Shown: positions 1 to 64,000 of the stretch, piece after piece | Numbering within the stretch: the stretch's first letter is position 1 | Layout: each line of letters opens with the position of its first letter | Virus record (IMG/VR): IMGVR_UViG_3300015261_000002 | Coordinates: 160,748 to 224,747 of that record | DNA: 64,000 nucleotides | Direction: 5' to 3' (one strand) | Position numbers and translations under genes: made by a program | Notes under the pieces: generated by a model | The model's database searches: none | The model's input: the letters and a program-made list of their open reading frames with translations, nothing else | Told to the model about the DNA's origin: nothing

Positions 1-988
1 CAACCACCACCCAATCAAACTTGCTGGAACGCAAGTTCCCGTATTGACGGGTATTGATAAGCCGGTTGGTCGACACAATAGTGATCGTCGAGTTCTTGGC
101 GACCGGGAGGAGATTGAAGTCACCTCGCATCAGCACTTCCCAGATCGTAATATCCCCGAAGCCACCGTATTCCCGTCCACCGTATTGGGTGGAGAACAGG
201 TTGATCGGAGGATACGACGTACGCAGGTCCGAAGGCATTTGACCGGCCAGGAACTTAACCAGGTATTGGTCGTAGATCTTGCGGCCGTTCTTGTCTTCCC
301 AGGAGATGGTTCGTTCCGGGTTCCAGTAGAAGTTGTTCATGATGTAGTTGGCAATCGTCAGCCGCCAATCGAACAGCTTCTTTGCCGTACCGAACTCAGG
401 GGTGGTAATGATCGCCACACCACCGTGCAGCACCGAGTCCTTCGAATAAACGAGTTCTTCAACTACCCGGATGTTCAACTGCGCCATGAGCTCTTCGGTA
501 AGGATACCGAGTTTCTCAAACGTGCAGAGGTACACCTTGTTCGAGGTGTCGTTACGGATTTCTGGCTGTTCCTTGATGTGGTAGAGACCCGCTCGGCCTT
601 CACCCGCATCCATGATTGCAACGTCCCACTGAAGGGGGTTGAGGTCAAAGGCAAGCCACATCTCAAACGTGGTTGCACTTTCAGCCTTGGTCGGATCAAA
701 GGCGTAAGCATCTGCATCGAGCTGCTTACCGACCAGGTTCTTGATACGGCTGTAGCTTTGATACACGGCGTCGTTAGACGGCTGGAACTGACTCAGCTCC
801 TCATCCGGCATCAGTTTGCGGCGATAGTACTCCATCAGACGCGGGGTACCATCGACCATCGACAGCAAAGACGTCTCAGGCGTATAGGCCGAGTCTACGA
901 TGCTGTGTCTGTAGGTATTGCTGTAGATCTTGGGACGTTCCGGTTCTGGCGGAACTTGCTGCCCCAGAGCAGTTGTCTTCAAACTCAT
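1..988 (-). CDS. Virion structural protein, partial (runs off the window start)
   Basis: Not in the ORF track. I translated it by hand: ATG at 988 overlaps the upstream TGA (ATGA), and the frame is open to base 1 (MSLKTTALGQQVPPEPERPKIYSN...). It lies in the virion gene block. Confidence 0.6.
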   Translation of the reverse strand, partial: MSLKTTALGQQVPPEPERPKIYSNTYRHSIVDSAYTPETSLLSMVDGTPRLMEYYRRKLMPDEELSQFQPSNDAVYQSYSRIKNLVGKQLDADAYAFDPTKAESATTFEMWLAFDLNPLQWDVAIMDAGEGRAGLYHIKEQPEIRNDTSNKVYLCTFEKLGILTEELMAQLNIRVVEELVYSKDSVLHGGVAIITTPEFGTAKKLFDWRLTIANYIMNNFYWNPERTISWEDKNGRKIYDQYLVKFLAGQMPSDLRTSYPPINLFSTQYGGREYGGFGDITIWEVLMRGDFNLLPVAKNSTITIVSTNRLINTRQYGNLRSSKFDWVVV

Positions 989-2502
989 TGGCGTCTGTCC
1001 TCTACCAATACGTAACTGTTAAGACCGAGGTTCATCATGTACCGGGTAGGGTTGTGGCCCGGCAGGCCTAAGCCTTTATCGATGTCCTTGCGGATCCGTT
1101 GAATATCATTCAGCCATGGCTTCGGCAACAGGTCCCAGCGATACCACGGGAAAATAGCCGGCAACAGGTTGAGGTCTTGCGGGTTCTTTGCGAGATCCTC
1201 CCAGAAGTCGTCTGTGTAGTCGCGCACCGAATAATCGAGTGTTACCACGATGTGATGGACATTCTTCATTGTAGGCAGTCTGGAGAGCCTTACAGAGCCT
1301 GTCTCATCCATGCTCAGCTGTGTGGGCAAGATACGCAGGTTGTTGCTGAATACCCACACCAGGAACGGCGTGGCGTATTGCGTGAATGCCACCTTGTGAC
1401 GACGGAGCATGTAAGCCTTTACCTGCTCATTCCATTTAAAGCCTGGAATGTCGAAGATATTGACCAGCTCCTGGTTCTCGATGTTTTCAACCGCCAGTCG
1501 TGCTTGAATGATCGGCTGTACAAAAGGAACCCGCTTCATGACCCAAGGATCATGTTTAGGCAGTTTCAGGAAGTAAGGGGCTTCCTGCTGACGGGTTGTC
1601 TGGTTAGACAAACCCCAGGCCACCTCAGGCGCTACCCGTACGTTGAATGGGCGATTGAACTGCTCATTCGGGATAGGGATCCACTTCTCGGGAATCTCAT
1701 CCTGGTAGATGTCGAGCGGGTAAAAGAACTCCCAGTTCGTGAACTCGTTAAAGTAGAAGGAGTATCTGAATTCAACTTCAAACTTACTGCTGCTACCACG
1801 ACGAGCACGTTGGATTTCAGCATCCTGGAACTGGATACCGATGTAGTCCAAACGCTGGGGTACTACGAGACGCTTGTTCTTGCCGGCGACGTTAGAGATC
1901 GTGGTAAACGGCACCTGGCAGTACTTGTTGAACCAAGCTCCGAACTCAGGGGTGGTGGGGTCGTTCTTCAGGAGCAGGGCATGGACGTCCTGCATGCAGG
2001 CCAGAATGCTGTTGTTAACGCCCAGATGTACGGTGGCGCTGAACGCCATGTCAGCCATCTGGTTATCGCGTGTACGGTTGATACGGCGCTGGTAGTGCTC
2101 AGCCAACTTGCTGCTGTTAAACGAAGCCACTACGGAGACGTTCACCTTAATGCCGGAGAACGCTGGATAGAGCCCCATAGGCTCTTCGTCATCGGTTAAC
2201 CATACCGGGCGTTCGGTCGGTTCACGACGCTGGTTGGAATAACCGGTGTTAAATGGGGTGTCTTCTTTCTCGACAACGATATAAAGTTTATTGCGGAAAA
2301 TACCGTCAGTTGCCATGTCACCACGGAAACCGTCATCACTGTTGCTGCCGATCATCTTGGCAACGTCGTTCTCGCCATTGTAAATAATTTGCGAGGCGTT
2401 GTCCAAGCTGTAGTACTTGAGAACTTGTCTGAGGGAATCCAGCACTGCTGGACGGAAGAACGAAGCATAGTCGTCTTCAGACATAACGATTGATTTCAGC
2501 AT
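985..2502 (-). CDS. Putative virion structural protein (~505 aa)
   Basis: Long ORF, likely starting at MLKSIV (ATG 2502), translationally coupled to the next gene. Function inferred from its position in the phiKZ-like structural block. Confidence 0.5.
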   Translation of the reverse strand: MLKSIVMSEDDYASFFRPAVLDSLRQVLKYYSLDNASQIIYNGENDVAKMIGSNSDDGFRGDMATDGIFRNKLYIVVEKEDTPFNTGYSNQRREPTERPVWLTDDEEPMGLYPAFSGIKVNVSVVASFNSSKLAEHYQRRINRTRDNQMADMAFSATVHLGVNNSILACMQDVHALLLKNDPTTPEFGAWFNKYCQVPFTTISNVAGKNKRLVVPQRLDYIGIQFQDAEIQRARRGSSSKFEVEFRYSFYFNEFTNWEFFYPLDIYQDEIPEKWIPIPNEQFNRPFNVRVAPEVAWGLSNQTTRQQEAPYFLKLPKHDPWVMKRVPFVQPIIQARLAVENIENQELVNIFDIPGFKWNEQVKAYMLRRHKVAFTQYATPFLVWVFSNNLRILPTQLSMDETGSVRLSRLPTMKNVHHIVVTLDYSVRDYTDDFWEDLAKNPQDLNLLPAIFPWYRWDLLPKPWLNDIQRIRKDIDKGLGLPGHNPTRYMMNLGLNSYVLVEDRRQ

Positions 2503-2577
2503 GGGCCTACGCTCATTAAAGAAATAAAAAGATAAGTAGTGGAAGGGGTTACCTTCCACTACCAACCAGTGAGGGTG

Positions 2578-3276
2578 TTACTTCCAGCGAACAGGGGCAA
2601 CAAGACCGTCTACAAACTGGAGGATCAGCAGATTGGAAATGCCATCCTTCAACTGACAGACAACCTCTGCCTCGGCGAAGTCTTCTGCCGACAGCGACAT
2701 CTTGAACCCCAACGAGTTTACAAACGTGGAGGCCTTTTCTGCCAGGTCATCGGGCACGCGTTCTTCTGGTGCATCCGCCGCTTCGAAGATTTTACCCGCC
2801 AGCGCCAGACGCACACGCTGTTCTTCGAGATCGACCGCAATGCATTCCTTGGAACGCTCAGGAGCATCTTTGTTCTTGACGGTAAAGATCAGGACGCCCG
2901 TCAGGCTGATGCTCGATTCCAACATCGGAACCGACACCTGGTACTGGGCTTTACTACCGAACTCGACCACGGCACCTTCAACGTCGTAGTCCACCTTATC
3001 CAACAGGTGAAGGTCGTACGCGTCAGCGAGTTCCTGGATAACAAGGTTCAGTGGATCACCCTCACGCGCCGATACTTCTGGCGCACGACGGACCATGACT
3101 TGCAAGAGGTTACCCTTGTTCATCTTGGCCTTTTGGGTCTGACCATCTTTCTCAACGAAAAAGACTGCGGCAGATTCCGACTCCGATTCTGCACGGAGCA
3201 CTGAGTAACCCTGAGGGAGCTGCTTCTTGAGTCTTTCAAGAAACACTGGGTGGACGTTTTCCAAAGCCATTGCCAT
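2578..3276 (-). CDS. Hypothetical protein (232 aa)
   Basis: TAATG overlap with the upstream gene and phage-like codon usage. Confidence 0.55.
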   Translation of the reverse strand: MAMALENVHPVFLERLKKQLPQGYSVLRAESESESAAVFFVEKDGQTQKAKMNKGNLLQVMVRRAPEVSAREGDPLNLVIQELADAYDLHLLDKVDYDVEGAVVEFGSKAQYQVSVPMLESSISLTGVLIFTVKNKDAPERSKECIAVDLEEQRVRLALAGKIFEAADAPEERVPDDLAEKASTFVNSLGFKMSLSAEDFAEAEVVCQLKDGISNLLILQFVDGLVAPVRWK

Positions 3277-4703
3277 TACTCCTTCTTAGCTTTTTCGTCA
3301 GGTTTGTCAGCAGCTTCGTTGGGGAAGATCTTGCTGTTGATACCGGCAGCGGCTTTGCGGATCCCACTGACCAGTTTCTTGTGAGCAGTAACCTTTTCCT
3401 TAAGCCCCTTGAGACTGTCTTTGGCAGCAGCGATCTTTTCCTGGGTCGACTTCCGGGTGGTGGCAACAACTTCCTTGTTGGCCTCGTCTTTACCCGAAAC
3501 ATTACTGGCTGCGGTTTTCAGCTCAGCAAGTTTCTGTTGAGCAAGGTTCATCGCCTCACCGAGTGCAGCACCGTAACCGCTCTGCTTGTTCAGCAGACCC
3601 AACAGCTTGTCGAGTGCAGTGGCTGCATCTGCCTTACTGTTAAGACCGCCTACGATGGCACTGAATGCACCAGAAGGATCGGATTCAGCCGCCAGCTTAA
3701 CCAGGCCTGCTTTAGCCACCGAGTTGATTTGATCACCCGTAGTCGCCTTGGCAGCAGCCAGGTCTTTCTTGTTGGCCTCAGCTGCATCAACCGTGGCTTT
3801 ATTCGTATCCTTTTCATCGGACGAAGTGAACCACTCCTTAATAGCTTTGAAAGACTCTGAGATCGTTTCCCAGGCCTTTGTAGCCATTTCCTTGATACCA
3901 TCCAGGATTGCGCCTTCAGTACCCTCTACAGCGCTCATACGAGCGTTGCGCGCACTGGCTACGCCAATGAGGTAGTTCGACGCAAAGGTGTTCTGGCCGT
4001 TCAGGTAATCTTCCATACCCTGGAGGAGTTGCAGCGGGTGATCGAACTTGCAACCGCAGTCACAATCATCGTTCCGTTGGCAGTCTTCCGGTTCGTCGAA
4101 ATCAACCACCGGGGCTTCTGGCAGATCTTCCAACTGGGAAGGGGCAAACTCTTCTGCACCCATTACCATACCGAGACGGCTGGTCACAAACACATCGACG
4201 ATGTTCAGCACCCGTTCCGCGTACTCCATTTGGCGGATGTTTGCGTTCATGCATTCGATGTTTGGTTGTTCATGGCCTTCGTAGATCTCCATGAAGTAGC
4301 GAAGACCTTTGTGAGCGAACTCGATCCAGTCATTGACGGCGGCACCGCTCAGGTGGTCAGAGTTCTTGTTACCGAGCGCGCAGACCTGCATGGCCACATT
4401 ACGCTCTGGATTACGACCGCCATTCTGGAGGTCAGCCAGCAGTTCGCCGAGGTATTGATTGACGAGGGTATTGACAAGCAACTCACTCGCATCGTAATAC
4501 GCCAGGCGGCTTTCAATAGCGGACACAATGGAGCACATCCGCTCTTTGACACGGTCGGTATCCGTCGCTTCACCCTCGAACACATAATCGAGTCCGATGG
4601 AGCGCAGGAGGTCAACCATCACCGGGTTATTCTCGGCGGTCAGTTTACCAGCTCTGCCGGTCAGCATGAGGCCAACCAACCCCAATTCAAAGTACAAATT
4701 CAT
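3276..4703 (-). CDS. Internal head (inner body/ejection) protein paralog
   Basis: Start MNLYFELG follows a GAGGAG RBS. Acidic propeptide, AVEGTE-G protease-type site, then an amphipathic helix and an Ala/Lys-rich helical body. Confidence 0.6.
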   Translation of the reverse strand: MNLYFELGLVGLMLTGRAGKLTAENNPVMVDLLRSIGLDYVFEGEATDTDRVKERMCSIVSAIESRLAYYDASELLVNTLVNQYLGELLADLQNGGRNPERNVAMQVCALGNKNSDHLSGAAVNDWIEFAHKGLRYFMEIYEGHEQPNIECMNANIRQMEYAERVLNIVDVFVTSRLGMVMGAEEFAPSQLEDLPEAPVVDFDEPEDCQRNDDCDCGCKFDHPLQLLQGMEDYLNGQNTFASNYLIGVASARNARMSAVEGTEGAILDGIKEMATKAWETISESFKAIKEWFTSSDEKDTNKATVDAAEANKKDLAAAKATTGDQINSVAKAGLVKLAAESDPSGAFSAIVGGLNSKADAATALDKLLGLLNKQSGYGAALGEAMNLAQQKLAELKTAASNVSGKDEANKEVVATTRKSTQEKIAAAKDSLKGLKEKVTAHKKLVSGIRKAAAGINSKIFPNEAADKPDEKAKKE

Positions 4704-4713
4704 TCCCTTCTCC

Positions 4714-5199
4714 TCACAAATACTTGATGGCCACGGTACCGCGGTAGTAGGTGGCACGGCGCGCAGTGACGTACAGGTAACCATCACTGGTCCCCAATTC
4801 CACTTCAAAGCGTCCCAGGTCGCTCAACCCCACCAGCCGCATCCAATTGAAGAACAGCTGACTCACCTCATCGCCAGGCTCAGCCTGATCGGCGTCAGTC
4901 AGTGTAATGATGGGTTCTTCGACACAACCATCTACCAGGCCTTCGAGGGGCAGGAGGTCACCTTGCTCAGGCTCACCAAAGGTAATGCCGCTGATATCCT
5001 GAGGGATACCTTTGAAGAGTTCCCCCAGGTCTACCTTTTCGATCATCAGGCCGGCGCCTACGGTGCCTTGTTCAACGTAGGTAAAGATGTTGTCACTCAC
5101 AGAACGACCAACGCCAAAGCGTGGGTTCAATCCATCAATACCCTGTTGCTCCATGGCTTTGGCAACCAACAAAGTTTTGTTAAAGCAATTCAAGCGCAT
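4714..5199 (-). CDS. Hypothetical protein (161 aa)
   Basis: Fills the gap between two head genes on the same strand. Confidence 0.45.
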   Translation of the reverse strand: MRLNCFNKTLLVAKAMEQQGIDGLNPRFGVGRSVSDNIFTYVEQGTVGAGLMIEKVDLGELFKGIPQDISGITFGEPEQGDLLPLEGLVDGCVEEPIITLTDADQAEPGDEVSQLFFNWMRLVGLSDLGRFEVELGTSDGYLYVTARRATYYRGTVAIKYL

Positions 5200-5205
5200 A
5201 ATGGA

Positions 5206-6261
5206 TTACCCTTTGACGTCGATGCTGCTCGACACAATGCTGGACGCGGTGTTGTAGACCTTGAACACGAGAGTCTCCAAGAGCTTGATACCCGCCATGC
5301 CATTGCGAATGATCTCTTCCAGGCTGTGGGCAATCGCTTTAGCAGCGGCCTGATCTTCAGCCTCGGCTTTCTTCGAGAACGCCAGACTGGTATTGAGGCC
5401 CTTGATAAAGACCTTTTCCAGCTCTACCGATTTCGTGATCATGCCCTGGAACTTGGTGTTCATTGTGTCCAGGCTTTTGGCAACCGAACGGGTGGTGGTT
5501 TCGCTGCTAATAAAGCCAGCGTTCTTGTCGGATTCCAGCAGATCAGGATCGGCCTTCAGCGACAGCTTACCGTGCGATGTGATCGACACAGTTGTACCGC
5601 CGATATAAGGAGCAGGGTCCTTACCAAAGATCTTGATCAGCGCATCGTGGTGCTCTTTAAAGAGCTTTTCCATGGCGTCCTTGGTATGGCTCAGCTGCTT
5701 GCCAGTAAACAGGGCTTCAGCCTTACGAGCGGTATCACCCACTTCCTTGATGTACTCTTCGACCTTACCGGTTGCAGCAGTCCAGTCTGCAATGGCTTTG
5801 GTCATCCAATCCAGGTTAGCCGGGATCTTGGCCTTGCTGGCCCACAGGTTCATGTAACCCTGGGGATAATGCGTGAAGTGTTTCCTGACCCCGTTCTTAT
5901 CCAGCTTAGCGATCAGGTCTTTGTTCTTGCGTGCAGCCACTTCTTTCTTGCCGGTGAAGAAACTGAACACCCACTTGAAGAAGTTCTTTACAGCGGTGAT
6001 AAGCGAAGACACCATATCACCAATCCAGCTCATGAACCCTTCGGTGCCTTCAACACTGTCGAGGTTCTTTTGGCGGGGGATATGGGAAAAGACGTACTGG
6101 TAATAGAGACACTCATTACCGGAGACTTTGTCGTATTCGTCAGACAAGTCATCGATCTTGTCGTCTGGAGCATCCACAACGCTTTCAGGATTCTCGGCGT
6201 TGTAGAGTGCTTCAACTGTTGGGGTATTGATAAAACGTCGAGCAAGCACTGGTTGCGTCAT
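5206..6261 (-). CDS. Internal head protein paralog
   Basis: Likely start MTQPVLARR. SVEGTE-GFMSWIGDMV...FFKWVFSFF gives a cleavage site followed by an amphipathic helix. Confidence 0.6.
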   Translation of the reverse strand: MTQPVLARRFINTPTVEALYNAENPESVVDAPDDKIDDLSDEYDKVSGNECLYYQYVFSHIPRQKNLDSVEGTEGFMSWIGDMVSSLITAVKNFFKWVFSFFTGKKEVAARKNKDLIAKLDKNGVRKHFTHYPQGYMNLWASKAKIPANLDWMTKAIADWTAATGKVEEYIKEVGDTARKAEALFTGKQLSHTKDAMEKLFKEHHDALIKIFGKDPAPYIGGTTVSITSHGKLSLKADPDLLESDKNAGFISSETTTRSVAKSLDTMNTKFQGMITKSVELEKVFIKGLNTSLAFSKKAEAEDQAAAKAIAHSLEEIIRNGMAGIKLLETLVFKVYNTASSIVSSSIDVKG

Positions 6262-6337
6262 GGTAAAAGTACCTGTTAAAAAGGATATGTAGCAAAACCT
6301 ATAGCATTCCTCAAAAAACCATATAGCAGCCATAAGA

Positions 6338-6367
6338 CTACTAAGGGGGATTGCTCCCCCTTAGTAG
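6338..6367 (-). terminator. Perfect 13-bp hairpin followed by TTATGGCTGCT
   Basis: ctactaaggggga-ttgc-tcccccttagtag downstream of the 422-aa head gene. Confidence 0.7.
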
Positions 6368-6402
6368 CTACCTTACGGTGGTACAGCAACCGCTACGTCG
6401 AC

Positions 6403-7671
6403 TTAGAAGCCGATGTGAGCAGCAACGCAGTCCAGCGTAGCGCCAGCGGCGTTGACGGCCACTTTGGTCACGTTGGTGGCCATGCTCGAAGTCGAGCTGT
6501 AAACAGCCTTGACCAGGTTGACCTGACCGTTGACTTCAGCCGACTTGTCGGCGTCGCCAGCTTTGATCGAGTTCAGGGAACCGATCACGCGATCACGCTC
6601 AGCAGCGCTGAAAGCCTTGGCCACTTTGGTGTTGCGCAGGAACGCGCCGACGCCACGGACTTCGGAGATCGCTTTCAGCAGGCCAGCCTTGTCGGTTTTG
6701 GCCTTGACTTCGCCGGTGGTCAGCTTCTTGGCTTCCGGATCCTTCATCACAACCATTTTCAGGGAGCGAGCAGCGGCAGCGGCTTCGGCCATGGTTTTGA
6801 TTTCGGCATCGCTGTACGAAACCTGGATGCGGATACCGTTCATCACGCCGATCAGGACGTCATGGGAACCAGCCTTCTTCTCGTTGTACTTGCCGGCCGC
6901 CTTGGCGTCGGTTTTGACAGCGGAGATCAGACCGGTGTAAGCCGACTTGAAGTCTTCCAGGCTGATGCCGGAAACGTTTTTGCCCAGCTCGGTCAGCTTG
7001 GCGATCGCGCCTTGGGTGGCTTCGAAGCCTGCGGATTTCACAGTGCCCAGGCCGCCTTTGGCGTAGTCGACGTAGATGTTCCAGCCGCCCAGCTTGACCA
7101 TCTCTTTCAGCTTGGCGCCGTCTTCCAGGCGCTTCTTCAGGGTGTCGCAACGGCGCTCGAGGCCGGCGGCCTTGTCGAAGATCGACACGAAGAAACCGAT
7201 GACGGTGTTGAAGATGTGCTTGATGAACTCGACGGCTTTCTTGCCGTACTCCTTGATGGAGTCCATGATGCTTTCCATGCCCTCGCGAGCATGCATCTGA
7301 GCGGTCGACGCGTCGGTGATGGATTCAGCACCCATGCGCTCGCCCTGGATGTTGGCACCCAGTTTGTTGCCGAGTTTCACGCCACGGTTGTAGAGGTGGG
7401 CGAAAGCCAGGCCGCTGAAGTTGCCGGAGTTGATCAGGGATTCCATGCCTTCGACGACTTCGGTCGCTTCTTCGACGGCTTCTTCCAGATCGTCCATCTT
7501 GTCGACCAGCGCTTCAACTTGCTGCGACTGCTCTTCGATGGCCACGGTGACTTCGGCGATTTCGGTTTTCACCGCTTCTTCGACGGCTTCAACGACTGCT
7601 TCACCACCGGCGCCTTGCAGCTCCAGTTCTTCAGCGCCAGTGTACATGTTCAGAAGATCAATACCGGACAT
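6403..7671 (-). CDS. Major internal head protein (phiKZ gp93/95/97-like family)
   Basis: Glu-rich propeptide with several G-X-E sites (TGAE, EGME, MGAE), an amphipathic helix after EGMES, and very strong codon bias suggesting high expression. Confidence 0.7.
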   Translation of the reverse strand: MSGIDLLNMYTGAEELELQGAGGEAVVEAVEEAVKTEIAEVTVAIEEQSQQVEALVDKMDDLEEAVEEATEVVEGMESLINSGNFSGLAFAHLYNRGVKLGNKLGANIQGERMGAESITDASTAQMHAREGMESIMDSIKEYGKKAVEFIKHIFNTVIGFFVSIFDKAAGLERRCDTLKKRLEDGAKLKEMVKLGGWNIYVDYAKGGLGTVKSAGFEATQGAIAKLTELGKNVSGISLEDFKSAYTGLISAVKTDAKAAGKYNEKKAGSHDVLIGVMNGIRIQVSYSDAEIKTMAEAAAAARSLKMVVMKDPEAKKLTTGEVKAKTDKAGLLKAISEVRGVGAFLRNTKVAKAFSAAERDRVIGSLNSIKAGDADKSAEVNGQVNLVKAVYSSTSSMATNVTKVAVNAAGATLDCVAAHIGF

Positions 7672-7725
7672 AGCTATGTATCCTTTTTCGTTAACGAAGG
7701 AAAATTGTGTGTTTAATTAAACGGT

Positions 7726-8739
7726 TTACGCGAAAACACCAAGCACACCATGAATGTACCTGTCGGTGTAGCTGACCACCCGAGGAGTGAATCCGCTATA
7801 GAATGCCAACGCATTCGCCTCACCAGAGAGAATCTTCTCACCCTCTGCCATGGCACTTGAACTAACCTTGTCCAACTTACTCAGGTTAGCGTCAACGGTT
7901 TTCACCATATCCGACCAGCTCTTGATAAAGGCCAAGTAGCTGTCGTACGACGACTTCAAGCGTTTGTGCATAGAGTTGATCTTGTCCAGCTTGTTCAACA
8001 GCGCGTTGACTTCAGACTTGGATAAGGTCGTGGAGGACCCCGCCTCAGCAGGTGCGTCACCACCTATAACATATTTCGGGTGTTTGCCGTCGCCGTAGAC
8101 GCATTCCCAGACTTTGCCACCTGGCAGAGTGTCAGAGAACGTCGTGTCGCCTTTTGAATGCGGCAACTTGAACGGAGGATACTTCAACGCCTCGAACTCC
8201 TCCACAATCGCGAAGATGTTCTCAGAGGTTGAAGCACCCTTGAGCTTACGGACGACAATCAGCTGCTTGTCCAGGTAACTCAGAATTTCTTTGCTGTGCT
8301 TATCCAGTGCATCCAACGTGCTCAGCAGAGTGTCCATATCATGCCCAATATGGCCAACATCGCCATTCGAGGTGATAAGGGCAATCGTGGTCTTGCTGAG
8401 GTTCAGCTCGTGATCTTCGATCTTGCTGAAGCTTTGCGTCAGCTTTTTGATCAAGGTATCGTTGTCGCTGAAAGCACGGTACAAGCCAGCTCCTGCCGCG
8501 CCAAGGGCTTTGCCAAACAGGTCGACAGTCTTACCGCCTACCCACTTGCTGACTTCAAAGAGGCCAGCGCCAAGTTCTTTGGCGTTCTCCATAAAGTCTT
8601 CATTGCCTTCGACCCGGATCTTCATCCGGTGAGGTTCCGCGAGCAACAGGTTACCTGCTTTGTGCAGATCGTTCTGTTCCTCACGGGTCTCCAGATGGTT
8701 CTCCAGGCAGGTTTGATATAACCGATGGGTGTTGCTCAT
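7726..8739 (-). CDS. Putative internal head protein
   Basis: RVEGNE-DFME site after a short propeptide; lies in the head operon. Confidence 0.5.
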   Translation of the reverse strand: MSNTHRLYQTCLENHLETREEQNDLHKAGNLLLAEPHRMKIRVEGNEDFMENAKELGAGLFEVSKWVGGKTVDLFGKALGAAGAGLYRAFSDNDTLIKKLTQSFSKIEDHELNLSKTTIALITSNGDVGHIGHDMDTLLSTLDALDKHSKEILSYLDKQLIVVRKLKGASTSENIFAIVEEFEALKYPPFKLPHSKGDTTFSDTLPGGKVWECVYGDGKHPKYVIGGDAPAEAGSSTTLSKSEVNALLNKLDKINSMHKRLKSSYDSYLAFIKSWSDMVKTVDANLSKLDKVSSSAMAEGEKILSGEANALAFYSGFTPRVVSYTDRYIHGVLGVFA

Positions 8740-8750
8740 GTCCAGCCTCC

Positions 8751-10064
8751 TTAGGGCGTGTTGGCCTTAACCGAGAGGTTAGACAGCTCGATCAAGCCGT
8801 GGATGATCAAGGTCAGGTAGCTGGTCAGAGCGGCGCGCAGGTTCAGCAGCTCCATTTGGTTACGACGAACAATCGAGGAGAAGGCAGTGAGTACCTTGTC
8901 TTTCAGTTCATCGTCCATCTGCGACTCGTAGATACCTTTGGCAACATCGTTGTAATCGCTGTCCGCCAGTTTGTACTTGTCGCCGGCCTCGTACACCTTG
9001 CTCCATTCCTTCAGCAGTTCTTTCAAATGCTTTGCAATGATCTTGATCTGCTGGGACGATAGGCTCTTCACTTCATTACCCAGTTTCGGGTAAATCACTT
9101 CAGAACTGTTTTCGAAGCCGGTGAGTTCTTCGTTGAGGTAGATGTAGAGGAACTGATCCACATCTTCCGGCGTGTGCATCCGATAGTTCGGCTTGCTCTG
9201 GCGGATATCGATGAAGTACGCACCACCCATCAGCTCCACGGATTGTTTCGCAGTAACACGACCCGTAGAGAAGTCCTTGTTGACCTTGTTACATTCCTTG
9301 AACGGTGTCGACGGCAGTTGCGACGGCAGGTCCAGGAAACGCTCCAGGCCAAGTTGTTGATCCAAGCCCGCAAACCCGCCAAAGAAGCTCAGGACGGCGT
9401 TCATGTTGTTCTTGCTGTTGAGGTAGTAGTTCGAGCTCACCGCCGAGATAGTGCGGCTCAGCTTGCTCACATCACCTGTCCAGTCACCGGAGATCTGACC
9501 ATTGATCTTGAACAGGTTAAACAGACGAGCGCCCAGCAACAGGTTCTCACGACCTTCATCGAAGCGCGGGGTGGTTTCAATCCCACGTTCCAATGCGTCC
9601 ACCGCTTCAATCAAACTGTCATGGGTTTGAGTAAAGACGATGTAGGCTTCTTTAAAGCCGTCGTTGATGCGAACCACTACTTCCTTGGACTTACGGAAGA
9701 AGTCACCCAGGAAGCTCTCACAGCCCATCAGGCGCGTCAGAAGGTAATCTTCCGGCATGAGGGTGCGTCCGAGCGCTTCAGCGCCCTCAACAGCGTCCAA
9801 ACCGCTTACAGGCGGAATGTCGACATTGGAACGTACCAACGAACCGTCCATGGCGTTTGCCAGCTCGGGTGTCACCTGGTGAGGTTCAGTGCCTTCAAGC
9901 ACCGCCTTAACCATGTTGACACGATCCTTGCTGTCATCCAGACGGTTCTGGAAGCGATCGAGATCACCGGTGTCTTTGGCCAGGCTGACAATCTCCGCAG
10001 ACTTAACAGCGGAGATAGCGGCCATTTCGGCCGCCAGCTGGAGTTCCTGGTTAATTTGACCCAT
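8751..10064 (-). CDS. Putative internal head protein
   Basis: Start MGQINQEL after GGAGGAG. Carries AVEGAE-A and LMGCE-SF sites. Confidence 0.55.
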   Translation of the reverse strand: MGQINQELQLAAEMAAISAVKSAEIVSLAKDTGDLDRFQNRLDDSKDRVNMVKAVLEGTEPHQVTPELANAMDGSLVRSNVDIPPVSGLDAVEGAEALGRTLMPEDYLLTRLMGCESFLGDFFRKSKEVVVRINDGFKEAYIVFTQTHDSLIEAVDALERGIETTPRFDEGRENLLLGARLFNLFKINGQISGDWTGDVSKLSRTISAVSSNYYLNSKNNMNAVLSFFGGFAGLDQQLGLERFLDLPSQLPSTPFKECNKVNKDFSTGRVTAKQSVELMGGAYFIDIRQSKPNYRMHTPEDVDQFLYIYLNEELTGFENSSEVIYPKLGNEVKSLSSQQIKIIAKHLKELLKEWSKVYEAGDKYKLADSDYNDVAKGIYESQMDDELKDKVLTAFSSIVRRNQMELLNLRAALTSYLTLIIHGLIELSNLSVKANTP

Positions 10065-10569
10065 AGTAGGCTTCTCCTCCAAGCAGCAGGAAGATACGCC
10101 CGACAACACCAGCGCCTACACCTGCCATGAGACGATAGAGATCGTTGTCGAAGACTTTGTCCCCATCCTGCAAGAAGGCCGCATGGCCACCTGTACGGGA
10201 GGTAGGGGTATAAGTGCCGTAACGGCTGCTGGCAGCATCCTGGAGTTTGTTTTCCTGGATACCAACAGAGGTGATCAGCTGACGATGACCACAACGACCA
10301 TTCAGGTAATGAATGATGTCGCGGATCAGTTCAGACAAAGGACCCTTGCCGTTGTCGAAGTTGACTTCCATCCACCCTGCAAAGGAAGTACCGCACAGGG
10401 CAGTGACTTCGCGCAGGGTCTCGATGGTTACGTCACCTTTCATGATGAGCTCAAAATCCTGGTACGCATCCTGACGGAGGTACTTCAGGTTCTTGAACAT
10501 GGTTGCCAGTTCACCTTCACTCAGGTTAGCACTGACGTACCCGTTGTTACCCCGGCGAAATTCAGGCAT
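10051..10569 (-). CDS. Hypothetical protein (~172 aa)
   Basis: Start MPEFRRG; short overlaps with both neighbours. Confidence 0.45.
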   Translation of the reverse strand: MPEFRRGNNGYVSANLSEGELATMFKNLKYLRQDAYQDFELIMKGDVTIETLREVTALCGTSFAGWMEVNFDNGKGPLSELIRDIIHYLNGRCGHRQLITSVGIQENKLQDAASSRYGTYTPTSRTGGHAAFLQDGDKVFDNDLYRLMAGVGAGVVGRIFLLLGGEAYYGSN

Positions 10570-11446
10570 AGTCGGCCTCGATCTCTGCAATGGTGTGGTC
10601 GTTGCGAATGATCTTGTCCTGGTAGATCTCGATACGGCGATCGAGGTCAGGGTCATTCGTGCCGTTGCGCTTGTTGATCGCCTGGGAGATCTTCATCGCA
10701 AAGTACTCGTTGTCACGACGCATCTTCTCGATACGCATGCCCTGAATCTTGCTCCAGCCCAGACCCCACCAGAACATCGGGTTAACCAGGTGAACACCGA
10801 AACCCTTGTTCAGCAGGTCGACTTGCGTCTTGCCGCCGGTGCTTTCCATAACGTCCAGGGACGTCTGGGTGATTTCGATGTCCGGCAGGTTGTTCATGTT
10901 CTTCATGATCAACGACGCGCCGCGCAGCAGGTCAACGGTGAAGTTGTTGTAGAACAGCGCAGTGCCGTTGATGAACTTCATGTCGATCGGTTGCAGGTAA
11001 CGCTCCGGCTCAACACCCTGGTTGTTCATGGTCAACAGTACGTCGTAGATCATGCGGGTGTAACGCAGCCAGAAGTTCAGGTACTCGATGACGTTCAGCA
11101 GGTTCGCTTGCTTGACGGTCATCAGCTTACCGTCCCACAGGCTTTCCTTGTAGCTGTTGACCGCTTTGGTCAGCTCGGTGGTCAGTGCATCGAGAGCGCC
11201 GAGACCGTGCTTGTTGATACCGACCAGATCGCCACCACGGAAGCCAGCGGAGTTGACCGCCTTCTTCAGGGAGCGGGTGATGACCCAATGCTCAGCCTGA
11301 TCGCTCAGGTCGATATCGTTCATCTCGATGTTTTCCAGACCTGCCTTCAGGTCTTCACCGGCTACCTTGATGCTCAGGATAGCAGACAGGATTTCGTTCT
11401 TCTTTACCGCTTTGACTTTCCCGATGTAGGAGAAAATATCCATCAC
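10562..11446 (-). CDS. Virion structural protein (294 aa)
   Basis: Coupled ORF in the head operon; phiKZ gp89-90 region by synteny (inference). Confidence 0.5.
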   Translation of the reverse strand: MMDIFSYIGKVKAVKKNEILSAILSIKVAGEDLKAGLENIEMNDIDLSDQAEHWVITRSLKKAVNSAGFRGGDLVGINKHGLGALDALTTELTKAVNSYKESLWDGKLMTVKQANLLNVIEYLNFWLRYTRMIYDVLLTMNNQGVEPERYLQPIDMKFINGTALFYNNFTVDLLRGASLIMKNMNNLPDIEITQTSLDVMESTGGKTQVDLLNKGFGVHLVNPMFWWGLGWSKIQGMRIEKMRRDNEYFAMKISQAINKRNGTNDPDLDRRIEIYQDKIIRNDHTIAEIEADYA

Positions 11447-12540
11447 ATGCCTCCGTTCAGCAACTTGACCAGGTCCGCCAGGGTGTTGGAGCCCGAATCT
11501 TTCTTCGATTTGATGGCGATATCCTTGCGGGTGTAAATTTCCGGCATATCGCTGCCATGGGTGTAGAAGGTGTAGATACCGCGATCTTCGTTGCAGACCA
11601 CGATGGTGTTTGCCACCACAGCCTTGAAGATACCTTCACGCGACTTTGGATCACGGAAGCGTTTACCGATGTCCAGTTCCAGCTGGGTAGCTGCTTCCTG
11701 GGAGATGATGAACGAGTTGGCCATGCTGTTGAAGCTGACCACGCCGGTACGCACAGCAGTGAGCTTGTTACCGGTTTCACGACGCAGGGCTTCTTTGTAG
11801 TAGCCCGACATCTCTTCGTTCTTGATGTTGAAGCGTTCCTTGATGATGTCCTTGCCGCTGAGGAACTCAGGGTAGGTGATCTCACGGGTCTTGGCCATGG
11901 TCAAGCGAGCAAAGAAGCCCTCTTCGATCTTGGCAGCAGAGAAGGTACGCTTGAGGTCCTTCGTGGACATCGGCACCGGGATCTGACGGAAGGTCAGTGG
12001 GAAGTCGATCTTGCCACCACGTTCGGTGTGCAGGGTAGCGTTAACCACCTTACCGATCGCGAGCGGGGTGTACTCTTGCAGGTCGGGCATGGTTTTGCCG
12101 CCGACTTGAACGTAGTCCTGCTCGGGGTTTTTCTTTGCTTCGTTCGGGATGTTGTCGTCGAAAGCTTCGCAGCCTTGGATCGACATCATGCCGGCACGGT
12201 TCGGGTTGATGGAACCGATAATGTCCTTGATCTGCACGCCCATCGACACGGTGCCTTCCAGCGCCAGGTGAGTCAGGGTGGCGACCACGTCACGCATCAT
12301 GACGATTTGCATGAGGTCGGACATGAATTCCTGGTGCAGAAGGGACTGTTCAACGCCGACCATTGGCGCAATGATCGCGCGGTTTGCGCTCTGATGCACC
12401 GATGTGGTCGAGACCACATTGTATGAACGTTGAACCTGGCCCGCCACTTTGGCGGCGGAGTTTATGTCTTTGCTATCGGGATAAAACTTACTTGCAATGT
12501 CCAGCAGGTAAGACCCCAGCCCTAATACGTTACCAATCAT
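11443..12540 (-). CDS. Virion structural (head) protein (365 aa)
   Basis: First gene of the leftward operon; contains an IQGCE-AF site. Confidence 0.55.
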   Translation of the reverse strand: MIGNVLGLGSYLLDIASKFYPDSKDINSAAKVAGQVQRSYNVVSTTSVHQSANRAIIAPMVGVEQSLLHQEFMSDLMQIVMMRDVVATLTHLALEGTVSMGVQIKDIIGSINPNRAGMMSIQGCEAFDDNIPNEAKKNPEQDYVQVGGKTMPDLQEYTPLAIGKVVNATLHTERGGKIDFPLTFRQIPVPMSTKDLKRTFSAAKIEEGFFARLTMAKTREITYPEFLSGKDIIKERFNIKNEEMSGYYKEALRRETGNKLTAVRTGVVSFNSMANSFIISQEAATQLELDIGKRFRDPKSREGIFKAVVANTIVVCNEDRGIYTFYTHGSDMPEIYTRKDIAIKSKKDSGSNTLADLVKLLNGGM

Positions 12541-12573
12541 TTTTAATTACCTTCATTAATGGGAGCCAGAGAA

Positions 12574-13650
12574 ATGGCGGATGATCCTAATCTGTATAGC
12601 GGGTGGTACGACAAGACCCCAGGGAATGAAGAACCCAAAGGCGATCTGACCAGTCAGACGTTTGACGACTGGCTTGAATACGCGTTTCGAGAAAACGGCG
12701 GACCGGGTTACTCGAGCGCACTGATCAGCATGCTGAAAGGGGTACGAATTCTAGGCCCTGGGAACCAGTTGGCTCCCATCCCCGACGACACCATAGGATT
12801 AGTCTTTATTAACCGGCCGTTGTTGAACTTATCCGACGAAAACGTTGTAAAACATCCTCAAATGTTGCCGCTTTACAACCCAACTCGAAATACCCTGCAA
12901 CATTACGTGAAGGGGTTACTCGATCCGGTGTGGGGAAGAGCGAACAGTGGTAACAGCGAAATGCTCGATCCGTTGTATCCCTGGATGGGTTGTTTGACAA
13001 ACCTGTGCAAGGTGTCCTCGGGCTTTCCTGACGTCAACATGCCTGTCGAGAAATCGACCCCCGGTATTCGTAAAGAAGTCTATCAGTACCCCAACGGGAT
13101 CCTGAAGGTGAACTACGACTACGACATGCGACTCACCTTTCACAACCCCAAGCCTAACGTGGTGCCGTTTATCTTCGACGTGATCAACCACTACATCGAA
13201 GGGGTGACGTTGGGTGACGAAGGTATGGAACCCTACCCGGAAGCGCTGATCCAGAACTACCGCGATTATGATGTGCGCATCTATCACATCATCATGAACA
13301 AGAACATGCGCAGTATTGAAGGGATCTACTGCAACGGCTACTCCTGGCCTAACACTTATCCGTCGGGTGCTTTCAGTACCATCGACCGTACGCAGAACAG
13401 TTTGCGTGGCCAGGGGCAGGATGAAGTAGAGATCAACTTCCCGAGTGTTATCTTCCGCTATAACAATTTGCGTCTTGCGGACATGTTTAACCGCACGACG
13501 CTGTTCTTCAATCCAAACATGAACCCTCGTGTTCGCGAGAACAACTATCGCAAGTTGAAATTCAGTGAGTACTACGCGGCTAACTATGCGTTGTGCTATC
13601 CATGGATTAACGTGAACTCGATGGAAATGGAATACTGGGGTGCTAAGTAA
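12574..13650 (+). CDS. Virion structural protein, possibly tail-tube/baseplate fold
   Basis: ATG 12574 after GGGAG; beta-rich; directly upstream of the baseplate-wedge-like gene. Confidence 0.45.
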   Translation: MADDPNLYSGWYDKTPGNEEPKGDLTSQTFDDWLEYAFRENGGPGYSSALISMLKGVRILGPGNQLAPIPDDTIGLVFINRPLLNLSDENVVKHPQMLPLYNPTRNTLQHYVKGLLDPVWGRANSGNSEMLDPLYPWMGCLTNLCKVSSGFPDVNMPVEKSTPGIRKEVYQYPNGILKVNYDYDMRLTFHNPKPNVVPFIFDVINHYIEGVTLGDEGMEPYPEALIQNYRDYDVRIYHIIMNKNMRSIEGIYCNGYSWPNTYPSGAFSTIDRTQNSLRGQGQDEVEINFPSVIFRYNNLRLADMFNRTTLFFNPNMNPRVRENNYRKLKFSEYYAANYALCYPWINVNSMEMEYWGAK

Positions 13651-16581
13651 ATGGCCGACATTACACAACGAGAACTGATCGCACTGGCCAACAACCCTAT
13701 TCGTGGGGTCAACCGTGTGATCAACCAGATCGAAGAGAACTACTTCGGTCGATCGGTAAAACTGAACAGCAAGAGCCACCCGTTTGTCTTTGGTACCGAC
13801 ATCATCCTCGGAACCGCCCACGGTATCTTGAACCGTGTTGACGATGCGGTGGCTAAACTGTTCCCCGCTCATGCACGCAGTACTGCTGATCTCAGCCGGC
13901 ACATGTCGGAAGAAGAGCAGGTCGGGATGTTTGGTACCCCGGCGATCATGGACCTGCAATACGCGATCAACACCGACGTCTACATGTCGTTGGCAAAAGA
14001 CGTAACGATCACCCTCGGCAAAAGTACCTTCACGTACAAAATGCTGTTGCTGCCGAAGGACACCGAACTGACCTTTGGTGGTTACACCTTTGCGATCGAG
14101 AACGGTATTGAAATCCGTTACAGCGAGCAGACGGGCTACCAGGTCGTCTACGATGACAGCACGAACAATCCGCTGAACCCGATCTCGAACAACCTCCTGA
14201 AGCGAGTGGTGACCCCTAACGGTTACCTGACGATCGTTATCCCGTGCCGTCAGTTGATGTGCCAGCCTACCGAGAATCTGACGTCGAACATCAGCTCGGG
14301 TTGTGCCGGTGATATCGACTTCATTGACTATCTGTTTGCCGTTCGTGCATTCCAGACGGTCAATGGCATCAAGACGGAAATCCCGGTTACCTACAACCAG
14401 GATGTCTTCGACCCTAACACGGTCACCATGGCATTGAGCCTGGATGTCAGCAACCAGCGGTTCAATTACCGTATCCCGGATGTCTACATTGCCAACGGCC
14501 TGGGCATCGGTTCGATCGACATCTATACCTACACGACGAAGGGTGAACTGTCGAAAGACTTTACCCAGACTGCGTTGCCGGATGTTGGGGTTAACTACCA
14601 GGACTATCGTTTTGGTGCAGGTACCCTCGGTCCGTTCTCTAACGCACTGAAGTCGTCAGGCGGTATGGCATGGCGGGCAATGACGCCGACGTCGGGTGGT
14701 AGCAATGCCATTCCTTTTGCTCAGATGAAGGCTTCCTTTATCATGGGTCGTCGTCAGCGCAATCTGCCGATCACCGAAAACAACCTGGTGGGTACCGTGG
14801 AGAACTACGGCTACAACTCGGTTAAGGCGATCGACTACATGACGAAGCGTAGCTACTCGTTGACCAAGGAACTTCGGATCCAGGACAACAAGAAGCTGTT
14901 TGCTCCCATGGGTTGCTTTGTTGGCAGTTACCTGGCATCGGTTAACAGTCTCATTGGTAGCGGTGTGGTGATCGACAATGGTCAGCGTATTACCATCCCG
15001 CACAACGTGCTGTTTGATATCAGCCAGCCAACTACGGTCCTGATCAACCAGGTCACGAAGAACAACTACGAAGCCAGAAGCAACGAAGCCAAGGTAGACC
15101 TGGTAGCGTCGACGACTCTCGTCTATACACCGTTCTACTACGTTATGGACCTGACGAACAACCAGGCTGTGTTGCGTACCTACCACCTCGACCAACCTAA
15201 GTTCCAAAGCCAGACGTTTAAGGCTGAGAACAGCTTGCTGGGTATCGACGTGGGTGTGGGCTCTGTGGCCATCGAGCAGAATGACTCGGGTTACCTGATC
15301 ACGATTGTGACGGCATCGGGTAAGAGCTATAAGGAACTGGACGACTCCACGTTGGGCCTCCAGCTCTCTGTACAGCCTGAAGACACAAACAGCCTGGCCA
15401 GTATTGCAGCCACCCTGTACGGCCTCACAGAAGACGGTGAACGTATCTGGCAGTTCGCACTCGACAGTCGTTTCGATGTTGATGTGAATGACGTGATGTA
15501 CTTCACAAACTTCGTGCAGTTCGGTAACACCCAACCGACCACCGGCGTTCCACTGGATCTGACGATGACGTTTATCTTCACCTTCCAAGGCGATAAGGCT
15601 AACACAGCGACCGACTCGGATGACAAGATTGACCAAAGTCTGTTCCCAGTGCCGATGGTGGCTATCATCGAAACTCAGTACAGTGTTGTGTTGGGCAAGA
15701 AGATGGGTAACCTGTACAGCCGTATCCGTCCTCTCGTAGGCGAAGCGCAGTACAAGAAGTATGGCGTCGACGTTCCGCTTGTGTATCAGGAAACGATCTA
15801 CAAGCGTGACGAGAATAAAGAGATCATCTTTATCGATGGTGTTGCTCAAGTTGAGCACGAAGTGGGTGAGGTCATGTACGACAAGAACGTACCGCCTCGC
15901 ATCATGCTGGAATACACCAAAGACGACTACATGCTTGATGGTGAAGGCAACTACATCGAAGTGGCTCCTCGTGAGAAACTCTATCACTGGGACTTCATCG
16001 GTTTCGACGGTGCGTACTTCTTCAGTCATGATGCCTATGACATGCAGTTTGCCCAAGAGACCAAGGACTACTTCGTTGATGTCATCAGTCAGGACATGGC
16101 TTACTTTGCATCGTCCTCGCTTGATCAGACTAGCCTGGTCTACCAACCGCGCAACAAGCTGGGCTACCAGAAGGTGGTCGTCAACAGCAACTACACCTCG
16201 TACCTCCGTCAGGATCTGAGCTTTGTGGTCACCTACTACCTCACGTCAGCGGGTATGAAGAACCAGAGCCTGAAGAGTTCCCTGGAAGCCAGTACTCCAC
16301 GGACACTCAACGAAGGGTTGTTTGGAGCGACAACCTTCAGTGCCAACGACTTGGCGTTCCAATTGAAGGACGGTACCTCCCGAGAAGTGGTTGCGGTTAA
16401 ACTGAGTGCCATCGCAGGTGACAGTACTGTGGATGTCATCAGTAACGCTGACTCCCTGACGGGCTTCAGTGTTCGTAAACTGTTGCAGGTGAGTTCGGAC
16501 GGCTTGCTGTCGATCAAGGAAGACATCGACATCGTGTTCTTGCCGCATGACGTTTCCATGGTCAACATGGGTCCGGTGTAA
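13651..16581 (+). CDS. Large virion protein, putative baseplate wedge (T4 gp6/baseplate-J-like)
   Basis: 976 aa and beta-rich. TSGGSNAIPFAQMK resembles the GG-x-D/N-x-E motif of baseplate J/gp6 proteins (weak inference). Confidence 0.5.
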   Translation: MADITQRELIALANNPIRGVNRVINQIEENYFGRSVKLNSKSHPFVFGTDIILGTAHGILNRVDDAVAKLFPAHARSTADLSRHMSEEEQVGMFGTPAIMDLQYAINTDVYMSLAKDVTITLGKSTFTYKMLLLPKDTELTFGGYTFAIENGIEIRYSEQTGYQVVYDDSTNNPLNPISNNLLKRVVTPNGYLTIVIPCRQLMCQPTENLTSNISSGCAGDIDFIDYLFAVRAFQTVNGIKTEIPVTYNQDVFDPNTVTMALSLDVSNQRFNYRIPDVYIANGLGIGSIDIYTYTTKGELSKDFTQTALPDVGVNYQDYRFGAGTLGPFSNALKSSGGMAWRAMTPTSGGSNAIPFAQMKASFIMGRRQRNLPITENNLVGTVENYGYNSVKAIDYMTKRSYSLTKELRIQDNKKLFAPMGCFVGSYLASVNSLIGSGVVIDNGQRITIPHNVLFDISQPTTVLINQVTKNNYEARSNEAKVDLVASTTLVYTPFYYVMDLTNNQAVLRTYHLDQPKFQSQTFKAENSLLGIDVGVGSVAIEQNDSGYLITIVTASGKSYKELDDSTLGLQLSVQPEDTNSLASIAATLYGLTEDGERIWQFALDSRFDVDVNDVMYFTNFVQFGNTQPTTGVPLDLTMTFIFTFQGDKANTATDSDDKIDQSLFPVPMVAIIETQYSVVLGKKMGNLYSRIRPLVGEAQYKKYGVDVPLVYQETIYKRDENKEIIFIDGVAQVEHEVGEVMYDKNVPPRIMLEYTKDDYMLDGEGNYIEVAPREKLYHWDFIGFDGAYFFSHDAYDMQFAQETKDYFVDVISQDMAYFASSSLDQTSLVYQPRNKLGYQKVVVNSNYTSYLRQDLSFVVTYYLTSAGMKNQSLKSSLEASTPRTLNEGLFGATTFSANDLAFQLKDGTSREVVAVKLSAIAGDSTVDVISNADSLTGFSVRKLLQVSSDGLLSIKEDIDIVFLPHDVSMVNMGPV

Positions 16582-16598
16582 AGCAGCTATAAACCATG

Positions 16599-16632
16599 CC
16601 TACCCTACCTCCCGCAAAGGAGGTAGGGTAGG
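16599..16632. terminator. Bidirectional 14-bp hairpin between convergent genes
   Basis: cctaccctacctcc-cgcaaa-ggaggtagggtagg, flanked by TTATAGCTGCT on the minus strand and TTATGGC on the plus strand. Confidence 0.75.
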
Positions 16633-16648
16633 TTATGGCCGGTACAAC

Positions 16649-17407
16649 TTATTCCGCAGGCTGTTCCATCGGAGTCCCTGGGTACTTCAGGTTCAGGTAT
16701 TCCGCAAACATGAACGGCAGCTTCAACTTGTTGCACATGTCGCTCGTGCGCCAAGAGAAGTCCTTCAGACTGTAACCCGTCAACTTCAGGTCAGGCTTGA
16801 AGGTACCTTCCAGATAGCTGGAGTGCGCCTTAGCCATGATGTCCTTGAACTCGTTAACAAAGAGGTAGTCCCCGTTGATGACGATATCCGGAACACGGTT
16901 GAGTTGATCCCACGAGGTGAGCGAACCGTCTTTCAACTTCTGCTCAGCTTCGTAGAAGTAGTCGCCGGTGTACGCGGTGTATTTCAACACCTCGCAACGG
17001 AACTCGTTCAGACGTTCCTGGCTCTCCACCGTGAAGTCAGCTGCGAGCAGCTCTTTCATTGTGGTGTTGACGACCTGGTCGATGTAGGCGTAAATGACCT
17101 CGAAGTACTCGCGGGTTTCTTTCAGCTCGCCCAGTTGCTTGCGTGCTTCTTCAACGGGCAGGCCTGCATACAGCACAACAGACTTGTTCGTTTCAGGAAA
17201 GCATTCGGACAACTGAACAATCAGCGAGTTAGCCCGAGAGCTACTACCCCAGATACCGCGGATGATCTTTGTAGCGACCGGCAGTGGAAGACCTTCGTCT
17301 TCCATCGCGGTGATCAGGGATTCGAGTTCGTCGATGTACGTCTGAGTCGTGACATCAGCCACACCCTTCAGTTTGACGATCTCTTCCCACATGGCTGCTC
17401 GGCTCAT
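16649..17407 (-). CDS. Hypothetical protein (252 aa)
   Basis: ATGA-coupled to the upstream gene. Confidence 0.55.
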   Translation of the reverse strand: MSRAAMWEEIVKLKGVADVTTQTYIDELESLITAMEDEGLPLPVATKIIRGIWGSSSRANSLIVQLSECFPETNKSVVLYAGLPVEEARKQLGELKETREYFEVIYAYIDQVVNTTMKELLAADFTVESQERLNEFRCEVLKYTAYTGDYFYEAEQKLKDGSLTSWDQLNRVPDIVINGDYLFVNEFKDIMAKAHSSYLEGTFKPDLKLTGYSLKDFSWRTSDMCNKLKLPFMFAEYLNLKYPGTPMEQPAE

Positions 17408-18918
17408 AGCAATTTACCTGCTCCGATTTGCTTGGTGAAGTTGTTGAGGTTGGTCTTAACCCCACCAATATCACTTTGGATGGCGAAGTTCACGTTGGCG
17501 GTCAACTTCTCGCCAAACGTTTTTGCATCGGCATCCTTGATGAACACACGACCTTCGATGATCGGGCTCAGACCGCGAGAGCGTGCCTCAGCAACGATCT
17601 TCTCGACCGCCTCGATATCGCCGACCACACCACTGTAGTAGTAGGCATGGATGCGACCGTACCATTCAACCAGGCTGACGATCTGCCGTTCAACGCGGAG
17701 AACTTCCTTGTTGATGGAGTAGCACATCTGGCTGAAGTTACGGCAAGCGACGCTCAACATCTGGTAGTCGGATAGCAGTTGCGGTGCGTTGTAGTAGGTC
17801 GCCATCGCGCTGATCTTTTCAGAGTCAGACTTGTCGATGATCTCGCCTAGTGCTTTCCAGTTGACTTTCGAGATATCAACCTCGTCGTCCACCAGTTCCT
17901 GGTAACGCACGTTCAGACGCTGGATCTCGAGCAGGGTAGCGGACACATCCACACCGGCTACAGTCGAAGCACTTGCCACAACTTCGGTCTTCAGGCGGTT
18001 CTGTACCTGGTCAAACTTGTTGGCCAGTTCTTCGTTCGAGAAGTCAAGGCTATACAGATCCTTGTACAGTTTGCTCATGAGACCAGAGATCTCTTCAACG
18101 CCAAAGGTCAGCAGCGTTTCGTTCATTGCCTTGGTGATAACAATCACTTCGGTAGACGATTCACCGGCGACGTGGTTACCCGACTTGTGACGCACACGAG
18201 AACGGTTGTACTCGTCGAGGATCACTTTCTTCAGACGCTTCTGAGCGATCGTAACCTTGTCAGTGGCCTGCTTGATCTTCACGTTCAGCTGCTGGATCAA
18301 CGGAACACTGGCCGCCAGCTTCTTCACTTGATCGATATCGCTATCGAGCTTGTTCTTCAGCAGGTGGATCTGTGCAACACGATCCTTGTCCTTTGGCAGG
18401 CTGCCGAGGAACTTCTCGACGTTGTACTCAGCGACGTTGAAGCCAAAGCTGATCAGCGTGTCTTCGAACTCTTTCTTCAGATCGCCGAGGCTGTCATTGA
18501 TGGCTTTGGTGATCCGTTCCGACTTGCGGAAACCGAAGATCCCTTTAACCATGTCGACAACCCAGTCGATGGCCATGCGGATGTAACGAATGATGGTTTC
18601 GATGAAGTCTTTGAAACCGGTGTAGACCGCACTGAAGAAGCCTTCAGCGCCCATGCGAGCGTTGCGCTCCGAAGGGAACGGGTCATAGTTCTCGACGCCT
18701 TTGAGTTTGAGGTGGCGGGCAACCTGCTTGGAGAAACGACCGAGGCTCAGTTGTTCGGAACCCATCACCATAACGGTGGCGTTGTTCTGTTCACTGACCT
18801 GGTAGTATTCAGTCAGGTCGATACGTTGTTTGTTTTCGCCAGGCTGATACGAATCAACCGGCTCCGCATTACCGTACTGCTGGTAATCGTCAATCTTGGT
18901 AGTGGCGGAGTCACTCAC
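17404..18918 (-). CDS. Internal head protein paralog (504 aa)
   Basis: RMGAE-GFFSAVYTGFKDFIETIIRYI: cleavage site plus amphipathic helix, then coiled coil. Confidence 0.6.
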   Translation of the reverse strand: MSDSATTKIDDYQQYGNAEPVDSYQPGENKQRIDLTEYYQVSEQNNATVMVMGSEQLSLGRFSKQVARHLKLKGVENYDPFPSERNARMGAEGFFSAVYTGFKDFIETIIRYIRMAIDWVVDMVKGIFGFRKSERITKAINDSLGDLKKEFEDTLISFGFNVAEYNVEKFLGSLPKDKDRVAQIHLLKNKLDSDIDQVKKLAASVPLIQQLNVKIKQATDKVTIAQKRLKKVILDEYNRSRVRHKSGNHVAGESSTEVIVITKAMNETLLTFGVEEISGLMSKLYKDLYSLDFSNEELANKFDQVQNRLKTEVVASASTVAGVDVSATLLEIQRLNVRYQELVDDEVDISKVNWKALGEIIDKSDSEKISAMATYYNAPQLLSDYQMLSVACRNFSQMCYSINKEVLRVERQIVSLVEWYGRIHAYYYSGVVGDIEAVEKIVAEARSRGLSPIIEGRVFIKDADAKTFGEKLTANVNFAIQSDIGGVKTNLNNFTKQIGAGKLL

Positions 18919-19306
18919 GGCCGGCCTCCAGTTCTTTTACCAGGTAGTCGGTCAGAACGGAGCAGGCCGGCAGCTCGCCAACGTCCACGTCATTCACGAT
19001 GGTGGTGAACTCTTTCTTGCACGGCAGGGTGCCGGTGTTCATCATCACACCGTTCAGCATGCCGATGCGCACTTGAGCGGTCTTGTGGATCAGCGGGGCT
19101 GGGATAGGGGATACCTTGTTCCACTTGTCGAGCATGGCCCAGGCTTTCTCATCCATCTCGGTGGTCCAACCGCCCAGACGGTACGAACGACGGATCAGGG
19201 CACGGGCGAACGGTTCGGCCAGCAGCTTGCTCTGCTCGATGGGACAGGTGATACCTTTTTCGGTCAGGGCTTTCTTGAATTCAACAACATGGATCAAATG
19301 CGACAT
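18911..19306 (-). CDS. Hypothetical protein (131 aa)
   Basis: Coupled ORF in the same operon. Confidence 0.5.
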   Translation of the reverse strand: MSHLIHVVEFKKALTEKGITCPIEQSKLLAEPFARALIRRSYRLGGWTTEMDEKAWAMLDKWNKVSPIPAPLIHKTAQVRIGMLNGVMMNTGTLPCKKEFTTIVNDVDVGELPACSVLTDYLVKELEAGRE

Positions 19307-19333
19307 GGTAGAGTTCCTTGCAAGGGGAGAGGG

Positions 19334-20737
19334 TTAGAATTCGTACGTCTTGTTTTCTTCTGGACTCTTGTCCGTTCCGTCACGACGCGCTTTCAGGTTG
19401 GCCAGTTTTACAGCAATGGTGTTCACCTCGTGGTTGGCGACCACAGAAGTGTAATGTTCAACTTCTTGGGCTTTAAAGTCAGACTGACTGAACACCCAAC
19501 CCATGAAGCGGTGGATCACGGTACTCTCATACCAAGGACGCAGGTCTTTCGCATGGTTCAGCAGTTGCTGCACTTCATCTGCCAGGGCATTCTTTTCAGA
19601 GGCCGGCATCTTCGTGTCCTCTTTCAGCTTTTGGATCAGCTGACGGACAGCATCTTCAAACCGACGGTGGTCAGCGTTATAGACGCCCGAGTAACCTTTG
19701 CTGAAGTAGTTCAGAACAAAGATAAACATATAGAAGACCATGGCCATGAACAAAGCACCGGCGACGCCGATAGAGATCGTTACCGAGAGCCAGGCAGGCA
19801 ATGCAATGATCGTGGTCACTGCGGCAATCATCAGGCTGTTGACAACCGTTTGGATGCAACCCTGGTCAGTCAGGATGCCGATCGCTGCGATAATGCCCTT
19901 GTCACAGCCCATGCGGATGGCGTACATGTCAGCCACAACTTCGGACGACATCGACTCAACCCCTACCGACAAACTGCGTCGCATATTACGTTGGGCGATT
20001 AATTTATCGAAGTAGAGGAAGACAGTCTTGTCATCCTGTTCTTGGGCGAGCATTTGCAGCTCACCTTGTTTGGCCGCTGGAACATCCAGCAGAGAAGCAA
20101 CATCCTTGAGCACTACAACGCGATCTGAGACGTCTTTAGCCTCGCGATAGTAGAGCAGGGCGCTCTTCAGGTAGAGGTTGTCAGACGCGACTGTGAGCAG
20201 CATCATGCAACCGCTGAACACATGACCGAGTTCGTGGGCGATCGCACCTGCCAGGATACCCGGCAACGGTACGCCAAACTTCTTCACCTTATCGGCTGGG
20301 AAGGTAGCGTTCAGGTCAGGGTTGATCTGGAAGGTCACGGGTACGGTTTGGAAGGAACCGAGGACCTTACCACTGGTGTAATCGATGCCACCTTTAAACA
20401 CCTTGTCCTTGTTCTGGGTAAACCAGCGGTACAGGGTGGTTTGAGTTGGCTTCAGCAGGTCGTCTACCAGTGCGTTGTTCAGCACATGGTTGGGGGAGAA
20501 GTAACCGGCGTCAACAGACAGGTTTCCGCTCTTGGAGAACTTCATGTCCACGTTCTTGAAACCCGTGAACTCCTCGATGAGGTCTTTGATGCCTGGGATG
20601 GCTTCTTTACTCAGAACACCGTCGGGACCAATCTGACTTTCGAGGTACAGCGACAGCTTGCGGTAGAAGTCAGTGGACTGGAAGTTAATGAACTCCAACC
20701 CTCCGACGGGTCGTTTCAAAAAATCCATCGAGATCAT
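19334..20737 (-). CDS. Membrane zinc-metalloprotease-like virion-block protein (M48-like)
   Basis: AIAHELGH (HEXXH) plus SEVVADMYA (E-x-x-A-D third ligand motif) and a long hydrophobic segment LMIAAV...FVLNYF. Confidence 0.55.
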   Translation of the reverse strand: MISMDFLKRPVGGLEFINFQSTDFYRKLSLYLESQIGPDGVLSKEAIPGIKDLIEEFTGFKNVDMKFSKSGNLSVDAGYFSPNHVLNNALVDDLLKPTQTTLYRWFTQNKDKVFKGGIDYTSGKVLGSFQTVPVTFQINPDLNATFPADKVKKFGVPLPGILAGAIAHELGHVFSGCMMLLTVASDNLYLKSALLYYREAKDVSDRVVVLKDVASLLDVPAAKQGELQMLAQEQDDKTVFLYFDKLIAQRNMRRSLSVGVESMSSEVVADMYAIRMGCDKGIIAAIGILTDQGCIQTVVNSLMIAAVTTIIALPAWLSVTISIGVAGALFMAMVFYMFIFVLNYFSKGYSGVYNADHRRFEDAVRQLIQKLKEDTKMPASEKNALADEVQQLLNHAKDLRPWYESTVIHRFMGWVFSQSDFKAQEVEHYTSVVANHEVNTIAVKLANLKARRDGTDKSPEENKTYEF

Positions 20738-20820
20738 GCACCTGTACTCCTCAAAGATATTTATTACTGGGACGCCATTGGTATAGCGCTAAAAGCGGGC
20801 ATAAAATGCAGGATAAACCC

Positions 20821-22680
20821 ATGACACAAAATCTTTCACCAATTATCGCGAAAGTCTGCAAACATGCTCATTATTCAGAGCATCGCTGGGACAAAACCAA
20901 AGACCTCCTCACAGCGAAGATCACGAACATCCATGAGGACGGTACTCGGTCGACAACCTTTAAGTCCTACGAGAATTACAAGCAGCCGTTCTGGATCATT
21001 AAGGAACAGCATCGCAAGTTCAACCAACCAAAGGACTACATCGAAGAACGGTACGTCAGGGAATACCGTTGCAATCGTCGTCAGATTCCATTTGAAGTCA
21101 AGAAGCAGTTGTTTGGGGCAGCTGATCGCAGTGCTTCGATTTATGACATCAAGTCGGGCAAAGGTATTCAATACGTGTTTGGTCTTGACCAGACGCCTGC
21201 GGTGCATTTGAAGCAACAGTTCTTTAAACGGTATGCGGAATACCAGGAAAAAGAAAAGTACACCATTGCGGCATTCGACGTTGAAGCCGACATGGAAGCG
21301 ATTGGTGAAGTGAAACCGATCATGATGGCTTCGGTCACTATGAAGGACAAAGCTTACTTCGCCGGGTGCCGGGGTTGGTATCAGTCTCGGCAGGACAAGA
21401 TTGACCCGAAGGTTCGTTTAACTGACTTTGCGATTTTAGCGGAGTTAAAAGCGGCCGAGAAGAAGTACCTGCAAGAACACTTGGATCGTCGAGGTTGCAC
21501 GATTGAGTATGAGTTGTTCGATACACCGGGTCAGGTAGCCTTTGCTTGTATTCAGAAGTTCCACGAGTGGGAACCAGACTGGGTACTGAGCTGGAACGCC
21601 GCTTACGATATGGAAGCGTGTGAGCGTGCATTGCGGTCCGAGGGTTATAACCTGGCCGACGTGTATTGCGATCCTCGTGTTCCAAAAGAGTATCGGATGT
21701 ATGAACTTAACCTGGGTCGTACACACAAGGTTAAAGAGAACGGCGACCGTACTCCTCTCGAACCTCAAGAGAAGTTCCCAACCGTTCGTTGTGTAGCAAC
21801 ATGGCAGTGGGCTGATGCCATGTCGGGTTATGCCATCAAGCGATTCTCTTCGGGTAAGCTCGAGAGTTACTCGCTGGAGGCGACTGCGCAACGGGAGAAG
21901 GTCAAGGGTAAGCTGTACACCGAAGAAGGCGCTGATAAGCTCCCAGGGTCTCCTCAGTGGCATCGATACATGCAGAAGCATTATCCGTATCTGTATTCGA
22001 TGTACAACATTGGCGATAACTTCCCAATCGAAGAGATCAACGAAACCACGCTGGACTTTGTACTGTCGATTCCAATGCTGCTGCGTTATTCGGAGTATTT
22101 CAACTTCGTTTCGCAACCACGTTTGATTGCAGATACCTTGTCCTTTATTGCGCGTGAGCATGGTTACGTTTGGGGCAGCACTCCTGCTAAACGGGATAAA
22201 GTCTTTACTGACCGACTGCCGACTCTCGACAACTGGATTGCACTTCTCGATACTGAGAAGAACGCAGACATGGGTCGGGCAATCTTTATCGGTCTGGATG
22301 ACGTTATCAGTGCGGGTCGTGGTCTTACTGACGACCTTGACGTTGAAGGGGCGTACCCAACCGGTACACTGGCTTCTAACGCAGCGAACAAAACCACGCA
22401 GATGGAGGTGTATGCCATTCAGGGTGCTAATGACATGAAGTTCCGGGAGATTGCCGTGAACTATGCCAGCAGTACTCAAGCGAATGCCATGGGTCTGAGT
22501 CACGCACTGTTCCGTTTCCCACAAGCCGACAAACTGCAATCTGAGTTTGAGAAAGGTTTGGAAGAACTGGGTTATGCAGACATGTTGAAGCAACTGCGTG
22601 AAAGTGCAGAGAAAGCAAAAGCAGAACGAGAAGCACGTCAAGCCAAAGTCCTACCAGAAGTACTGAAAGAAGCGGCGTAA
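20821..22680 (+). CDS. Split family-B DNA polymerase, N-terminal part (3-prime exonuclease plus motif A; phiKZ gp82-like)
   Basis: ExoI AAFDVEAD, ExoII SWNAAYDM, ExoIII YNIGD and polymerase motif A DLDVEGAYP. Confidence 0.8.
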   Translation: MTQNLSPIIAKVCKHAHYSEHRWDKTKDLLTAKITNIHEDGTRSTTFKSYENYKQPFWIIKEQHRKFNQPKDYIEERYVREYRCNRRQIPFEVKKQLFGAADRSASIYDIKSGKGIQYVFGLDQTPAVHLKQQFFKRYAEYQEKEKYTIAAFDVEADMEAIGEVKPIMMASVTMKDKAYFAGCRGWYQSRQDKIDPKVRLTDFAILAELKAAEKKYLQEHLDRRGCTIEYELFDTPGQVAFACIQKFHEWEPDWVLSWNAAYDMEACERALRSEGYNLADVYCDPRVPKEYRMYELNLGRTHKVKENGDRTPLEPQEKFPTVRCVATWQWADAMSGYAIKRFSSGKLESYSLEATAQREKVKGKLYTEEGADKLPGSPQWHRYMQKHYPYLYSMYNIGDNFPIEEINETTLDFVLSIPMLLRYSEYFNFVSQPRLIADTLSFIAREHGYVWGSTPAKRDKVFTDRLPTLDNWIALLDTEKNADMGRAIFIGLDDVISAGRGLTDDLDVEGAYPTGTLASNAANKTTQMEVYAIQGANDMKFREIAVNYASSTQANAMGLSHALFRFPQADKLQSEFEKGLEELGYADMLKQLRESAEKAKAEREARQAKVLPEVLKEAA

Positions 22681-22687
22681 AGCAGCT

Positions 22688-22731
22688 ATAAACCCTCCTA
22701 CTCCCTTTGTCGGGGAGTAGGAGGGTTTATT
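22688..22731. terminator. Bidirectional 19-bp hairpin
   Basis: ataaaccctcctactcccc-tttgtc-ggggagtaggagggtttat between convergent genes. Confidence 0.8.
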
Positions 22732-22765
22732 CACGATCGATGCTCAGAACGCCTTACAGACGTTA

Positions 22766-23845
22766 TTAAGCAGCGATACCAAAGACCTTGTTCAGGGCAT
22801 TGGACGCTTCGGTCACGCGGGTGTAGTTGGCTTCGATCAGCTTGGACGCTTTAACGCCAGTACCAACGATCACACGCAGAGCGGCGATGTCTTTCTGGAG
22901 TTCAGTTTTGTCTTTCGCTTCTTTGGCCTTCTTCATCTTCGCTTCAGCGCTGGCCAGCAGTTTCTCGATGGCCGACTTCTTGTTCTTGAATTCGTCGGAG
23001 AACGCCTTCAGGGACACGATGTTGGTGGCGCAGTCTTTGCTGAACTGGATGGCAGCAGCAGGCTCGGTGATGGAGGTGGCTTTTTCCAGCTTGGCCAGGA
23101 ACTGAGCGTCCCGGGTCATGAACTTGGTAACCAGGCCAGCCATGTCGATGGCGTTGTCGGTGAAGTCGGTGTTACCCGACAGGTGACCGGCGGCTTGCTT
23201 TTCCTTGTCGCTGCCCTGGGAAGTGGCGAGGGTCAGGAATGCTTTCTTCGCCTTCACAGCCGCAGCCACAACGTTGGCCAGAGTTGCTTGAGCCTTCTTG
23301 TTCATCTTGCCCATTTCTTTCAGGGCAGCCTTGACGGCGTCGCGCTTCTCTTTCAGGCCCTTCTTCTTGGCGTCAGCGATTTCTTTCGCAGTTGCTTCGG
23401 AAACGTTGCCGGCCATCGCGTTCAGTTGCTTGTCGGCGGTGGCTTCGTCCTGGGTACCCGAAACAGCGGCTTGGAGTTCAGCAGCGTTTTCGTTGCACGC
23501 TTCTTTGGCCACTTCAGCGTCTTTGGCGCTGTCACGGTTGAAGAAGAAGTCCCAGATGGACTTGAAGGTTTTAGCGATGTAGTCATACACCGCTTTGAAG
23601 CCGTTGCCGATGGCGGAGAACACGCCTTCGTTACCGGTCACTTGAGCGCCGGTAATAATGCCAGCAGCACTGAGCACGCCTTGAGCATAACGCTGAGCGT
23701 CAGTCAGGGAGATCGATTCGGTACCCGCAACGTCCAGCTGTTCAGCCGTATCGTTGAGGGCGTCGAACATGATCTCGACGTGCGGTACGTCGGGGAGACC
23801 AAAGCCGTCGCCATCAGGTTGGTAGGAGCCTTCTACGTATTCCAT
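22766..23845 (-). CDS. Internal head protein paralog (359 aa)
   Basis: VAGTE-S and VTGNE-GVFSAIGNGFKAVYDYIAKTFKSIWDFF; Ala/Lys-rich body like the 3276-7671 paralogs. Confidence 0.6.
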   Translation of the reverse strand: MEYVEGSYQPDGDGFGLPDVPHVEIMFDALNDTAEQLDVAGTESISLTDAQRYAQGVLSAAGIITGAQVTGNEGVFSAIGNGFKAVYDYIAKTFKSIWDFFFNRDSAKDAEVAKEACNENAAELQAAVSGTQDEATADKQLNAMAGNVSEATAKEIADAKKKGLKEKRDAVKAALKEMGKMNKKAQATLANVVAAAVKAKKAFLTLATSQGSDKEKQAAGHLSGNTDFTDNAIDMAGLVTKFMTRDAQFLAKLEKATSITEPAAAIQFSKDCATNIVSLKAFSDEFKNKKSAIEKLLASAEAKMKKAKEAKDKTELQKDIAALRVIVGTGVKASKLIEANYTRVTEASNALNKVFGIAA

Positions 23846-23894
23846 TTGTTCGATCCTTGCGGGGAGGGGGTTATGATGTATTGACGGCGGTGGA

Positions 23895-24524
23895 TTAGAC
23901 GTTGGTCAGGTAGCGGAAGTACTGGGTAACGTTTTCTTTACCCTTGCGATTCAGGTCAGTGATAACACTGGCCAGGTCGATCAGCGAGTGCAACTTGTAC
24001 CGCGCTTCCCAGTTCTTGGCGACCATGGTCAAGAACGCGAGGTAGGTGTGGTACAGGCGGATGGTCTGGGCAGGGTACTTCTTGTCCAGTCCCACGGTGT
24101 AACGGAATGCCAGGCCGCTGGAGAACACATCAGCGTTCTGACGGATGACGGTCAGCAGGTCGTCGGTAACGACAACGAACTGTTCGAAATCGAGGCGCAT
24201 GGAGTTGCCGATCGTTTCAATGAAACTGATCTGTTCGTCCTGCTCTTCCTTCTTGTCCTTGAAGCGGCGACGACCGGCCAAGAATTCGATGTGGCGGTTG
24301 ATACGAGTGACCATGATGTCAGTCGTGGTATCGCCCTTAGCGTTGACCATCTTGGCAATGCCGATGACCATTGGCTCAGGTTCGAAAGTAGCCTCAGCAG
24401 GAGCAGCAGCTTTGGCAGGTTGGGTGATAACAGCAGGGGCTTTAGCAGCAGGTGCGGCAACCTCCTTTGCTTCATCACCACTGAGATCTTCGCTCTCAGG
24501 TGGCGTGTATTCATTTTTGCTCAT
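23895..24524 (-). CDS. Hypothetical protein (209 aa)
   Basis: Good RBS; Ala/Pro-rich N-terminal linker followed by a helical domain. Confidence 0.55.
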   Translation of the reverse strand: MSKNEYTPPESEDLSGDEAKEVAAPAAKAPAVITQPAKAAAPAEATFEPEPMVIGIAKMVNAKGDTTTDIMVTRINRHIEFLAGRRRFKDKKEEQDEQISFIETIGNSMRLDFEQFVVVTDDLLTVIRQNADVFSSGLAFRYTVGLDKKYPAQTIRLYHTYLAFLTMVAKNWEARYKLHSLIDLASVITDLNRKGKENVTQYFRYLTNV

Positions 24525-24595
24525 GGAAAGGGCCCTTTCGTAGAGAGTTATAGGCTACCGTAAATACGGTTTCAGCATAAAATACGCCTCCACCC

Positions 24596-24617
24596 CTAGG
24601 GTCCGCTGGGACCCTAG
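24596..24617 (-). terminator. Hairpin terminator
   Basis: ctagggtcc-gctg-ggaccctag, extendable by cgcctc/gaggcg; followed by TATTTTATGCTG on the minus strand. Confidence 0.55.
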
Positions 24618-24630
24618 AGGCGAAAGGTAT

Positions 24631-25167
24631 CTAAAACAGTTTCTTGTCCAAACCCAGCTGTCGCATAACTTCCAGCACGTCTTTGTTGGTATCCCCAACC
24701 TTTGGCATTTTGGTATTACCATTTGACTCAGGTGGGTTATCCTGCTTGTCCCGCTGACTACGTCCTTCACCCACACCCGTGATCAAGTCATCGATCATAA
24801 ACATGGGCATTTCCATGTAATCCCTTAACGGCATGATCTCATGGAGTTTGTAGAACCCATACTTCTTAGCGACAGACTTAATTGACCACTCATGGTAGAA
24901 CTCGTTCTCCTCAGGAATGTAGAGAACCGAAGAGAACGGATCCATGGTGGCAGGGGTGTAGTAGTTCATGTTCAAGTCATGCAACATGGACTCGTTAAAC
25001 GACATCGCCTCTGGGGTAACATCCTTCATGGACTTACCCAGAAGCGAATTGTTTACCTGGTTGAACGCGGGACTGAAGACAATCCGATTGTTGACGCGCT
25101 CTATTATTGCGAGAGGGCTTCGGATTTGACTTTGTTTTGGACGGCCGTCTGCTTGAGCATTGACCAC
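24631..25167 (-). CDS. ORF in the -1 frame of the upstream gene; probable frameshift extension (tail-chaperone T-like or gp51-like domain)
   Basis: Overlaps the upstream gene by 64 nt with no convincing RBS at its GTG. The frame is open from the T7 run at 25179-25185. Confidence 0.5.
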   Translation of the reverse strand: MVNAQADGRPKQSQIRSPLAIIERVNNRIVFSPAFNQVNNSLLGKSMKDVTPEAMSFNESMLHDLNMNYYTPATMDPFSSVLYIPEENEFYHEWSIKSVAKKYGFYKLHEIMPLRDYMEMPMFMIDDLITGVGEGRSQRDKQDNPPESNGNTKMPKVGDTNKDVLEVMRQLGLDKKLF

Positions 25168-26831
25168 TGGGTGAGGGTAAAAAAACTCATCACCGGATCG
25201 ATAGGCGTGTAGCCCAGCTTACGATCCAGGAGGTTTTCGGGGTCTTCCAGGTCGGCCATGTTCTTGCGGCACTTCGGACACACGTAGTTACGCACACCAA
25301 AGAAGGTACGCGACATGTACGGGGTCTTGTTCAGCACGAACTTGACGAGGTTACGGTTGAGGTCTTCGTGGTCACGCAGTACATCGAGAAGACCGCCGTT
25401 GAAGTCGTTCGGTTCGATTTCGCTGCGGTTGAACACCGTTTCCTTTTCGTCGGTGTTTTCTGCCGGCAGGTCGACCTGACGTTGCACCCAGTGGATGAAC
25501 TCGGTAGAACCGAGGTTGTTGTGAACCATCGTCACCTGAGTTTGGTATTCGGCCGGATCGATCAACTTCGTACGCAGCTCAGCCAACTCAGGGTTGATCT
25601 CGCCGATAAAGAAGTCGAACGCGTCGAAGGCTTCAGCCAGGGTAGGCGGTGCACATTCCAGGTACATCGTTCTGTCGTCGTTGTACACGCGGTTGCTTTC
25701 GAGACCGTAGGTCGAAGCACGGCTCATGGCACGCGTTTCTTCCATGGTGTACTTCGCATGGCCGTTCAGCAGGTTGGCGTAGATCGCCTCATCAGCATCG
25801 CTGGTGATGTGGTGACGATGACGCAGCAGCTTGCTTGCCTGCACCAACTTGAAGGCTTCCCAATCACAGCTGCCGGAGAAGCAACGGAGGTTGAGGTTGA
25901 TACCCTTGGCGTTGGTGGACTCGATGAGCGCACTGATGATGGCATCCATGTCGGTCAGCAGGATCACGTTGGACAGCTGATTGAAGTCAGCCAGGTCAGT
26001 AACGCTGGAGTTCGTGATACGCTTCGCGATGAAGTTCCAGATCACACGGATCGATGCAATGCGAGCCAGGACGGCGCTGTTGTTGCCGATCTGCTGTACA
26101 TAGCCGGTGATGGTCCGGCGGATGTCGTTCAGCAGCGAGCCCATCTCGGTGTGGTTAGTCCGCGAGAAAGCGAACATCGCAAACGAGTCACGGCAGAGAA
26201 CGTCGAAGGCCAGCTTGTCGGCACCGGGTGCTGTGGTTTTACGCGCAGCACGACGACGCATGTTTTCACGAGCCGAGAAGCCTTCGGTCTGAGCAGAAGG
26301 ACGTTTACCGACGACGTCACCGGTGTTTACACCGCCACGGTTGGCGACGTTGCTGAGACCCGGCTCATTCATGATCGAGGTACGAACTTTCAGCTCGTCC
26401 TGGATCTCCGACATGAACGCATACATGTCGGCAGCGTGTGCCATGACCTGGTCAGAGGTCTTGCCCGGGAACTTCTCTTCGATGTACGCCATCCAGTCCG
26501 CTTCAGCCTTCTTGAAGACCGACTCAGGGATGCGCTCTTCCTCGTACATGGCCTTGGAGCCACTGAAGGTCAACCAACGGCCAATGACGCTCTGGGCCTT
26601 CTGGATGTCTTCCTTGCGGTTACCGAGGAACACAGTGAGGAAACCACCGTCTTGACGTTCTTCTTCGGAGAGGTCGCGGAGGACTTCATCTTCAGGAGCC
26701 AGGACTTGCTTCATCGTGGTGTTTTGAGCGGTGTGTACGTCGTGGTGCGTTGGAGTTGATGCAGTCGGTGCAGGAGTTGCATCAGCACCTTGAACAGACG
26801 TCTCAACCGGATCTTGAGGTTCAGTACTCAT
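25104..26831 (-). CDS. Putative tail/baseplate assembly chaperone (T4 gp26/gp51-like, inferred)
   Basis: 575 aa with Cys pairs LRCFSGSC and YVCPKC; strong codon bias. Function is inferred. Confidence 0.4.
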   Translation of the reverse strand: MSTEPQDPVETSVQGADATPAPTASTPTHHDVHTAQNTTMKQVLAPEDEVLRDLSEEERQDGGFLTVFLGNRKEDIQKAQSVIGRWLTFSGSKAMYEEERIPESVFKKAEADWMAYIEEKFPGKTSDQVMAHAADMYAFMSEIQDELKVRTSIMNEPGLSNVANRGGVNTGDVVGKRPSAQTEGFSARENMRRRAARKTTAPGADKLAFDVLCRDSFAMFAFSRTNHTEMGSLLNDIRRTITGYVQQIGNNSAVLARIASIRVIWNFIAKRITNSSVTDLADFNQLSNVILLTDMDAIISALIESTNAKGINLNLRCFSGSCDWEAFKLVQASKLLRHRHHITSDADEAIYANLLNGHAKYTMEETRAMSRASTYGLESNRVYNDDRTMYLECAPPTLAEAFDAFDFFIGEINPELAELRTKLIDPAEYQTQVTMVHNNLGSTEFIHWVQRQVDLPAENTDEKETVFNRSEIEPNDFNGGLLDVLRDHEDLNRNLVKFVLNKTPYMSRTFFGVRNYVCPKCRKNMADLEDPENLLDRKLGYTPIDPVMSFFTLTQWSMLKQTAVQNKVKSEALSQ

Positions 26832-26854
26832 GTACTACTTCCTTGCTTAAGGGG

Positions 26855-27634
26855 TTAGTTAACTTGTTTGGCGCCAATGTCTTCATAGGCGTCTTCAGGC
26901 AACACGGTGCCTTCCAGCGGCTTGCTGGCTGCCGGTGCGGCGGAAGGCGAGACAGTGCGGTAGGTCGCAGCAACGATGGCCATACGCTCACCGTGCAGAC
27001 GCATGCCGAAGGTGTAGTTGTCTTCGTCCTGGCCTTTGTGTTCGCGGACGTATTCGTTGATGATTTCTTCGCGAGGACGCAGCACACCTTCCATAACGGA
27101 CGGGATGTCGAATTCCATCACTTCGGCGAGGGTGTCGGTGTAGTGGACGAACAGTGAGATGTAATCGTCGACTTCCTGGCCTTTGTTGATGAACTCGAAG
27201 ATGGCATGAACGTCTTCGGCGATCGAGACGATCTTCTGATCGAAGAGGTTGATGAGCAGTTGCTCTTCTGCGGTCAGGGTGGTCTTCTTCATGTCAACGA
27301 GTTTGCTGACAACTTCGATCACGCCGTGGATGTTGCCCAGGATCGGGATCATTTCGTTGATGCCTTTCAGCACCTCGATGTTGTTCAGCGCTTCCTTCGC
27401 CTTGTCGAAATCCTTCCGCAGGTCGAGGGCGGTTTGCATCACGCCCTTGGTGGCGATGTCGTAACGCAGTTTGGCTTCGGCCGCCTGGATGCCTTCAGGG
27501 GTCTTGGCGATACGTGCCATCTCACGACGGCCAAGATGGAATTGTGTGGTGTTACGGTCAACGTTAGCCCGTTTCTTTTTCTGTTTCGAGGCCTGGTTGC
27601 GTTTGGCTTTCTTTTCTGCTTGCTTGGTGCTCAT
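26855..27634 (-). CDS. Hypothetical protein (259 aa)
   Basis: Basic N-terminus, helical body, strong codon bias. Confidence 0.55.
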   Translation of the reverse strand: MSTKQAEKKAKRNQASKQKKKRANVDRNTTQFHLGRREMARIAKTPEGIQAAEAKLRYDIATKGVMQTALDLRKDFDKAKEALNNIEVLKGINEMIPILGNIHGVIEVVSKLVDMKKTTLTAEEQLLINLFDQKIVSIAEDVHAIFEFINKGQEVDDYISLFVHYTDTLAEVMEFDIPSVMEGVLRPREEIINEYVREHKGQDEDNYTFGMRLHGERMAIVAATYRTVSPSAAPAASKPLEGTVLPEDAYEDIGAKQVN

Positions 27635-27673
27635 GCTATGATTCCCTGGTTAACTAACGGTAGGAAAGCCCCA

Positions 27674-28576
27674 ATGAATATTGAGACTGACGAAGTAGTG
27701 GTGATGGGTGCGGACGAAGACCTGGCCGCTACTCTCATCGGTGGTATTTGGGTTGACTTCAAGGCCTCTATCCCCGACCCTCAAGCTAAAATATTGACCG
27801 ACGGGTTCAATTTAATTCTTTTGAACATCCCCGAGTCATTGCTGCAAAACGTGATCACCGAACTGCTCGTGGATGAGACTTTTGATACCCCCATCAAAAA
27901 GAAGCAAATCTACGAACTGATCACCAACAATATAATCGACGTGCTGTCCCGTCTGGGCTTTATCATCAACGAGGATGAAGTGACACACGAACGATTGGAG
28001 GAACTCATTCATGTCGGTAACTTCTTCCACGAGATGGATCACTATGAAGACGTCATTGGTTTGGGTAACATTCTGGATTCTGTTGATATCCCCCCTGTGG
28101 ACCGCTTCCTCCTGATTTTCCAGAAATACATGGGTGATGCTGTTTCGCTCACCAACTATGAGTTGCTACTACAAGATGTTAGCGAGGTGACTTTAAAGGC
28201 TGTCCGCGACAACCTTGTCACCGGTGATGTAGAGGACGGGATCCCTACCACCCTCATTAAGCGTATAAGAGCCAACAAGGCCCTTATCGAGAATACCCTG
28301 GCCTATGAGCACGTCATTCACAACGGCCGCGTAGGCAGCCCTGTAGACGTCCTTATGAACTTCTTTAAGACCGATCTGGTTAAGCTCCTTGACTACCCGT
28401 CGATGGACAACCAAATCGAGTACGGTAAAGAAGTCATGGGTCTTTACCTCATCAGTGAGTTGAACAACGATACTCTTCGTGAACAGCTCCTGGTCCATAT
28501 CAACGAGATCACCACGGATCACTTGGCCTTGCTGGCGATTGAGAAGATGATCGGTGCCCTGGACCTTCAACCATGA
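27674..28576 (+). CDS. Hypothetical acidic protein (300 aa), coupled to the vRNAP gene
   Basis: Real start is MNIETDEV (ATG 27674 after AGGA). The N-terminal part of the track ORF is antisense shadow. Confidence 0.55.
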   Translation: MNIETDEVVVMGADEDLAATLIGGIWVDFKASIPDPQAKILTDGFNLILLNIPESLLQNVITELLVDETFDTPIKKKQIYELITNNIIDVLSRLGFIINEDEVTHERLEELIHVGNFFHEMDHYEDVIGLGNILDSVDIPPVDRFLLIFQKYMGDAVSLTNYELLLQDVSEVTLKAVRDNLVTGDVEDGIPTTLIKRIRANKALIENTLAYEHVIHNGRVGSPVDVLMNFFKTDLVKLLDYPSMDNQIEYGKEVMGLYLISELNNDTLREQLLVHINEITTDHLALLAIEKMIGALDLQP

Positions 28577-29871
28577 ATAAACTCGATTACCTAAAGCTCT
28601 GGTTTAACAACCTCGGCTACGCCAACAAGGCCTCGGTACAATCCATCATCTCGATTCAGTTCGAAGATGAGGAGTCCGCTGGCGCCTTCAAGAAGATCCC
28701 CTGGACCGTCTTTGTGGAGAAGGGTAAGTTCCACGCCATTATCGACGGTAATACCGTTGTGCTGGATGGCAAGGTCGATCAACCCTTTGCTGTCATGGAC
28801 GATGAGTTTTCCTTTCCGGGTGACTTCCATCCGATGCTGAAGGGAACACCGGTGGATTCTACCTTTGGGCTGATGTTGTTTAACGTCATCCTCTGGTGGG
28901 AGCCCTTCCAAGGCAAGGTGGATTATGTCAACCAGGGCTTTACCAAGAAGTTGATTGAAGGTCATATCAGTCGGCTCATGGTGGACAACCCCAAGGAAGG
29001 GGAAACAGTGCCTGAAGGTAAGGCCTCTGTTGATGACTGCATGAAGTTTACTGAGAACTGCTACTACCTTGAAGGGTTGGGTTCGTTCTTTGTTAAACCA
29101 GGTGGCGTAGACGCCCTCTCCGTCTCTGCTGCGGTGCTTAAGCGTAAAGATGAACTCTTTGCTAAGCTAAGAGCCGAAGGCAAGATGAACGACCCTGTAG
29201 CCTTTACAGCGGCCGTTGAAGAACTGGTTCAAATGGACCGGGAAGAAATGCTCAGTGGTGACAGCAAGAACTTCTTCATCAACGACAAGTTTATCAATAC
29301 CGCGCGTAAACGTATGTTTATTGCGTTTGGTATTGAAGAAGACGAAGAGACAGGTGAGTGGATTGCCTTGCCTCGCAGTCTGGATGAAGGCCTTGACCCT
29401 GAGCAGGTCGTGGTACAGACCAACGCCGCGGTAGCTGGTGCTTACTCCCGTTCCATGGCAACCGGTGAAGGTGGTAGCCAGGTTAAGGAAACGCTGCGTC
29501 TGATCGGCCGTGGTAAAGTGGAAGGGACGGACTGCAAGACCCCTCGGACTGAGCCTATCATCATGACCCCGGATAACCGTGGTTGGATTGGCGGTTACTA
29601 CATGAAGGGCGATAAGGTTACCTACATCACCCCAGATGAGTTCCAATCTGTAGTGGGTAAGGTCGTCAACATGCGTGTGCCTCAGTTCTGTCTGTCGCCT
29701 GACGGCAACTACTGCTCGACGTGCTTGGGTGAAGGCCTGGGTAAACTGGCAGATCGTCTGTCGGCTGAAGTGGTACGTGTTCCAACCGAGTTCATGCTGC
29801 AACGTATGAAGGCCCACCACCAGGCGGGTCGTAAGCGGGCTAAGCTGAACCTGGCCACTGCAATCAAATAG
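28573..29871 (+). CDS. Virion RNA polymerase beta-prime subunit fragment (phiKZ gp80-like)
   Basis: Bridge-helix-like GAYSRSMATGEGGSQVKETLR, DCKT, and zinc site RVPQFC...NYCSTCLG, as in RpoC. Confidence 0.8.
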   Translation: MNKLDYLKLWFNNLGYANKASVQSIISIQFEDEESAGAFKKIPWTVFVEKGKFHAIIDGNTVVLDGKVDQPFAVMDDEFSFPGDFHPMLKGTPVDSTFGLMLFNVILWWEPFQGKVDYVNQGFTKKLIEGHISRLMVDNPKEGETVPEGKASVDDCMKFTENCYYLEGLGSFFVKPGGVDALSVSAAVLKRKDELFAKLRAEGKMNDPVAFTAAVEELVQMDREEMLSGDSKNFFINDKFINTARKRMFIAFGIEEDEETGEWIALPRSLDEGLDPEQVVVQTNAAVAGAYSRSMATGEGGSQVKETLRLIGRGKVEGTDCKTPRTEPIIMTPDNRGWIGGYYMKGDKVTYITPDEFQSVVGKVVNMRVPQFCLSPDGNYCSTCLGEGLGKLADRLSAEVVRVPTEFMLQRMKAHHQAGRKRAKLNLATAIK

Positions 29872-29890
29872 CAAAAAAGAAAGCTGTTAT

Positions 29891-29931
29891 TATAACCCTA
29901 CCAACCCCTCAGTGGGGTTGGTAGGGTTATA
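29891..29931. terminator. Bidirectional 18-bp hairpin
   Basis: tataaccctaccaacccc-tcagt-ggggttggtagggttata between convergent genes. Confidence 0.8.
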
Positions 29932-29935
29932 GGTT

Positions 29936-30481
29936 TCAGCATGGGGGTAGCACAGGTAAACCATGGAGCATCGAACCACCGGTCGGAAGGGTTGGGATAC
30001 CCAACTGATCCACAACCGTCGGTTGAATGTTGAACACAACGCGGTCCTTTAAATGCAACGAGCTAAAACTGAACCGCTTCTGAAAACCAGGCTGAGACAA
30101 GATATTCTTGATAGCAGCCATCTCAGAAGGGTCGTTCATGAGGTTGATCGCATCGACCACTGCACCCAACTTAATCATGATCGCTTCACGGTACCCTGGG
30201 TCGTATTCAACCAACTCAGGATTGTTTAGCGTAATCACCCCGTCCAGTGGATTCTGGTCAGCCAAAACGCCCAGCAGATACTCTACTGAGGCTTCGAACT
30301 GTGAATCCGGATCATCCGCCAGATACTCGATGTCATCGACCAGCGGATAGTCATACGGGTTAGCCATCTGAAAGATGACAAAGATTCCCTCCAGCATGAT
30401 TAAGTCGAGAAACTCCAACGCAACATCCGAATAGAGTTCCTCGCGGGTTTCAGGGTCAAGCTTGAGGATGAAGGACAGCAT
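29936..30481 (-). CDS. Small acidic hypothetical protein (181 aa)
   Basis: TAATG-coupled; C-terminal SSLHLKDRVVFNI. Confidence 0.5.
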   Translation of the reverse strand: MLSFILKLDPETREELYSDVALEFLDLIMLEGIFVIFQMANPYDYPLVDDIEYLADDPDSQFEASVEYLLGVLADQNPLDGVITLNNPELVEYDPGYREAIMIKLGAVVDAINLMNDPSEMAAIKNILSQPGFQKRFSFSSLHLKDRVVFNIQPTVVDQLGIPTLPTGGSMLHGLPVLPPC

Positions 30482-30861
30482 TACGTAACCGGTTCCTTTT
30501 CCTCGATTGTCAGCATAACCTGAATGCCTACGTAGGTCGTGCTAACGATCTGGAACATCGCATTCTCGTACGGCTTGAGCTGGAGAATGGCGTCGTGGTA
30601 TTCCGGGATCTTTTCGAACTCGTTGAAGGCCGCAAAGATCTGCTTCGCCATTTCACCGTTGTGCTTGTTCACCTGTTCCGGAGTGGTCAGGTTGGACGGC
30701 ACCTGGAGGTAGTTCGCCACCAGGAACTGCGACTTGTCCACAAACGAATCACCCTGGAGAATTGCGCGGATGCGCTCTTCGATCAGCTTCTGGATGATGT
30801 AGTAGTGCGGCAGCTGGTCAATCCCTGGAGTTGGGATAAAGTGCGCTTTGAGTATGCTCAT
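30481..30861 (-). CDS. Small hypothetical protein (126 aa)
   Basis: Coupled ORF. Confidence 0.5.
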   Translation of the reverse strand: MSILKAHFIPTPGIDQLPHYYIIQKLIEERIRAILQGDSFVDKSQFLVANYLQVPSNLTTPEQVNKHNGEMAKQIFAAFNEFEKIPEYHDAILQLKPYENAMFQIVSTTYVGIQVMLTIEEKEPVT

Positions 30862-31298
30862 GGTTGTCTTCCTCTCACAAGAAGTATGATTTTATCTTTG
30901 AGTTTCAAGCTACTGACCGTGATCTCCTCCATTGCAAGACTGGAGTAGAGCAGGTTAATAGTGTCCTCGTTTTGACTCGCGATTGACTCGAGGTAATTGC
31001 TTACCTGTTGTCCATACAGCATGACGTGCCCGTACGGGTCTTGTTCGAACATCATCCTTTCCTGAGCGGAATACCACCAGGAAACCACTTCCCCGTCGTC
31101 GTTATAAAGACGATCTCGTAAAAGTGAGTAGTACCACTCATCGTCGATCCGAGAATCAACTTCCGTCAAGTTCAGCAGGAAATCAGAGATGGATTCACCA
31201 ACAACGGTACTTACCAGATCCCCGGCCAAACCAAGACCGGGACACTCCAATATCACGGCCTTGGTGACAGTCTTTGTACCACTTGCGTACTTGTGCAT
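30858..31298 (-). CDS. Small acidic hypothetical protein (146 aa)
   Basis: C-terminal SSLKLKDKIILLV. Confidence 0.5.
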   Translation of the reverse strand: MHKYASGTKTVTKAVILECPGLGLAGDLVSTVVGESISDFLLNLTEVDSRIDDEWYYSLLRDRLYNDDGEVVSWWYSAQERMMFEQDPYGHVMLYGQQVSNYLESIASQNEDTINLLYSSLAMEEITVSSLKLKDKIILLVRGRQP

Positions 31299-31332
31299 GT
31301 TAACTGTCCGTTATTAGGGATGCTCACCTATA

Positions 31333-33669
31333 TTAATTGAGCGAGCAGTTAGATTCAATAAGCTTAAAGTCCTTTTCCTTGTTGGCAAAGGCGATACGGC
31401 GTTTCTGGAAACACTCCTGATGTTTACCCAAGTCATTACAGAACGGGAAGACAAACGTTGGCGTAATACGACCGTTGAAGTGAGCGAACTTACCTCGGAA
31501 CTGTCGCAGTCGTCCGATCATCTGTTTGTTCCGCTGAGTCGAGAAGACCGTGTGGAAACAAATGGTCGTAACCAGTCCTGGAATGTCCTTACCCGTACCG
31601 CAACTACCTGGGGTGGTAATAACGATCTCGTGTTCCAGATACTTCGTGGGGGTCTTCTTATCTTTCGTACCGAGGAAGGTACAGAAGTCCAAGTCGGGAT
31701 AAACCTTCTGGAACATCGCCAACATGGTTTCGCACATCTCGATACGCGAGAAGAAGAACAGACACTTGGTACCCTCCTCTCGAGTCGGCGGGATAAAGTT
31801 GTAATCACCCGGCACACCCACCCCGTAGTAATACTCGTCGAACGCCTTTTTAGCGATCTTGAAGTAGAACTCGGTTAAGACAGGACTACGAAGTATGGAC
31901 GCCTCCAACGCCATATCGTTGTAGCTACCGAACTGCATCGTCTTAAGGAAGAACTTCCGCTGACACAAGTGATACATGTAAGCGACGATGTTGATGTAGT
32001 TCTCCGGCTCAGGCTCCTTAAGTCGGATACTGATAGGGAGCATCAGGTTATACATCTTGTTCATGAACGGATCGTCAGCCTTGAGCGTGGCTGTCAGCGT
32101 GACCATCTTCTTGTGGTTGCCGTGGAACATAGACAACGCAACTTCGTGGAACGATTCATGACCCTCGTCCACAATCCGATAGCCCGCATTGATCTGTTCA
32201 AAGATCTTGCTAAGCGACACCGCATGTGGATCCTTGCGGTTGTTACGCAGGTACAGCGAGATCCTGGAGAACGGCACGATAACGATCTTGGGATTGAGCA
32301 ACCCCTTCTCGATGTTCTCGCCGAGTAACGGCAGCGAAGCGTTTTCCCACACAATCACATCGCCTGGTTTGGTGATCAACGTTTTCTCGATGTCATTGAC
32401 CCAGGTGGTGATGTAACGCGGTTGCACCGTGATGAGCACTCGTTTACCCAGCTGTACGGCCGTGTAGAGTCCCATGTAGGTGTTGTGGGTAACGATGTAG
32501 TCCTTTACCACGAAACAGTGGCTAGGGTGCTCTACAGCGATGCACGTTGTCTCGGTAGGTTCCGTCTCAACGATCTGCAAGATCTTTAACGCAAGGTCCC
32601 GATTCTCGGAGTTACGCAGCTTGTCCTGTTTCACCTCATCGGTAAAAAGGATCTCCGGGGTACGGTGGCGAAGGATAACCGAGTTCTTGAACTTCTTGAA
32701 CTTGGCCTCAGCAATACCACCAATGCTCCTGACCAGGTCACGAACCATTTTGGCTGTGATCCCATACTCGGTCTTGAAGACGATCGAACCATCTAGCTGC
32801 GGTTCACCCCCGTTGTCAAGCAACCCTCGCAGTAACGCCATTCGCTGTGAGTGAGAACCCTCCAGGTACTTTTCGCCAAGGATGCGGTCGGTCTTACCGA
32901 TAAGGTAAGGTTCGATGATATCCCCACGATCAGGATTGCGCTCACTGGCAGTCAGGGGAATGTACCAGGTCTTGCCACTGTCCACCATTTGTTGCGTAGT
33001 CAGCACCTGCCATTCAGTCTCACCCTTAGCGCGAACCTCCCACTGGTGATCAGGGCACGCCACAATCACCCTGCCGTCTTCAAACTGCAAACGGTAGGCA
33101 CGGGTCATCCCTTGAGGGAAAACGCCTGTAACGTACGTATGGGAACCGTCAGGGGCCATTACAAGGTCATTAACCTTGATCTGCCCAATAGGTCTCCACC
33201 CGTGGATGGTTCTGACCGGTGTATCGTTAGCCAGAGCCTTACCACCACCTGTAGGGGCGTTGTTAACCTTTACCCCGCCGTCAGCCAGCTGATAATCCAG
33301 CCACTCCACTTGATGGTCTAATGGGGTTGACATTTCAGGCCTGAGTTGGAATTCGCAATCAGCGCCTTCAATCTCAGGTTCTGTTTCAATTGCAATCCGG
33401 GCAGTGTTGTAACCCCGGTATTGTGCGAACTCAATGAATTCCTTCATTAAGGTTGCGGGAATTCGATACTCAGTTTTGTCGTGGTTAGACTGAGCAAACA
33501 CGTGAGTCACTTTCCAAGCCTGTTTGTTTGTACCAGGCACCGGAACCTTGCCAACCTTGTACAGATGAGCACGGCAGAAAGGAATGATAACCCTTGCACA
33601 GAAATCGCCGTAATACCCAAAGATACGTAGGTAGGTGTGACCCATGGATATAGTGGCGGAATGCCTCAT
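31333..33669 (-). CDS. SF2 DEAD/DExH-like helicase (UvsW-like, phiKZ gp75-like), intein-containing; ~526 aa after splicing
   Basis: Walker A APTGGGK|T is split by the intein; Walker B IVDEGHE, motif III TATL, GKDIPGL, motif VI QMIGRLR. Confidence 0.85.
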   Translation of the reverse strand: MRHSATISMGHTYLRIFGYYGDFCARVIIPFCRAHLYKVGKVPVPGTNKQAWKVTHVFAQSNHDKTEYRIPATLMKEFIEFAQYRGYNTARIAIETEPEIEGADCEFQLRPEMSTPLDHQVEWLDYQLADGGVKVNNAPTGGGKALANDTPVRTIHGWRPIGQIKVNDLVMAPDGSHTYVTGVFPQGMTRAYRLQFEDGRVIVACPDHQWEVRAKGETEWQVLTTQQMVDSGKTWYIPLTASERNPDRGDIIEPYLIGKTDRILGEKYLEGSHSQRMALLRGLLDNGGEPQLDGSIVFKTEYGITAKMVRDLVRSIGGIAEAKFKKFKNSVILRHRTPEILFTDEVKQDKLRNSENRDLALKILQIVETEPTETTCIAVEHPSHCFVVKDYIVTHNTYMGLYTAVQLGKRVLITVQPRYITTWVNDIEKTLITKPGDVIVWENASLPLLGENIEKGLLNPKIVIVPFSRISLYLRNNRKDPHAVSLSKIFEQINAGYRIVDEGHESFHEVALSMFHGNHKKMVTLTATLKADDPFMNKMYNLMLPISIRLKEPEPENYINIVAYMYHLCQRKFFLKTMQFGSYNDMALEASILRSPVLTEFYFKIAKKAFDEYYYGVGVPGDYNFIPPTREEGTKCLFFFSRIEMCETMLAMFQKVYPDLDFCTFLGTKDKKTPTKYLEHEIVITTPGSCGTGKDIPGLVTTICFHTVFSTQRNKQMIGRLRQFRGKFAHFNGRITPTFVFPFCNDLGKHQECFQKRRIAFANKEKDFKLIESNCSLN
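32482..33237 (-). mobile_element. Intein (252 aa, Ala1, class-3 type) with a degenerate LAGLIDADG endonuclease remnant
   Basis: Starts ALANDTPVRT after GK and ends YIVTHN before Thr. Block B CPDHQW, block F TTCIAV, endonuclease remnant LLRGLLDNGG. Confidence 0.85.
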
Positions 33670-33686
33670 ACCAAAAGCCTCAAAAA

Positions 33687-33717
33687 CATTAGGAGGGGAC
33701 CGAAGTCCCCCCTAATG
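33687..33717 (-). terminator. Intrinsic terminator with cUUCGg loop
   Basis: Minus strand CATTAGGGGGGAC-TTCG-GTCCCCTCCTAATG followed by TTTTTG. Confidence 0.75.
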
Positions 33718-33730
33718 GGAGGACTCGGAG

Positions 33731-35728
33731 TTATGACACCGCGTGTTGCAGGAAACACTCCAGCACACTTGGTTGGCGGTCTTTGACCACAAAGGTTTTC
33801 GGAAGGTTCAGGATGTTCTGCTGCCGTTCAAAGATCGACATAGTACCCGAACCGCGGTTATCCACGCAGGTTACAAAACTGGAGAAGTACTTATCTCCAG
33901 GACCCGTTGCCAGTTTGTACGAATGCTCGCCTGGGTTCTTGGTCAGCGCACAAGACAGAATGACCTCGACGTAGACCATGTTGATGCCTTTAGTTTCAGC
34001 ATCGATCAACGTCCAGAATTCAGACAGTACTTCGCCAAAGACTTTCGGCGTAACAACTTGTTTCTTCCACGCCGCATTACGTTTGTTAAACGTAAGGAAG
34101 TTTTCCACCCGAGCCCGGTGTGCGTCCAAGTCCTCACGGACATACGGCAGCACGAACATTGGGTCGGCACTGTTCCACTTGGAAAGGTCCACCGAGATGA
34201 ACTTCTTGTCTTGCGTGGTCCAGCCGTTGTCCAGGATATACTGGAGGAACCCCATAGAAAAGCGGGCGCGGCGAGAAGATACGGATGTTTGCGCTGGATG
34301 CTGCTGCGTGGTGGTACCACCCACCATGATGTCTTCCACCTCGTACTGGAAGGTGACTTCACCAAAGTAAGGCAACTTGCTGAGTGCGATCTCGTCCATG
34401 ATGTCCAAGGAACGCAAGTCAGACAAATCTTTCACAATGGTCGACTTAAGAATCAGTCGTGTCCCTTCTTTGCACAGGTCTTTCTCGAGGAAGATTTGGT
34501 CACCGTTCGAACTGATGATCTCCTTGTCTCGTTGATGCGGCACAAATTTCTTACTGGTCGCGTTACGGATGAAGTGTTTGGTCGACAACATTTTCTGACC
34601 CAACGGGTTACAGATCGTGGTGCCCGCAAACATACCGATGTTGGCATCTTTGCGCATCATCCGGTTATACGGCATCGCAGACTTCATCGAGCCGTAACAC
34701 ACACCACACGGTGTACCGGCCGGACTGTTACAGAACGCTACCGTACGCAGGTTAACAATCTCACCTGCTTTGATCGACTTCACGTTCTTCACGCTGATCA
34801 GATCAACTGAGCCGTCGTCCAGGATGCGATACTTGCCAAGCAAGCTCTTAGCCATCTCAGTCGACGAAATGCGCAGAGGAACGGTGTCAAGCGATCCACA
34901 GTCCTGCATGTGACCGATGGAATGGATGATCGCCGTGAACAAGTGAATCTTCCGGTGAAACCATTCCGAGTCCTTCAGTGCGCGGCCGTTACTGTTAAGC
35001 GACTTACCAGCACCCCGGTTGTCACCGATGGCATCCGCCAGGTTGGTGATGCCGTCTGCATAACGCGACATAACCGCGTTTGGCATAATGGTGTTGTCGA
35101 GGTCGAATACTGCCCCTCGAATGATCGCCGTTTGATACGCTTGGTTGATACTCACACCACCCGTACGTGCCAGCAAGGCTACCGTGTTGTAATCCAATGT
35201 CTCGGACGTCTTCAGGTAGACGGAGAAGAGTTCTTCCCCTTCGTCGATCGTGACTTCCTTGTCGAGGACTTTGCGATGGATCTCGCGGATACCCTCGTCC
35301 TCGATCAGGTCGTCTACCGATTCAGCCATAGCTGAGATAACCGACGTCTCACTCATGACAACGATCAAGTTGTTAAGCTTGGTCTGCCACATGTGAATGG
35401 TCATCTTGATAGAGTCCCATTCCATTGGATCATGAATGTTGGGTCCAATCTCACCCATGATCCAGTTCATTGGAATAGCGAGCGTCTTGTTGTTATACAC
35501 GACGCTCTTGCCAGTTGGGATGATCTCCTTGACCGAGTACGGTACGTCGTTATAGACGCGGTGGATCATCATGCCTTGCCAGGTCAGCAGCATGGCATAA
35601 CTGTCGCTCATTACCTTTTCGCCATGGTCATCCGTGACCTCAACGGCCATGCGGAAACCACGCCAACGCAGTACCTGGTGTTCAGGCAGGTTGGCAAACT
35701 CCCGCAGGTTAATTTGCAAGGCCATCAA
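33731..35728 (-). CDS. Non-virion RNA polymerase beta-prime C-terminal subunit (phiKZ gp74-like)
   Basis: Bridge helix NSNGRALKDSEWFHRK, DCGS, zinc motif RTVAFC...PCGVCYG, trigger loop NPLGQKMLSTKH. Confidence 0.85.
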   Translation of the reverse strand: MMALQINLREFANLPEHQVLRWRGFRMAVEVTDDHGEKVMSDSYAMLLTWQGMMIHRVYNDVPYSVKEIIPTGKSVVYNNKTLAIPMNWIMGEIGPNIHDPMEWDSIKMTIHMWQTKLNNLIVVMSETSVISAMAESVDDLIEDEGIREIHRKVLDKEVTIDEGEELFSVYLKTSETLDYNTVALLARTGGVSINQAYQTAIIRGAVFDLDNTIMPNAVMSRYADGITNLADAIGDNRGAGKSLNSNGRALKDSEWFHRKIHLFTAIIHSIGHMQDCGSLDTVPLRISSTEMAKSLLGKYRILDDGSVDLISVKNVKSIKAGEIVNLRTVAFCNSPAGTPCGVCYGSMKSAMPYNRMMRKDANIGMFAGTTICNPLGQKMLSTKHFIRNATSKKFVPHQRDKEIISSNGDQIFLEKDLCKEGTRLILKSTIVKDLSDLRSLDIMDEIALSKLPYFGEVTFQYEVEDIMVGGTTTQQHPAQTSVSSRRARFSMGFLQYILDNGWTTQDKKFISVDLSKWNSADPMFVLPYVREDLDAHRARVENFLTFNKRNAAWKKQVVTPKVFGEVLSEFWTLIDAETKGINMVYVEVILSCALTKNPGEHSYKLATGPGDKYFSSFVTCVDNRGSGTMSIFERQQNILNLPKTFVVKDRQPSVLECFLQHAVS

Positions 35729-38001
35729 ACATTCTCCTTATGCAAATAGTCTTTCTCGAACTCGTCATCAGTACGAAGACCAGCCGGGTTGTTACCCTTG
35801 CCATTTACCGCAGGGTCGTCCATCCGTATACGTGGAATCAGCACATCAGGCGGCTCGTAATCCGAACGGTCACTTGGCAACTCACGACGCAGGGTGTAAC
35901 CCGAATCACTGAGCATGTCGCGTGACATCTGTACAGCACGGTTTAAGCTATATTCCTCTGGCTTGATGATCTGGTTAATATTGAAGCCGTCGTCTGCCCG
36001 GACAACACGCTGAGTCATCCGTGTCCGGAGTTCAGGTGCATAACCCATGGCCAGTTGCTTGACGGTTTCTTTCGTACCCGCTTGACTGAGTGTCAGACGT
36101 GCTTCCGTTTCACCCTTGTTACGGTTCCAGACCATCCGCAGCCAACTGGAATACTTGTTGGCTTCGTTAAGCTTGGCTGGCATGCCGAACGGGTTAGACA
36201 TTGGCAACGACTGAGCCGACATGTCTGTACCGAACTTGTCGAGCAGCATGAAGTGCTGGTTCGTGATCAGTACCGGGTTAACCGACCGCACCATCTCACC
36301 GAGGGAGTCCCGGAAGGTGATGTGTTCAGGTTTATAGCTGTACACCTTACGCAGGGCCTTGATGATCTCAACGCCGTACAGTTTGGTGTCGCTACGCACA
36401 TGCACACTGATCTGAGTGGCCGCGATGTCGTTGACGTACTCGACGATGTCCTCACGGGTTACCATGGTTTGCTGCACCAGCTCTGCGAACTCTGGGAAAC
36501 CAGTCTCGTAGAACAGCATCAGTTTTTCCATAGCCCCGATGTAGTCGCCTTCTTTATGCAACGCCACCACTTCTTTGTGGATGTTGACGTTGATAAAGTT
36601 GATCGACTGTTCCATCAGCATCGAGAAGATCTGACGACGGAAGGCCGGCGTGTTGTTAACCACAACGTCACACACGGTACCGTCATCATAACGAGGTGCG
36701 TCAGCGTCTGGAATGATCCGAACGATTACACCTTTGTCCCCGTTCATACCCGACATCTTGAACTTGGCACGACCCGACACGACTTCACGCAACCGGATAG
36801 TCACACTCCAGTCTTTAACGCGCACACGCTTCACAGCACGGAACAGCGGGTTAGGCTTACCGGTGTTAGCGTTGATCGTGTAGTTACCCTTGGCGAAACG
36901 GATGAACCGGTTCAACGGACGGGTCATGGCGATCGGGTTGCCGCGGTTAGCAGTAACACGACCACTGTGCCAACGGATCACTTCGTTCCACATGTCATTC
37001 TGGCGACGCTCATAGCGTTCCAGCATATTCGTGTGGGCTTGCTTGATATACTCAGTCGAACGGTTATTCGACTTGTTCTTCATACGCTCACTGATCACTT
37101 CAACCGACATGACCTCGGAGTCTACCGGCGCCCTGAACAGGATGTCGTGAGTCTCGTCTGGAATGGTCAAAGCTTTCTTGGTGAGCGACACCAGTGCGTT
37201 GGCAGAGACACGCCGACGGAAACCCATCACAATGCCATCTTCACGAACACGGTCACCACTTTGTGGGAATGGGCTATCTCCGTACAGCGTCAGCGGAACC
37301 CACTCGTCTTCGTTCCAGCCGTGAGCACGTTGGTGTTCGAACATGCAGCGCAGTTTATCGCGTGCACAGCTCTCAGTCACACCAATGCCGTCCTCCTCGG
37401 TATAGTGGAAGGAAGCCGGCGCTACCTTCAGGTCCATACCAAACATCCACTCACCGTCTTTACTGATGCGTGGGGATTTGGCAAAGATCGTGCCTTTAGG
37501 GAACACAGCGCCTTTACGCAGTTTGCGCATGACGTTCATGTCGTACACATACTCGAAGCCGACGTAAGAGTTCTGTACGTTATACCGTGGAAATTCCATG
37601 ATATCGTACTTGCCCTTTTCCTCGTTCCGGAATACGACGTAGACAGGAGCCCACTTATCGGTATCGCCTTCGCCACCGTTGACAGCCTGAGCATAGAAGA
37701 TTTCTTCAATGATCATGTTCGACGGAGCTTCTACACAGCGAGCGCGTTTGGCATATTGGTATTCGTTGCCGGTTTTGAGTTTGCGCTCACTTGCACCCGA
37801 GGTCACTACCGACTTCGGGATCATGTTGCCTACCATGTAGATACGCGTAGGCGACGATACCCATGGGAATACAACCAGGTTTGCACACACGCCCATTACC
37901 GCAGGGTGCAATTGGTTCTCGCCCAGATAAGCCCATTTCTTAAATCGCCCCAATCCAACCTGGGGCACCTCGGAAGGAGAATCTTCGATTACGTCACTCA
38001 C
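35725..38001 (-). CDS. Non-virion RNA polymerase beta subunit (phiKZ gp71-73-like), uninterrupted
   Basis: RpoB motifs SSPTRIYMVGNM, EEDGIGV, KMSGMNGDKGVI, NNTPAFRRQI; GTG start after GGAGA. Confidence 0.85.
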   Translation of the reverse strand: MSDVIEDSPSEVPQVGLGRFKKWAYLGENQLHPAVMGVCANLVVFPWVSSPTRIYMVGNMIPKSVVTSGASERKLKTGNEYQYAKRARCVEAPSNMIIEEIFYAQAVNGGEGDTDKWAPVYVVFRNEEKGKYDIMEFPRYNVQNSYVGFEYVYDMNVMRKLRKGAVFPKGTIFAKSPRISKDGEWMFGMDLKVAPASFHYTEEDGIGVTESCARDKLRCMFEHQRAHGWNEDEWVPLTLYGDSPFPQSGDRVREDGIVMGFRRRVSANALVSLTKKALTIPDETHDILFRAPVDSEVMSVEVISERMKNKSNNRSTEYIKQAHTNMLERYERRQNDMWNEVIRWHSGRVTANRGNPIAMTRPLNRFIRFAKGNYTINANTGKPNPLFRAVKRVRVKDWSVTIRLREVVSGRAKFKMSGMNGDKGVIVRIIPDADAPRYDDGTVCDVVVNNTPAFRRQIFSMLMEQSINFINVNIHKEVVALHKEGDYIGAMEKLMLFYETGFPEFAELVQQTMVTREDIVEYVNDIAATQISVHVRSDTKLYGVEIIKALRKVYSYKPEHITFRDSLGEMVRSVNPVLITNQHFMLLDKFGTDMSAQSLPMSNPFGMPAKLNEANKYSSWLRMVWNRNKGETEARLTLSQAGTKETVKQLAMGYAPELRTRMTQRVVRADDGFNINQIIKPEEYSLNRAVQMSRDMLSDSGYTLRRELPSDRSDYEPPDVLIPRIRMDDPAVNGKGNNPAGLRTDDEFEKDYLHKENV

Positions 38002-38047
38002 AATGTTTTCTCCTATTATCTTAAACTTGGTACTGCCTATCTCAAAG

Positions 38048-38068
38048 ATGATATAGGTTTAAGTTTTA
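38048..38068 (-). promoter_or_regulatory. Candidate phage promoter (weaker match to the repeated motif)
   Basis: TAAAACTTAAACCTATATCAT, 47 nt upstream of the nvRNAP beta gene. Confidence 0.4.
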
Positions 38069-38138
38069 TTAGGGTTGCCATATCGCTTATAGCAATAAAG
38101 GATGGGGCGGCCAGTTAACAATTAGCTTGGAGAGGACA

Positions 38139-38468
38139 ATGCCAATTCCAAACTCTGAATCAGACAACGGTAAAGACATCTATTACACCGAAGGTTTCAA
38201 GACCTTGGTGCGGTCTCAGAAAGAAATCTTGTTGCGCGGTTCTCAGCTGATGCCCATTGTGGACCGGGCCATGTTGTACGCATTCCGCACTGACTTCTAT
38301 CGCGTACTGCGTGTCATGAAGATTCCCGCTCACTTACGTTGGGCTACCGCATACATCAACGACGTCCTTGACCCCAATCAGGATGTGTCTGATATGCAAT
38401 CGTTTCAGATGATCAACGAGAGCGATTTGAACAAAGCCATATCCCGCAGTGATACTGTCAAAGGCTAA
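38139..38468 (+). CDS. Small protein, possibly baseplate wedge gp53/LysM-like
   Basis: GGAGAGG RBS. LRWATAYINDVLDP resembles the W-x5-N-x3-DP pattern of gp53/P2-X type proteins (weak). Confidence 0.4.
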   Translation: MPIPNSESDNGKDIYYTEGFKTLVRSQKEILLRGSQLMPIVDRAMLYAFRTDFYRVLRVMKIPAHLRWATAYINDVLDPNQDVSDMQSFQMINESDLNKAISRSDTVKG

Positions 38469-38480
38469 AAAAGAAAGGTA

Positions 38481-38510
38481 TAGCAGGTTGGGGATATCCC
38501 CAACCTGCTA
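38481..38510. terminator. Perfect 13-bp hairpin followed on the plus strand by TTATGGCTGCT
   Basis: tagcaggttgggg-atat-ccccaacctgcta. Confidence 0.75.
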
Positions 38511-38523
38511 GCCTTATGGCTGC

Positions 38524-39969
38524 TTAGTAAGTCGCTACGGAATAATCCGTAACGCCAGCTTGCGCGCCTTGGCTGGTGCTAGGACGCATCATTTGTTGCA
38601 GCTGTTGCGGCATTACGGTCATACCGTTAGGCAGCACGATCATGCCGTTGGCCAATTGCTGACCACCCATCATGTTCATACCACCCATCATGTTGTTCAT
38701 CATGTTCATGTTGTTCATCATGCTGCTTTCGATACGACGCAACAGGTTGCCGTGTCGAGTGCACTGGTAGATGACCTGGTTGCCGTTGTTGTTTGTAGCG
38801 TAGTGGTTCACGTGACCGTTCATGTAGTCGATCTCGCTCTTGATGTAGTTGTCACCGTATTCCATTGCTGGAACTGTGGTGTCATAGCTACCATCATTGC
38901 TACCTACAACGTTGGCACGGCCGTTGTTATTGTTGCCGTTGTTATTACCGTTGTTGTTTTGGTTGTTGTTATTGTTCTGGTTGCGATTGCCGCTGACCGA
39001 GAACAGGTTGGTGTTGTTGCGCTGATTGTTCTGAACCTGGACTTCTTCGTCCTGGGTGTTGTGGCTGTTGTAATCCAGCGTAGGCACCTGGCGATAGATT
39101 TCCGGCAGCTCTTCCAGACGCTCGTACCAGTTCGTATCGATCGGGTACACACCGGCCTTGTCGAAGTCGGCACGGAAGGTGTTCTGGATACGGTTCAGCT
39201 GTTCAGCCAGTTCGTAGTAGCAACCCAGGTAAGCGCACAGACGTGCACCGACTTGACTGGTCGACTCGATTTCCAGGTCGTCAGGGGTTTCCACGATTGG
39301 CAGAATCTGCTGGAACAGGTGAGCGGCCAGTTTCAGCGCGCCGATGGAAACACTGTAGCCGTTCAGTTCAACGGTCTGGTTGTCGGACTGACCTTCGGAG
39401 CGAGCCAGACGTTTGATGATCTCGTTGTAGAACGGGAACACCGGTTTGGCTTTGTAGTAAACCTTCTCACCGGTTTTACCACGACCGCCGCCCTTGGTCA
39501 CCTTGATGTGCAGGAAACGGTTGTCCACGCCGTTGTCGTTGACTTCTACCTGCATTTGCAGGAAGAGTTTCTTCAACTCGTCACGGAAGGCGCGCTTGGC
39601 CGACTTCAGAGGCTCGAGCATGTCGAGGATGTTCTGACGCCAGGCTTGCTTGGCCGTCTTGCTGGCCACGCCGAACATGATCGGAACGTACTCGGAGAAC
39701 GTGTTCATGAGCTTCAGTGTCGACAGGCGACGAATCACCTTGAACACTTCGGTTTCCTTCGAGGTCACGTTCTCGCAGGCCGGGTGGAAGAAGACCTTGT
39801 CGATACAGTTGCCATCCAGCACTTCGGACAGTGGCAGGTGCATGTCCATGTCGTCGATACGAACAGGGATCTCGTCACCATTGATGGATACCACAATGCG
39901 CGCGTCGTCCTTGATAACGCAATCCCAGGCCATCAACATGGCTTTGTACAACTTGTTCAGTTCGTTCAT
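38524..39969 (-). CDS. Conserved core protein (phiKZ gp70 position) with N/Q/M-rich low-complexity C-terminus
   Basis: Synteny between the PicA-like gene and nvRNAP beta; visible NNNNNQNNNG and MMNNMNMMNN tracts. Confidence 0.55.
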   Translation of the reverse strand: MNELNKLYKAMLMAWDCVIKDDARIVVSINGDEIPVRIDDMDMHLPLSEVLDGNCIDKVFFHPACENVTSKETEVFKVIRRLSTLKLMNTFSEYVPIMFGVASKTAKQAWRQNILDMLEPLKSAKRAFRDELKKLFLQMQVEVNDNGVDNRFLHIKVTKGGGRGKTGEKVYYKAKPVFPFYNEIIKRLARSEGQSDNQTVELNGYSVSIGALKLAAHLFQQILPIVETPDDLEIESTSQVGARLCAYLGCYYELAEQLNRIQNTFRADFDKAGVYPIDTNWYERLEELPEIYRQVPTLDYNSHNTQDEEVQVQNNQRNNTNLFSVSGNRNQNNNNNQNNNGNNNGNNNNGRANVVGSNDGSYDTTVPAMEYGDNYIKSEIDYMNGHVNHYATNNNGNQVIYQCTRHGNLLRRIESSMMNNMNMMNNMMGGMNMMGGQQLANGMIVLPNGMTVMPQQLQQMMRPSTSQGAQAGVTDYSVATY

Positions 39970-39978
39970 GACGGATCC

Positions 39979-41412
39979 TTATTTTGTAAAGTAGTCGGTG
40001 ATGTTCTGCATGAAGTTATGAGCCGCATTCAGACCATCTTGGCTGTTCGTGATGTTGGTACTGGTCCGGTTAACCGCGTACGTAGCATTGACGTATTTAC
40101 GCTCATTGTGCTCCTCGCCGTTGAAGAACACCGTTACGTCGGTCTCGCCGAACAAGTGGCAGCTAACCTGCACGCTCAGAATGGTCGAGGTGTGAGCGAA
40201 CTGAGTGGAGTACTTGCTGAAGAACAGCTGACGCAGCATCTCCTTGAAACGTTCCACCCGGTTGATTGCGTACTCGTCATGATCCAGTACCGAGCCAAAG
40301 GTACCGGTGACGATTTCCACGCCAGTCTCGGAACCTTCCAGACCACTGAAGTGATGCGGGTTGTTCGTGGCACTGAACACCAGGTGAGTCAGACCGCAAC
40401 GGATCAGCATGTGAACAGTCAGGTACGCCAGCTCGGAGGCAATCGTCTCGTAGCTGTTTGCACCGCCGTATTCGGTAGAGGTCAGTGTGTTGTCCACGGC
40501 TACCGTAGCGGTAGGGTTGAGCAACTGGATGTTCATCACATCCGGCAGGTTGGTAAAGACCGAGTTGATCTCTGCCATGCTCCAGCCCATGAAGTTCGCC
40601 ATGGAGAAGCTGCCGTTAACCGACATCATGGTCTTGAAGAAGTCGTTGCTGGTCAACGGGGCTTCACCAATACCTGGACCGACCATCGCATCACCAATGG
40701 CGTTTGCAATACCGGTGTACTGACCTTCAGTGGTCGTCGCTGCTGCTACACGAAGCAGCTCACGAGCGTGGTGCGTTGGGTTTAGGTTGTCGGTCTTCGA
40801 CATGACCACGTTTTGTTTCAGGTCGGCTGCGAGGATGCCGTCAAAGCCATCGTTCATGCCGTCGTTTGCACTGGCCATGTAGCCCAGCACTTCTTGCGCC
40901 ATGTCGAGAGGACGAACCGATTTCAGATCGTCACGGCCGGTCGGGTCGCCCATCAGGAACTGGTGAGAACCCGTGATGACGGTCGAAGGCATCGGTAGGC
41001 CCATGTTGTCGAACTTCTGCGTCGTGCGGGTATCCCAGCAACGCACCGGCACGAACATGGTCTGCGGTTCGATACCTTCATGGGTGGCACCGCCTCCGGT
41101 CAGGTAACCGAGTACCGACAGCTCGGCCTGCTCGACCGAGTTGTTCGTGATCATGAAGTTCAGCATGCCCAGGCCGCGACGGATGTTCCAGTCATCTTCG
41201 ATGTTGACGATGCCGGACGGGCGAGTGGTCAGGCCACCGGATTGTGCAGCAATGGCGTTCAGCGTGTTGGCCGTTACACCACCTTGATGTTGTTCCATCT
41301 TGAGGGTGTCGATGTTCATCGTCGACATGTCCAGGATGTTGTGCCGATGAACGTGTGCGTGGTTTTGGTTGCCCATGCCAAAGATAGCTTTGGTCAGTGT
41401 AATTTCTGCCAT
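39979..41412 (-). CDS. Probable PicA/Imp1 phage-nucleus protein-import factor (phiKZ gp69 position)
   Basis: 477-aa gene directly downstream of the sigma-like subunit. Assigned by synteny only. Confidence 0.55.
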   Translation of the reverse strand: MAEITLTKAIFGMGNQNHAHVHRHNILDMSTMNIDTLKMEQHQGGVTANTLNAIAAQSGGLTTRPSGIVNIEDDWNIRRGLGMLNFMITNNSVEQAELSVLGYLTGGGATHEGIEPQTMFVPVRCWDTRTTQKFDNMGLPMPSTVITGSHQFLMGDPTGRDDLKSVRPLDMAQEVLGYMASANDGMNDGFDGILAADLKQNVVMSKTDNLNPTHHARELLRVAAATTTEGQYTGIANAIGDAMVGPGIGEAPLTSNDFFKTMMSVNGSFSMANFMGWSMAEINSVFTNLPDVMNIQLLNPTATVAVDNTLTSTEYGGANSYETIASELAYLTVHMLIRCGLTHLVFSATNNPHHFSGLEGSETGVEIVTGTFGSVLDHDEYAINRVERFKEMLRQLFFSKYSTQFAHTSTILSVQVSCHLFGETDVTVFFNGEEHNERKYVNATYAVNRTSTNITNSQDGLNAAHNFMQNITDYFTK

Positions 41413-41443
41413 GTTGCGTAACCTCGAAGATAGTTCTGTTTGC

Positions 41444-43003
41444 TTAGGCGTTTACTTTACGGTTCAACGCCATGAATTCATTCTTGACTTCCACACTGAT
41501 TTCCAGAGGAAAGAGTTTCCCCTGACCCACCAATGCGTAAATCTCTGGCGTGTCCAATACCCCATATTCCAAATTGGACTGCCAGATGCCACGACCGAAC
41601 TTATCAAGGAACGATTGGGCAGCGACGATCGCTTCGTTAAACGAGCGACCTTCGTTGTTACGTGTTTGAATCTCGCAGATCGAAGACAGGTACTGACGGT
41701 CTTCTTCACTCAGATTCAAACCATCCGGTAGCGACAGTTCACCATTAGGATCCTTGATCGCACCAATAACCGACGGCAAGTACTTGAACCCTTGCTCATG
41801 CAGACGAACCTGCGCAATACAGATGGCTGCCATCAGTTGGTCATAGCCGGCTGCTTCAAAGGTGAATGGAGATACCTCGAAAGCAAACGTCAACTGCAAG
41901 AGCTTGAGGATGTGATCTTCCAACTCAAAGTCCCAGTGTGGCGACAGGTTGTCGTAGATCTTCTCAACCAGTGCAACGTTCTTAACACCCAATGCATCAC
42001 AGGTGTATTTGAAGCGATCCTTATAACGAGGATTGTCTTCTTCGTCGAACAGTGTAAAGCTGAAGAACTCTGCCGCCGCGGTATCGTCGGTGGATCGCAC
42101 TTCTTCACTGATCTGGTGTTTGTCGAGCATCGAACGTTTATCGTCGTCAGACTCGCTTGGGTAATCCCGTTGCGTGAAGTTACCGCCCAGCGACTCGTGT
42201 TGCTTAACCGAGGCGTTGATGGCCGTGGCAATGTTCTTGCCCTCTTCCGTTTCCGGAATAGCCGCACAGCATAGACGATTAAACACCGTGTTAAAAAGTA
42301 CTTTATCAACAAAGTTTTCAACACTGGTGACACTGTCAGGCTGCGTAGGAATGCCGCGCTTGTCAAATGCGAACTTGACATAGCCCGTCAGCTTTTGCCA
42401 GCCCGGCAGGCTCGTGATCCAAGGGTTATCCTTGATCAGGTTACCACACGCCAGGTCGGTGAATCCGCCACTGCCCATGTGCACTTCGAATCGCGCCTGC
42501 AAGCCGAAGATGATTGGGTAGATAACGCGTACCACGAATGCCAGTTTTACCTGCTCTTCATAGTCGCGGTCAGTGATGGTGGTTTCTTTCGGGTAATCGC
42601 CCTTACTCGCCGCTTCACTCAGATCCCGTGGAATCTTCATGTACTTCGAGTAGTGGATAAAAGAGCAGTACTTCGGCACGTTGATGAAGTCCAGGATTTC
42701 ATCAGTGATGGGTTTTATTTGTGCCAGGTCTTCGTTGTAATCCAGGAACTTACCGCTCTCAACAATCGCGTACGCCCGGTTGTACAGGTTGAACAAATGC
42801 ATCTGTTGTTCATGGTCCATCGTGCCGTCAACATAATCGTTGAGGCAGTCGAACAGGTTGTAGGTGGCTTCGCTACGATCCTTGATCGTGCGTTCCAGTT
42901 TGATAGCAGCCTCACCATTGAACTTGATTACCTGTTCATTGAAGGTAATCAGGATCCCCTCGAACTTCTTGCTGGATGTGCGCCTGATGGCGAATTCAAG
43001 CAT
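41444..43003 (-). CDS. Non-virion RNAP sigma-like promoter-specificity subunit (phiKZ gp68-like)
   Basis: 519 aa and helical; size and position match the fifth nvRNAP subunit (synteny). Confidence 0.65.
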   Translation of the reverse strand: MLEFAIRRTSSKKFEGILITFNEQVIKFNGEAAIKLERTIKDRSEATYNLFDCLNDYVDGTMDHEQQMHLFNLYNRAYAIVESGKFLDYNEDLAQIKPITDEILDFINVPKYCSFIHYSKYMKIPRDLSEAASKGDYPKETTITDRDYEEQVKLAFVVRVIYPIIFGLQARFEVHMGSGGFTDLACGNLIKDNPWITSLPGWQKLTGYVKFAFDKRGIPTQPDSVTSVENFVDKVLFNTVFNRLCCAAIPETEEGKNIATAINASVKQHESLGGNFTQRDYPSESDDDKRSMLDKHQISEEVRSTDDTAAAEFFSFTLFDEEDNPRYKDRFKYTCDALGVKNVALVEKIYDNLSPHWDFELEDHILKLLQLTFAFEVSPFTFEAAGYDQLMAAICIAQVRLHEQGFKYLPSVIGAIKDPNGELSLPDGLNLSEEDRQYLSSICEIQTRNNEGRSFNEAIVAAQSFLDKFGRGIWQSNLEYGVLDTPEIYALVGQGKLFPLEISVEVKNEFMALNRKVNA

Positions 43004-43040
43004 CTCTTTAACTCCAAACAGTAATAGCGTCTACAGAGGG

Positions 43041-43068
43041 ATAATGTAGGTTTTAAATCTTTTTACCC
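43041..43068 (-). promoter_or_regulatory. Candidate early (vRNAP) promoter
   Basis: GGGTAAAAAGATTTAAAACCTACATTAT, near-identical to the element upstream of phuZ. Confidence 0.6.
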
Positions 43069-43113
43069 ATACGGAAATTGCTCAAAAAACAATTAGCAGC
43101 CATAGGGTTAGGC

Positions 43114-43138
43114 AGAGCAGAGGATTACCCTCCGCTCT
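43114..43138 (-). terminator. Imperfect hairpin followed by CTATGGCTGCT
   Basis: agagc-a-gagg-attac-cctc-c-gctct downstream of the ChmC-like gene. Confidence 0.5.
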
Positions 43139-43155
43139 TATCAGCATTTGGACGA

Positions 43156-43872
43156 TTAGAAGTCGTCGTCGAAGGAGTCAGTCGAGCTGCTCGAGTCATT
43201 GCTGTTGTAGTCGTTGCTACGGCCACCACCACCGCCATTCGCTGCGTCGCCGCGTGGTTTAGGCGGTTCCCAACCTTCGAGTTCCATACGTTCCAGAACC
43301 GGCTTCAAGAAGCTGACCCAGTGACGCACAGCCCAGCGGGACATGATGCCTTTGTCTTCGGCCACTTCGCCGTTGGCGTTGCGCATCATCACGGTCATCG
43401 AACGAGGACCTTTGAAGCGGATCATCGCCTTGTAGTCGCCTTTGGTGTAACCCAGGGTGATCTCGCCGTTGTCTTCGCGGGAGATAACGAAGTTGCACTG
43501 GACGACAGGCTTCTCGGACATACGGCCCGAACCGCCTTGGAACACGAACTGGTGACGCGCCGGGGTAACCTTGGCTTGTTTGAAGTTCGGGCTGCCGTTG
43601 ATGTCAGCGGCTTCCAGGAGGGCTTCGAACAGTTGACCGCGGTCGTAGGCATCGAGTTCGACTTCTTTGTGAGTCGACTTGCCTTCGGAGAACACGCCAT
43701 CGTTGACTTTCAGTACGATCTGGCCGGTGATCTTCTGCTCGAACATCAGTTGAGCAGGATACTTGCCGCCGTTGATCGGGGCATCCGTTGCCGGGTGAGC
43801 CTGACGGTAGTCATTCAGAAACGTCTTCTTGCGCTTCTGGCCGTTGGGAGCACCGTTACGTTGTGGTTGCAT
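43156..43872 (-). CDS. Probable ChmC-like nucleic-acid-binding protein (phiKZ gp67 position)
   Basis: Beta-rich core with a Gly/Ser/Asp disordered tail ending DSFDDDF; strong codon bias; sits immediately upstream of the sigma-like gene. Confidence 0.55.
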   Translation of the reverse strand: MQPQRNGAPNGQKRKKTFLNDYRQAHPATDAPINGGKYPAQLMFEQKITGQIVLKVNDGVFSEGKSTHKEVELDAYDRGQLFEALLEAADINGSPNFKQAKVTPARHQFVFQGGSGRMSEKPVVQCNFVISREDNGEITLGYTKGDYKAMIRFKGPRSMTVMMRNANGEVAEDKGIMSRWAVRHWVSFLKPVLERMELEGWEPPKPRGDAANGGGGGRSNDYNSNDSSSSTDSFDDDF

Positions 43873-43970
43873 AGCAGATTCCTTTTTGTTCAAGCAGGGG
43901 AAATTGGTGATTTGAGTCTATATGAATGGTGACTCTGTGACATTAAAGCCGTATTACTTGGCGACATATC

Positions 43971-44765
43971 CTACATCATCATGAGCAAACCTGCTCGGTC
44001 AACGGGATTGTCCAGTGCAGCGATCGAGTTCCTTACACGGCTCATGGAGGTAGCCGAAGTCCAGCCGCTGTCCAAAGCGATTTTCTTCACAAGATCTTTA
44101 ATCGCCTTAGAAGACGACTTAAAGTTAGTGGAGCGATCACCAAAGACTTGGATGGTCAGGTGGTTAAAAGGCATGTAGTGAAGTTCTTCTCCTCCAGTCA
44201 ACTTAGTGTACCAGGCCGTGAACGGTTTAAGCACTCCGGTGTAAGATTCCAAAAGAAACAGTCGACTGTAACCGCGCACATCTGCTAGGTCGACCACGTG
44301 GTGCGTCATAACAAGCCCGTTCCCCTTAAAATCAGGCATACCTACATCGGTAGCCACAAGGATCTTGCCGTGCTTGCTCATCAACGCATCCGCGACATCT
44401 TTGGATAAGCGCGCATACTTCTTCTGCTTCTCTGTACCCTTGTTCAGGAAGTCAGTCAAATCAGCGTGCTTGAACTTACGCTCCAAGCCTTTATAAGACG
44501 GGTAATACACCACCATCTGAATAGGCTTGCCTTTACGCAACTGCTCCAGATACTGTCCTAACTTGATGAGGTCCTCTTCAACGTCTTTGGTCAGTACCTT
44601 AACGTTGTTGGCTCCCTCATCATCTTTCTCGTAAGCAGCTTGTGCATTACGAATCAACGTTCTGAGATTAAACAGCAGGGTATCCGCAGACCGGATTGCA
44701 TCCCCACCGAGTTCCAATGCCAGTGAAGTCCCCACCGACATGCCTAGCGCACCCAGTGCTCTCAT
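43971..44765 (-). CDS. Conserved core protein, possibly PIN/RNase H-like nuclease (phiKZ gp66 position)
   Basis: Coupled to the SbcD-like gene; motifs DTLLFNLRTLIRN, THHVVDL, QVFGD. Confidence 0.4.
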   Translation of the reverse strand: MRALGALGMSVGTSLALELGGDAIRSADTLLFNLRTLIRNAQAAYEKDDEGANNVKVLTKDVEEDLIKLGQYLEQLRKGKPIQMVVYYPSYKGLERKFKHADLTDFLNKGTEKQKKYARLSKDVADALMSKHGKILVATDVGMPDFKGNGLVMTHHVVDLADVRGYSRLFLLESYTGVLKPFTAWYTKLTGGEELHYMPFNHLTIQVFGDRSTNFKSSSKAIKDLVKKIALDSGWTSATSMSRVRNSIAALDNPVDRAGLLMMM

Positions 44766-45883
44766 TTGAACTCCTCCAGCACCTCAAATGCTTCCTCTAC
44801 CGAGATACCCAGTTCCGCCAAGCGGTCACTGATCTCCGGCAATAGGGAATCATTCAAGTTATCTTTAGTGAGTGAAACCCCTTCGTACACTTTAGCGTCA
44901 AACAAAGTCTCGTCAACACTGACGCCTTTATCAACTTCGTTCTCAGCCTTAATGCCAAACATGGGGTAGTCTTTTTTCATGACCTCAACGATCGGGTTAA
45001 CGACCTCGGTCTTACCGCCCTTAACGCGAAGCTGCGAGAAAGGTGGTAACTTACGTGCAGCGATAAACGTGTGGAACTCTTTGATCAACACCTCAGGTGT
45101 AATCTCCGGATCCACATGCATGGTGAGAAAAGGAAGCGCGTTCTTGTTTTCCCAGAACACCGGATTAAAGTAATCCTTCTTCTTATCCAGATCCACCACA
45201 TAACCGCCCTTGGGATGTTCTTCACCATGAGCAGTACGGTCAAACGAACCAGAGGTGAAGAGTTTCCCCTTCTGCACTGGCTTGTGAATATGTCCCGCAA
45301 AAATGCCGTACCGAACAATCGTTTCCCATCGTTCGAGTAGGTGTGCATTCTTTTGGGCTGCGGCGTGCAGCTGGAAGGTAAAGCCACCGTGGAAGCAGAT
45401 CAAGTCGACCTTATCCATTCCGTTGGCTTTAAGGACCTGGAGTGCCCGTTCCCAGATCTCATCCGGTGTCATCTTGCCCATGTTGTCCGGGACGAACATA
45501 ATGGACAGTTCGTCTAACTGGTGAAACACCTCAATCGACAGGGTATCGATATAACGAACATCCATACCGCGCGGAGCGAGGTTTACAAAGTGCCGTGGCT
45601 GCTTATTGTCGTGAGACTCAGTACCTGCCAGCCAAATGGCGATCAGGTCTTCATTCGCATCGTGGGCTGAGTGCAAGAAGTCGCGCCCCCAGTCCTTGAC
45701 CTTAAACATGTCTTCGTTAGGGGATTCAACCATGCGCTCAAAGAAGTCGCCGCCAAACAGTACCATGTCAACCTTTGACAAGTCGTTCTCTTTTAAGAGG
45801 AATCGATTGAGGTTGGACAGGATGTGTGGGGTAGGGGTTACTTGGTGCAGCGTGTGTTGATCAGAGCTCCAGAGAAAACGCAC
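44762..45883 (-). CDS. sbcD: SbcD/Mre11-like metallophosphoesterase nuclease
   Basis: SSDQH, GGDFFE, GTESHD, FHG, GHIH, SGSFDR and EEHPKG motifs. Confidence 0.8.
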   Translation of the reverse strand: MRFLWSSDQHTLHQVTPTPHILSNLNRFLLKENDLSKVDMVLFGGDFFERMVESPNEDMFKVKDWGRDFLHSAHDANEDLIAIWLAGTESHDNKQPRHFVNLAPRGMDVRYIDTLSIEVFHQLDELSIMFVPDNMGKMTPDEIWERALQVLKANGMDKVDLICFHGGFTFQLHAAAQKNAHLLERWETIVRYGIFAGHIHKPVQKGKLFTSGSFDRTAHGEEHPKGGYVVDLDKKKDYFNPVFWENKNALPFLTMHVDPEITPEVLIKEFHTFIAARKLPPFSQLRVKGGKTEVVNPIVEVMKKDYPMFGIKAENEVDKGVSVDETLFDAKVYEGVSLTKDNLNDSLLPEISDRLAELGISVEEAFEVLEEFK

Positions 45884-45904
45884 TTATAAATCCCCTAATG
45901 ATAG

Positions 45905-46711
45905 TTAGCACTCCAGCGGGTCGGTAGGACGTGGCCGTTGGCTGACGACATTACCTTTACCCGAAGCAGCTGCGGCCATATTGACGCCCTTGATGGATTC
46001 CTCATTGAACTGGAATTCCATGTTGCCGGTCATCAGGCGATTAACCTGAGCGACTTGTTCGGCAGTGATCGGCTCTTTGCGATAGTTTGCATAGAGGATA
46101 GGACGGATGGCGTTGATCTCTTCGATCGGACGTTTGTTGTTGTTCAACGTGTCCTTGATGTAAACCACCTGCTTCTCTACTTCCGGGATCACGCCGAACT
46201 TGGCATAGAACTCAGGCGCGATCATTTCAGTGAGGGTGGTACGTTTCTTGCTGTCCAGTGCCTTGGTCAACGCCTTGGCCAAACCGAGGTTGGCGTTCGG
46301 GTCGTTCTTCTTCATGGTGTCAGCACTGTGACTGTGAATCATCCGGCTAGCCTGTTCCAGCATCTGGTACTCACGCTGGGTCAGGTTTGTGGTGATCATC
46401 GGCGGAATGAGCAGCACTGGCTTGTGGTCTTCGTCGACGACCATTACCGCACGAGTGCCGTTACCGCTGATCGACATCCACTTGTTGACCTTGGCGCCGA
46501 AGTAGTTCAGGCCATGATCGTTACCGAGGGCAAACGCCATCAGCCATTCGCGGACGAAGTCCTTTTCGTAGAGCACGGTTTCGACGTTGAAAGGCAGATC
46601 ACCATCACCCATCATCAACTTGCCGTCGATGTTTTGTACTTTGACGTTTTCAAGAAAGGCAAAATCTTCCTTGAGAATCTCTTCGCGGTCCTGCTTTGTC
46701 ATCTGACTCAT
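45905..46711 (-). CDS. Conserved hypothetical protein (268 aa)
   Basis: Coupled ORF in the core block. Confidence 0.55.
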   Translation of the reverse strand: MSQMTKQDREEILKEDFAFLENVKVQNIDGKLMMGDGDLPFNVETVLYEKDFVREWLMAFALGNDHGLNYFGAKVNKWMSISGNGTRAVMVVDEDHKPVLLIPPMITTNLTQREYQMLEQASRMIHSHSADTMKKNDPNANLGLAKALTKALDSKKRTTLTEMIAPEFYAKFGVIPEVEKQVVYIKDTLNNNKRPIEEINAIRPILYANYRKEPITAEQVAQVNRLMTGNMEFQFNEESIKGVNMAAAASGKGNVVSQRPRPTDPLEC

Positions 46712-47115
46712 TTACCCAACCTCGCCTTATCCAACACTTCATAAAGTCTGCCTGTTACAAGTACCACTTCAGACAGGTCATAAGTTTCGCCATCCACAAT
46801 TGCCCGAGCGGACATCAAGAGATGGTAGTTGTTAACTTCGTTATCTACCGTTTTCTTTTGCACCAACACTTGAGCCTGCGGAAACAGTTCTCGCATGTAG
46901 GATTCGAATTCTTGTTGAGTTCGTTCAACCATGGTCTCAGGCGTCGTACCATGGGTTGCCCAGAGAAAATAAAAACTAGGCACCTCACCAATGACCTTAC
47001 CCTGGTCACGACGGGAGGTAAACCAGTACATGAAATGCAGCGCCATCGCCTCCTGAGGCGACTTAACCTCGAAGCCTGAACGGGTAGACATCGTGGCCAC
47101 GCAAAAAGTGTTCAT
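46708..47115 (-). CDS. Small protein, possibly gp25-like baseplate/sheath initiator
   Basis: Helix-loop-helix-helix-three-strand pattern compatible with the T4 gp25 fold (weak inference). Confidence 0.35.
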   Translation of the reverse strand: MNTFCVATMSTRSGFEVKSPQEAMALHFMYWFTSRRDQGKVIGEVPSFYFLWATHGTTPETMVERTQQEFESYMRELFPQAQVLVQKKTVDNEVNNYHLLMSARAIVDGETYDLSEVVLVTGRLYEVLDKARLGK

Positions 47116-47192
47116 ACCGTTTTCCTTTATAGAAGTAACCTCTATAAGAATAGTTTTCCTTGCAACGCTGTAAGATAGCGTATGGCAAAAAA

Positions 47193-47226
47193 ATAAAGCA
47201 GGAAGGGTGTTACCCCTCCTGTTTAT
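47193..47226 (-). terminator. Intrinsic terminator
   Basis: Imperfect hairpin followed by a T7 run on the minus strand. Confidence 0.55.
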
Positions 47227-47236
47227 CTAAACGGTC

Positions 47237-47878
47237 TTATTCGGCTTCTGGGGGCGGTGTAGCGCCTTTCAGAGCCTTGTTGGTCTCGCTGGTGATATCG
47301 AACAAGTTCTTCGTCCGATGATAACCAATTGCGTTCCACGTTTTCTGCACGTCAACGCGTTCACGGAAGGACAATCCACCGCCTGCACTTTCCAGGTAGT
47401 GAGCATGTTTCAACCGTGTGACGTCGTCTTTCGTTTCCAGGTGCAACAAGCCATTCATCGAACGGCGCCAGAAAATGTTCTCAGCGCCAATCCCTGTATT
47501 GAGTGGACTGAAGTTGCCGTCATATCCACTGATCTTGTCATCCAGCCAATCCTGGTGCAAGCCTTCATGCGCCATGATGTAGTCGCGCATGAAACCCTGC
47601 GCACCTTGCAGACCTGCCACGGAACCCAGGTAACCGATTTCGAACCGACCGACGTAATCGCCGTCCGAGTTACCCAACAGTCGCTTACCCATTTCCCATG
47701 CTCGCGAGGTCAGGTAGTTGTTGAACCCTTCCAACGCGTTTGTTGCTTGTTGTGCTAACCAACCACCCGCCTGCTGAAACGCCTGAGTGGAGTTGTTCAC
47801 ATACTGGGCGTACTTCTGCATCTGATTCTCGGTGTAGCTGCCCGAGACCGCATAACTGAATGCATGAGCACTGTTCAT
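47237..47878 (-). CDS. Conserved core hypothetical protein (213 aa) downstream of nvRNAP beta-prime N
   Basis: GAGG RBS and clear coding pattern. Confidence 0.55.
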   Translation of the reverse strand: MNSAHAFSYAVSGSYTENQMQKYAQYVNNSTQAFQQAGGWLAQQATNALEGFNNYLTSRAWEMGKRLLGNSDGDYVGRFEIGYLGSVAGLQGAQGFMRDYIMAHEGLHQDWLDDKISGYDGNFSPLNTGIGAENIFWRRSMNGLLHLETKDDVTRLKHAHYLESAGGGLSFRERVDVQKTWNAIGYHRTKNLFDITSETNKALKGATPPPEAE

Positions 47879-47900
47879 CGTGTTTACCTCTTAGCCTGGG

Positions 47901-49538
47901 TTAGGCTACATCAAGGATCGGCGTTTGCGCCATGAGCGTGTTAAGGTTCATGAGGTTAGTTGCCGCTTGCCCTGCGTAGTCACCCACTGTAAACGGAATG
48001 TTGCGGTCCAACGTCTGATGGTGACCCCACGCGCCGTAAGCTTTCGCTTTGGACTCGTTATCGGCCATAAGGACGATGTAGTGGTTGTCGCCGTCAAAGT
48101 CGGTGTTCGATTCACTTACGGCCAGGATCGGTACGCGAATACTTTCATCCTGGAGATCGCGGTTCACACGGAGGAACGCACTGCGCAGACTGAGGAACTC
48201 AATCGACGGGTTACGTCCGCTCTGTATGATAGCCTTGTTGTTTTCTTCCATGTCGCGGAAGAATTCATCAATCAGCGGGTCGATCCAATACGCAGCTCGA
48301 CTGATTCGCTGGATGGCCTGATACGGAGTATGACCGCGACGGTACAAGAAGCCCGTGATGTGATAGTCCAGAATAGCCAGACACATCTTCCACGGGACCA
48401 TCCACTCATCCGGGTTGAGGATACCGGTTACCGAGGTTACAACCGAGCGGCCAGTGAACGGTACTGCACCAGAGGCCACGTGTTTACGGTTGAGTGCAGG
48501 CTTACCAAACAACGCTTTCGGGTTGTTTACCTTACGGTATTGGTCAGCCAGCTTAACCAGGTTCTTGCCGACGATCTCGCAGTTACGACGCTTATCGGCG
48601 GCGCTCAGCTTAACGACAGCATTCGAACGTTTGGTATCAGCAATCGCGGTGTACAGCTGTGCAGTGACCGGTTGGTGAGGATAGGCGTAAGTATCCTTGC
48701 CCGTCTTCTCCAGGATCGTTGCGTAGCGATTCGGCACCTTCATGTACTTGGAGAACGCGATGTGCTTGTTCTTTTGGTACACTTCCATCAACACCACACC
48801 TTCGTGCGAGGTCGTGCAATGGCGTTTGCCATTACCTACCAGCATCCAGTGCATGATGTCATCACACCGTGCCTGGAAGGTGTTCATGTTTACGTCGATG
48901 ATCTCCAGCTCTTCGAGCATGTTGCGAATCAGGTTGACGGTGGTGTTCTTTTGCTTGTTGATCTGGCCGCGATACGTCGGGTCGATGAAGTACCGTGGTA
49001 CGCAGACCTTTGGACTGCCAATGCCGACTTTGTTAAAGAAGGTCGAGAAGAAACCCAAGTTAACAAACCCATTCACACCCTCTGGCAACTTAAGCCACAG
49101 CCGAGTGTCCTCTCCGCGGTCCAGGAACAGCTCTGGAACCTCTCCGCACTTAGGACAAGCCTTACCCTGCTTCAGCCGGTAGTTGCCACGGTAGTGACCA
49201 CAGGCCGGATTACAGGTAGCGACTGTCTCGAACGAGTTACCTGTGAATTCCATACGAGTCAGACGCTCGATGGCTTCGCGATCTTCCTGAATGTTGAAGT
49301 CAAACTCATTCAGGTAAATAGGCTTCAGACGACTGGTATCGTGCAAGTAGTCGTAGTCTTCGAAGTCCCAGTACAGAGGCTCCGAGTAACGGGGGTCATC
49401 CTCCAGCGACCGGCCGAAGGCTGCGGCGTAACGGTTGAAGAAAGGCATTGGATCAAGCTTTTCTTCGTTGTACTGTGTGAGCTTTTTGATTGCCAGCTCA
49501 TTTGACGGAGTGAGTTCCGGTAAGTACATATTGCCCAT
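47901..49538 (-). CDS. Non-virion RNA polymerase beta-prime N-terminal catalytic subunit (phiKZ gp55-56.1-like), uninterrupted
   Basis: Catalytic NTDFDGD (NADFDGD-type), zinc finger CNPAC...CPKC, RKHVASG...GRSVV, GRNPS. Confidence 0.9.
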   Translation of the reverse strand: MGNMYLPELTPSNELAIKKLTQYNEEKLDPMPFFNRYAAAFGRSLEDDPRYSEPLYWDFEDYDYLHDTSRLKPIYLNEFDFNIQEDREAIERLTRMEFTGNSFETVATCNPACGHYRGNYRLKQGKACPKCGEVPELFLDRGEDTRLWLKLPEGVNGFVNLGFFSTFFNKVGIGSPKVCVPRYFIDPTYRGQINKQKNTTVNLIRNMLEELEIIDVNMNTFQARCDDIMHWMLVGNGKRHCTTSHEGVVLMEVYQKNKHIAFSKYMKVPNRYATILEKTGKDTYAYPHQPVTAQLYTAIADTKRSNAVVKLSAADKRRNCEIVGKNLVKLADQYRKVNNPKALFGKPALNRKHVASGAVPFTGRSVVTSVTGILNPDEWMVPWKMCLAILDYHITGFLYRRGHTPYQAIQRISRAAYWIDPLIDEFFRDMEENNKAIIQSGRNPSIEFLSLRSAFLRVNRDLQDESIRVPILAVSESNTDFDGDNHYIVLMADNESKAKAYGAWGHHQTLDRNIPFTVGDYAGQAATNLMNLNTLMAQTPILDVA

Positions 49539-49581
49539 GGCCGACTCCAAAAACAGAAAAACAGAAAAAAGAGATCAGCGA

Positions 49582-49605
49582 GCAAGAGGGAATTACCCCT
49601 CTTGC
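49582..49605 (-). terminator. Intrinsic terminator after chimallin
   Basis: gcaagaggg-aattac-ccctcttgc with T-rich tracts downstream on the minus strand. Confidence 0.6.
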
Positions 49606-49641
49606 CCACCAATCCGTTGCAGGCTACAACGTGTACAACAC

Positions 49642-51663
49642 TTACATGAACGGCATGTTCATGTTGTACGCCAGGCCCAGGCCGTTGCCGTTGGCATTGT
49701 TCGAGCCAGCACCCACGAGGGTAGCCAGACCGATGCCAGGCGTCGAAGCCAGGCTGGTGTTGCGCCAGCTGCCCAGGTTGTTCGCGACGTTCAGCTGACC
49801 GATGGTGTCCATGGCTTTCGACATGGCAGCCATGAAGTCAGGCGCCCAGATGTGAGGCTGAGCCCAGCCGTTGATGTGAACCTGACCGTCGAACAGCGAC
49901 GAACCGGTTTCCACGCGCAGCTTCTGAGCACGTTGCTTGAACTCTTCGCCCTGGATGGTACCGTACATGGTCGACAGCAGGCTTTCGGCTGCGAGTTGAC
50001 CTTTCGGGCCCTTGATGTGCGAGATCATCATCTCGTCCAGTTCCTGGGTGTTGAACTTGCGACCGGCGTATTCGGCCAGGCCGTTTACCGCGATCATGCC
50101 AGTCGGGATCAGCACTGGCTTGGAAGGCGTCCAACCTTGTTGCGAGGTGACGTTCTGGCGGATGATTTCCGAGAACGCGCCCTTGGTCATGCTGTCGATG
50201 AGCGAGATCACCACCTTGATTTCTGCCGCGTTCTGGCCTTGCTTGGCCAGCTGGAAGAAGAAGTTGTTGATCGAAGCGTTCGGACCGGCCGGGATCAGGT
50301 TGATCTGGAAGGTTGCATGCGGGGAAACGTTCTGACGGATCCAGTTGTTGACCAGCTCGGTGTCCGACATCTTCTTCTCGTCGAGACGGATACGTTGCGG
50401 GTTCTGGAAGCCACCAGGGATCTGGCTTACCATTTGGTCAACACGGACTTCCAGGTCGGCCAGGTTACCGCGAGCACCCACGCTGTGACGGCGCAGAGCT
50501 TCGGACCAGACGTACTGGTTGTTCGTCGCCATCAGCGCGTACAGGCCGGTGAAGAACGGGAACAGACCGCCGTTGTTGCAGAGTTGCTCGCCGGCTTGAA
50601 CGGTGCCGACGGTGATCACTGGACGCAGAGGTTTGAAGCCCTGTGGGTAAACACCCATGCCCATTTGGTTGCCCAGGAACTGTTGCAGCGCGTTCATCTG
50701 CTCTTGCGAGCGGTGCGACATCATGAAACGCTGGTGATCTTCCCACGACACGCCGTTCAGGCTGACAGCGGCGGTAGCACGGATGATCTCTTTCGAGTTG
50801 GCCTGGAAGTTGCCGGTGTTCTGGTTGTTGTTGTTGATCGTCGAAACGATCACTTCCATGTTGTCGGCGGTCAGGGTGCCGGCCTTGCTGGTGCGGAAGC
50901 TGATAGCGCTCACACGAGCTTCGGCGCAGCCGTCTTTGCCGTACGGTTGATCAGGAGTTGCGAACGGTGCCGGAACCTGATAGCCCTTGGCAACGATTTC
51001 GCGAACGGTTTTGACCATGATCGCTTCTTCCCACTCGGAGGCGATGTAGTTCGCCTGACGGTGAGCGTAGTCTTTCGGATCGCCGGCTTCCTGATGGTTC
51101 AGGAGTTCCAGGTCGACCACGATCATGTTGATGACGCTGACGTTCTTCACGCCTTGTGCTTCGGCGACCTTGGTGTAGTGACCGGTCAGCTTTTCCAGGA
51201 ACTGGCTGTTCGGGTACTGGGCCGGGGTCAGCGGCGCCGACATTTGCTGCATGATGTTGTTGGCGTTGACGGTGATGCGCTCGACGCCGATGCTCAGGGT
51301 GCGGTTGTAGAACAGCGCGGCCATCACGTACATGGTGCCGTCGAAGATGACGTACAGACCGACGCCCGGCAGTTGAGCCGAGATGGACGGGGTCAGGCTT
51401 TCGACGGTCGGAACGATTTTGCGTTGCAGTTCGTTGGTGGTGGACTTCTTGGCGTTCTCGTAGATCGCCTCGAGTTTCTCGATGGTTTCAGCAACCTCTT
51501 TCAGGTTGCGGTTATCCGACGTCATGGACGGCAGACGAAGCAGGCCGGCGAGACCATCCAGCGGAGCCATGGTGCCCGGAGCGCCTGGAGCCTGGCTTGC
51601 GTTGGTAGGCTTTTCGTTGTCGTTCCAGGAGGTGCTTTCGGAAGAACCGGTGTTCAGTGTCAT
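49642..51663 (-). CDS. chmA: Chimallin, major phage nuclear shell protein (~673 aa)
   Basis: Start MTLNTG after AAGGA. Size, extreme codon bias, position immediately upstream of nvRNAP beta-prime N, disordered N-terminus and aromatic/hydrophobic C-terminal tail. Confidence 0.85.
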   Translation of the reverse strand: MTLNTGSSESTSWNDNEKPTNASQAPGAPGTMAPLDGLAGLLRLPSMTSDNRNLKEVAETIEKLEAIYENAKKSTTNELQRKIVPTVESLTPSISAQLPGVGLYVIFDGTMYVMAALFYNRTLSIGVERITVNANNIMQQMSAPLTPAQYPNSQFLEKLTGHYTKVAEAQGVKNVSVINMIVVDLELLNHQEAGDPKDYAHRQANYIASEWEEAIMVKTVREIVAKGYQVPAPFATPDQPYGKDGCAEARVSAISFRTSKAGTLTADNMEVIVSTINNNNQNTGNFQANSKEIIRATAAVSLNGVSWEDHQRFMMSHRSQEQMNALQQFLGNQMGMGVYPQGFKPLRPVITVGTVQAGEQLCNNGGLFPFFTGLYALMATNNQYVWSEALRRHSVGARGNLADLEVRVDQMVSQIPGGFQNPQRIRLDEKKMSDTELVNNWIRQNVSPHATFQINLIPAGPNASINNFFFQLAKQGQNAAEIKVVISLIDSMTKGAFSEIIRQNVTSQQGWTPSKPVLIPTGMIAVNGLAEYAGRKFNTQELDEMMISHIKGPKGQLAAESLLSTMYGTIQGEEFKQRAQKLRVETGSSLFDGQVHINGWAQPHIWAPDFMAAMSKAMDTIGQLNVANNLGSWRNTSLASTPGIGLATLVGAGSNNANGNGLGLAYNMNMPFM

Positions 51664-51748
51664 GAGTGTTTTCCTTTTATACGAAGATAGTCTGCTATAG
51701 CGACGTTGTTTTAACAAATGTGGAACATTTGTACTACCAACTACATGA

Positions 51749-51776
51749 GTAATATAGTCTTGAAAATTTCTTACCC
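51749..51776 (-). promoter_or_regulatory. Early promoter of chimallin
   Basis: GGGTAAGAAATTTTCAAGACTATATTAC contains TATATTAC, the reported phiKZ early-promoter core. Confidence 0.65.
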
Positions 51777-51969
51777 CAGCAGAAACCATCCCGCTTTTCA
51801 GCAGGGATGATATAGAGTAGTCGCTTTCAAAGCTGTATTACAAATTCTCAAATTGCGCAATGGTCCCCAGTAGGAGATCTTCTCCTGATGTGACTTGTTC
51901 ACATAAGATAGAGAATTCCAGTGAGACTTTATTTTAAACATCCCTCCCCATTTTTCTCGGACAGCCATT

Positions 51970-53073
51970 ATGACTATCTTCACCTATCCAGCTGAGGACA
52001 TCAGCCGGAAGTACCCCCGTAGCAATTTCGGTGATATGGGGAACCTGCATCGCGTTACCGAATTCAACCGAAAGGATTACCGGGCCTACGTGGACCGCGC
52101 TTCCTTCCACCTTGAAGATCAACATACCCTCGTGGGTCTTCTGCGCCATTTGGCGGTCGACCCTGAGTGGAGCTTGCAGGAGGTTGTAGATAATACACGC
52201 TTCCGTGCTAATTCACTGTGCACGGTTTACCGCATCACTTCGATCAACCGAATCGGCTTTGCAGAGCCCAATGGACTCTACCGTCGTAACGTCAGGGAGC
52301 ACTGGGTACTCCTCGATGGTCCTACCGACTATAACGAAGCGACCTTGAAGCTGGACGATCTGAGAGCGGTTATCCCGCTGTACTCAACAGTATTGGATCG
52401 TGGGTACAAACATACCGTCGAGAAGAACCAAACCATTCGCAATGATATCACAGATGTGGCGATCATTGGTTTGGACATGGTCGCTTTGGCGGTAGGCTGG
52501 TGGTTGTTTATGCGTGAGAAACGTGAGGCTAATACAGGCATTGCGTCCTACGTCTGTCTGTACCCGCTCTACCACGCTACCCTCTACCAAAACCAACTGT
52601 CGGTGATAAACATCCTCTACGAGTTCTTTGTAAAGGAACAAGATCTCAACGACCTGATCAAGACGGAGACGGTTAAGTTCACCACGTTGAATGAGGAGAA
52701 GCTGTTCAGAAAGTACATGCTCTTCCTTATAGACACCTTGACTGACCGTCGTCTGCAAGATGTGTGGATGATGCTGAAGCAGATCGATAGCCTGTATCGT
52801 GTCTCCTACACGAACTACGTCGATCCCCATGACCAGGCGCTCTATGCTCAAACCGCTTGGGCGTTCGAACCGGCCATGCTGAAGGTGTCTGCGATCTACC
52901 TGTCTATCGGTAACCGCATGAAGTACAAGTGCACCGACATTAACGTTGATTTCGATCGGCTCTATCGTCAGATCGCCTATCGTCAAAAGAACATCCCTGA
53001 AGTGTTCTTTCGGAAGCATTTGGGAGATTTGCTTGAAGAAGTAAAAATCCTGAATGACATCAATTTTCGTTAA
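51970..53073 (+). CDS. Conserved hypothetical, probable virion protein (367 aa)
   Basis: Divergent from chimallin, as in phiKZ-like genomes (synteny inference). Confidence 0.5.
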   Translation: MTIFTYPAEDISRKYPRSNFGDMGNLHRVTEFNRKDYRAYVDRASFHLEDQHTLVGLLRHLAVDPEWSLQEVVDNTRFRANSLCTVYRITSINRIGFAEPNGLYRRNVREHWVLLDGPTDYNEATLKLDDLRAVIPLYSTVLDRGYKHTVEKNQTIRNDITDVAIIGLDMVALAVGWWLFMREKREANTGIASYVCLYPLYHATLYQNQLSVINILYEFFVKEQDLNDLIKTETVKFTTLNEEKLFRKYMLFLIDTLTDRRLQDVWMMLKQIDSLYRVSYTNYVDPHDQALYAQTAWAFEPAMLKVSAIYLSIGNRMKYKCTDINVDFDRLYRQIAYRQKNIPEVFFRKHLGDLLEEVKILNDINFR

Positions 53074-53163
53074 AAAGTAATACTACGGGAGGAGACTTAA
53101 CGGTCCAACCGACGAAGTGCTCCCATATTTCATCTAAATATTTAAAAATTAGTAAAAAGACTA

Positions 53164-53199
53164 TACCTCTACTAGCCCCGCAAAGGGCTAGTAGAGGTA
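53164..53199. terminator. Perfect 15-bp hairpin between convergent genes
   Basis: tacctctactagccc-cgcaaa-gggctagtagaggta. Confidence 0.75.
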
Positions 53200-53212
53200 G
53201 GTCGAATTCACG

Positions 53213-53602
53213 CTATTCTTCTGGTCGAATTACGGTGGTTCGGTAAATGTCCAGGGACGCTAGTCGCCTGTCGATCTTCGCCTTGATTTCCTCGAAGCTC
53301 TGCTTAGCCCGTTGGAACTCGTTGTACTGAAATTTCTTTCGGTATTCGATTGTGTCCACAACAAACTGAAGTCGATTGGTCGTGGTCTTCAAGAAGAAGG
53401 ATCGGAACCAGCCTTTCCAACCCTTTACCTTTTGTTTATGCTTCTCCAGAACTACCTTTGCGTCAGCCAGCTCTTTGACCGTTTCCAGGTAAGTGTCAAA
53501 GTATTGGGTAACGATCGCCCAAGACTCATCCAGTTTCTTGATCTCATGCCCAGGTCGGTACTTCTTTCTTCTGGCTTCCGCCAGTGAGTGCACAGTACCC
53601 AT
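53213..53602 (-). CDS. Hypothetical coiled-coil protein (~129 aa)
   Basis: TAATG overlap at 53602. Confidence 0.45.
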   Translation of the reverse strand: MGTVHSLAEARRKKYRPGHEIKKLDESWAIVTQYFDTYLETVKELADAKVVLEKHKQKVKGWKGWFRSFFLKTTTNRLQFVVDTIEYRKKFQYNEFQRAKQSFEEIKAKIDRRLASLDIYRTTVIRPEE

Positions 53603-53955
53603 TATTCCTTCCACTCTTTGCCGACAAGGAAATGCCAGGCGGCGCTGTCTTCATCCAGCTCTATGGATCGCACAAACTCATGGCCTCCGTGAAATGGACG
53701 TTCGATGCTGTACAATCTTGAGTCCGGATCGTGTAACAGTCTGTGTTGAACGCCATTAACGTCGTCGACGTAGATAGGGACATGGGTTCCTTTATTGAAA
53801 GGAGTAACACCCTTTAACGTACATTCGAGATACAGCACTTGCTTCTTGCGGTTTTCTGGATCGGTGTCCGGTACTGGTTCGCCCAGGCCATTTGGAACAC
53901 ACCCCGGCAGGTCCACGTAAAAACCATGCGGACCTGCTTTAATCGTAATAGACAT
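53602..53955 (-). CDS. Hypothetical protein (~117 aa)
   Basis: Follows the DNA polymerase gene with a GAGG RBS. Confidence 0.45.
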   Translation of the reverse strand: MSITIKAGPHGFYVDLPGCVPNGLGEPVPDTDPENRKKQVLYLECTLKGVTPFNKGTHVPIYVDDVNGVQHRLLHDPDSRLYSIERPFHGGHEFVRSIELDEDSAAWHFLVGKEWKE

Positions 53956-53962
53956 GTTCACC

Positions 53963-56047
53963 TCAATGCTCGTCAGATACGAGACGGGTTACTTTTGCGT
54001 TCATGATGTACAAGCCCAACGATTCAAGGATCGCATAAATGGACTTGAAGTTCTGGGAGATCAACAGACGCATATCCACAATTGGAAGGATCTCTTTCGG
54101 GATACCACCAATCGATTCAATCATGTCTGCTGGGATGTACACCGCCGACATACCACCGCGGGCTTCGATATACGCATTCATGCGTTTAGCGACGTCAGTG
54201 TCCCCGTAAGCTTCCATGTAGCGTTTCATCTTTGACTTGTTGTCAGTCGTAACGTTCACCTTGTACGCACGGTATGGCAGCTCCGGGGCTTCACCGTAGG
54301 TATCGGCAAACACCTGCTTCCACATCTCGTGGTAGAAGTAGATCGACGACTCAGCATTGCTGTAGGCCGACTCTTCTTTGATGCCGTTCTTAACCAACCA
54401 GCTCCAGCCACCTTGCTCCAGCTCTTCAAAGAGTGCACGTTCCAGATCCCCAACCCCTTTAAGCAGAGATGGTGCATCTAGCTGCTGTTTGTTGTAGATG
54501 GCATTGAGTACGTCTCGCATGAGCTTGTTCGTAAAGTCACGAACCTTCTGTGCGATCTTGATACCCCTGAGGTGGACGCCCTTAAGCTCCAACTTAGGAT
54601 CGTCGTACATAATGCCTTCGAGCATCAACTGCAACGCGTAATAGTGTTTCGACATGGACGTGGTCACGTACGAACTGAAGAGGTATTCGTTCTTCATGTT
54701 CAGACGGTAGCGGAACTTCCGCGCTACGTTCATGTTTGTACTCAAGCGTGCGTGCTGGTCAACTGCCACACAACGAATGAAGTACGTCAATACACCGTTA
54801 AACGCCAGCGCGTCTTTCTGATCCGTGATGAAGTCGTCAATGACGGCGTCGATCGAATAGATCATGGAGTCCGTGTCAGAGGTTACTACGTTTTCACGCA
54901 CCAACTCTTTAACGTTGAAGATACCGGTCGGTGGAATGTCCGCCTTGAGGAATGCTTCGATGAAGTCACGCCATTTAACTTCCAGGCTGACGTGGTAGGC
55001 GTTGAGATACGCCGACTGTTCTGCACTGGCCCCTTTACCCAGCTTCGTGGTGCAGAGTGTCTTGTAGTCGTCGTTAGCCGCCTTGATGGTGGTAACGTTT
55101 TCAAACGACGCAGGCATCTCAGGAACAACACACCATTCATCGAAGAACCGTCTAACCAACTCTTTGTTGGTGGTGTACAGACCACGAAGGTCCATCGTGC
55201 AGAGGATGATGGTCAGCTCTAGCGGCGACAGGTTTTCCATAAACGTACGGATAGCTGCAATGCCGGTAGGGTTGTTCCAGTAATACGACGAGCAACGCTT
55301 AACCATGTCCATGACTTGATCAATGGTCGCATAGTTCATCTGGTACTTGTCGATGACCGCTTGAATCTTGTCGCGCTTAGCAAACGCCAGGGTACTGATA
55401 AACAGTTCCATGGAGCTGTTGAAACTGAGGAGCAACCGGTTACCTGTAATCAACCGCTCGTTCAACAGGTTAGCGGTGGAGGTCAGGCTACGGCAGATCG
55501 AAGTCAGCGTGGTGTGACCCGACTTGTTCGTCAGCGGAGTACCCGACGACGAGAACGCACCCGATTGGGCGTTGTTAAAGATCTTCAGTGCTTTCTGGAT
55601 TTCGTCGAAGGCTTGGGTGGCTTCTTTATCGCCAATCGAGATGGCTTCCTTCATCTTGCCTTTATAGAGGCGACGGAATTCAATAAAGGTTTCAGTACCA
55701 ATCGAATTAATCGACTGTTCCTGGTTCGTGTGGGTATACGCCACAAACGAAGGGGACAAGTGCCAGTTGTTATCCTGGACTGTCTTGAAGAACTCCAGCG
55801 CTGGCATGATGTCTGGGACACGGTCGCCGTACTTGTTCTTCTTGAATACTTTGAACTTGGCTTCCTTATAGCCGTTCTGGTTTGGTACAAAGACTTTCTC
55901 AACCAACTCAAGGACTGTGTTGTAATCCCACTTGTAAATCGCCGTTAGATAAGCGGCAGCCATGTAGTGGTAGTTCTTGAGAAGGTCGCGGTTTGGTTTG
56001 TAATCCTCTTCTAAGAAGGGAGAGAGGTGTTGGGCCGCAGCAGTCAT
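53963..56047 (-). CDS. Split family-B DNA polymerase, C-terminal catalytic part (phiKZ gp50-like)
   Basis: Motif B ALKIFNNAQSG, motif C TSDTDSMIY, KHYY, LELKGVHL. Confidence 0.85.
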   Translation of the reverse strand: MTAAAQHLSPFLEEDYKPNRDLLKNYHYMAAAYLTAIYKWDYNTVLELVEKVFVPNQNGYKEAKFKVFKKNKYGDRVPDIMPALEFFKTVQDNNWHLSPSFVAYTHTNQEQSINSIGTETFIEFRRLYKGKMKEAISIGDKEATQAFDEIQKALKIFNNAQSGAFSSSGTPLTNKSGHTTLTSICRSLTSTANLLNERLITGNRLLLSFNSSMELFISTLAFAKRDKIQAVIDKYQMNYATIDQVMDMVKRCSSYYWNNPTGIAAIRTFMENLSPLELTIILCTMDLRGLYTTNKELVRRFFDEWCVVPEMPASFENVTTIKAANDDYKTLCTTKLGKGASAEQSAYLNAYHVSLEVKWRDFIEAFLKADIPPTGIFNVKELVRENVVTSDTDSMIYSIDAVIDDFITDQKDALAFNGVLTYFIRCVAVDQHARLSTNMNVARKFRYRLNMKNEYLFSSYVTTSMSKHYYALQLMLEGIMYDDPKLELKGVHLRGIKIAQKVRDFTNKLMRDVLNAIYNKQQLDAPSLLKGVGDLERALFEELEQGGWSWLVKNGIKEESAYSNAESSIYFYHEMWKQVFADTYGEAPELPYRAYKVNVTTDNKSKMKRYMEAYGDTDVAKRMNAYIEARGGMSAVYIPADMIESIGGIPKEILPIVDMRLLISQNFKSIYAILESLGLYIMNAKVTRLVSDEH

Positions 56048-56114
56048 CAGGATAATACTCTCTGAATAAGCACAATAAGTGAAAAAGAAAAATCAGATTG
56101 CAAAAAAGAAAAGG

Positions 56115-56151
56115 GTCACTACACTCCCCTATTGATGAGGAATGTAGTGAC
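56115..56151 (-). terminator. Imperfect hairpin terminator
   Basis: gtcactaca...tgtagtgac followed by TTTTCTTTTTT on the minus strand. Confidence 0.5.
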
Positions 56152-56160
56152 AGTTTACCC

Positions 56161-56574
56161 TTACTTGTCGAACACCGTGAGCGTGTAGGCTGCGCCGAGA
56201 CTCTGCATGAAGGTAGCCAGAGGAGCCCGGAAGTCTTCACGCCAGTTGGTGCAGACGATGTTCGCATTACGGCCGTCGATGAGCTGGAAGGTTGAGTCGT
56301 TGATCCAGGGAATCCCGACAATCTCCAGCTTATCATTCCGACCGATAAGCGCCAGGTAACCGTAGGTGCTTGGGTCGTCAACGTTTTGAACCTTGTCCTT
56401 GAAATACGGGAACAGGTTTTTGTGCTTGATAGCCAGCTGAGGGTCGATCAGCCGAGCTGTCGAATACTGCATCAGACCGTCGACCTTTACGTCTACACGG
56501 TCACCCCCGTTGATGCCGTTTTTGACCAGCTGAAATGAAACGATGTCACCACGTGAAGGATTCGGGGTTGCCAT
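56161..56574 (-). CDS. Conserved hypothetical beta-rich protein (~137 aa)
   Basis: Start MATPNPS after GGAGA. Confidence 0.55.
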   Translation of the reverse strand: MATPNPSRGDIVSFQLVKNGINGGDRVDVKVDGLMQYSTARLIDPQLAIKHKNLFPYFKDKVQNVDDPSTYGYLALIGRNDKLEIVGIPWINDSTFQLIDGRNANIVCTNWREDFRAPLATFMQSLGAAYTLTVFDK

Positions 56575-56905
56575 ACGGGAGGTCTCCTTGAGATTCAAGT
56601 TCGATAATAACGAGCGGAAGCTTCAAAGGATGGCCGTTCCGAATAACTACCGTACCAGGCGTGCTGGTCACGTGCATGTTTTTAACCGATCCATGGATGT
56701 GGTGTTTGAACAAGATGTCTGTCAGCACTGTGTCCTCGCAACACTCACCGTCTTCCATGATGGCTTCCACATGATCAATCAATACATTCTTCGACATCTG
56801 AAAATCAAATGGTGCCGCTGGCCAGTCTATGCAGTCCATCGCATAAGACGCTAACAAATGGTCGGCCAGTTCTTCGTAATCAATCGGTAGTATGCGTTTC
56901 CACAT
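56546..56905 (-). CDS. Small acidic hypothetical protein
   Basis: AGAG RBS; member of the small-ORF run. Confidence 0.45.
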   Translation of the reverse strand: MWKRILPIDYEELADHLLASYAMDCIDWPAAPFDFQMSKNVLIDHVEAIMEDGECCEDTVLTDILFKHHIHGSVKNMHVTSTPGTVVIRNGHPLKLPLVIIELESQGDLPYGNPESFTW

Positions 56906-56915
56906 GATGTTCTCT

Positions 56916-57227
56916 TTATGCTGAGGACGGTACCTGGTACGTGAAGGTGAACGTCGCCGTACTGTTACCTGTCGTTAAGTTGGTGCACTGGACAGACCCG
57001 TAGATGTTTTTCAGGTCTTGCAGTTGACGGAAGAACTCAAAGAATGCCGTGGTCAGTTGCTTTTGGCATTCATCGATTGGGTGGGTGAACGCCTCACAGG
57101 TTTCGAACATGTCGAGCCCGTGTGGAATTTGCATTGAGTCCATAAGGTTGCGATGCACGCCGATGAACTGGGGCACATCAGTGTTCGGGGGGATCATTAC
57201 GGTGTGTGTAATGGTTTTGGTACTCAT
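56916..57227 (-). CDS. Small hypothetical protein
   Basis: Start MSTKTITH after GGAAG. Confidence 0.45.
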   Translation of the reverse strand: MSTKTITHTVMIPPNTDVPQFIGVHRNLMDSMQIPHGLDMFETCEAFTHPIDECQKQLTTAFFEFFRQLQDLKNIYGSVQCTNLTTGNSTATFTFTYQVPSSA

Positions 57228-57546
57228 CGTCAACTTCCAGTAAAATGATGTGAGGGTGGACTGCGTAACGTTGCAGGTAACCGGTTGCAGCCACCCGCCG
57301 GAATTGCATGCCTACGTCAACAAGTATCTCTAAAGCGTCCAGGATAAGGATCTGGGCATGCAGCGGGTCCAGATCCATTTCGGTGCGAATGAACTCAGCC
57401 ACCACTCCTGGAATATACGGTTCTTCGTTAAACCTGCACACGCCCATCAGCAGTGCGATCAGGTTACAGGTCTCATTGGGATGAAACCCACGGCTACCAA
57501 AGGCCGTCGGAATGCAGCCCAGGGCCAAGCCATACGTCTTGCTCAT
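57178..57546 (-). CDS. Small hypothetical protein
   Basis: Start MSKTYG after GGAG. Confidence 0.45.
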   Translation of the reverse strand: MSKTYGLALGCIPTAFGSRGFHPNETCNLIALLMGVCRFNEEPYIPGVVAEFIRTEMDLDPLHAQILILDALEILVDVGMQFRRVAATGYLQRYAVHPHIILLEVDDEYQNHYTHRNDPPEH

Positions 57547-57991
57547 CGCCGCACTCCTGCTCGTCAAAGGTATCAGTTGCTAGAGGCTCGTAATCCCTGA
57601 CGTCCATGTAAACCAACAAATCACCGTTTGCGAGGATCTGGTATACAAAAGGATGATCCGGTGACGTTTTATTGGTGATGTTGCCCATCTGGTGCGTGAT
57701 GTGGGACATGATCTTGTCGAGCTCGAGTTCCAGATCGTCCGCATACAGGTAGCGGCGTGCAGCCTTCTGATTGTAGCGACAGTCGTTAAGGTTCTTGCCC
57801 TTGAGGAACATGAGTTGCTCAATGCCCATCTCAAGCACACCCCAAGCCATCTCTTTAGAAAGATGGGGAACGTAATCATTGCTGAGGGAAGATATCTCGC
57901 TCAAAAGGTTCTCTAACAGCTGTCGGTTGTCGATCTGAAAGCTGCGGAGTTCGCCGAATACTCCGACGCTCAACAGTTTCAAGGAATTCAT
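57494..57991 (-). CDS. Small acidic hypothetical protein
   Basis: Start MNSLK after GGAGG. Confidence 0.45.
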   Translation of the reverse strand: MNSLKLLSVGVFGELRSFQIDNRQLLENLLSEISSLSNDYVPHLSKEMAWGVLEMGIEQLMFLKGKNLNDCRYNQKAARRYLYADDLELELDKIMSHITHQMGNITNKTSPDHPFVYQILANGDLLVYMDVRDYEPLATDTFDEQECGDEQDVWLGPGLHSDGLW

Positions 57992-58427
57992 TGATCGCCT
58001 CCGGACTTGGGTTTTCACTGATGGTGTCGCCAGTGACCTTGGAACGCACAGTGCGTGTAACCTTAGGTTTGGCATTTGCTCTCAACGTAGCATCCAAGTC
58101 CATTTCGATGTGAGCTTGGTGAAACCCGTGTGAGATCTTCTTGAAATCGACCTTCACCTTCAATCGTGGATCCCACGAACGACGGCGCATTTCCTTTTGT
58201 AGCTTTTGCTTGAGCTCAACCATCACAAGGTCAGGCGTCAGCATGTCGTAATGTTCTTCGTATACATTCCCCAGGTGATCCAAAAGCTCTTCTTCACGCC
58301 GTGGATGATTGATCATCTCTACTACGGCTTCCAGCATTCGCACAGCAATTGATTCCCGCACTCCAGGAGAATCGTCCTTATCCATTACCAAACTGTTGCC
58401 CAAGTTTAGTACATCGAATCTGATCAC
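57876..58427 (-). CDS. Hypothetical protein (183 aa)
   Basis: GTG start after AAAGGGG. Confidence 0.5.
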   Translation of the reverse strand: MIRFDVLNLGNSLVMDKDDSPGVRESIAVRMLEAVVEMINHPRREEELLDHLGNVYEEHYDMLTPDLVMVELKQKLQKEMRRRSWDPRLKVKVDFKKISHGFHQAHIEMDLDATLRANAKPKVTRTVRSKVTGDTISENPSPEAINEFLETVERRSIRRTPQLSDRQPTAVREPFERDIFPQQ

Positions 58428-58438
58428 TGCTTGCCCCT

Positions 58439-58801
58439 TTAGTATTTCAGTGTAACCAGAACTTGTTGCCGGAGCTTACCGAAAGTCTGCATTTTAACCA
58501 CAGCGTCCCTAGGTACCCCCAACAGCTTGCTAGCCACCTGATCCCTTAACGCGTTGATATCATTTCCCCAGATCCGGTGATAGGGCCTGGGGGTCTCGAA
58601 TGAATTGAATCCCTCGTCGACGAGTATGGCATGCAGATCAATCGTGGATATAGCACGATTTAAGCAACGTTTATCTGCACCCACTGGTACGTCCAGGGTA
58701 TAGGATTTTAAATCCAGAGAGAAGCTCTTAGACACCTTCCTGACCCCTATATAAAAACCATGCCTCATAGTAATGAAGACGGCTGTGTAAAAAGATATCA
58801 A
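58439..58801 (-). CDS. Hypothetical protein (start uncertain; alternative ATG at 58768)
   Basis: First ORF after the phuZ terminator. Confidence 0.4.
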   Translation of the reverse strand: MISFYTAVFITMRHGFYIGVRKVSKSFSLDLKSYTLDVPVGADKRCLNRAISTIDLHAILVDEGFNSFETPRPYHRIWGNDINALRDQVASKLLGVPRDAVVKMQTFGKLRQQVLVTLKY

Positions 58802-58822
58802 AAAACAACATAGCAGCTATAA

Positions 58823-58848
58823 GGTACCGAGGATCTCTCCCCGGTACC
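58823..58848 (-). terminator. Imperfect hairpin followed by TTATAGCTGCT after phuZ
   Basis: ggtaccg...cggtacc, then TTATAGCTGCTATGTTGTTTTT. Confidence 0.55.
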
Positions 58849-58867
58849 CTACAGTAGCTAAGTGGCT

Positions 58868-59866
58868 TTACATCACGAAGCCTTTCGAATCTGCACCCTG
58901 CGAGATGTTCTTCGGCGCGACGTAGGTGGATGAAGTTTGGTTTTTACGATTCTCCATCGCCTCGATATGCGCTTCGAGTTCTTTCAGGGCTTCACCGTGG
59001 TCCAGGACCATGTGCAGCTCGGTAGCGTTGCTTGGCAGCTTGGTGCCAGCGGCGAACACACCGGTGGAACGGATCACAGTGCCGGAGAAACGGCCGACGA
59101 TTTCGTCGCTGCTCTGGAACAGGGACGATACAGCAACCGGAGTTTTGCCTTTGAACTCGGCCACGCCTTTTTCGTCGTAGAAACGAATGCGGGACATGGA
59201 CGGCGGAACACCGTAGTGCTTCGAGAAGTTCAGCAGGTTCTTCAGGTCGCTGTGGTCTTGCTCGCCGTTGGCGTTGGTCAGGAACAGGGAAGCGACGTCG
59301 AGCTTGTCGATGATCGCACGGTTCGCATCACCGCGGTTGATGTCCGGGGTGTTGTCGAATTCCATGTACGGAACGACGCGGTTCAGGGAGTCGGCGTTGG
59401 TCAGCGACGCGTACGAGCGATAGCTGTTGACGACGTTGATCTCTTCGACCTGCGAGGTCTTGTCGTTGATGAAGCACAGCACGACCAGTTGGTCTTGTTC
59501 CCAGAGCATGCGCGCCAGAACGAAGCCCAGCATGGAACCAGTACCACCGCCGGTGGAGCAGACGATGATGTTGAACGGACGCGGTTTGTGCTTGGCCAGC
59601 ACGCTCTTCAGGAACATTTCTGCCTGAGGATAGTTGGCCGCCCGGACCTTACCCGAACCCTGAGCTTTCTTTTCAGGATCGTCCGGCAGGGTCATTTGCT
59701 CGACCGGGAACAAATCGTTGGAGCTGTTGCGGTCGGAGGAGTCCATGCCGATCATGAAGGCATGCTTGTTGTTGTCGGTGTGGGTGCCGTTCTTCAGGGC
59801 CACGCCGATGTTGATACCGGTACCACCGCAGAGGAAATACGCCAGATCAGAAGTGTTTGCATTCAT
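58868..59866 (-). CDS. phuZ: PhuZ tubulin/FtsZ-family spindle protein
   Basis: G-box CGGTGINIG, tubulin signature TGGGTGS, GSGK, T7-loop N..D motif, 332 aa. Confidence 0.92.
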   Translation of the reverse strand: MNANTSDLAYFLCGGTGINIGVALKNGTHTDNNKHAFMIGMDSSDRNSSNDLFPVEQMTLPDDPEKKAQGSGKVRAANYPQAEMFLKSVLAKHKPRPFNIIVCSTGGGTGSMLGFVLARMLWEQDQLVVLCFINDKTSQVEEINVVNSYRSYASLTNADSLNRVVPYMEFDNTPDINRGDANRAIIDKLDVASLFLTNANGEQDHSDLKNLLNFSKHYGVPPSMSRIRFYDEKGVAEFKGKTPVAVSSLFQSSDEIVGRFSGTVIRSTGVFAAGTKLPSNATELHMVLDHGEALKELEAHIEAMENRKNQTSSTYVAPKNISQGADSKGFVM

Positions 59867-59931
59867 GTGAAATGTTCTCTTTGAGTTACCAGTTGGAAGA
59901 ATTCGTTAGACCATTGACGGTCAACACACAG

Positions 59932-59959
59932 ATGATGTAGGTCTGAAATCTTTTTACCC
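59932..59959 (-). promoter_or_regulatory. Candidate early promoter of phuZ
   Basis: GGGTAAAAAGATTTCAGACCTACATCAT. Confidence 0.6.
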
Positions 59960-60001
59960 GACTTCAGCCCATTACCTACATCCCCAAGAATTGTTCCCCA
60001 A

Positions 60002-60185
60002 GTGAAAAAGAACCCCTGTTGCAAATGAGTACTCGGCACACCCAAGCTAACTCGACAACAGGGGCTGTCCTCAGAAAAGACCTAACACTTGTGAGAAGTA
60101 CCCGCAAACCGAAGGACAGTAGGACCCACCTCCAATCCACGTCACCAAGAAAACCCAGCTACGAGAAAAACTGGATGACGTGTGC
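60002..60185 (-). ncRNA. Candidate structured small RNA A (~185 nt)
   Basis: Three consecutive helical domains (60138-60182, 60065-60119, 60013-60064) ending in TTCTTTTT; no credible ORF. Confidence 0.45.
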
Positions 60186-60214
60186 AAGTATAAAATATAT
60201 TTATCCGGTGAGAA

Positions 60215-60443
60215 AAAACAAAACGCGAAATAATCCCACCACACCCAGACCCCCCGAAGGAGAGCTGAGTGTGGTGGAAGTATCTTTGGCAGGTGGAGCT
60301 TTTCCCAGCGATGGAATGCCAGGACAGCCGATCGTTAATGGGGGACAATCGACTGTTGCGGGTAGTGGACTCCAAACTATTCCCGCGGATACGCCAGGGC
60401 TAACTATCTTCAAAGCAGGAGCAAACTCACGAGTTCACATAGC
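60215..60443 (-). ncRNA. Candidate structured small RNA B or structured 3-prime UTR (~225 nt)
   Basis: Stems 60358-60386 and 60324-60356, then a long cUUCGg terminator stem 60236-60277 with a T-rich tail. Confidence 0.4.
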
Positions 60444-60451
60444 ATAGAAAA

Positions 60452-61039
60452 TTACGACCCCTTGGTTTCTTCGAATGGCGCATCATCGACGACTGCGCCC
60501 AACGTGACGACCTCTGCCGCAGGACGCTTGGACGGTGTCTCAGGAACTGGTGGAACTTCGAATACCTGGAGATTACCCCCGCACTCGATGCACAGGTTGA
60601 TCGCCGCCTTGACACCTGCCCGGGCTGACTTGCCAATCGACATCACCGCTACTGCGTATTGCGCGCCGTCCCCAACGGCAACGTATCCGGTAGACGGGAT
60701 GATGTTCAGGATTGTGCGCTTGTCGGCTTTGGTCGACTCCGACGGAATAACCTGGTAAGCGACCCCATTTTCGCCAACCACGAGTGCGTCGAAGGTAGAG
60801 TCCAGAACCGTGGCGTCGGTGGAGTGGTCCATGCCGTCCCGCAGCATCTTCCGGAACTGCGGATAAACCACGGGAGTTGCAATCACTGCAAACGCTACCG
60901 CTTTGACACCACAGATCTCCCAGTACTCCCCTTCGTCTGGTGTGTAGATCTTGCGGAACTCGGTTGGGCTGATTTGACCGTCGGTATGGATCGCCGAATC
61001 GGTGACCAGAAGTTTACCGTCGAATGCTGCTACGGACAT
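60452..61039 (-). CDS. Ntn-hydrolase (HslV/proteasome-beta-like) paralog with degenerate active site
   Basis: MSVAAFDGKLLVTDS..., AVGDGAQYA, CIECGG; clearly paralogous to the upstream gene. Confidence 0.65.
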   Translation of the reverse strand: MSVAAFDGKLLVTDSAIHTDGQISPTEFRKIYTPDEGEYWEICGVKAVAFAVIATPVVYPQFRKMLRDGMDHSTDATVLDSTFDALVVGENGVAYQVIPSESTKADKRTILNIIPSTGYVAVGDGAQYAVAVMSIGKSARAGVKAAINLCIECGGNLQVFEVPPVPETPSKRPAAEVVTLGAVVDDAPFEETKGS

Positions 61040-61054
61040 GATGTGTTTTCCTGA

Positions 61055-61597
61055 TCAAGCGGGTGTAGGTTCGGCAACCACAGGTCGTACAGACTTGACG
61101 GCTGGTTTTGGTGGAACTTCGAAGATTTGCAACTCACCACCGGAGTACTTGTCGAGACGGCAAGCGGCACGTACAGCGGCTTCAGCGTTCTTGCCAATCG
61201 ACAGGACAGCCAAAGCGTAAGTCTTACCGCTACCCACTGCTGCGTGTGGACCCAGGAGCAGCAGGTCATGGTGCACTGGACGTCCCTGGCGTTTGTGGGT
61301 TTGCCAGTGATAACACTGTCCGTCTTCGGTGATGAGCAAAACACCGAAGGCTACTTCGTCCAGGTCGTCGATCTTGGTCGTGTGGGTAACCCCGCTCCGG
61401 AGTTTGTCCCTGACCGATTCGATCGCCTTACCGTCACCCGAGACCCCAAAAGCGATTACGCGGTTTCCCTGTACATCCCAATACTCACCCTCTTCGGGTT
61501 CAAAGATTTTCTTGACCCCACCTGGGATAACCATCGCACCACCGGTGGCCTGCGAATCACTTACCAACTTCTGCCCATCAAAACAAATCGTCGTCAT
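61055..61597 (-). CDS. Ntn-hydrolase threonine peptidase (HslV/proteasome-beta-like)
   Basis: N-terminal MTT nucleophile, SDSQ, KKI, AVGSG, DKYSGG. Confidence 0.75.
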   Translation of the reverse strand: MTTICFDGQKLVSDSQATGGAMVIPGGVKKIFEPEEGEYWDVQGNRVIAFGVSGDGKAIESVRDKLRSGVTHTTKIDDLDEVAFGVLLITEDGQCYHWQTHKRQGRPVHHDLLLLGPHAAVGSGKTYALAVLSIGKNAEAAVRAACRLDKYSGGELQIFEVPPKPAVKSVRPVVAEPTPA

Positions 61598-61660
61598 GTC
61601 TACTCCTCACGTTACTTCCAAATCGTTTTTCTAGAATATGGTCTCCTAGGTTACAAACTA

Positions 61661-61687
61661 GTAATTTAGGTTTGAAATCTTCCACCC
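61661..61687 (-). promoter_or_regulatory. Candidate early promoter of the Ntn-hydrolase pair
   Basis: GGGTGGAAGATTTCAAACCTAAATTAC. Confidence 0.55.
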
Positions 61688-61698
61688 ACTGTATACCT

Positions 61699-61940
61699 CG
61701 TGCGTGCGTACGCGTTTCTTTGCTTTTTAAAAGCTCTAAAAGCAATAAAGAATAATAAATATATAAATATATTTATAAGGTTCTTTAGCGCACGGAGCGC
61801 GTGCGCGCACACACGCGATAATGAAGGGAAATATTTTTCCTTGAAATTAGCCAATTGACAAAACAAAAAACTTACCAAAGTTTTCCGAAGGAACTGTGAA
61901 AAACAAAAATATACCCTTTACCCCCCGGCCGCGGCGGCCG
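61699..61940. other. AT-rich palindromic non-coding element flanked by GC alternating tracts
   Basis: 16-bp palindrome TATAAATATATTTATA (61762-61777) between cgtgcgtgcgtacgcg and gcgcgtgcgcgcacacacgcg; cggccg-cgg-cggccg at 61926-61940. Confidence 0.5.
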
Positions 61941-62222
61941 ATCTCAAATAGAATATATAGGTAAGATGATATTTAAATGGGTCTTTTTCTGAGAGGGTTT
62001 TATACACCCCCGATACCCATCTGACAATCGATTATAACCCACCTAGGAAGCGATCCTAGCAGGTTTCAGTATGCAAGGTACCCTACCGTACCAGTTTTAA
62101 AAACTTCGCTGTATACGGCGATTTTGGAAGGTCATCCCCTTTTGGATACTCGCGTCGAAAAGGGATGCTATGACCCCTTCTTAACCCAAATTATTTACAT
62201 CGCCTCCTAGGAGTGACACGTC

Positions 62223-63068
62223 ATGAATGCGGTGGACTATGCCATCAATCGGGTCACGAACTGTGACATCGACGACTACCTGCTTAAACTTGCTTTCGAG
62301 TCCCCAAACGGTAACTTCGCAGGCAACTGGTACAACCTCGTTAATCACACCACCGTGGAACAGGGTATCCGTGAAAAAGTCATCCATCGTACTGTGCTGC
62401 CAGCTTGCAATGCGAACGGTGGTAAGACCGAACTGATCGACCTCAGCGGCGCCCGTATTCGTGACCTCGGTAACGCTTGCATCGAAGTGAACGTACCCGA
62501 CATCGTCACCGGTGGCCGCAAGATCATTTCGGTGACCGAAGTCTACTTGGGTTCCATGACCTCGTCGACCGGTATGCTGGGGATGAGTACAAACACGAAC
62601 GACATGTGCGGTCAAGGTTCGATCACGGACATGACCGAGGCATTAATCGACAGCTTGAGTCCAAGCCGTCAGATGCCTGTGACGTACAACAACATCCACA
62701 TGACGGGCAATAACTGCTTTGTGATCTTTGGTTTGAACTCGGGTACTTACTCGATGTCGGCCAAGATGATCCTCGAGTTCGATGAAGGCTTGAGCAGTAT
62801 CTCGACACGGCAGCATGAACACTTTGCTCACCTCGTGGAACTGGCAGTTAAAGCGTATATCTATCGCACCTGCCGCCGGCCTACCCAGGAAGCGATCATC
62901 CGTAGCGGCGTCACCCTGAACGACATCAAGGATGACATCTTGGAATATCGGGATGCCTGGAAGGACTACCACGAATACCTCACGACTGAATGGACCAAGC
63001 GCATGGCCTACAGTGACCGTCAACGCGTGACCGATGCTGTGCGTCGTGCTATCCCAAGGAGAATGTAA
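62223..63068 (+). CDS. Putative virion structural protein (281 aa)
   Basis: AGGAG RBS; first gene of a rightward operon. Structural role inferred from phiKZ synteny. Confidence 0.5.
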   Translation: MNAVDYAINRVTNCDIDDYLLKLAFESPNGNFAGNWYNLVNHTTVEQGIREKVIHRTVLPACNANGGKTELIDLSGARIRDLGNACIEVNVPDIVTGGRKIISVTEVYLGSMTSSTGMLGMSTNTNDMCGQGSITDMTEALIDSLSPSRQMPVTYNNIHMTGNNCFVIFGLNSGTYSMSAKMILEFDEGLSSISTRQHEHFAHLVELAVKAYIYRTCRRPTQEAIIRSGVTLNDIKDDILEYRDAWKDYHEYLTTEWTKRMAYSDRQRVTDAVRRAIPRRM

Positions 63069-64000
63069 TGTTTTCTGATAACGGTCCGGCAACGTTGGAT
63101 TTCTCCCGCGTGCCCAAGCAATACAACCCCGGAGACCTCAGCAGTGATCGCGTTGCTGAAGCCGCCGAAAACGAATACTGGGAACGGCAGCGTTACTTGG
63201 GCGGTGAAGTCTTAAGCCTGTTTGAAGGGATGGAAGAACACTCCGCCCTTGCTCAAAGCGGCCTGTACCTCTATCCGATGGATGCTCATGAGATCCAATC
63301 GGTAACCGGTGCTGAAGCGTTGCTGCGGGATGTCAACTTCGACAGCAACCACGCCATCCTGGACATCTGCAACAAGTTCGGCGACTTTCTCGTTATCGAC
63401 GAGAAGTGGGCCAAGGCATTGCGTCGTTACGTCTATGCGTTTGTGACTCGCAGTGTCGGTGTGGTCAGTCACATGGAGTTCTTTGGTTCTCCGTACCTTG
63501 GACTGCACAAAATCACCTTCACGACGGCGGACCGTAACCAATGGTTCTCCGAGATCTTTGACGTGGATGAAGAGGAACTCAAAGAGAACCTCCACGCCGC
63601 CAAAGCCGTGAACAAGGAATGGAGTGTTGTGGGCGATACCTTCAACCTGACCATTCCATACCTGCTGTATCGGGTGAACAAGTCGAATCTGAGCAAGGAC
63701 ATCAAGCACCAGGCGATGATCGATATCCTGTCGATGTATCACTACAAGTGTTTGACCTCGATCATTCACAACGACTACCCCTTCATGGCCCGAAAGGAAG
63801 TCGTGATGGAAACCTACAACCGTCTGAGTCTGAAATACGACATCAAACGGTACGGTTCCTGGCGGGTTCTGATCGAAGCACGGGCTGAGTTCATCATCAA
63901 CCCGAAGACGGGTATCCACTACGACGCTTTCACCAAAATGGATGACGACAAGAAAATCGTCTACATGGTCGGCGATATCCAGAACCGGTTGCGTCGGGCA
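63068..64000 (+). CDS. Virion (head) protein, partial (runs off the window end)
   Basis: Not in the ORF track. ATG 63068 overlaps the TAA (TAATG) and the frame is open to the end (MFSDNGPATLDFSR...), with an SVTGAE-A site and FFGSPYLG. Confidence 0.65.
   Translation, partial: MFSDNGPATLDFSRVPKQYNPGDLSSDRVAEAAENEYWERQRYLGGEVLSLFEGMEEHSALAQSGLYLYPMDAHEIQSVTGAEALLRDVNFDSNHAILDICNKFGDFLVIDEKWAKALRRYVYAFVTRSVGVVSHMEFFGSPYLGLHKITFTTADRNQWFSEIFDVDEEELKENLHAAKAVNKEWSVVGDTFNLTIPYLLYRVNKSNLSKDIKHQAMIDILSMYHYKCLTSIIHNDYPFMARKEVVMETYNRLSLKYDIKRYGSWRVLIEARAEFIINPKTGIHYDAFTKMDDDKKIVYMVGDIQNRLRRA

What the first reader, a model, noticed from the sequence alone, without database searches (positions are those of the whole stretch)
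60452..61597. Tandem proteasome-beta/HslV-like genes: one catalytic, one degenerate
Seen: two adjacent paralogs with the same fold pattern and similar tails (LQ[IV]FEVPP.P...RP). The upstream copy keeps Thr1, Lys and GSG/DKYSGG. The downstream copy has Ser1, GDG and CIECGG. Both follow the early-promoter motif. Known: Ntn proteasome subunits use Thr1 and form rings, and eukaryotic rings mix active and inactive subunits. Inference: a heteromeric phage mini-proteasome or regulated protease acting early, possibly against host defence proteins.
Basis: partly seen in the sequence, partly recalled or inferred. Interest (0 to 1): 0.6.

Follow-up and report, generated by a model that had tools for sequence, protein, structure and literature searches.

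The report
Paired phage mini-proteasome genes, Thr1 plus Ser1
A giant soil phage carries two adjacent, co-transcribed copies of a small proteasome/HslV-like protease gene, one with a textbook active site and one that keeps a serine nucleophile but has lost the supporting residues; this is an uncommon, uncharacterised variant of a phage protein family already known from bioinformatics.

Summary
Two minus-strand genes, A (61055-61597, 180 aa) and B (60452-61039, 195 aa), are 39% identical paralogues. Both match PHROG 1040 'peptidase HslV family'. Both fold with high confidence into the HslV/proteasome-beta Ntn fold (Z 17 to HslV) but lack helix H2, the mark of the phage proteasome homologue PPH described in 2021.

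A keeps Thr1, Asp17, Lys33, Gly47, Ser129, Asp166 and Ser169. B keeps Ser1, Asp17 and Lys33 but has Gly47Ala, Ser129Asp, Asp166Cys and Ser169Cys. B is under purifying selection, so 'degenerate' is too strong.

The pair sits between a DUF7484 gene and PhuZ tubulin, as the single homologue gp15 does in Pseudomonas phage EL. One promoter-like motif precedes A. B follows after 15 nt with its own ribosome site.

Related metagenomic phages show single, Thr1/Thr1, Thr1/Ser1 and triple (with a dead Gly1 copy) arrangements. All downstream copies form one clade.

A heteromeric ring, early timing and an anti-host role remain inferences. The complex prediction gave no verdict. The genome encodes no AAA+ unfoldase.

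Verdict: new variant of a known, experimentally uncharacterised kind; moderate interest.

The parts
61055..61597 (-). Gene A (180 aa, P0001): canonical Thr1 PPH/HslV-like Ntn peptidase subunit. It has no propeptide: the first possible start gives M-T-T. It carries Asp14, Lys30, AFG (Gly47 equivalent), GSG (Ser129 equivalent), DKYSGG (Asp166/Ser169 equivalents) and the tail PPKPAVKSVRP.
   Evidence: ORF. phrog_1040 E 3.5e-31. AF2 pLDDT 92.6. HslV Z 17.1, rmsd 2.3 A over 143 residues, with model residue 2 aligned on chain Thr1. Residue table.
60452..61039 (-). Gene B (195 aa, P0002): Ser1 paralogue. It keeps Asp14 and Lys30. AFG is replaced by AFA, GSG by GDG and DKYSGG by CIECGG. The tail is PPVPETPSKRP plus a short acidic extension.
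   Evidence: ORF. phrog_1040 E 3.8e-16. AF2 pLDDT 89.8. Foldseek top hits are HslV and BPH. dN/dS 0.10-0.30. Member of a 100/100-supported Ser1 clade.
61040..61054 (-). 15-nt A-B spacer with a Shine-Dalgarno-like AGGA. There is no room for a promoter. The spacing is the same (15 nt) in six related loci and 16 nt in two more.
   Evidence: Sequence. Gene coordinates in L004, L005, L008, L009, L011, L016, L017 and L025.
61603..61608 (-). GAGGAG ribosome-binding site 5 nt upstream of A's ATG.
   Evidence: Sequence read directly.
61661..61676 (-). Promoter-like motif TTCAAACCTAAATTAC, 64 nt upstream of A's ATG. It is the same type as the 'putative phage promoter' annotated upstream of PhuZ in phage EL. 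It is a likely vRNAP (early) promoter by analogy.
   Evidence: There are 12 genome-wide hits at up to 3 mismatches against about 1.5 expected, 11 of 12 on the minus strand. Review PMC7598289.
61734..61789 (.). Strongly AT-rich block in the 625-nt divergent intergenic region between A and the DUF7484 gene. It is one of only three such blocks in the window.
   Evidence: composition.
60212..60277 (-). Conserved long hairpin followed by a T-run, about 175 nt downstream of B's stop. It is a candidate terminator of the A-B transcript (inferred).
   Evidence: Alignment A4 columns 196-240 with compensatory changes at several pairs; sequence.
58868..59866 (-). PhuZ-like phage tubulin (332 aa), the conserved downstream neighbour of the module.
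   Evidence: GGGTGS tubulin motif in the translation. Synteny with EL gp16 'tubulin PhuZ'. Weak or faint Pfam Tubulin hits on the orthologues.
62223..63068 (+). DUF7484 gene (281 aa), the divergently transcribed upstream neighbour and orthologue of EL gp14.
   Evidence: PF24302 on orthologues. 94-98% amino-acid identity across loci.

Best explanation
SHOWN. The window is the last 64 kb of a 224,747-bp EL-like, PhuZ-encoding jumbo phage genome from a rhizosphere metagenome. Genes A and B are tandem paralogues of the compact phage proteasome homologue: the HslV/proteasome-beta Ntn fold without helix H2 (PHROG 1040, most likely the PPH group). A has every residue needed for Thr1-type peptide-bond hydrolysis and no propeptide. 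B belongs to an old 'downstream-copy' lineage. Within that lineage Thr1 became Ser and Gly47 became Ala, and later, in the window's sub-lineage, Ser129, Asp166 and Ser169 were replaced. Ser1, Asp17 and Lys33 stayed invariant, and the gene stayed under purifying selection.

INFERRED. After removal of the initiator Met, A forms the active sites of a self-compartmentalising ring peptidase. B is made from the same transcript in similar amounts and co-assembles with A as a specialised subunit. B is either catalytically weakened or shifted in specificity. This would parallel the mix of active and altered beta subunits in eukaryotic 20S particles. The conserved Pro-rich tail (PPxPExxSxRP) is a docking or packing element. 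The operon is transcribed from a vRNAP-type (early) promoter. The phage encodes no AAA+ unfoldase, so the particle either degrades peptides and unfolded proteins on its own or borrows a host unfoldase such as HslU. The fast divergence of the module relative to its neighbours suggests that its substrates or partners are host-side.
For: Paralogy: 39% identity, E 6e-38.

Family: phrog_1040 at 3.5e-31 and 3.8e-16. tblastn finds the family in 444 phage records.

Fold: AF2 pLDDT 92.6 and 89.8. Foldseek matches proteasome beta, HslV and BPH at E 1e-6 to 1e-5. VIA gives Z 17.1 to HslV with residue 2 on Thr1. DSSP shows only three helices, so H2 is missing, as stated for PPH/RPC in PMC8665760.

Residues.

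Selection: dN/dS is 0.04-0.20 for A and 0.10-0.30 for B.

Conserved pairing: the order DUF7484 | A | 15-16 nt | B | about 550-580 nt | PhuZ holds in L004, L005, L006, L008, L009, L011, L016 and L017.

Phylogeny: all 8 downstream copies form one clade (97/98) and the Ser1 subclade has 100/100 support. The A and B trees have the same two-group topology.

Graded series: single copy in EL and L018; Thr1/Thr1 in L016 and L017; Thr1/Ser1 with GSG retained in L009 and L011 (GTG in L008); Thr1/Ser1 with GDG or GPG in the window, L004 and L005; a third Gly1, Lys33-less copy in L025.

Promoter motif; review.

No AAA_2, AAA or RAY-gp116-like ATPase in the genome.

Module divergence: A is 61-79% and B 51-83% identical across most loci (95% for A between the two closest, L009 and L011). 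DUF7484 is 94-98% and PhuZ 78-96% identical. Synonymous divergence in A and B is also far higher.
Against: No direct evidence of A-B binding exists: the only complex prediction gave no verdict. Paralogues with the same ring interface could equally form separate homo-oligomers.

No activity, expression or localisation data exist for any member. No RNA runs hold the sequence.

Pfam and NCBIfam proteasome/HslV models do not reach threshold. PDB sequence searches are sub-threshold. Family assignment therefore rests on PHROG and structure prediction.

The lack of H2 may change or abolish stacked-ring assembly. PMC8665760 itself warns of unprecedented quaternary structures.

The high dS of the module may reflect recombinational exchange rather than an arms race.

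'Early' rests on analogy with other jumbo phages, not on data for this clade.
Confidence: 0.55

Rival explanations
1. There are two independent homo-oligomeric peptidases. A and B each build their own ring and have diverged to cut different substrates (Thr1 against Ser1 chemistry, different S1 pockets). Adjacency is merely the footprint of tandem duplication.
For: Both keep the nucleophile/Asp17/Lys33 triad and are under purifying selection. In L016 and L017 both copies are fully canonical Thr1 enzymes at about 50% identity, which fits subfunctionalised isoenzymes. The complex prediction did not reach the mark (not evidence either way).
Against: No B-type gene was found without an A-type gene immediately upstream. 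The fixed 15-16-nt spacing suggests balanced co-expression. B's progressive loss of the second-shell residues Ser129, Asp166 and Ser169 plus Gly47Ala is the pattern seen in subunits that rely on active neighbours. A third, clearly dead copy in L025 makes sense only as a structural or regulatory partner.
Confidence: 0.25
2. B is a pseudo-enzyme that regulates or caps A, or that titrates a host factor such as HslU or another unfoldase, rather than a catalytic subunit. Ser1 is retained for structural or N-terminal-processing reasons only.
For: Gly47Ala, Ser129Asp, Asp166Cys and Ser169Cys in the window's B. There is a long stem branch to the Ser1 clade (0.68-0.84 changes per site). B-specific C-terminal acidic or helical extensions occur in relatives.
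Against: Ser1, Asp17 and Lys33 are invariant across all 9 clade members despite 50-55% overall divergence between the two sub-groups. Truly inactive relatives lose them: P0040 has Gly1 and lacks Lys33.
Confidence: 0.15
3. The proteins are not proteases. Like connectase, another proteasome-beta homologue, they might catalyse transpeptidation or ligation, or hydrolyse a non-peptide amide.
For: The superfamily includes a ligase (connectase; PMC8665760). PPH has never been assayed. Missing H2 and a conserved Pro-rich tail are non-canonical features.
Against: A retains the full proteasome/HslV residue set including Ser129, Asp166 and Ser169. The closest solved structures are HslV, BPH and catalytic beta subunits. 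Connectase lacks both H1 and H2, unlike these models.
Confidence: 0.05

Closest known systems
[quoted passage not shown] Pseudomonas phage EL gp15 and Salmonella phage SPN3US gp1
   Same: It is a compact proteasome-like Ntn domain lacking helix H2. It has no propeptide and carries a Thr1/Ser1-Asp17-Lys33 triad. It is encoded by tailed phages of Proteobacteria. It occupies the same locus as EL gp15, between DUF7484 (gp14) and PhuZ (gp16).
   Different: Here the gene is present as a conserved tandem pair, with a Ser1/Gly47Ala second copy whose second-shell residues have decayed. The domain is somewhat longer (about 160 aa against about 140). An EL-clade-specific PPxPExxSxRP tail is present that SPN3US, Dewey and FishSpeaker homologues lack. 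Only 4 extra places in 444 cultured-phage records point to second copies. Direct clustering with the authors' PPH representative was not tested.
Bacterial HslV (ClpQ) of the HslUV protease, including Bacillus CodW, which uses an N-terminal Ser (the latter from my own knowledge)
   Same: It is the best structural match (Z 16-17, rmsd 2.0-2.5 A over about 143 residues, N-terminal nucleophile superposed). There is no alpha-type partner and no long propeptide. Thr or Ser is the N-terminal nucleophile.
   Different: Helix H2 is absent. No Pfam or NCBIfam HslV/proteasome model reaches threshold. There is no HslU gene in the phage. HslV is homo-oligomeric, whereas here there are two, and in one relative three, differentiated paralogues.
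Eukaryotic 20S proteasome beta ring (active beta1/2/5 plus inactive beta3/4/6/7)
   Same: Gene duplication of a catalytic Ntn subunit was followed by loss of active-site residues in some copies while they remained under selection. A graded series is visible among related phages.
   Different: There are no alpha subunits and no propeptides. The altered copy keeps a nucleophile. Co-assembly is unproven. The duplication is independent and much more recent.
BPH (beta-proteobacterial proteasome homologue) and Anbu
   Same: These are stand-alone bacterial proteasome homologues without a known unfoldase partner. BPH is among the top structural hits for B.
   Different: BPH and Anbu retain both helix pairs and are homo-oligomeric. 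They are not phage-encoded.
Shewanella phage FishSpeaker tandem pair (OP589283, 20793-21317 'hypothetical protein' and 21389-21997 'peptidase HslV family protein')
   Same: It is a cultured jumbo phage with two adjacent family members directly upstream of PhuZ, one Ser1 with AFA (Gly47Ala) and one Thr1.
   Different: The order is reversed, with Ser1 upstream. Both copies have GVA instead of GSG and lack the Pro-rich tail. The two are sister on the tree (88-96% support, long branches). Independent origin is favoured but a single origin of Ser1 is not rejected (p-AU 0.093).

Membership tests
PPH (phage proteasome homologue, PMC8665760) / PHROG 1040 | Significant profile match to the phage 'HslV family' group | tested here: met
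   phrog_1040 E 3.5e-31 (A) and 3.8e-16 (B), covering residues 1-167 and 1-171.
PPH (phage proteasome homologue, PMC8665760) / PHROG 1040 | Proteasome-like beta-sandwich that lacks the second helix (H2) and has no large insertions | tested here: met
   AF2 models show H1 (58-68), then a loop, then H3 and H4 (125-133, 138-148) with no H2.
PPH (phage proteasome homologue, PMC8665760) / PHROG 1040 | Catalytic triad Thr1/Ser1, Asp17, Lys33 and oxyanion-hole Gly47 | tested here: met
   A has all four. B has Ser1, Asp and Lys but Ala at the Gly47 position, so B meets this only in part.
PPH (phage proteasome homologue, PMC8665760) / PHROG 1040 | Clusters with the authors' representative (WP_042125023.1) rather than with RPC, AAH or CPH | not tested
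   The representative sequence could not be fetched by accession with these tools. The length (about 160 aa plus tail, against about 140) leaves PPH against RPC-like open.
PPH (phage proteasome homologue, PMC8665760) / PHROG 1040 | Encoded by tailed phages or prophages of Proteobacteria | tested here: met
   The source is a 224.7-kb viral record with terminal repeats. It is syntenic with Pseudomonas phage EL. There are 444 phage records with homologues.
HslV proper (HslUV/ClpYQ peptidase subunit) | Match to curated HslV/proteasome sequence models (Pfam PF00227, NCBIfam hslV) | tested here: not met
   There is no Pfam hit at E<=1. The only NCBIfam hit is a sub-threshold one to archaeal proteasome beta (14.9 bits against a cut-off of 224).
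HslV proper (HslUV/ClpYQ peptidase subunit) | Cognate HslU AAA+ ATPase partner encoded alongside | tested here: not met
   There is no AAA_2, AAA or RAY gp116-like match in the complete phage genome, while controls were positive in 14 of 14 genomes. Use of a host HslU was not testable.
HslV proper (HslUV/ClpYQ peptidase subunit) | Ntn fold with N-terminal Thr/Ser superposed on HslV Thr1 | tested here: met
   Z 17.1, rmsd 2.3 A, 143 residues, model residue 2 aligned to chain residue 1.
HslV proper (HslUV/ClpYQ peptidase subunit) | Double hexameric ring | not testable with these tools
   Only one dimer-level complex job was available and it gave no verdict.
20S proteasome beta subunit | Alpha-type subunit partner and N-terminal propeptide removed autocatalytically | tested here: not met
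   Only two family matches exist in the whole genome, both beta/HslV-like. Both ORFs start M-T or M-S at the first possible start codon.
Hetero-oligomeric proteasome-like particle (functional analogy, not a family) | Physical association of the two paralogues | tested here: inconclusive
   Complex prediction ipSAE 0.31/0.31/0.28 against a mark of 0.32, 'no answer'. The indirect support is co-occurrence, fixed spacing and congruent divergence.

The most novel reading that the evidence does not exclude
This would be the first viral hetero-oligomeric proteasome-like particle. Thr1 (A) and Ser1/Gly47Ala (B) subunits would co-assemble into mixed rings, with a dead Gly1 third subunit in some relatives. 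Related soil jumbo phages would preserve successive steps of the same duplication-and-active-site-decay path that produced the eukaryotic beta ring. The particle would be made early and, perhaps through its conserved Pro-rich tails and a hijacked host unfoldase, remove host defence or regulatory proteins.
Probability: 0.25. Interest if true: 0.75.

Novelty: new variant of a known kind. Interest (0 to 1): 0.5.

Why it matters
Phage proteasome homologues (PPH, 'HslV family') are widespread: 444 cultured-phage records. No paper in the searched library reports an assay of any member, and no partner, substrate or oligomeric state is known.

This clade offers a natural series of arrangements: single copy, two active copies, active plus Ser1 copy, and active plus Ser1 plus dead copy. 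That series could show how catalytic rings differentiate into mixed active/inactive assemblies, a question normally approachable only by comparing archaeal and eukaryotic proteasomes.

The series also points to tractable models. EL has a single copy. FishSpeaker on Shewanella oneidensis MR-1 has a Ser1/Thr1 pair. Either could be used to find out what a nucleus-forming jumbo phage does with its own protease.

If the module targets host proteins, it would add a proteolytic arm to jumbo-phage host takeover or counter-defence.

Tried and rejected
- Megablast of the 1.1-kb locus against GenBank phages gave no match. Only the flanking DUF7484/gp13 genes match EL-like and Erwinia phages at about 71%.
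- Pfam, NCBIfam and PDB sequence or profile searches gave nothing above threshold. The weak top hits were all proteasome beta5.
- PADLOC gave no hit.
- Rfam on 59800-62300 gave only a chance miRNA-like hit.
- The search for related loci with the family alignment failed for lack of a conserved 7-10-column stretch.
- Complex prediction on A+B scored 0.31/0.31/0.28 against a mark of 0.32, 'no answer'. It is not used as evidence either way.
- The 'HslV' mention in the JSS1_004 anti-Dnd paper refers to host hslV transcription and is irrelevant.
- Erwinia phage RAY gp116, the 'HslVU family' nuclear protein, is a 569-aa HslU-like ATPase and not a homologue. RAY has no member of this family, and this genome has no gp116 homologue.
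- Independent origin of Ser1 in FishSpeaker is favoured by the trees, but a single origin is not rejected (p-AU 0.093), so I make no convergence claim.
The recurrent motif is TTnAAACCTAyATTAy.
- The sequencing-run search found only DNA holders (rhizosphere and soil metagenomes) and no RNA. Read laying was not run, because contigs from the likely source sample would add nothing.
- The family was already assigned.
Full report
WHAT IS THERE

The window is the last 64 kb of a 224,747-bp IMG/VR virus record with direct terminal repeats, scored 100% complete. The best DNA holder among public runs is a rhizosphere metagenome.

At the stated coordinates there are two minus-strand ORFs.
- A is 61055-61597 (180 aa, P0001).
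- B is 60452-61039 (195 aa, P0002).

They are 39% identical over 175 residues, E 6e-38. Each ORF begins at the first possible start codon after an upstream stop, reading M-T-T and M-S-V. Neither therefore has a propeptide, and removal of the initiator Met would expose Thr1 and Ser1.

A has a GAGGAG ribosome site 5 nt upstream of its ATG. B starts 15 nt after A's stop behind an AGGA, with no room for a promoter.

FAMILY AND FOLD

Both proteins match PHROG 1040 'peptidase HslV family', at 3.5e-31 and 3.8e-16. Pfam gives nothing and NCBIfam only a far sub-threshold archaeal proteasome-beta hit. PDB sequence and profile searches stay at E 0.02-0.2, although all top hits are beta5 subunits.

AlphaFold2 with a 40-sequence alignment gives confident models, pLDDT 92.6 and 89.8.
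- Foldseek matches proteasome beta, HslV and BPH at E 1e-6 to 1e-5.
- VIA-align gives Z 17.1, rmsd 2.3 A over 143 residues to E. coli HslV. Model residue 2 lies on the chain's Thr1. Catalytic beta subunits and BPH tie within one Z unit.
- The models contain only three helices (58-68, 125-133, 138-148). The second helix of the canonical fold is missing.

Fuchs, Alva and Lupas (2021, PMC8665760) describe exactly this feature for PPH. [quoted passage not shown] They also describe the feature for the related RPC group.

BFVD and ESM-Atlas neighbours are many uncharacterised phage proteins of 145-190 aa. I found no paper reporting an experiment on any member.

ACTIVE-SITE INVENTORY

| Proteasome position | A | B |
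|---|---|---|
| Thr1 | Thr | Ser |
| Asp17 | Asp14 | Asp |
| Lys33 | Lys30 | Lys |
| Gly47 | Gly (AFG) | Ala (AFA) |
| Ser129 | Ser (GSG) | Asp (GDG) |
| Asp166 / Ser169 | Asp / Ser (DKYSGG) | Cys / Cys (CIECGG) |

B therefore keeps the catalytic triad as defined by Huber et al. and quoted in PMC8665760 ('Thr1/Ser1, Asp17, Lys33'). It has lost the second shell that orients the N-terminus.

N-terminal Ser is a working nucleophile elsewhere in this superfamily. A yeast beta5-T1S proteasome structure, 5d0w, appears. Bacillus CodW is an N-terminal serine HslV, which I state from my own knowledge.

Both proteins end the domain with LQ[IV]FEVPP.P...RP. Positions P162, P165, S169, R171 and P172 are invariant or nearly so in 40 relatives. 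The model stays confident (pLDDT about 90) to residue about 170. SPN3US gp1, Escherichia phage Dewey gp77 and the FishSpeaker proteins lack this tail. It is therefore specific to the EL-like clade.

GENOMIC CONTEXT

The locus is syntenic with Pseudomonas phage EL. There, gp13 and gp14 are divergently transcribed, gp15 is the single 'peptidase HslV family' gene, a 'putative phage promoter' follows, and gp16 is tubulin PhuZ. In the window the DUF7484 gene (62223-63068, +) and the PhuZ-like gene (58868-59866, -) flank the pair.

The motif TTCAAACCTAAATTAC lies 64 nt upstream of A (61661-61676, minus strand). It is the same motif type as EL's annotated promoter.

Genome-wide, the motif TTnAAACCTAyATTAy has 12 hits at up to 3 mismatches against about 1.5 expected. 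Eleven of the 12 are on the minus strand.

A review of jumbo-phage RNA polymerases states that such a conserved AT-rich motif upstream of presumed early operons has proved to be the early (virion RNAP) promoter wherever it was tested (PMC7598289). Early expression is therefore plausible by analogy, but it is not shown for this clade.

The complete genome has no AAA_2, AAA or RAY-gp116-like ATPase. Positive controls matched in 14 of 14 genomes.

COMPARATIVE EVIDENCE

Word-index protein searches recovered 40 relatives, all from metagenomes. Fetching their contigs shows the same architecture in eight other loci: L004, L005, L006, L008, L009, L011, L016 and L017. In each, the order is DUF7484, A-type gene, 15-16 nt, B-type gene, about 550-580 nt, PhuZ. 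EL and L018 have a single copy.

The downstream copies of all eight EL-like pairs analysed form one clade (97/98). Within it, the Ser1 proteins form a 100/100 subclade on a long stem. The Thr1 downstream copies of L016 and L017 are fully canonical and 48-52% identical to their upstream partners.

The states therefore form a series.
1. Single Thr1 gene.
2. Thr1/Thr1 pair.
3. Thr1/Ser1 pair in which B has Gly47Ala, keeps GSG (GTG in L008) and has N-x-D-[TS]-A-G (L008, L009, L011).
4. Thr1/Ser1 pair in which B also has GDG or GPG and CIECGG (window, L004, L005).

One contig, L025, carries three tandem copies. A Gly1 protein that has also lost Lys33 (P0040) precedes an A-type and a B-type gene.

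The cultured Shewanella phage FishSpeaker has a Ser1(AFA)/Thr1 pair next to PhuZ in the opposite order. Only one of the two is annotated. The trees make the two FishSpeaker proteins sisters, but both sit on long branches. An AU test does not reject a single origin of all Ser1 copies (p 0.093). I therefore do not claim convergence.

SELECTION

Pairwise dN/dS is 0.04-0.20 for A and 0.10-0.30 for B. B is not decaying neutrally.

The module diverges much faster than its neighbours. The figures below are amino-acid identities across loci.

| Gene | Amino-acid identity across loci |
|---|---|
| A | 61-79% (95% between the two closest loci, L009 and L011) |
| B | 51-83% |
| DUF7484 | 94-98% |
| PhuZ | 78-96% |

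Synonymous divergence also differs. dS is about 0.8-2.5 (saturated) in A and B for most pairs, against about 0.3-0.9 in the flanks. A and B split the loci into the same two groups, so they diverge as a unit.

This pattern fits either an arms-race or host-interaction gene, or exchange of the whole module by recombination. I cannot separate the two.

HOW IT MOST LIKELY WORKS

Shown:
- The fold, the residue inventory, the operon-like layout and the conserved pairing.
- Purifying selection on both genes.
- Absence of a phage-encoded unfoldase.

Inferred:
- A supplies active Thr1 sites of a ring peptidase.
- B is made from the same message and co-assembles as a specialised subunit, either weakened or shifted in specificity.
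- The Pro-rich tail mediates packing or docking.
- Expression is early.
- Substrates are host-side, possibly delivered by a host unfoldase.

The one complex prediction allowed scored 0.31 against a mark of 0.32.

The main rival is two separate homo-oligomeric isoenzymes. Lesser rivals are a pure pseudo-enzyme or decoy role for B, and non-proteolytic chemistry like that of connectase.

COMPARISON WITH KNOWN SYSTEMS

It works like HslV, BPH and the proteasome beta ring. In membership terms it is best filed under the phage proteasome homologue PPH / PHROG 1040.

It fails the tests for HslV proper:
- no curated-model match;
- no H2;
- no HslU.

It also fails the tests for 20S beta subunits:
- no alpha partner;
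- no propeptide.

NOVELTY AND SCORE

The family and its presence in EL-like phages are known from bioinformatics. The following points are not described in anything I could find:
- the conserved two-gene (sometimes three-gene) module;
- the Ser1/Gly47Ala paralogue lineage;
- the stepwise decay series;
- the clade-specific Pro-rich tail.

Only 448 places in 444 cultured-phage records indicate that second copies are rare. This is a new variant of a known kind. Interest is moderate at 0.5, because all functional claims remain inference. It would rise if mixed rings were demonstrated.

Noticed in passing
window 59867-60451 (minus strand), between gene B and PhuZ; alignment A4: The 585-nt intergenic region is better conserved at the nucleotide level than the A and B coding genes. 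It contains a near-invariant block right after B's stop and several hairpins with compensatory changes (30 of 92 predicted pairs). It also has two hairpin-plus-T-run elements, an invariant ATATTTTATACTTG motif (about 60189-60204) and a PhuZ promoter-like motif. It may hold a structured 3' UTR and/or a small non-coding RNA. There is no Rfam match.
   Followed up: partly
whole genome G000 (window motif copies at 43041-43056, 51749-51764, 51826-51841, 61661-61676): The promoter-like motif TTnAAACCTAyATTAy occurs 12 times at up to 3 mismatches against about 1.5 expected. Eleven of the 12 copies are on the minus strand. It matches the 'putative phage promoter' annotated in phage EL.
   Followed up: partly
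L025:910-2655 (JGI 3300046557 contig Ga0495622_0008184): A related phage contig carries three tandem paralogues upstream of PhuZ. The first is a 170-aa copy with Gly1, no Lys33, GHG and DKRNWE, so it is clearly non-catalytic. An A-type gene and a Ser1 B-type gene follow it.
   Followed up: partly
L013:3396-3920 (Shewanella phage FishSpeaker OP589283, 20793-21317): A gene annotated 'hypothetical protein' (UYE93421.1) is a second family member, profile E 1.8e-24. It has Ser1 and AFA. It lies immediately upstream of the annotated HslV-family gene and PhuZ, so this cultured phage has an unannotated Ser1/Thr1 pair.
   Followed up: yes
window 60452-61597 against flanks 58868-59866 and 62223-63068; loci L004-L011: The A/B module is a divergence hot spot. 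Amino-acid identity is 51-83% for most pairs and dS is about 0.8-2.5. The flanking DUF7484 gene is 94-98% identical and PhuZ 78-96%, with dS about 0.3-0.9. The cause may be either fast evolution or modular recombination.
   Followed up: partly
L021:1353-3062 (Erwinia phage RAY gp116): The nuclear-localised 'HslVU family' protein of RAY reported by Prichard et al. is a 569-aa HslU-like ATPase. RAY has no PPH-type gene, and this phage has PPH genes but no such ATPase. The two components are not found together in these genomes.
   Followed up: yes
window 61699-61715 and 61795-61830 (flanking the AT-rich block 61734-61789): Short GC-rich alternating purine-pyrimidine palindromes (GTGCGTGCGTACGCG-like) bracket the AT-rich block upstream of gene A. 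Their significance is unknown.
   Followed up: no
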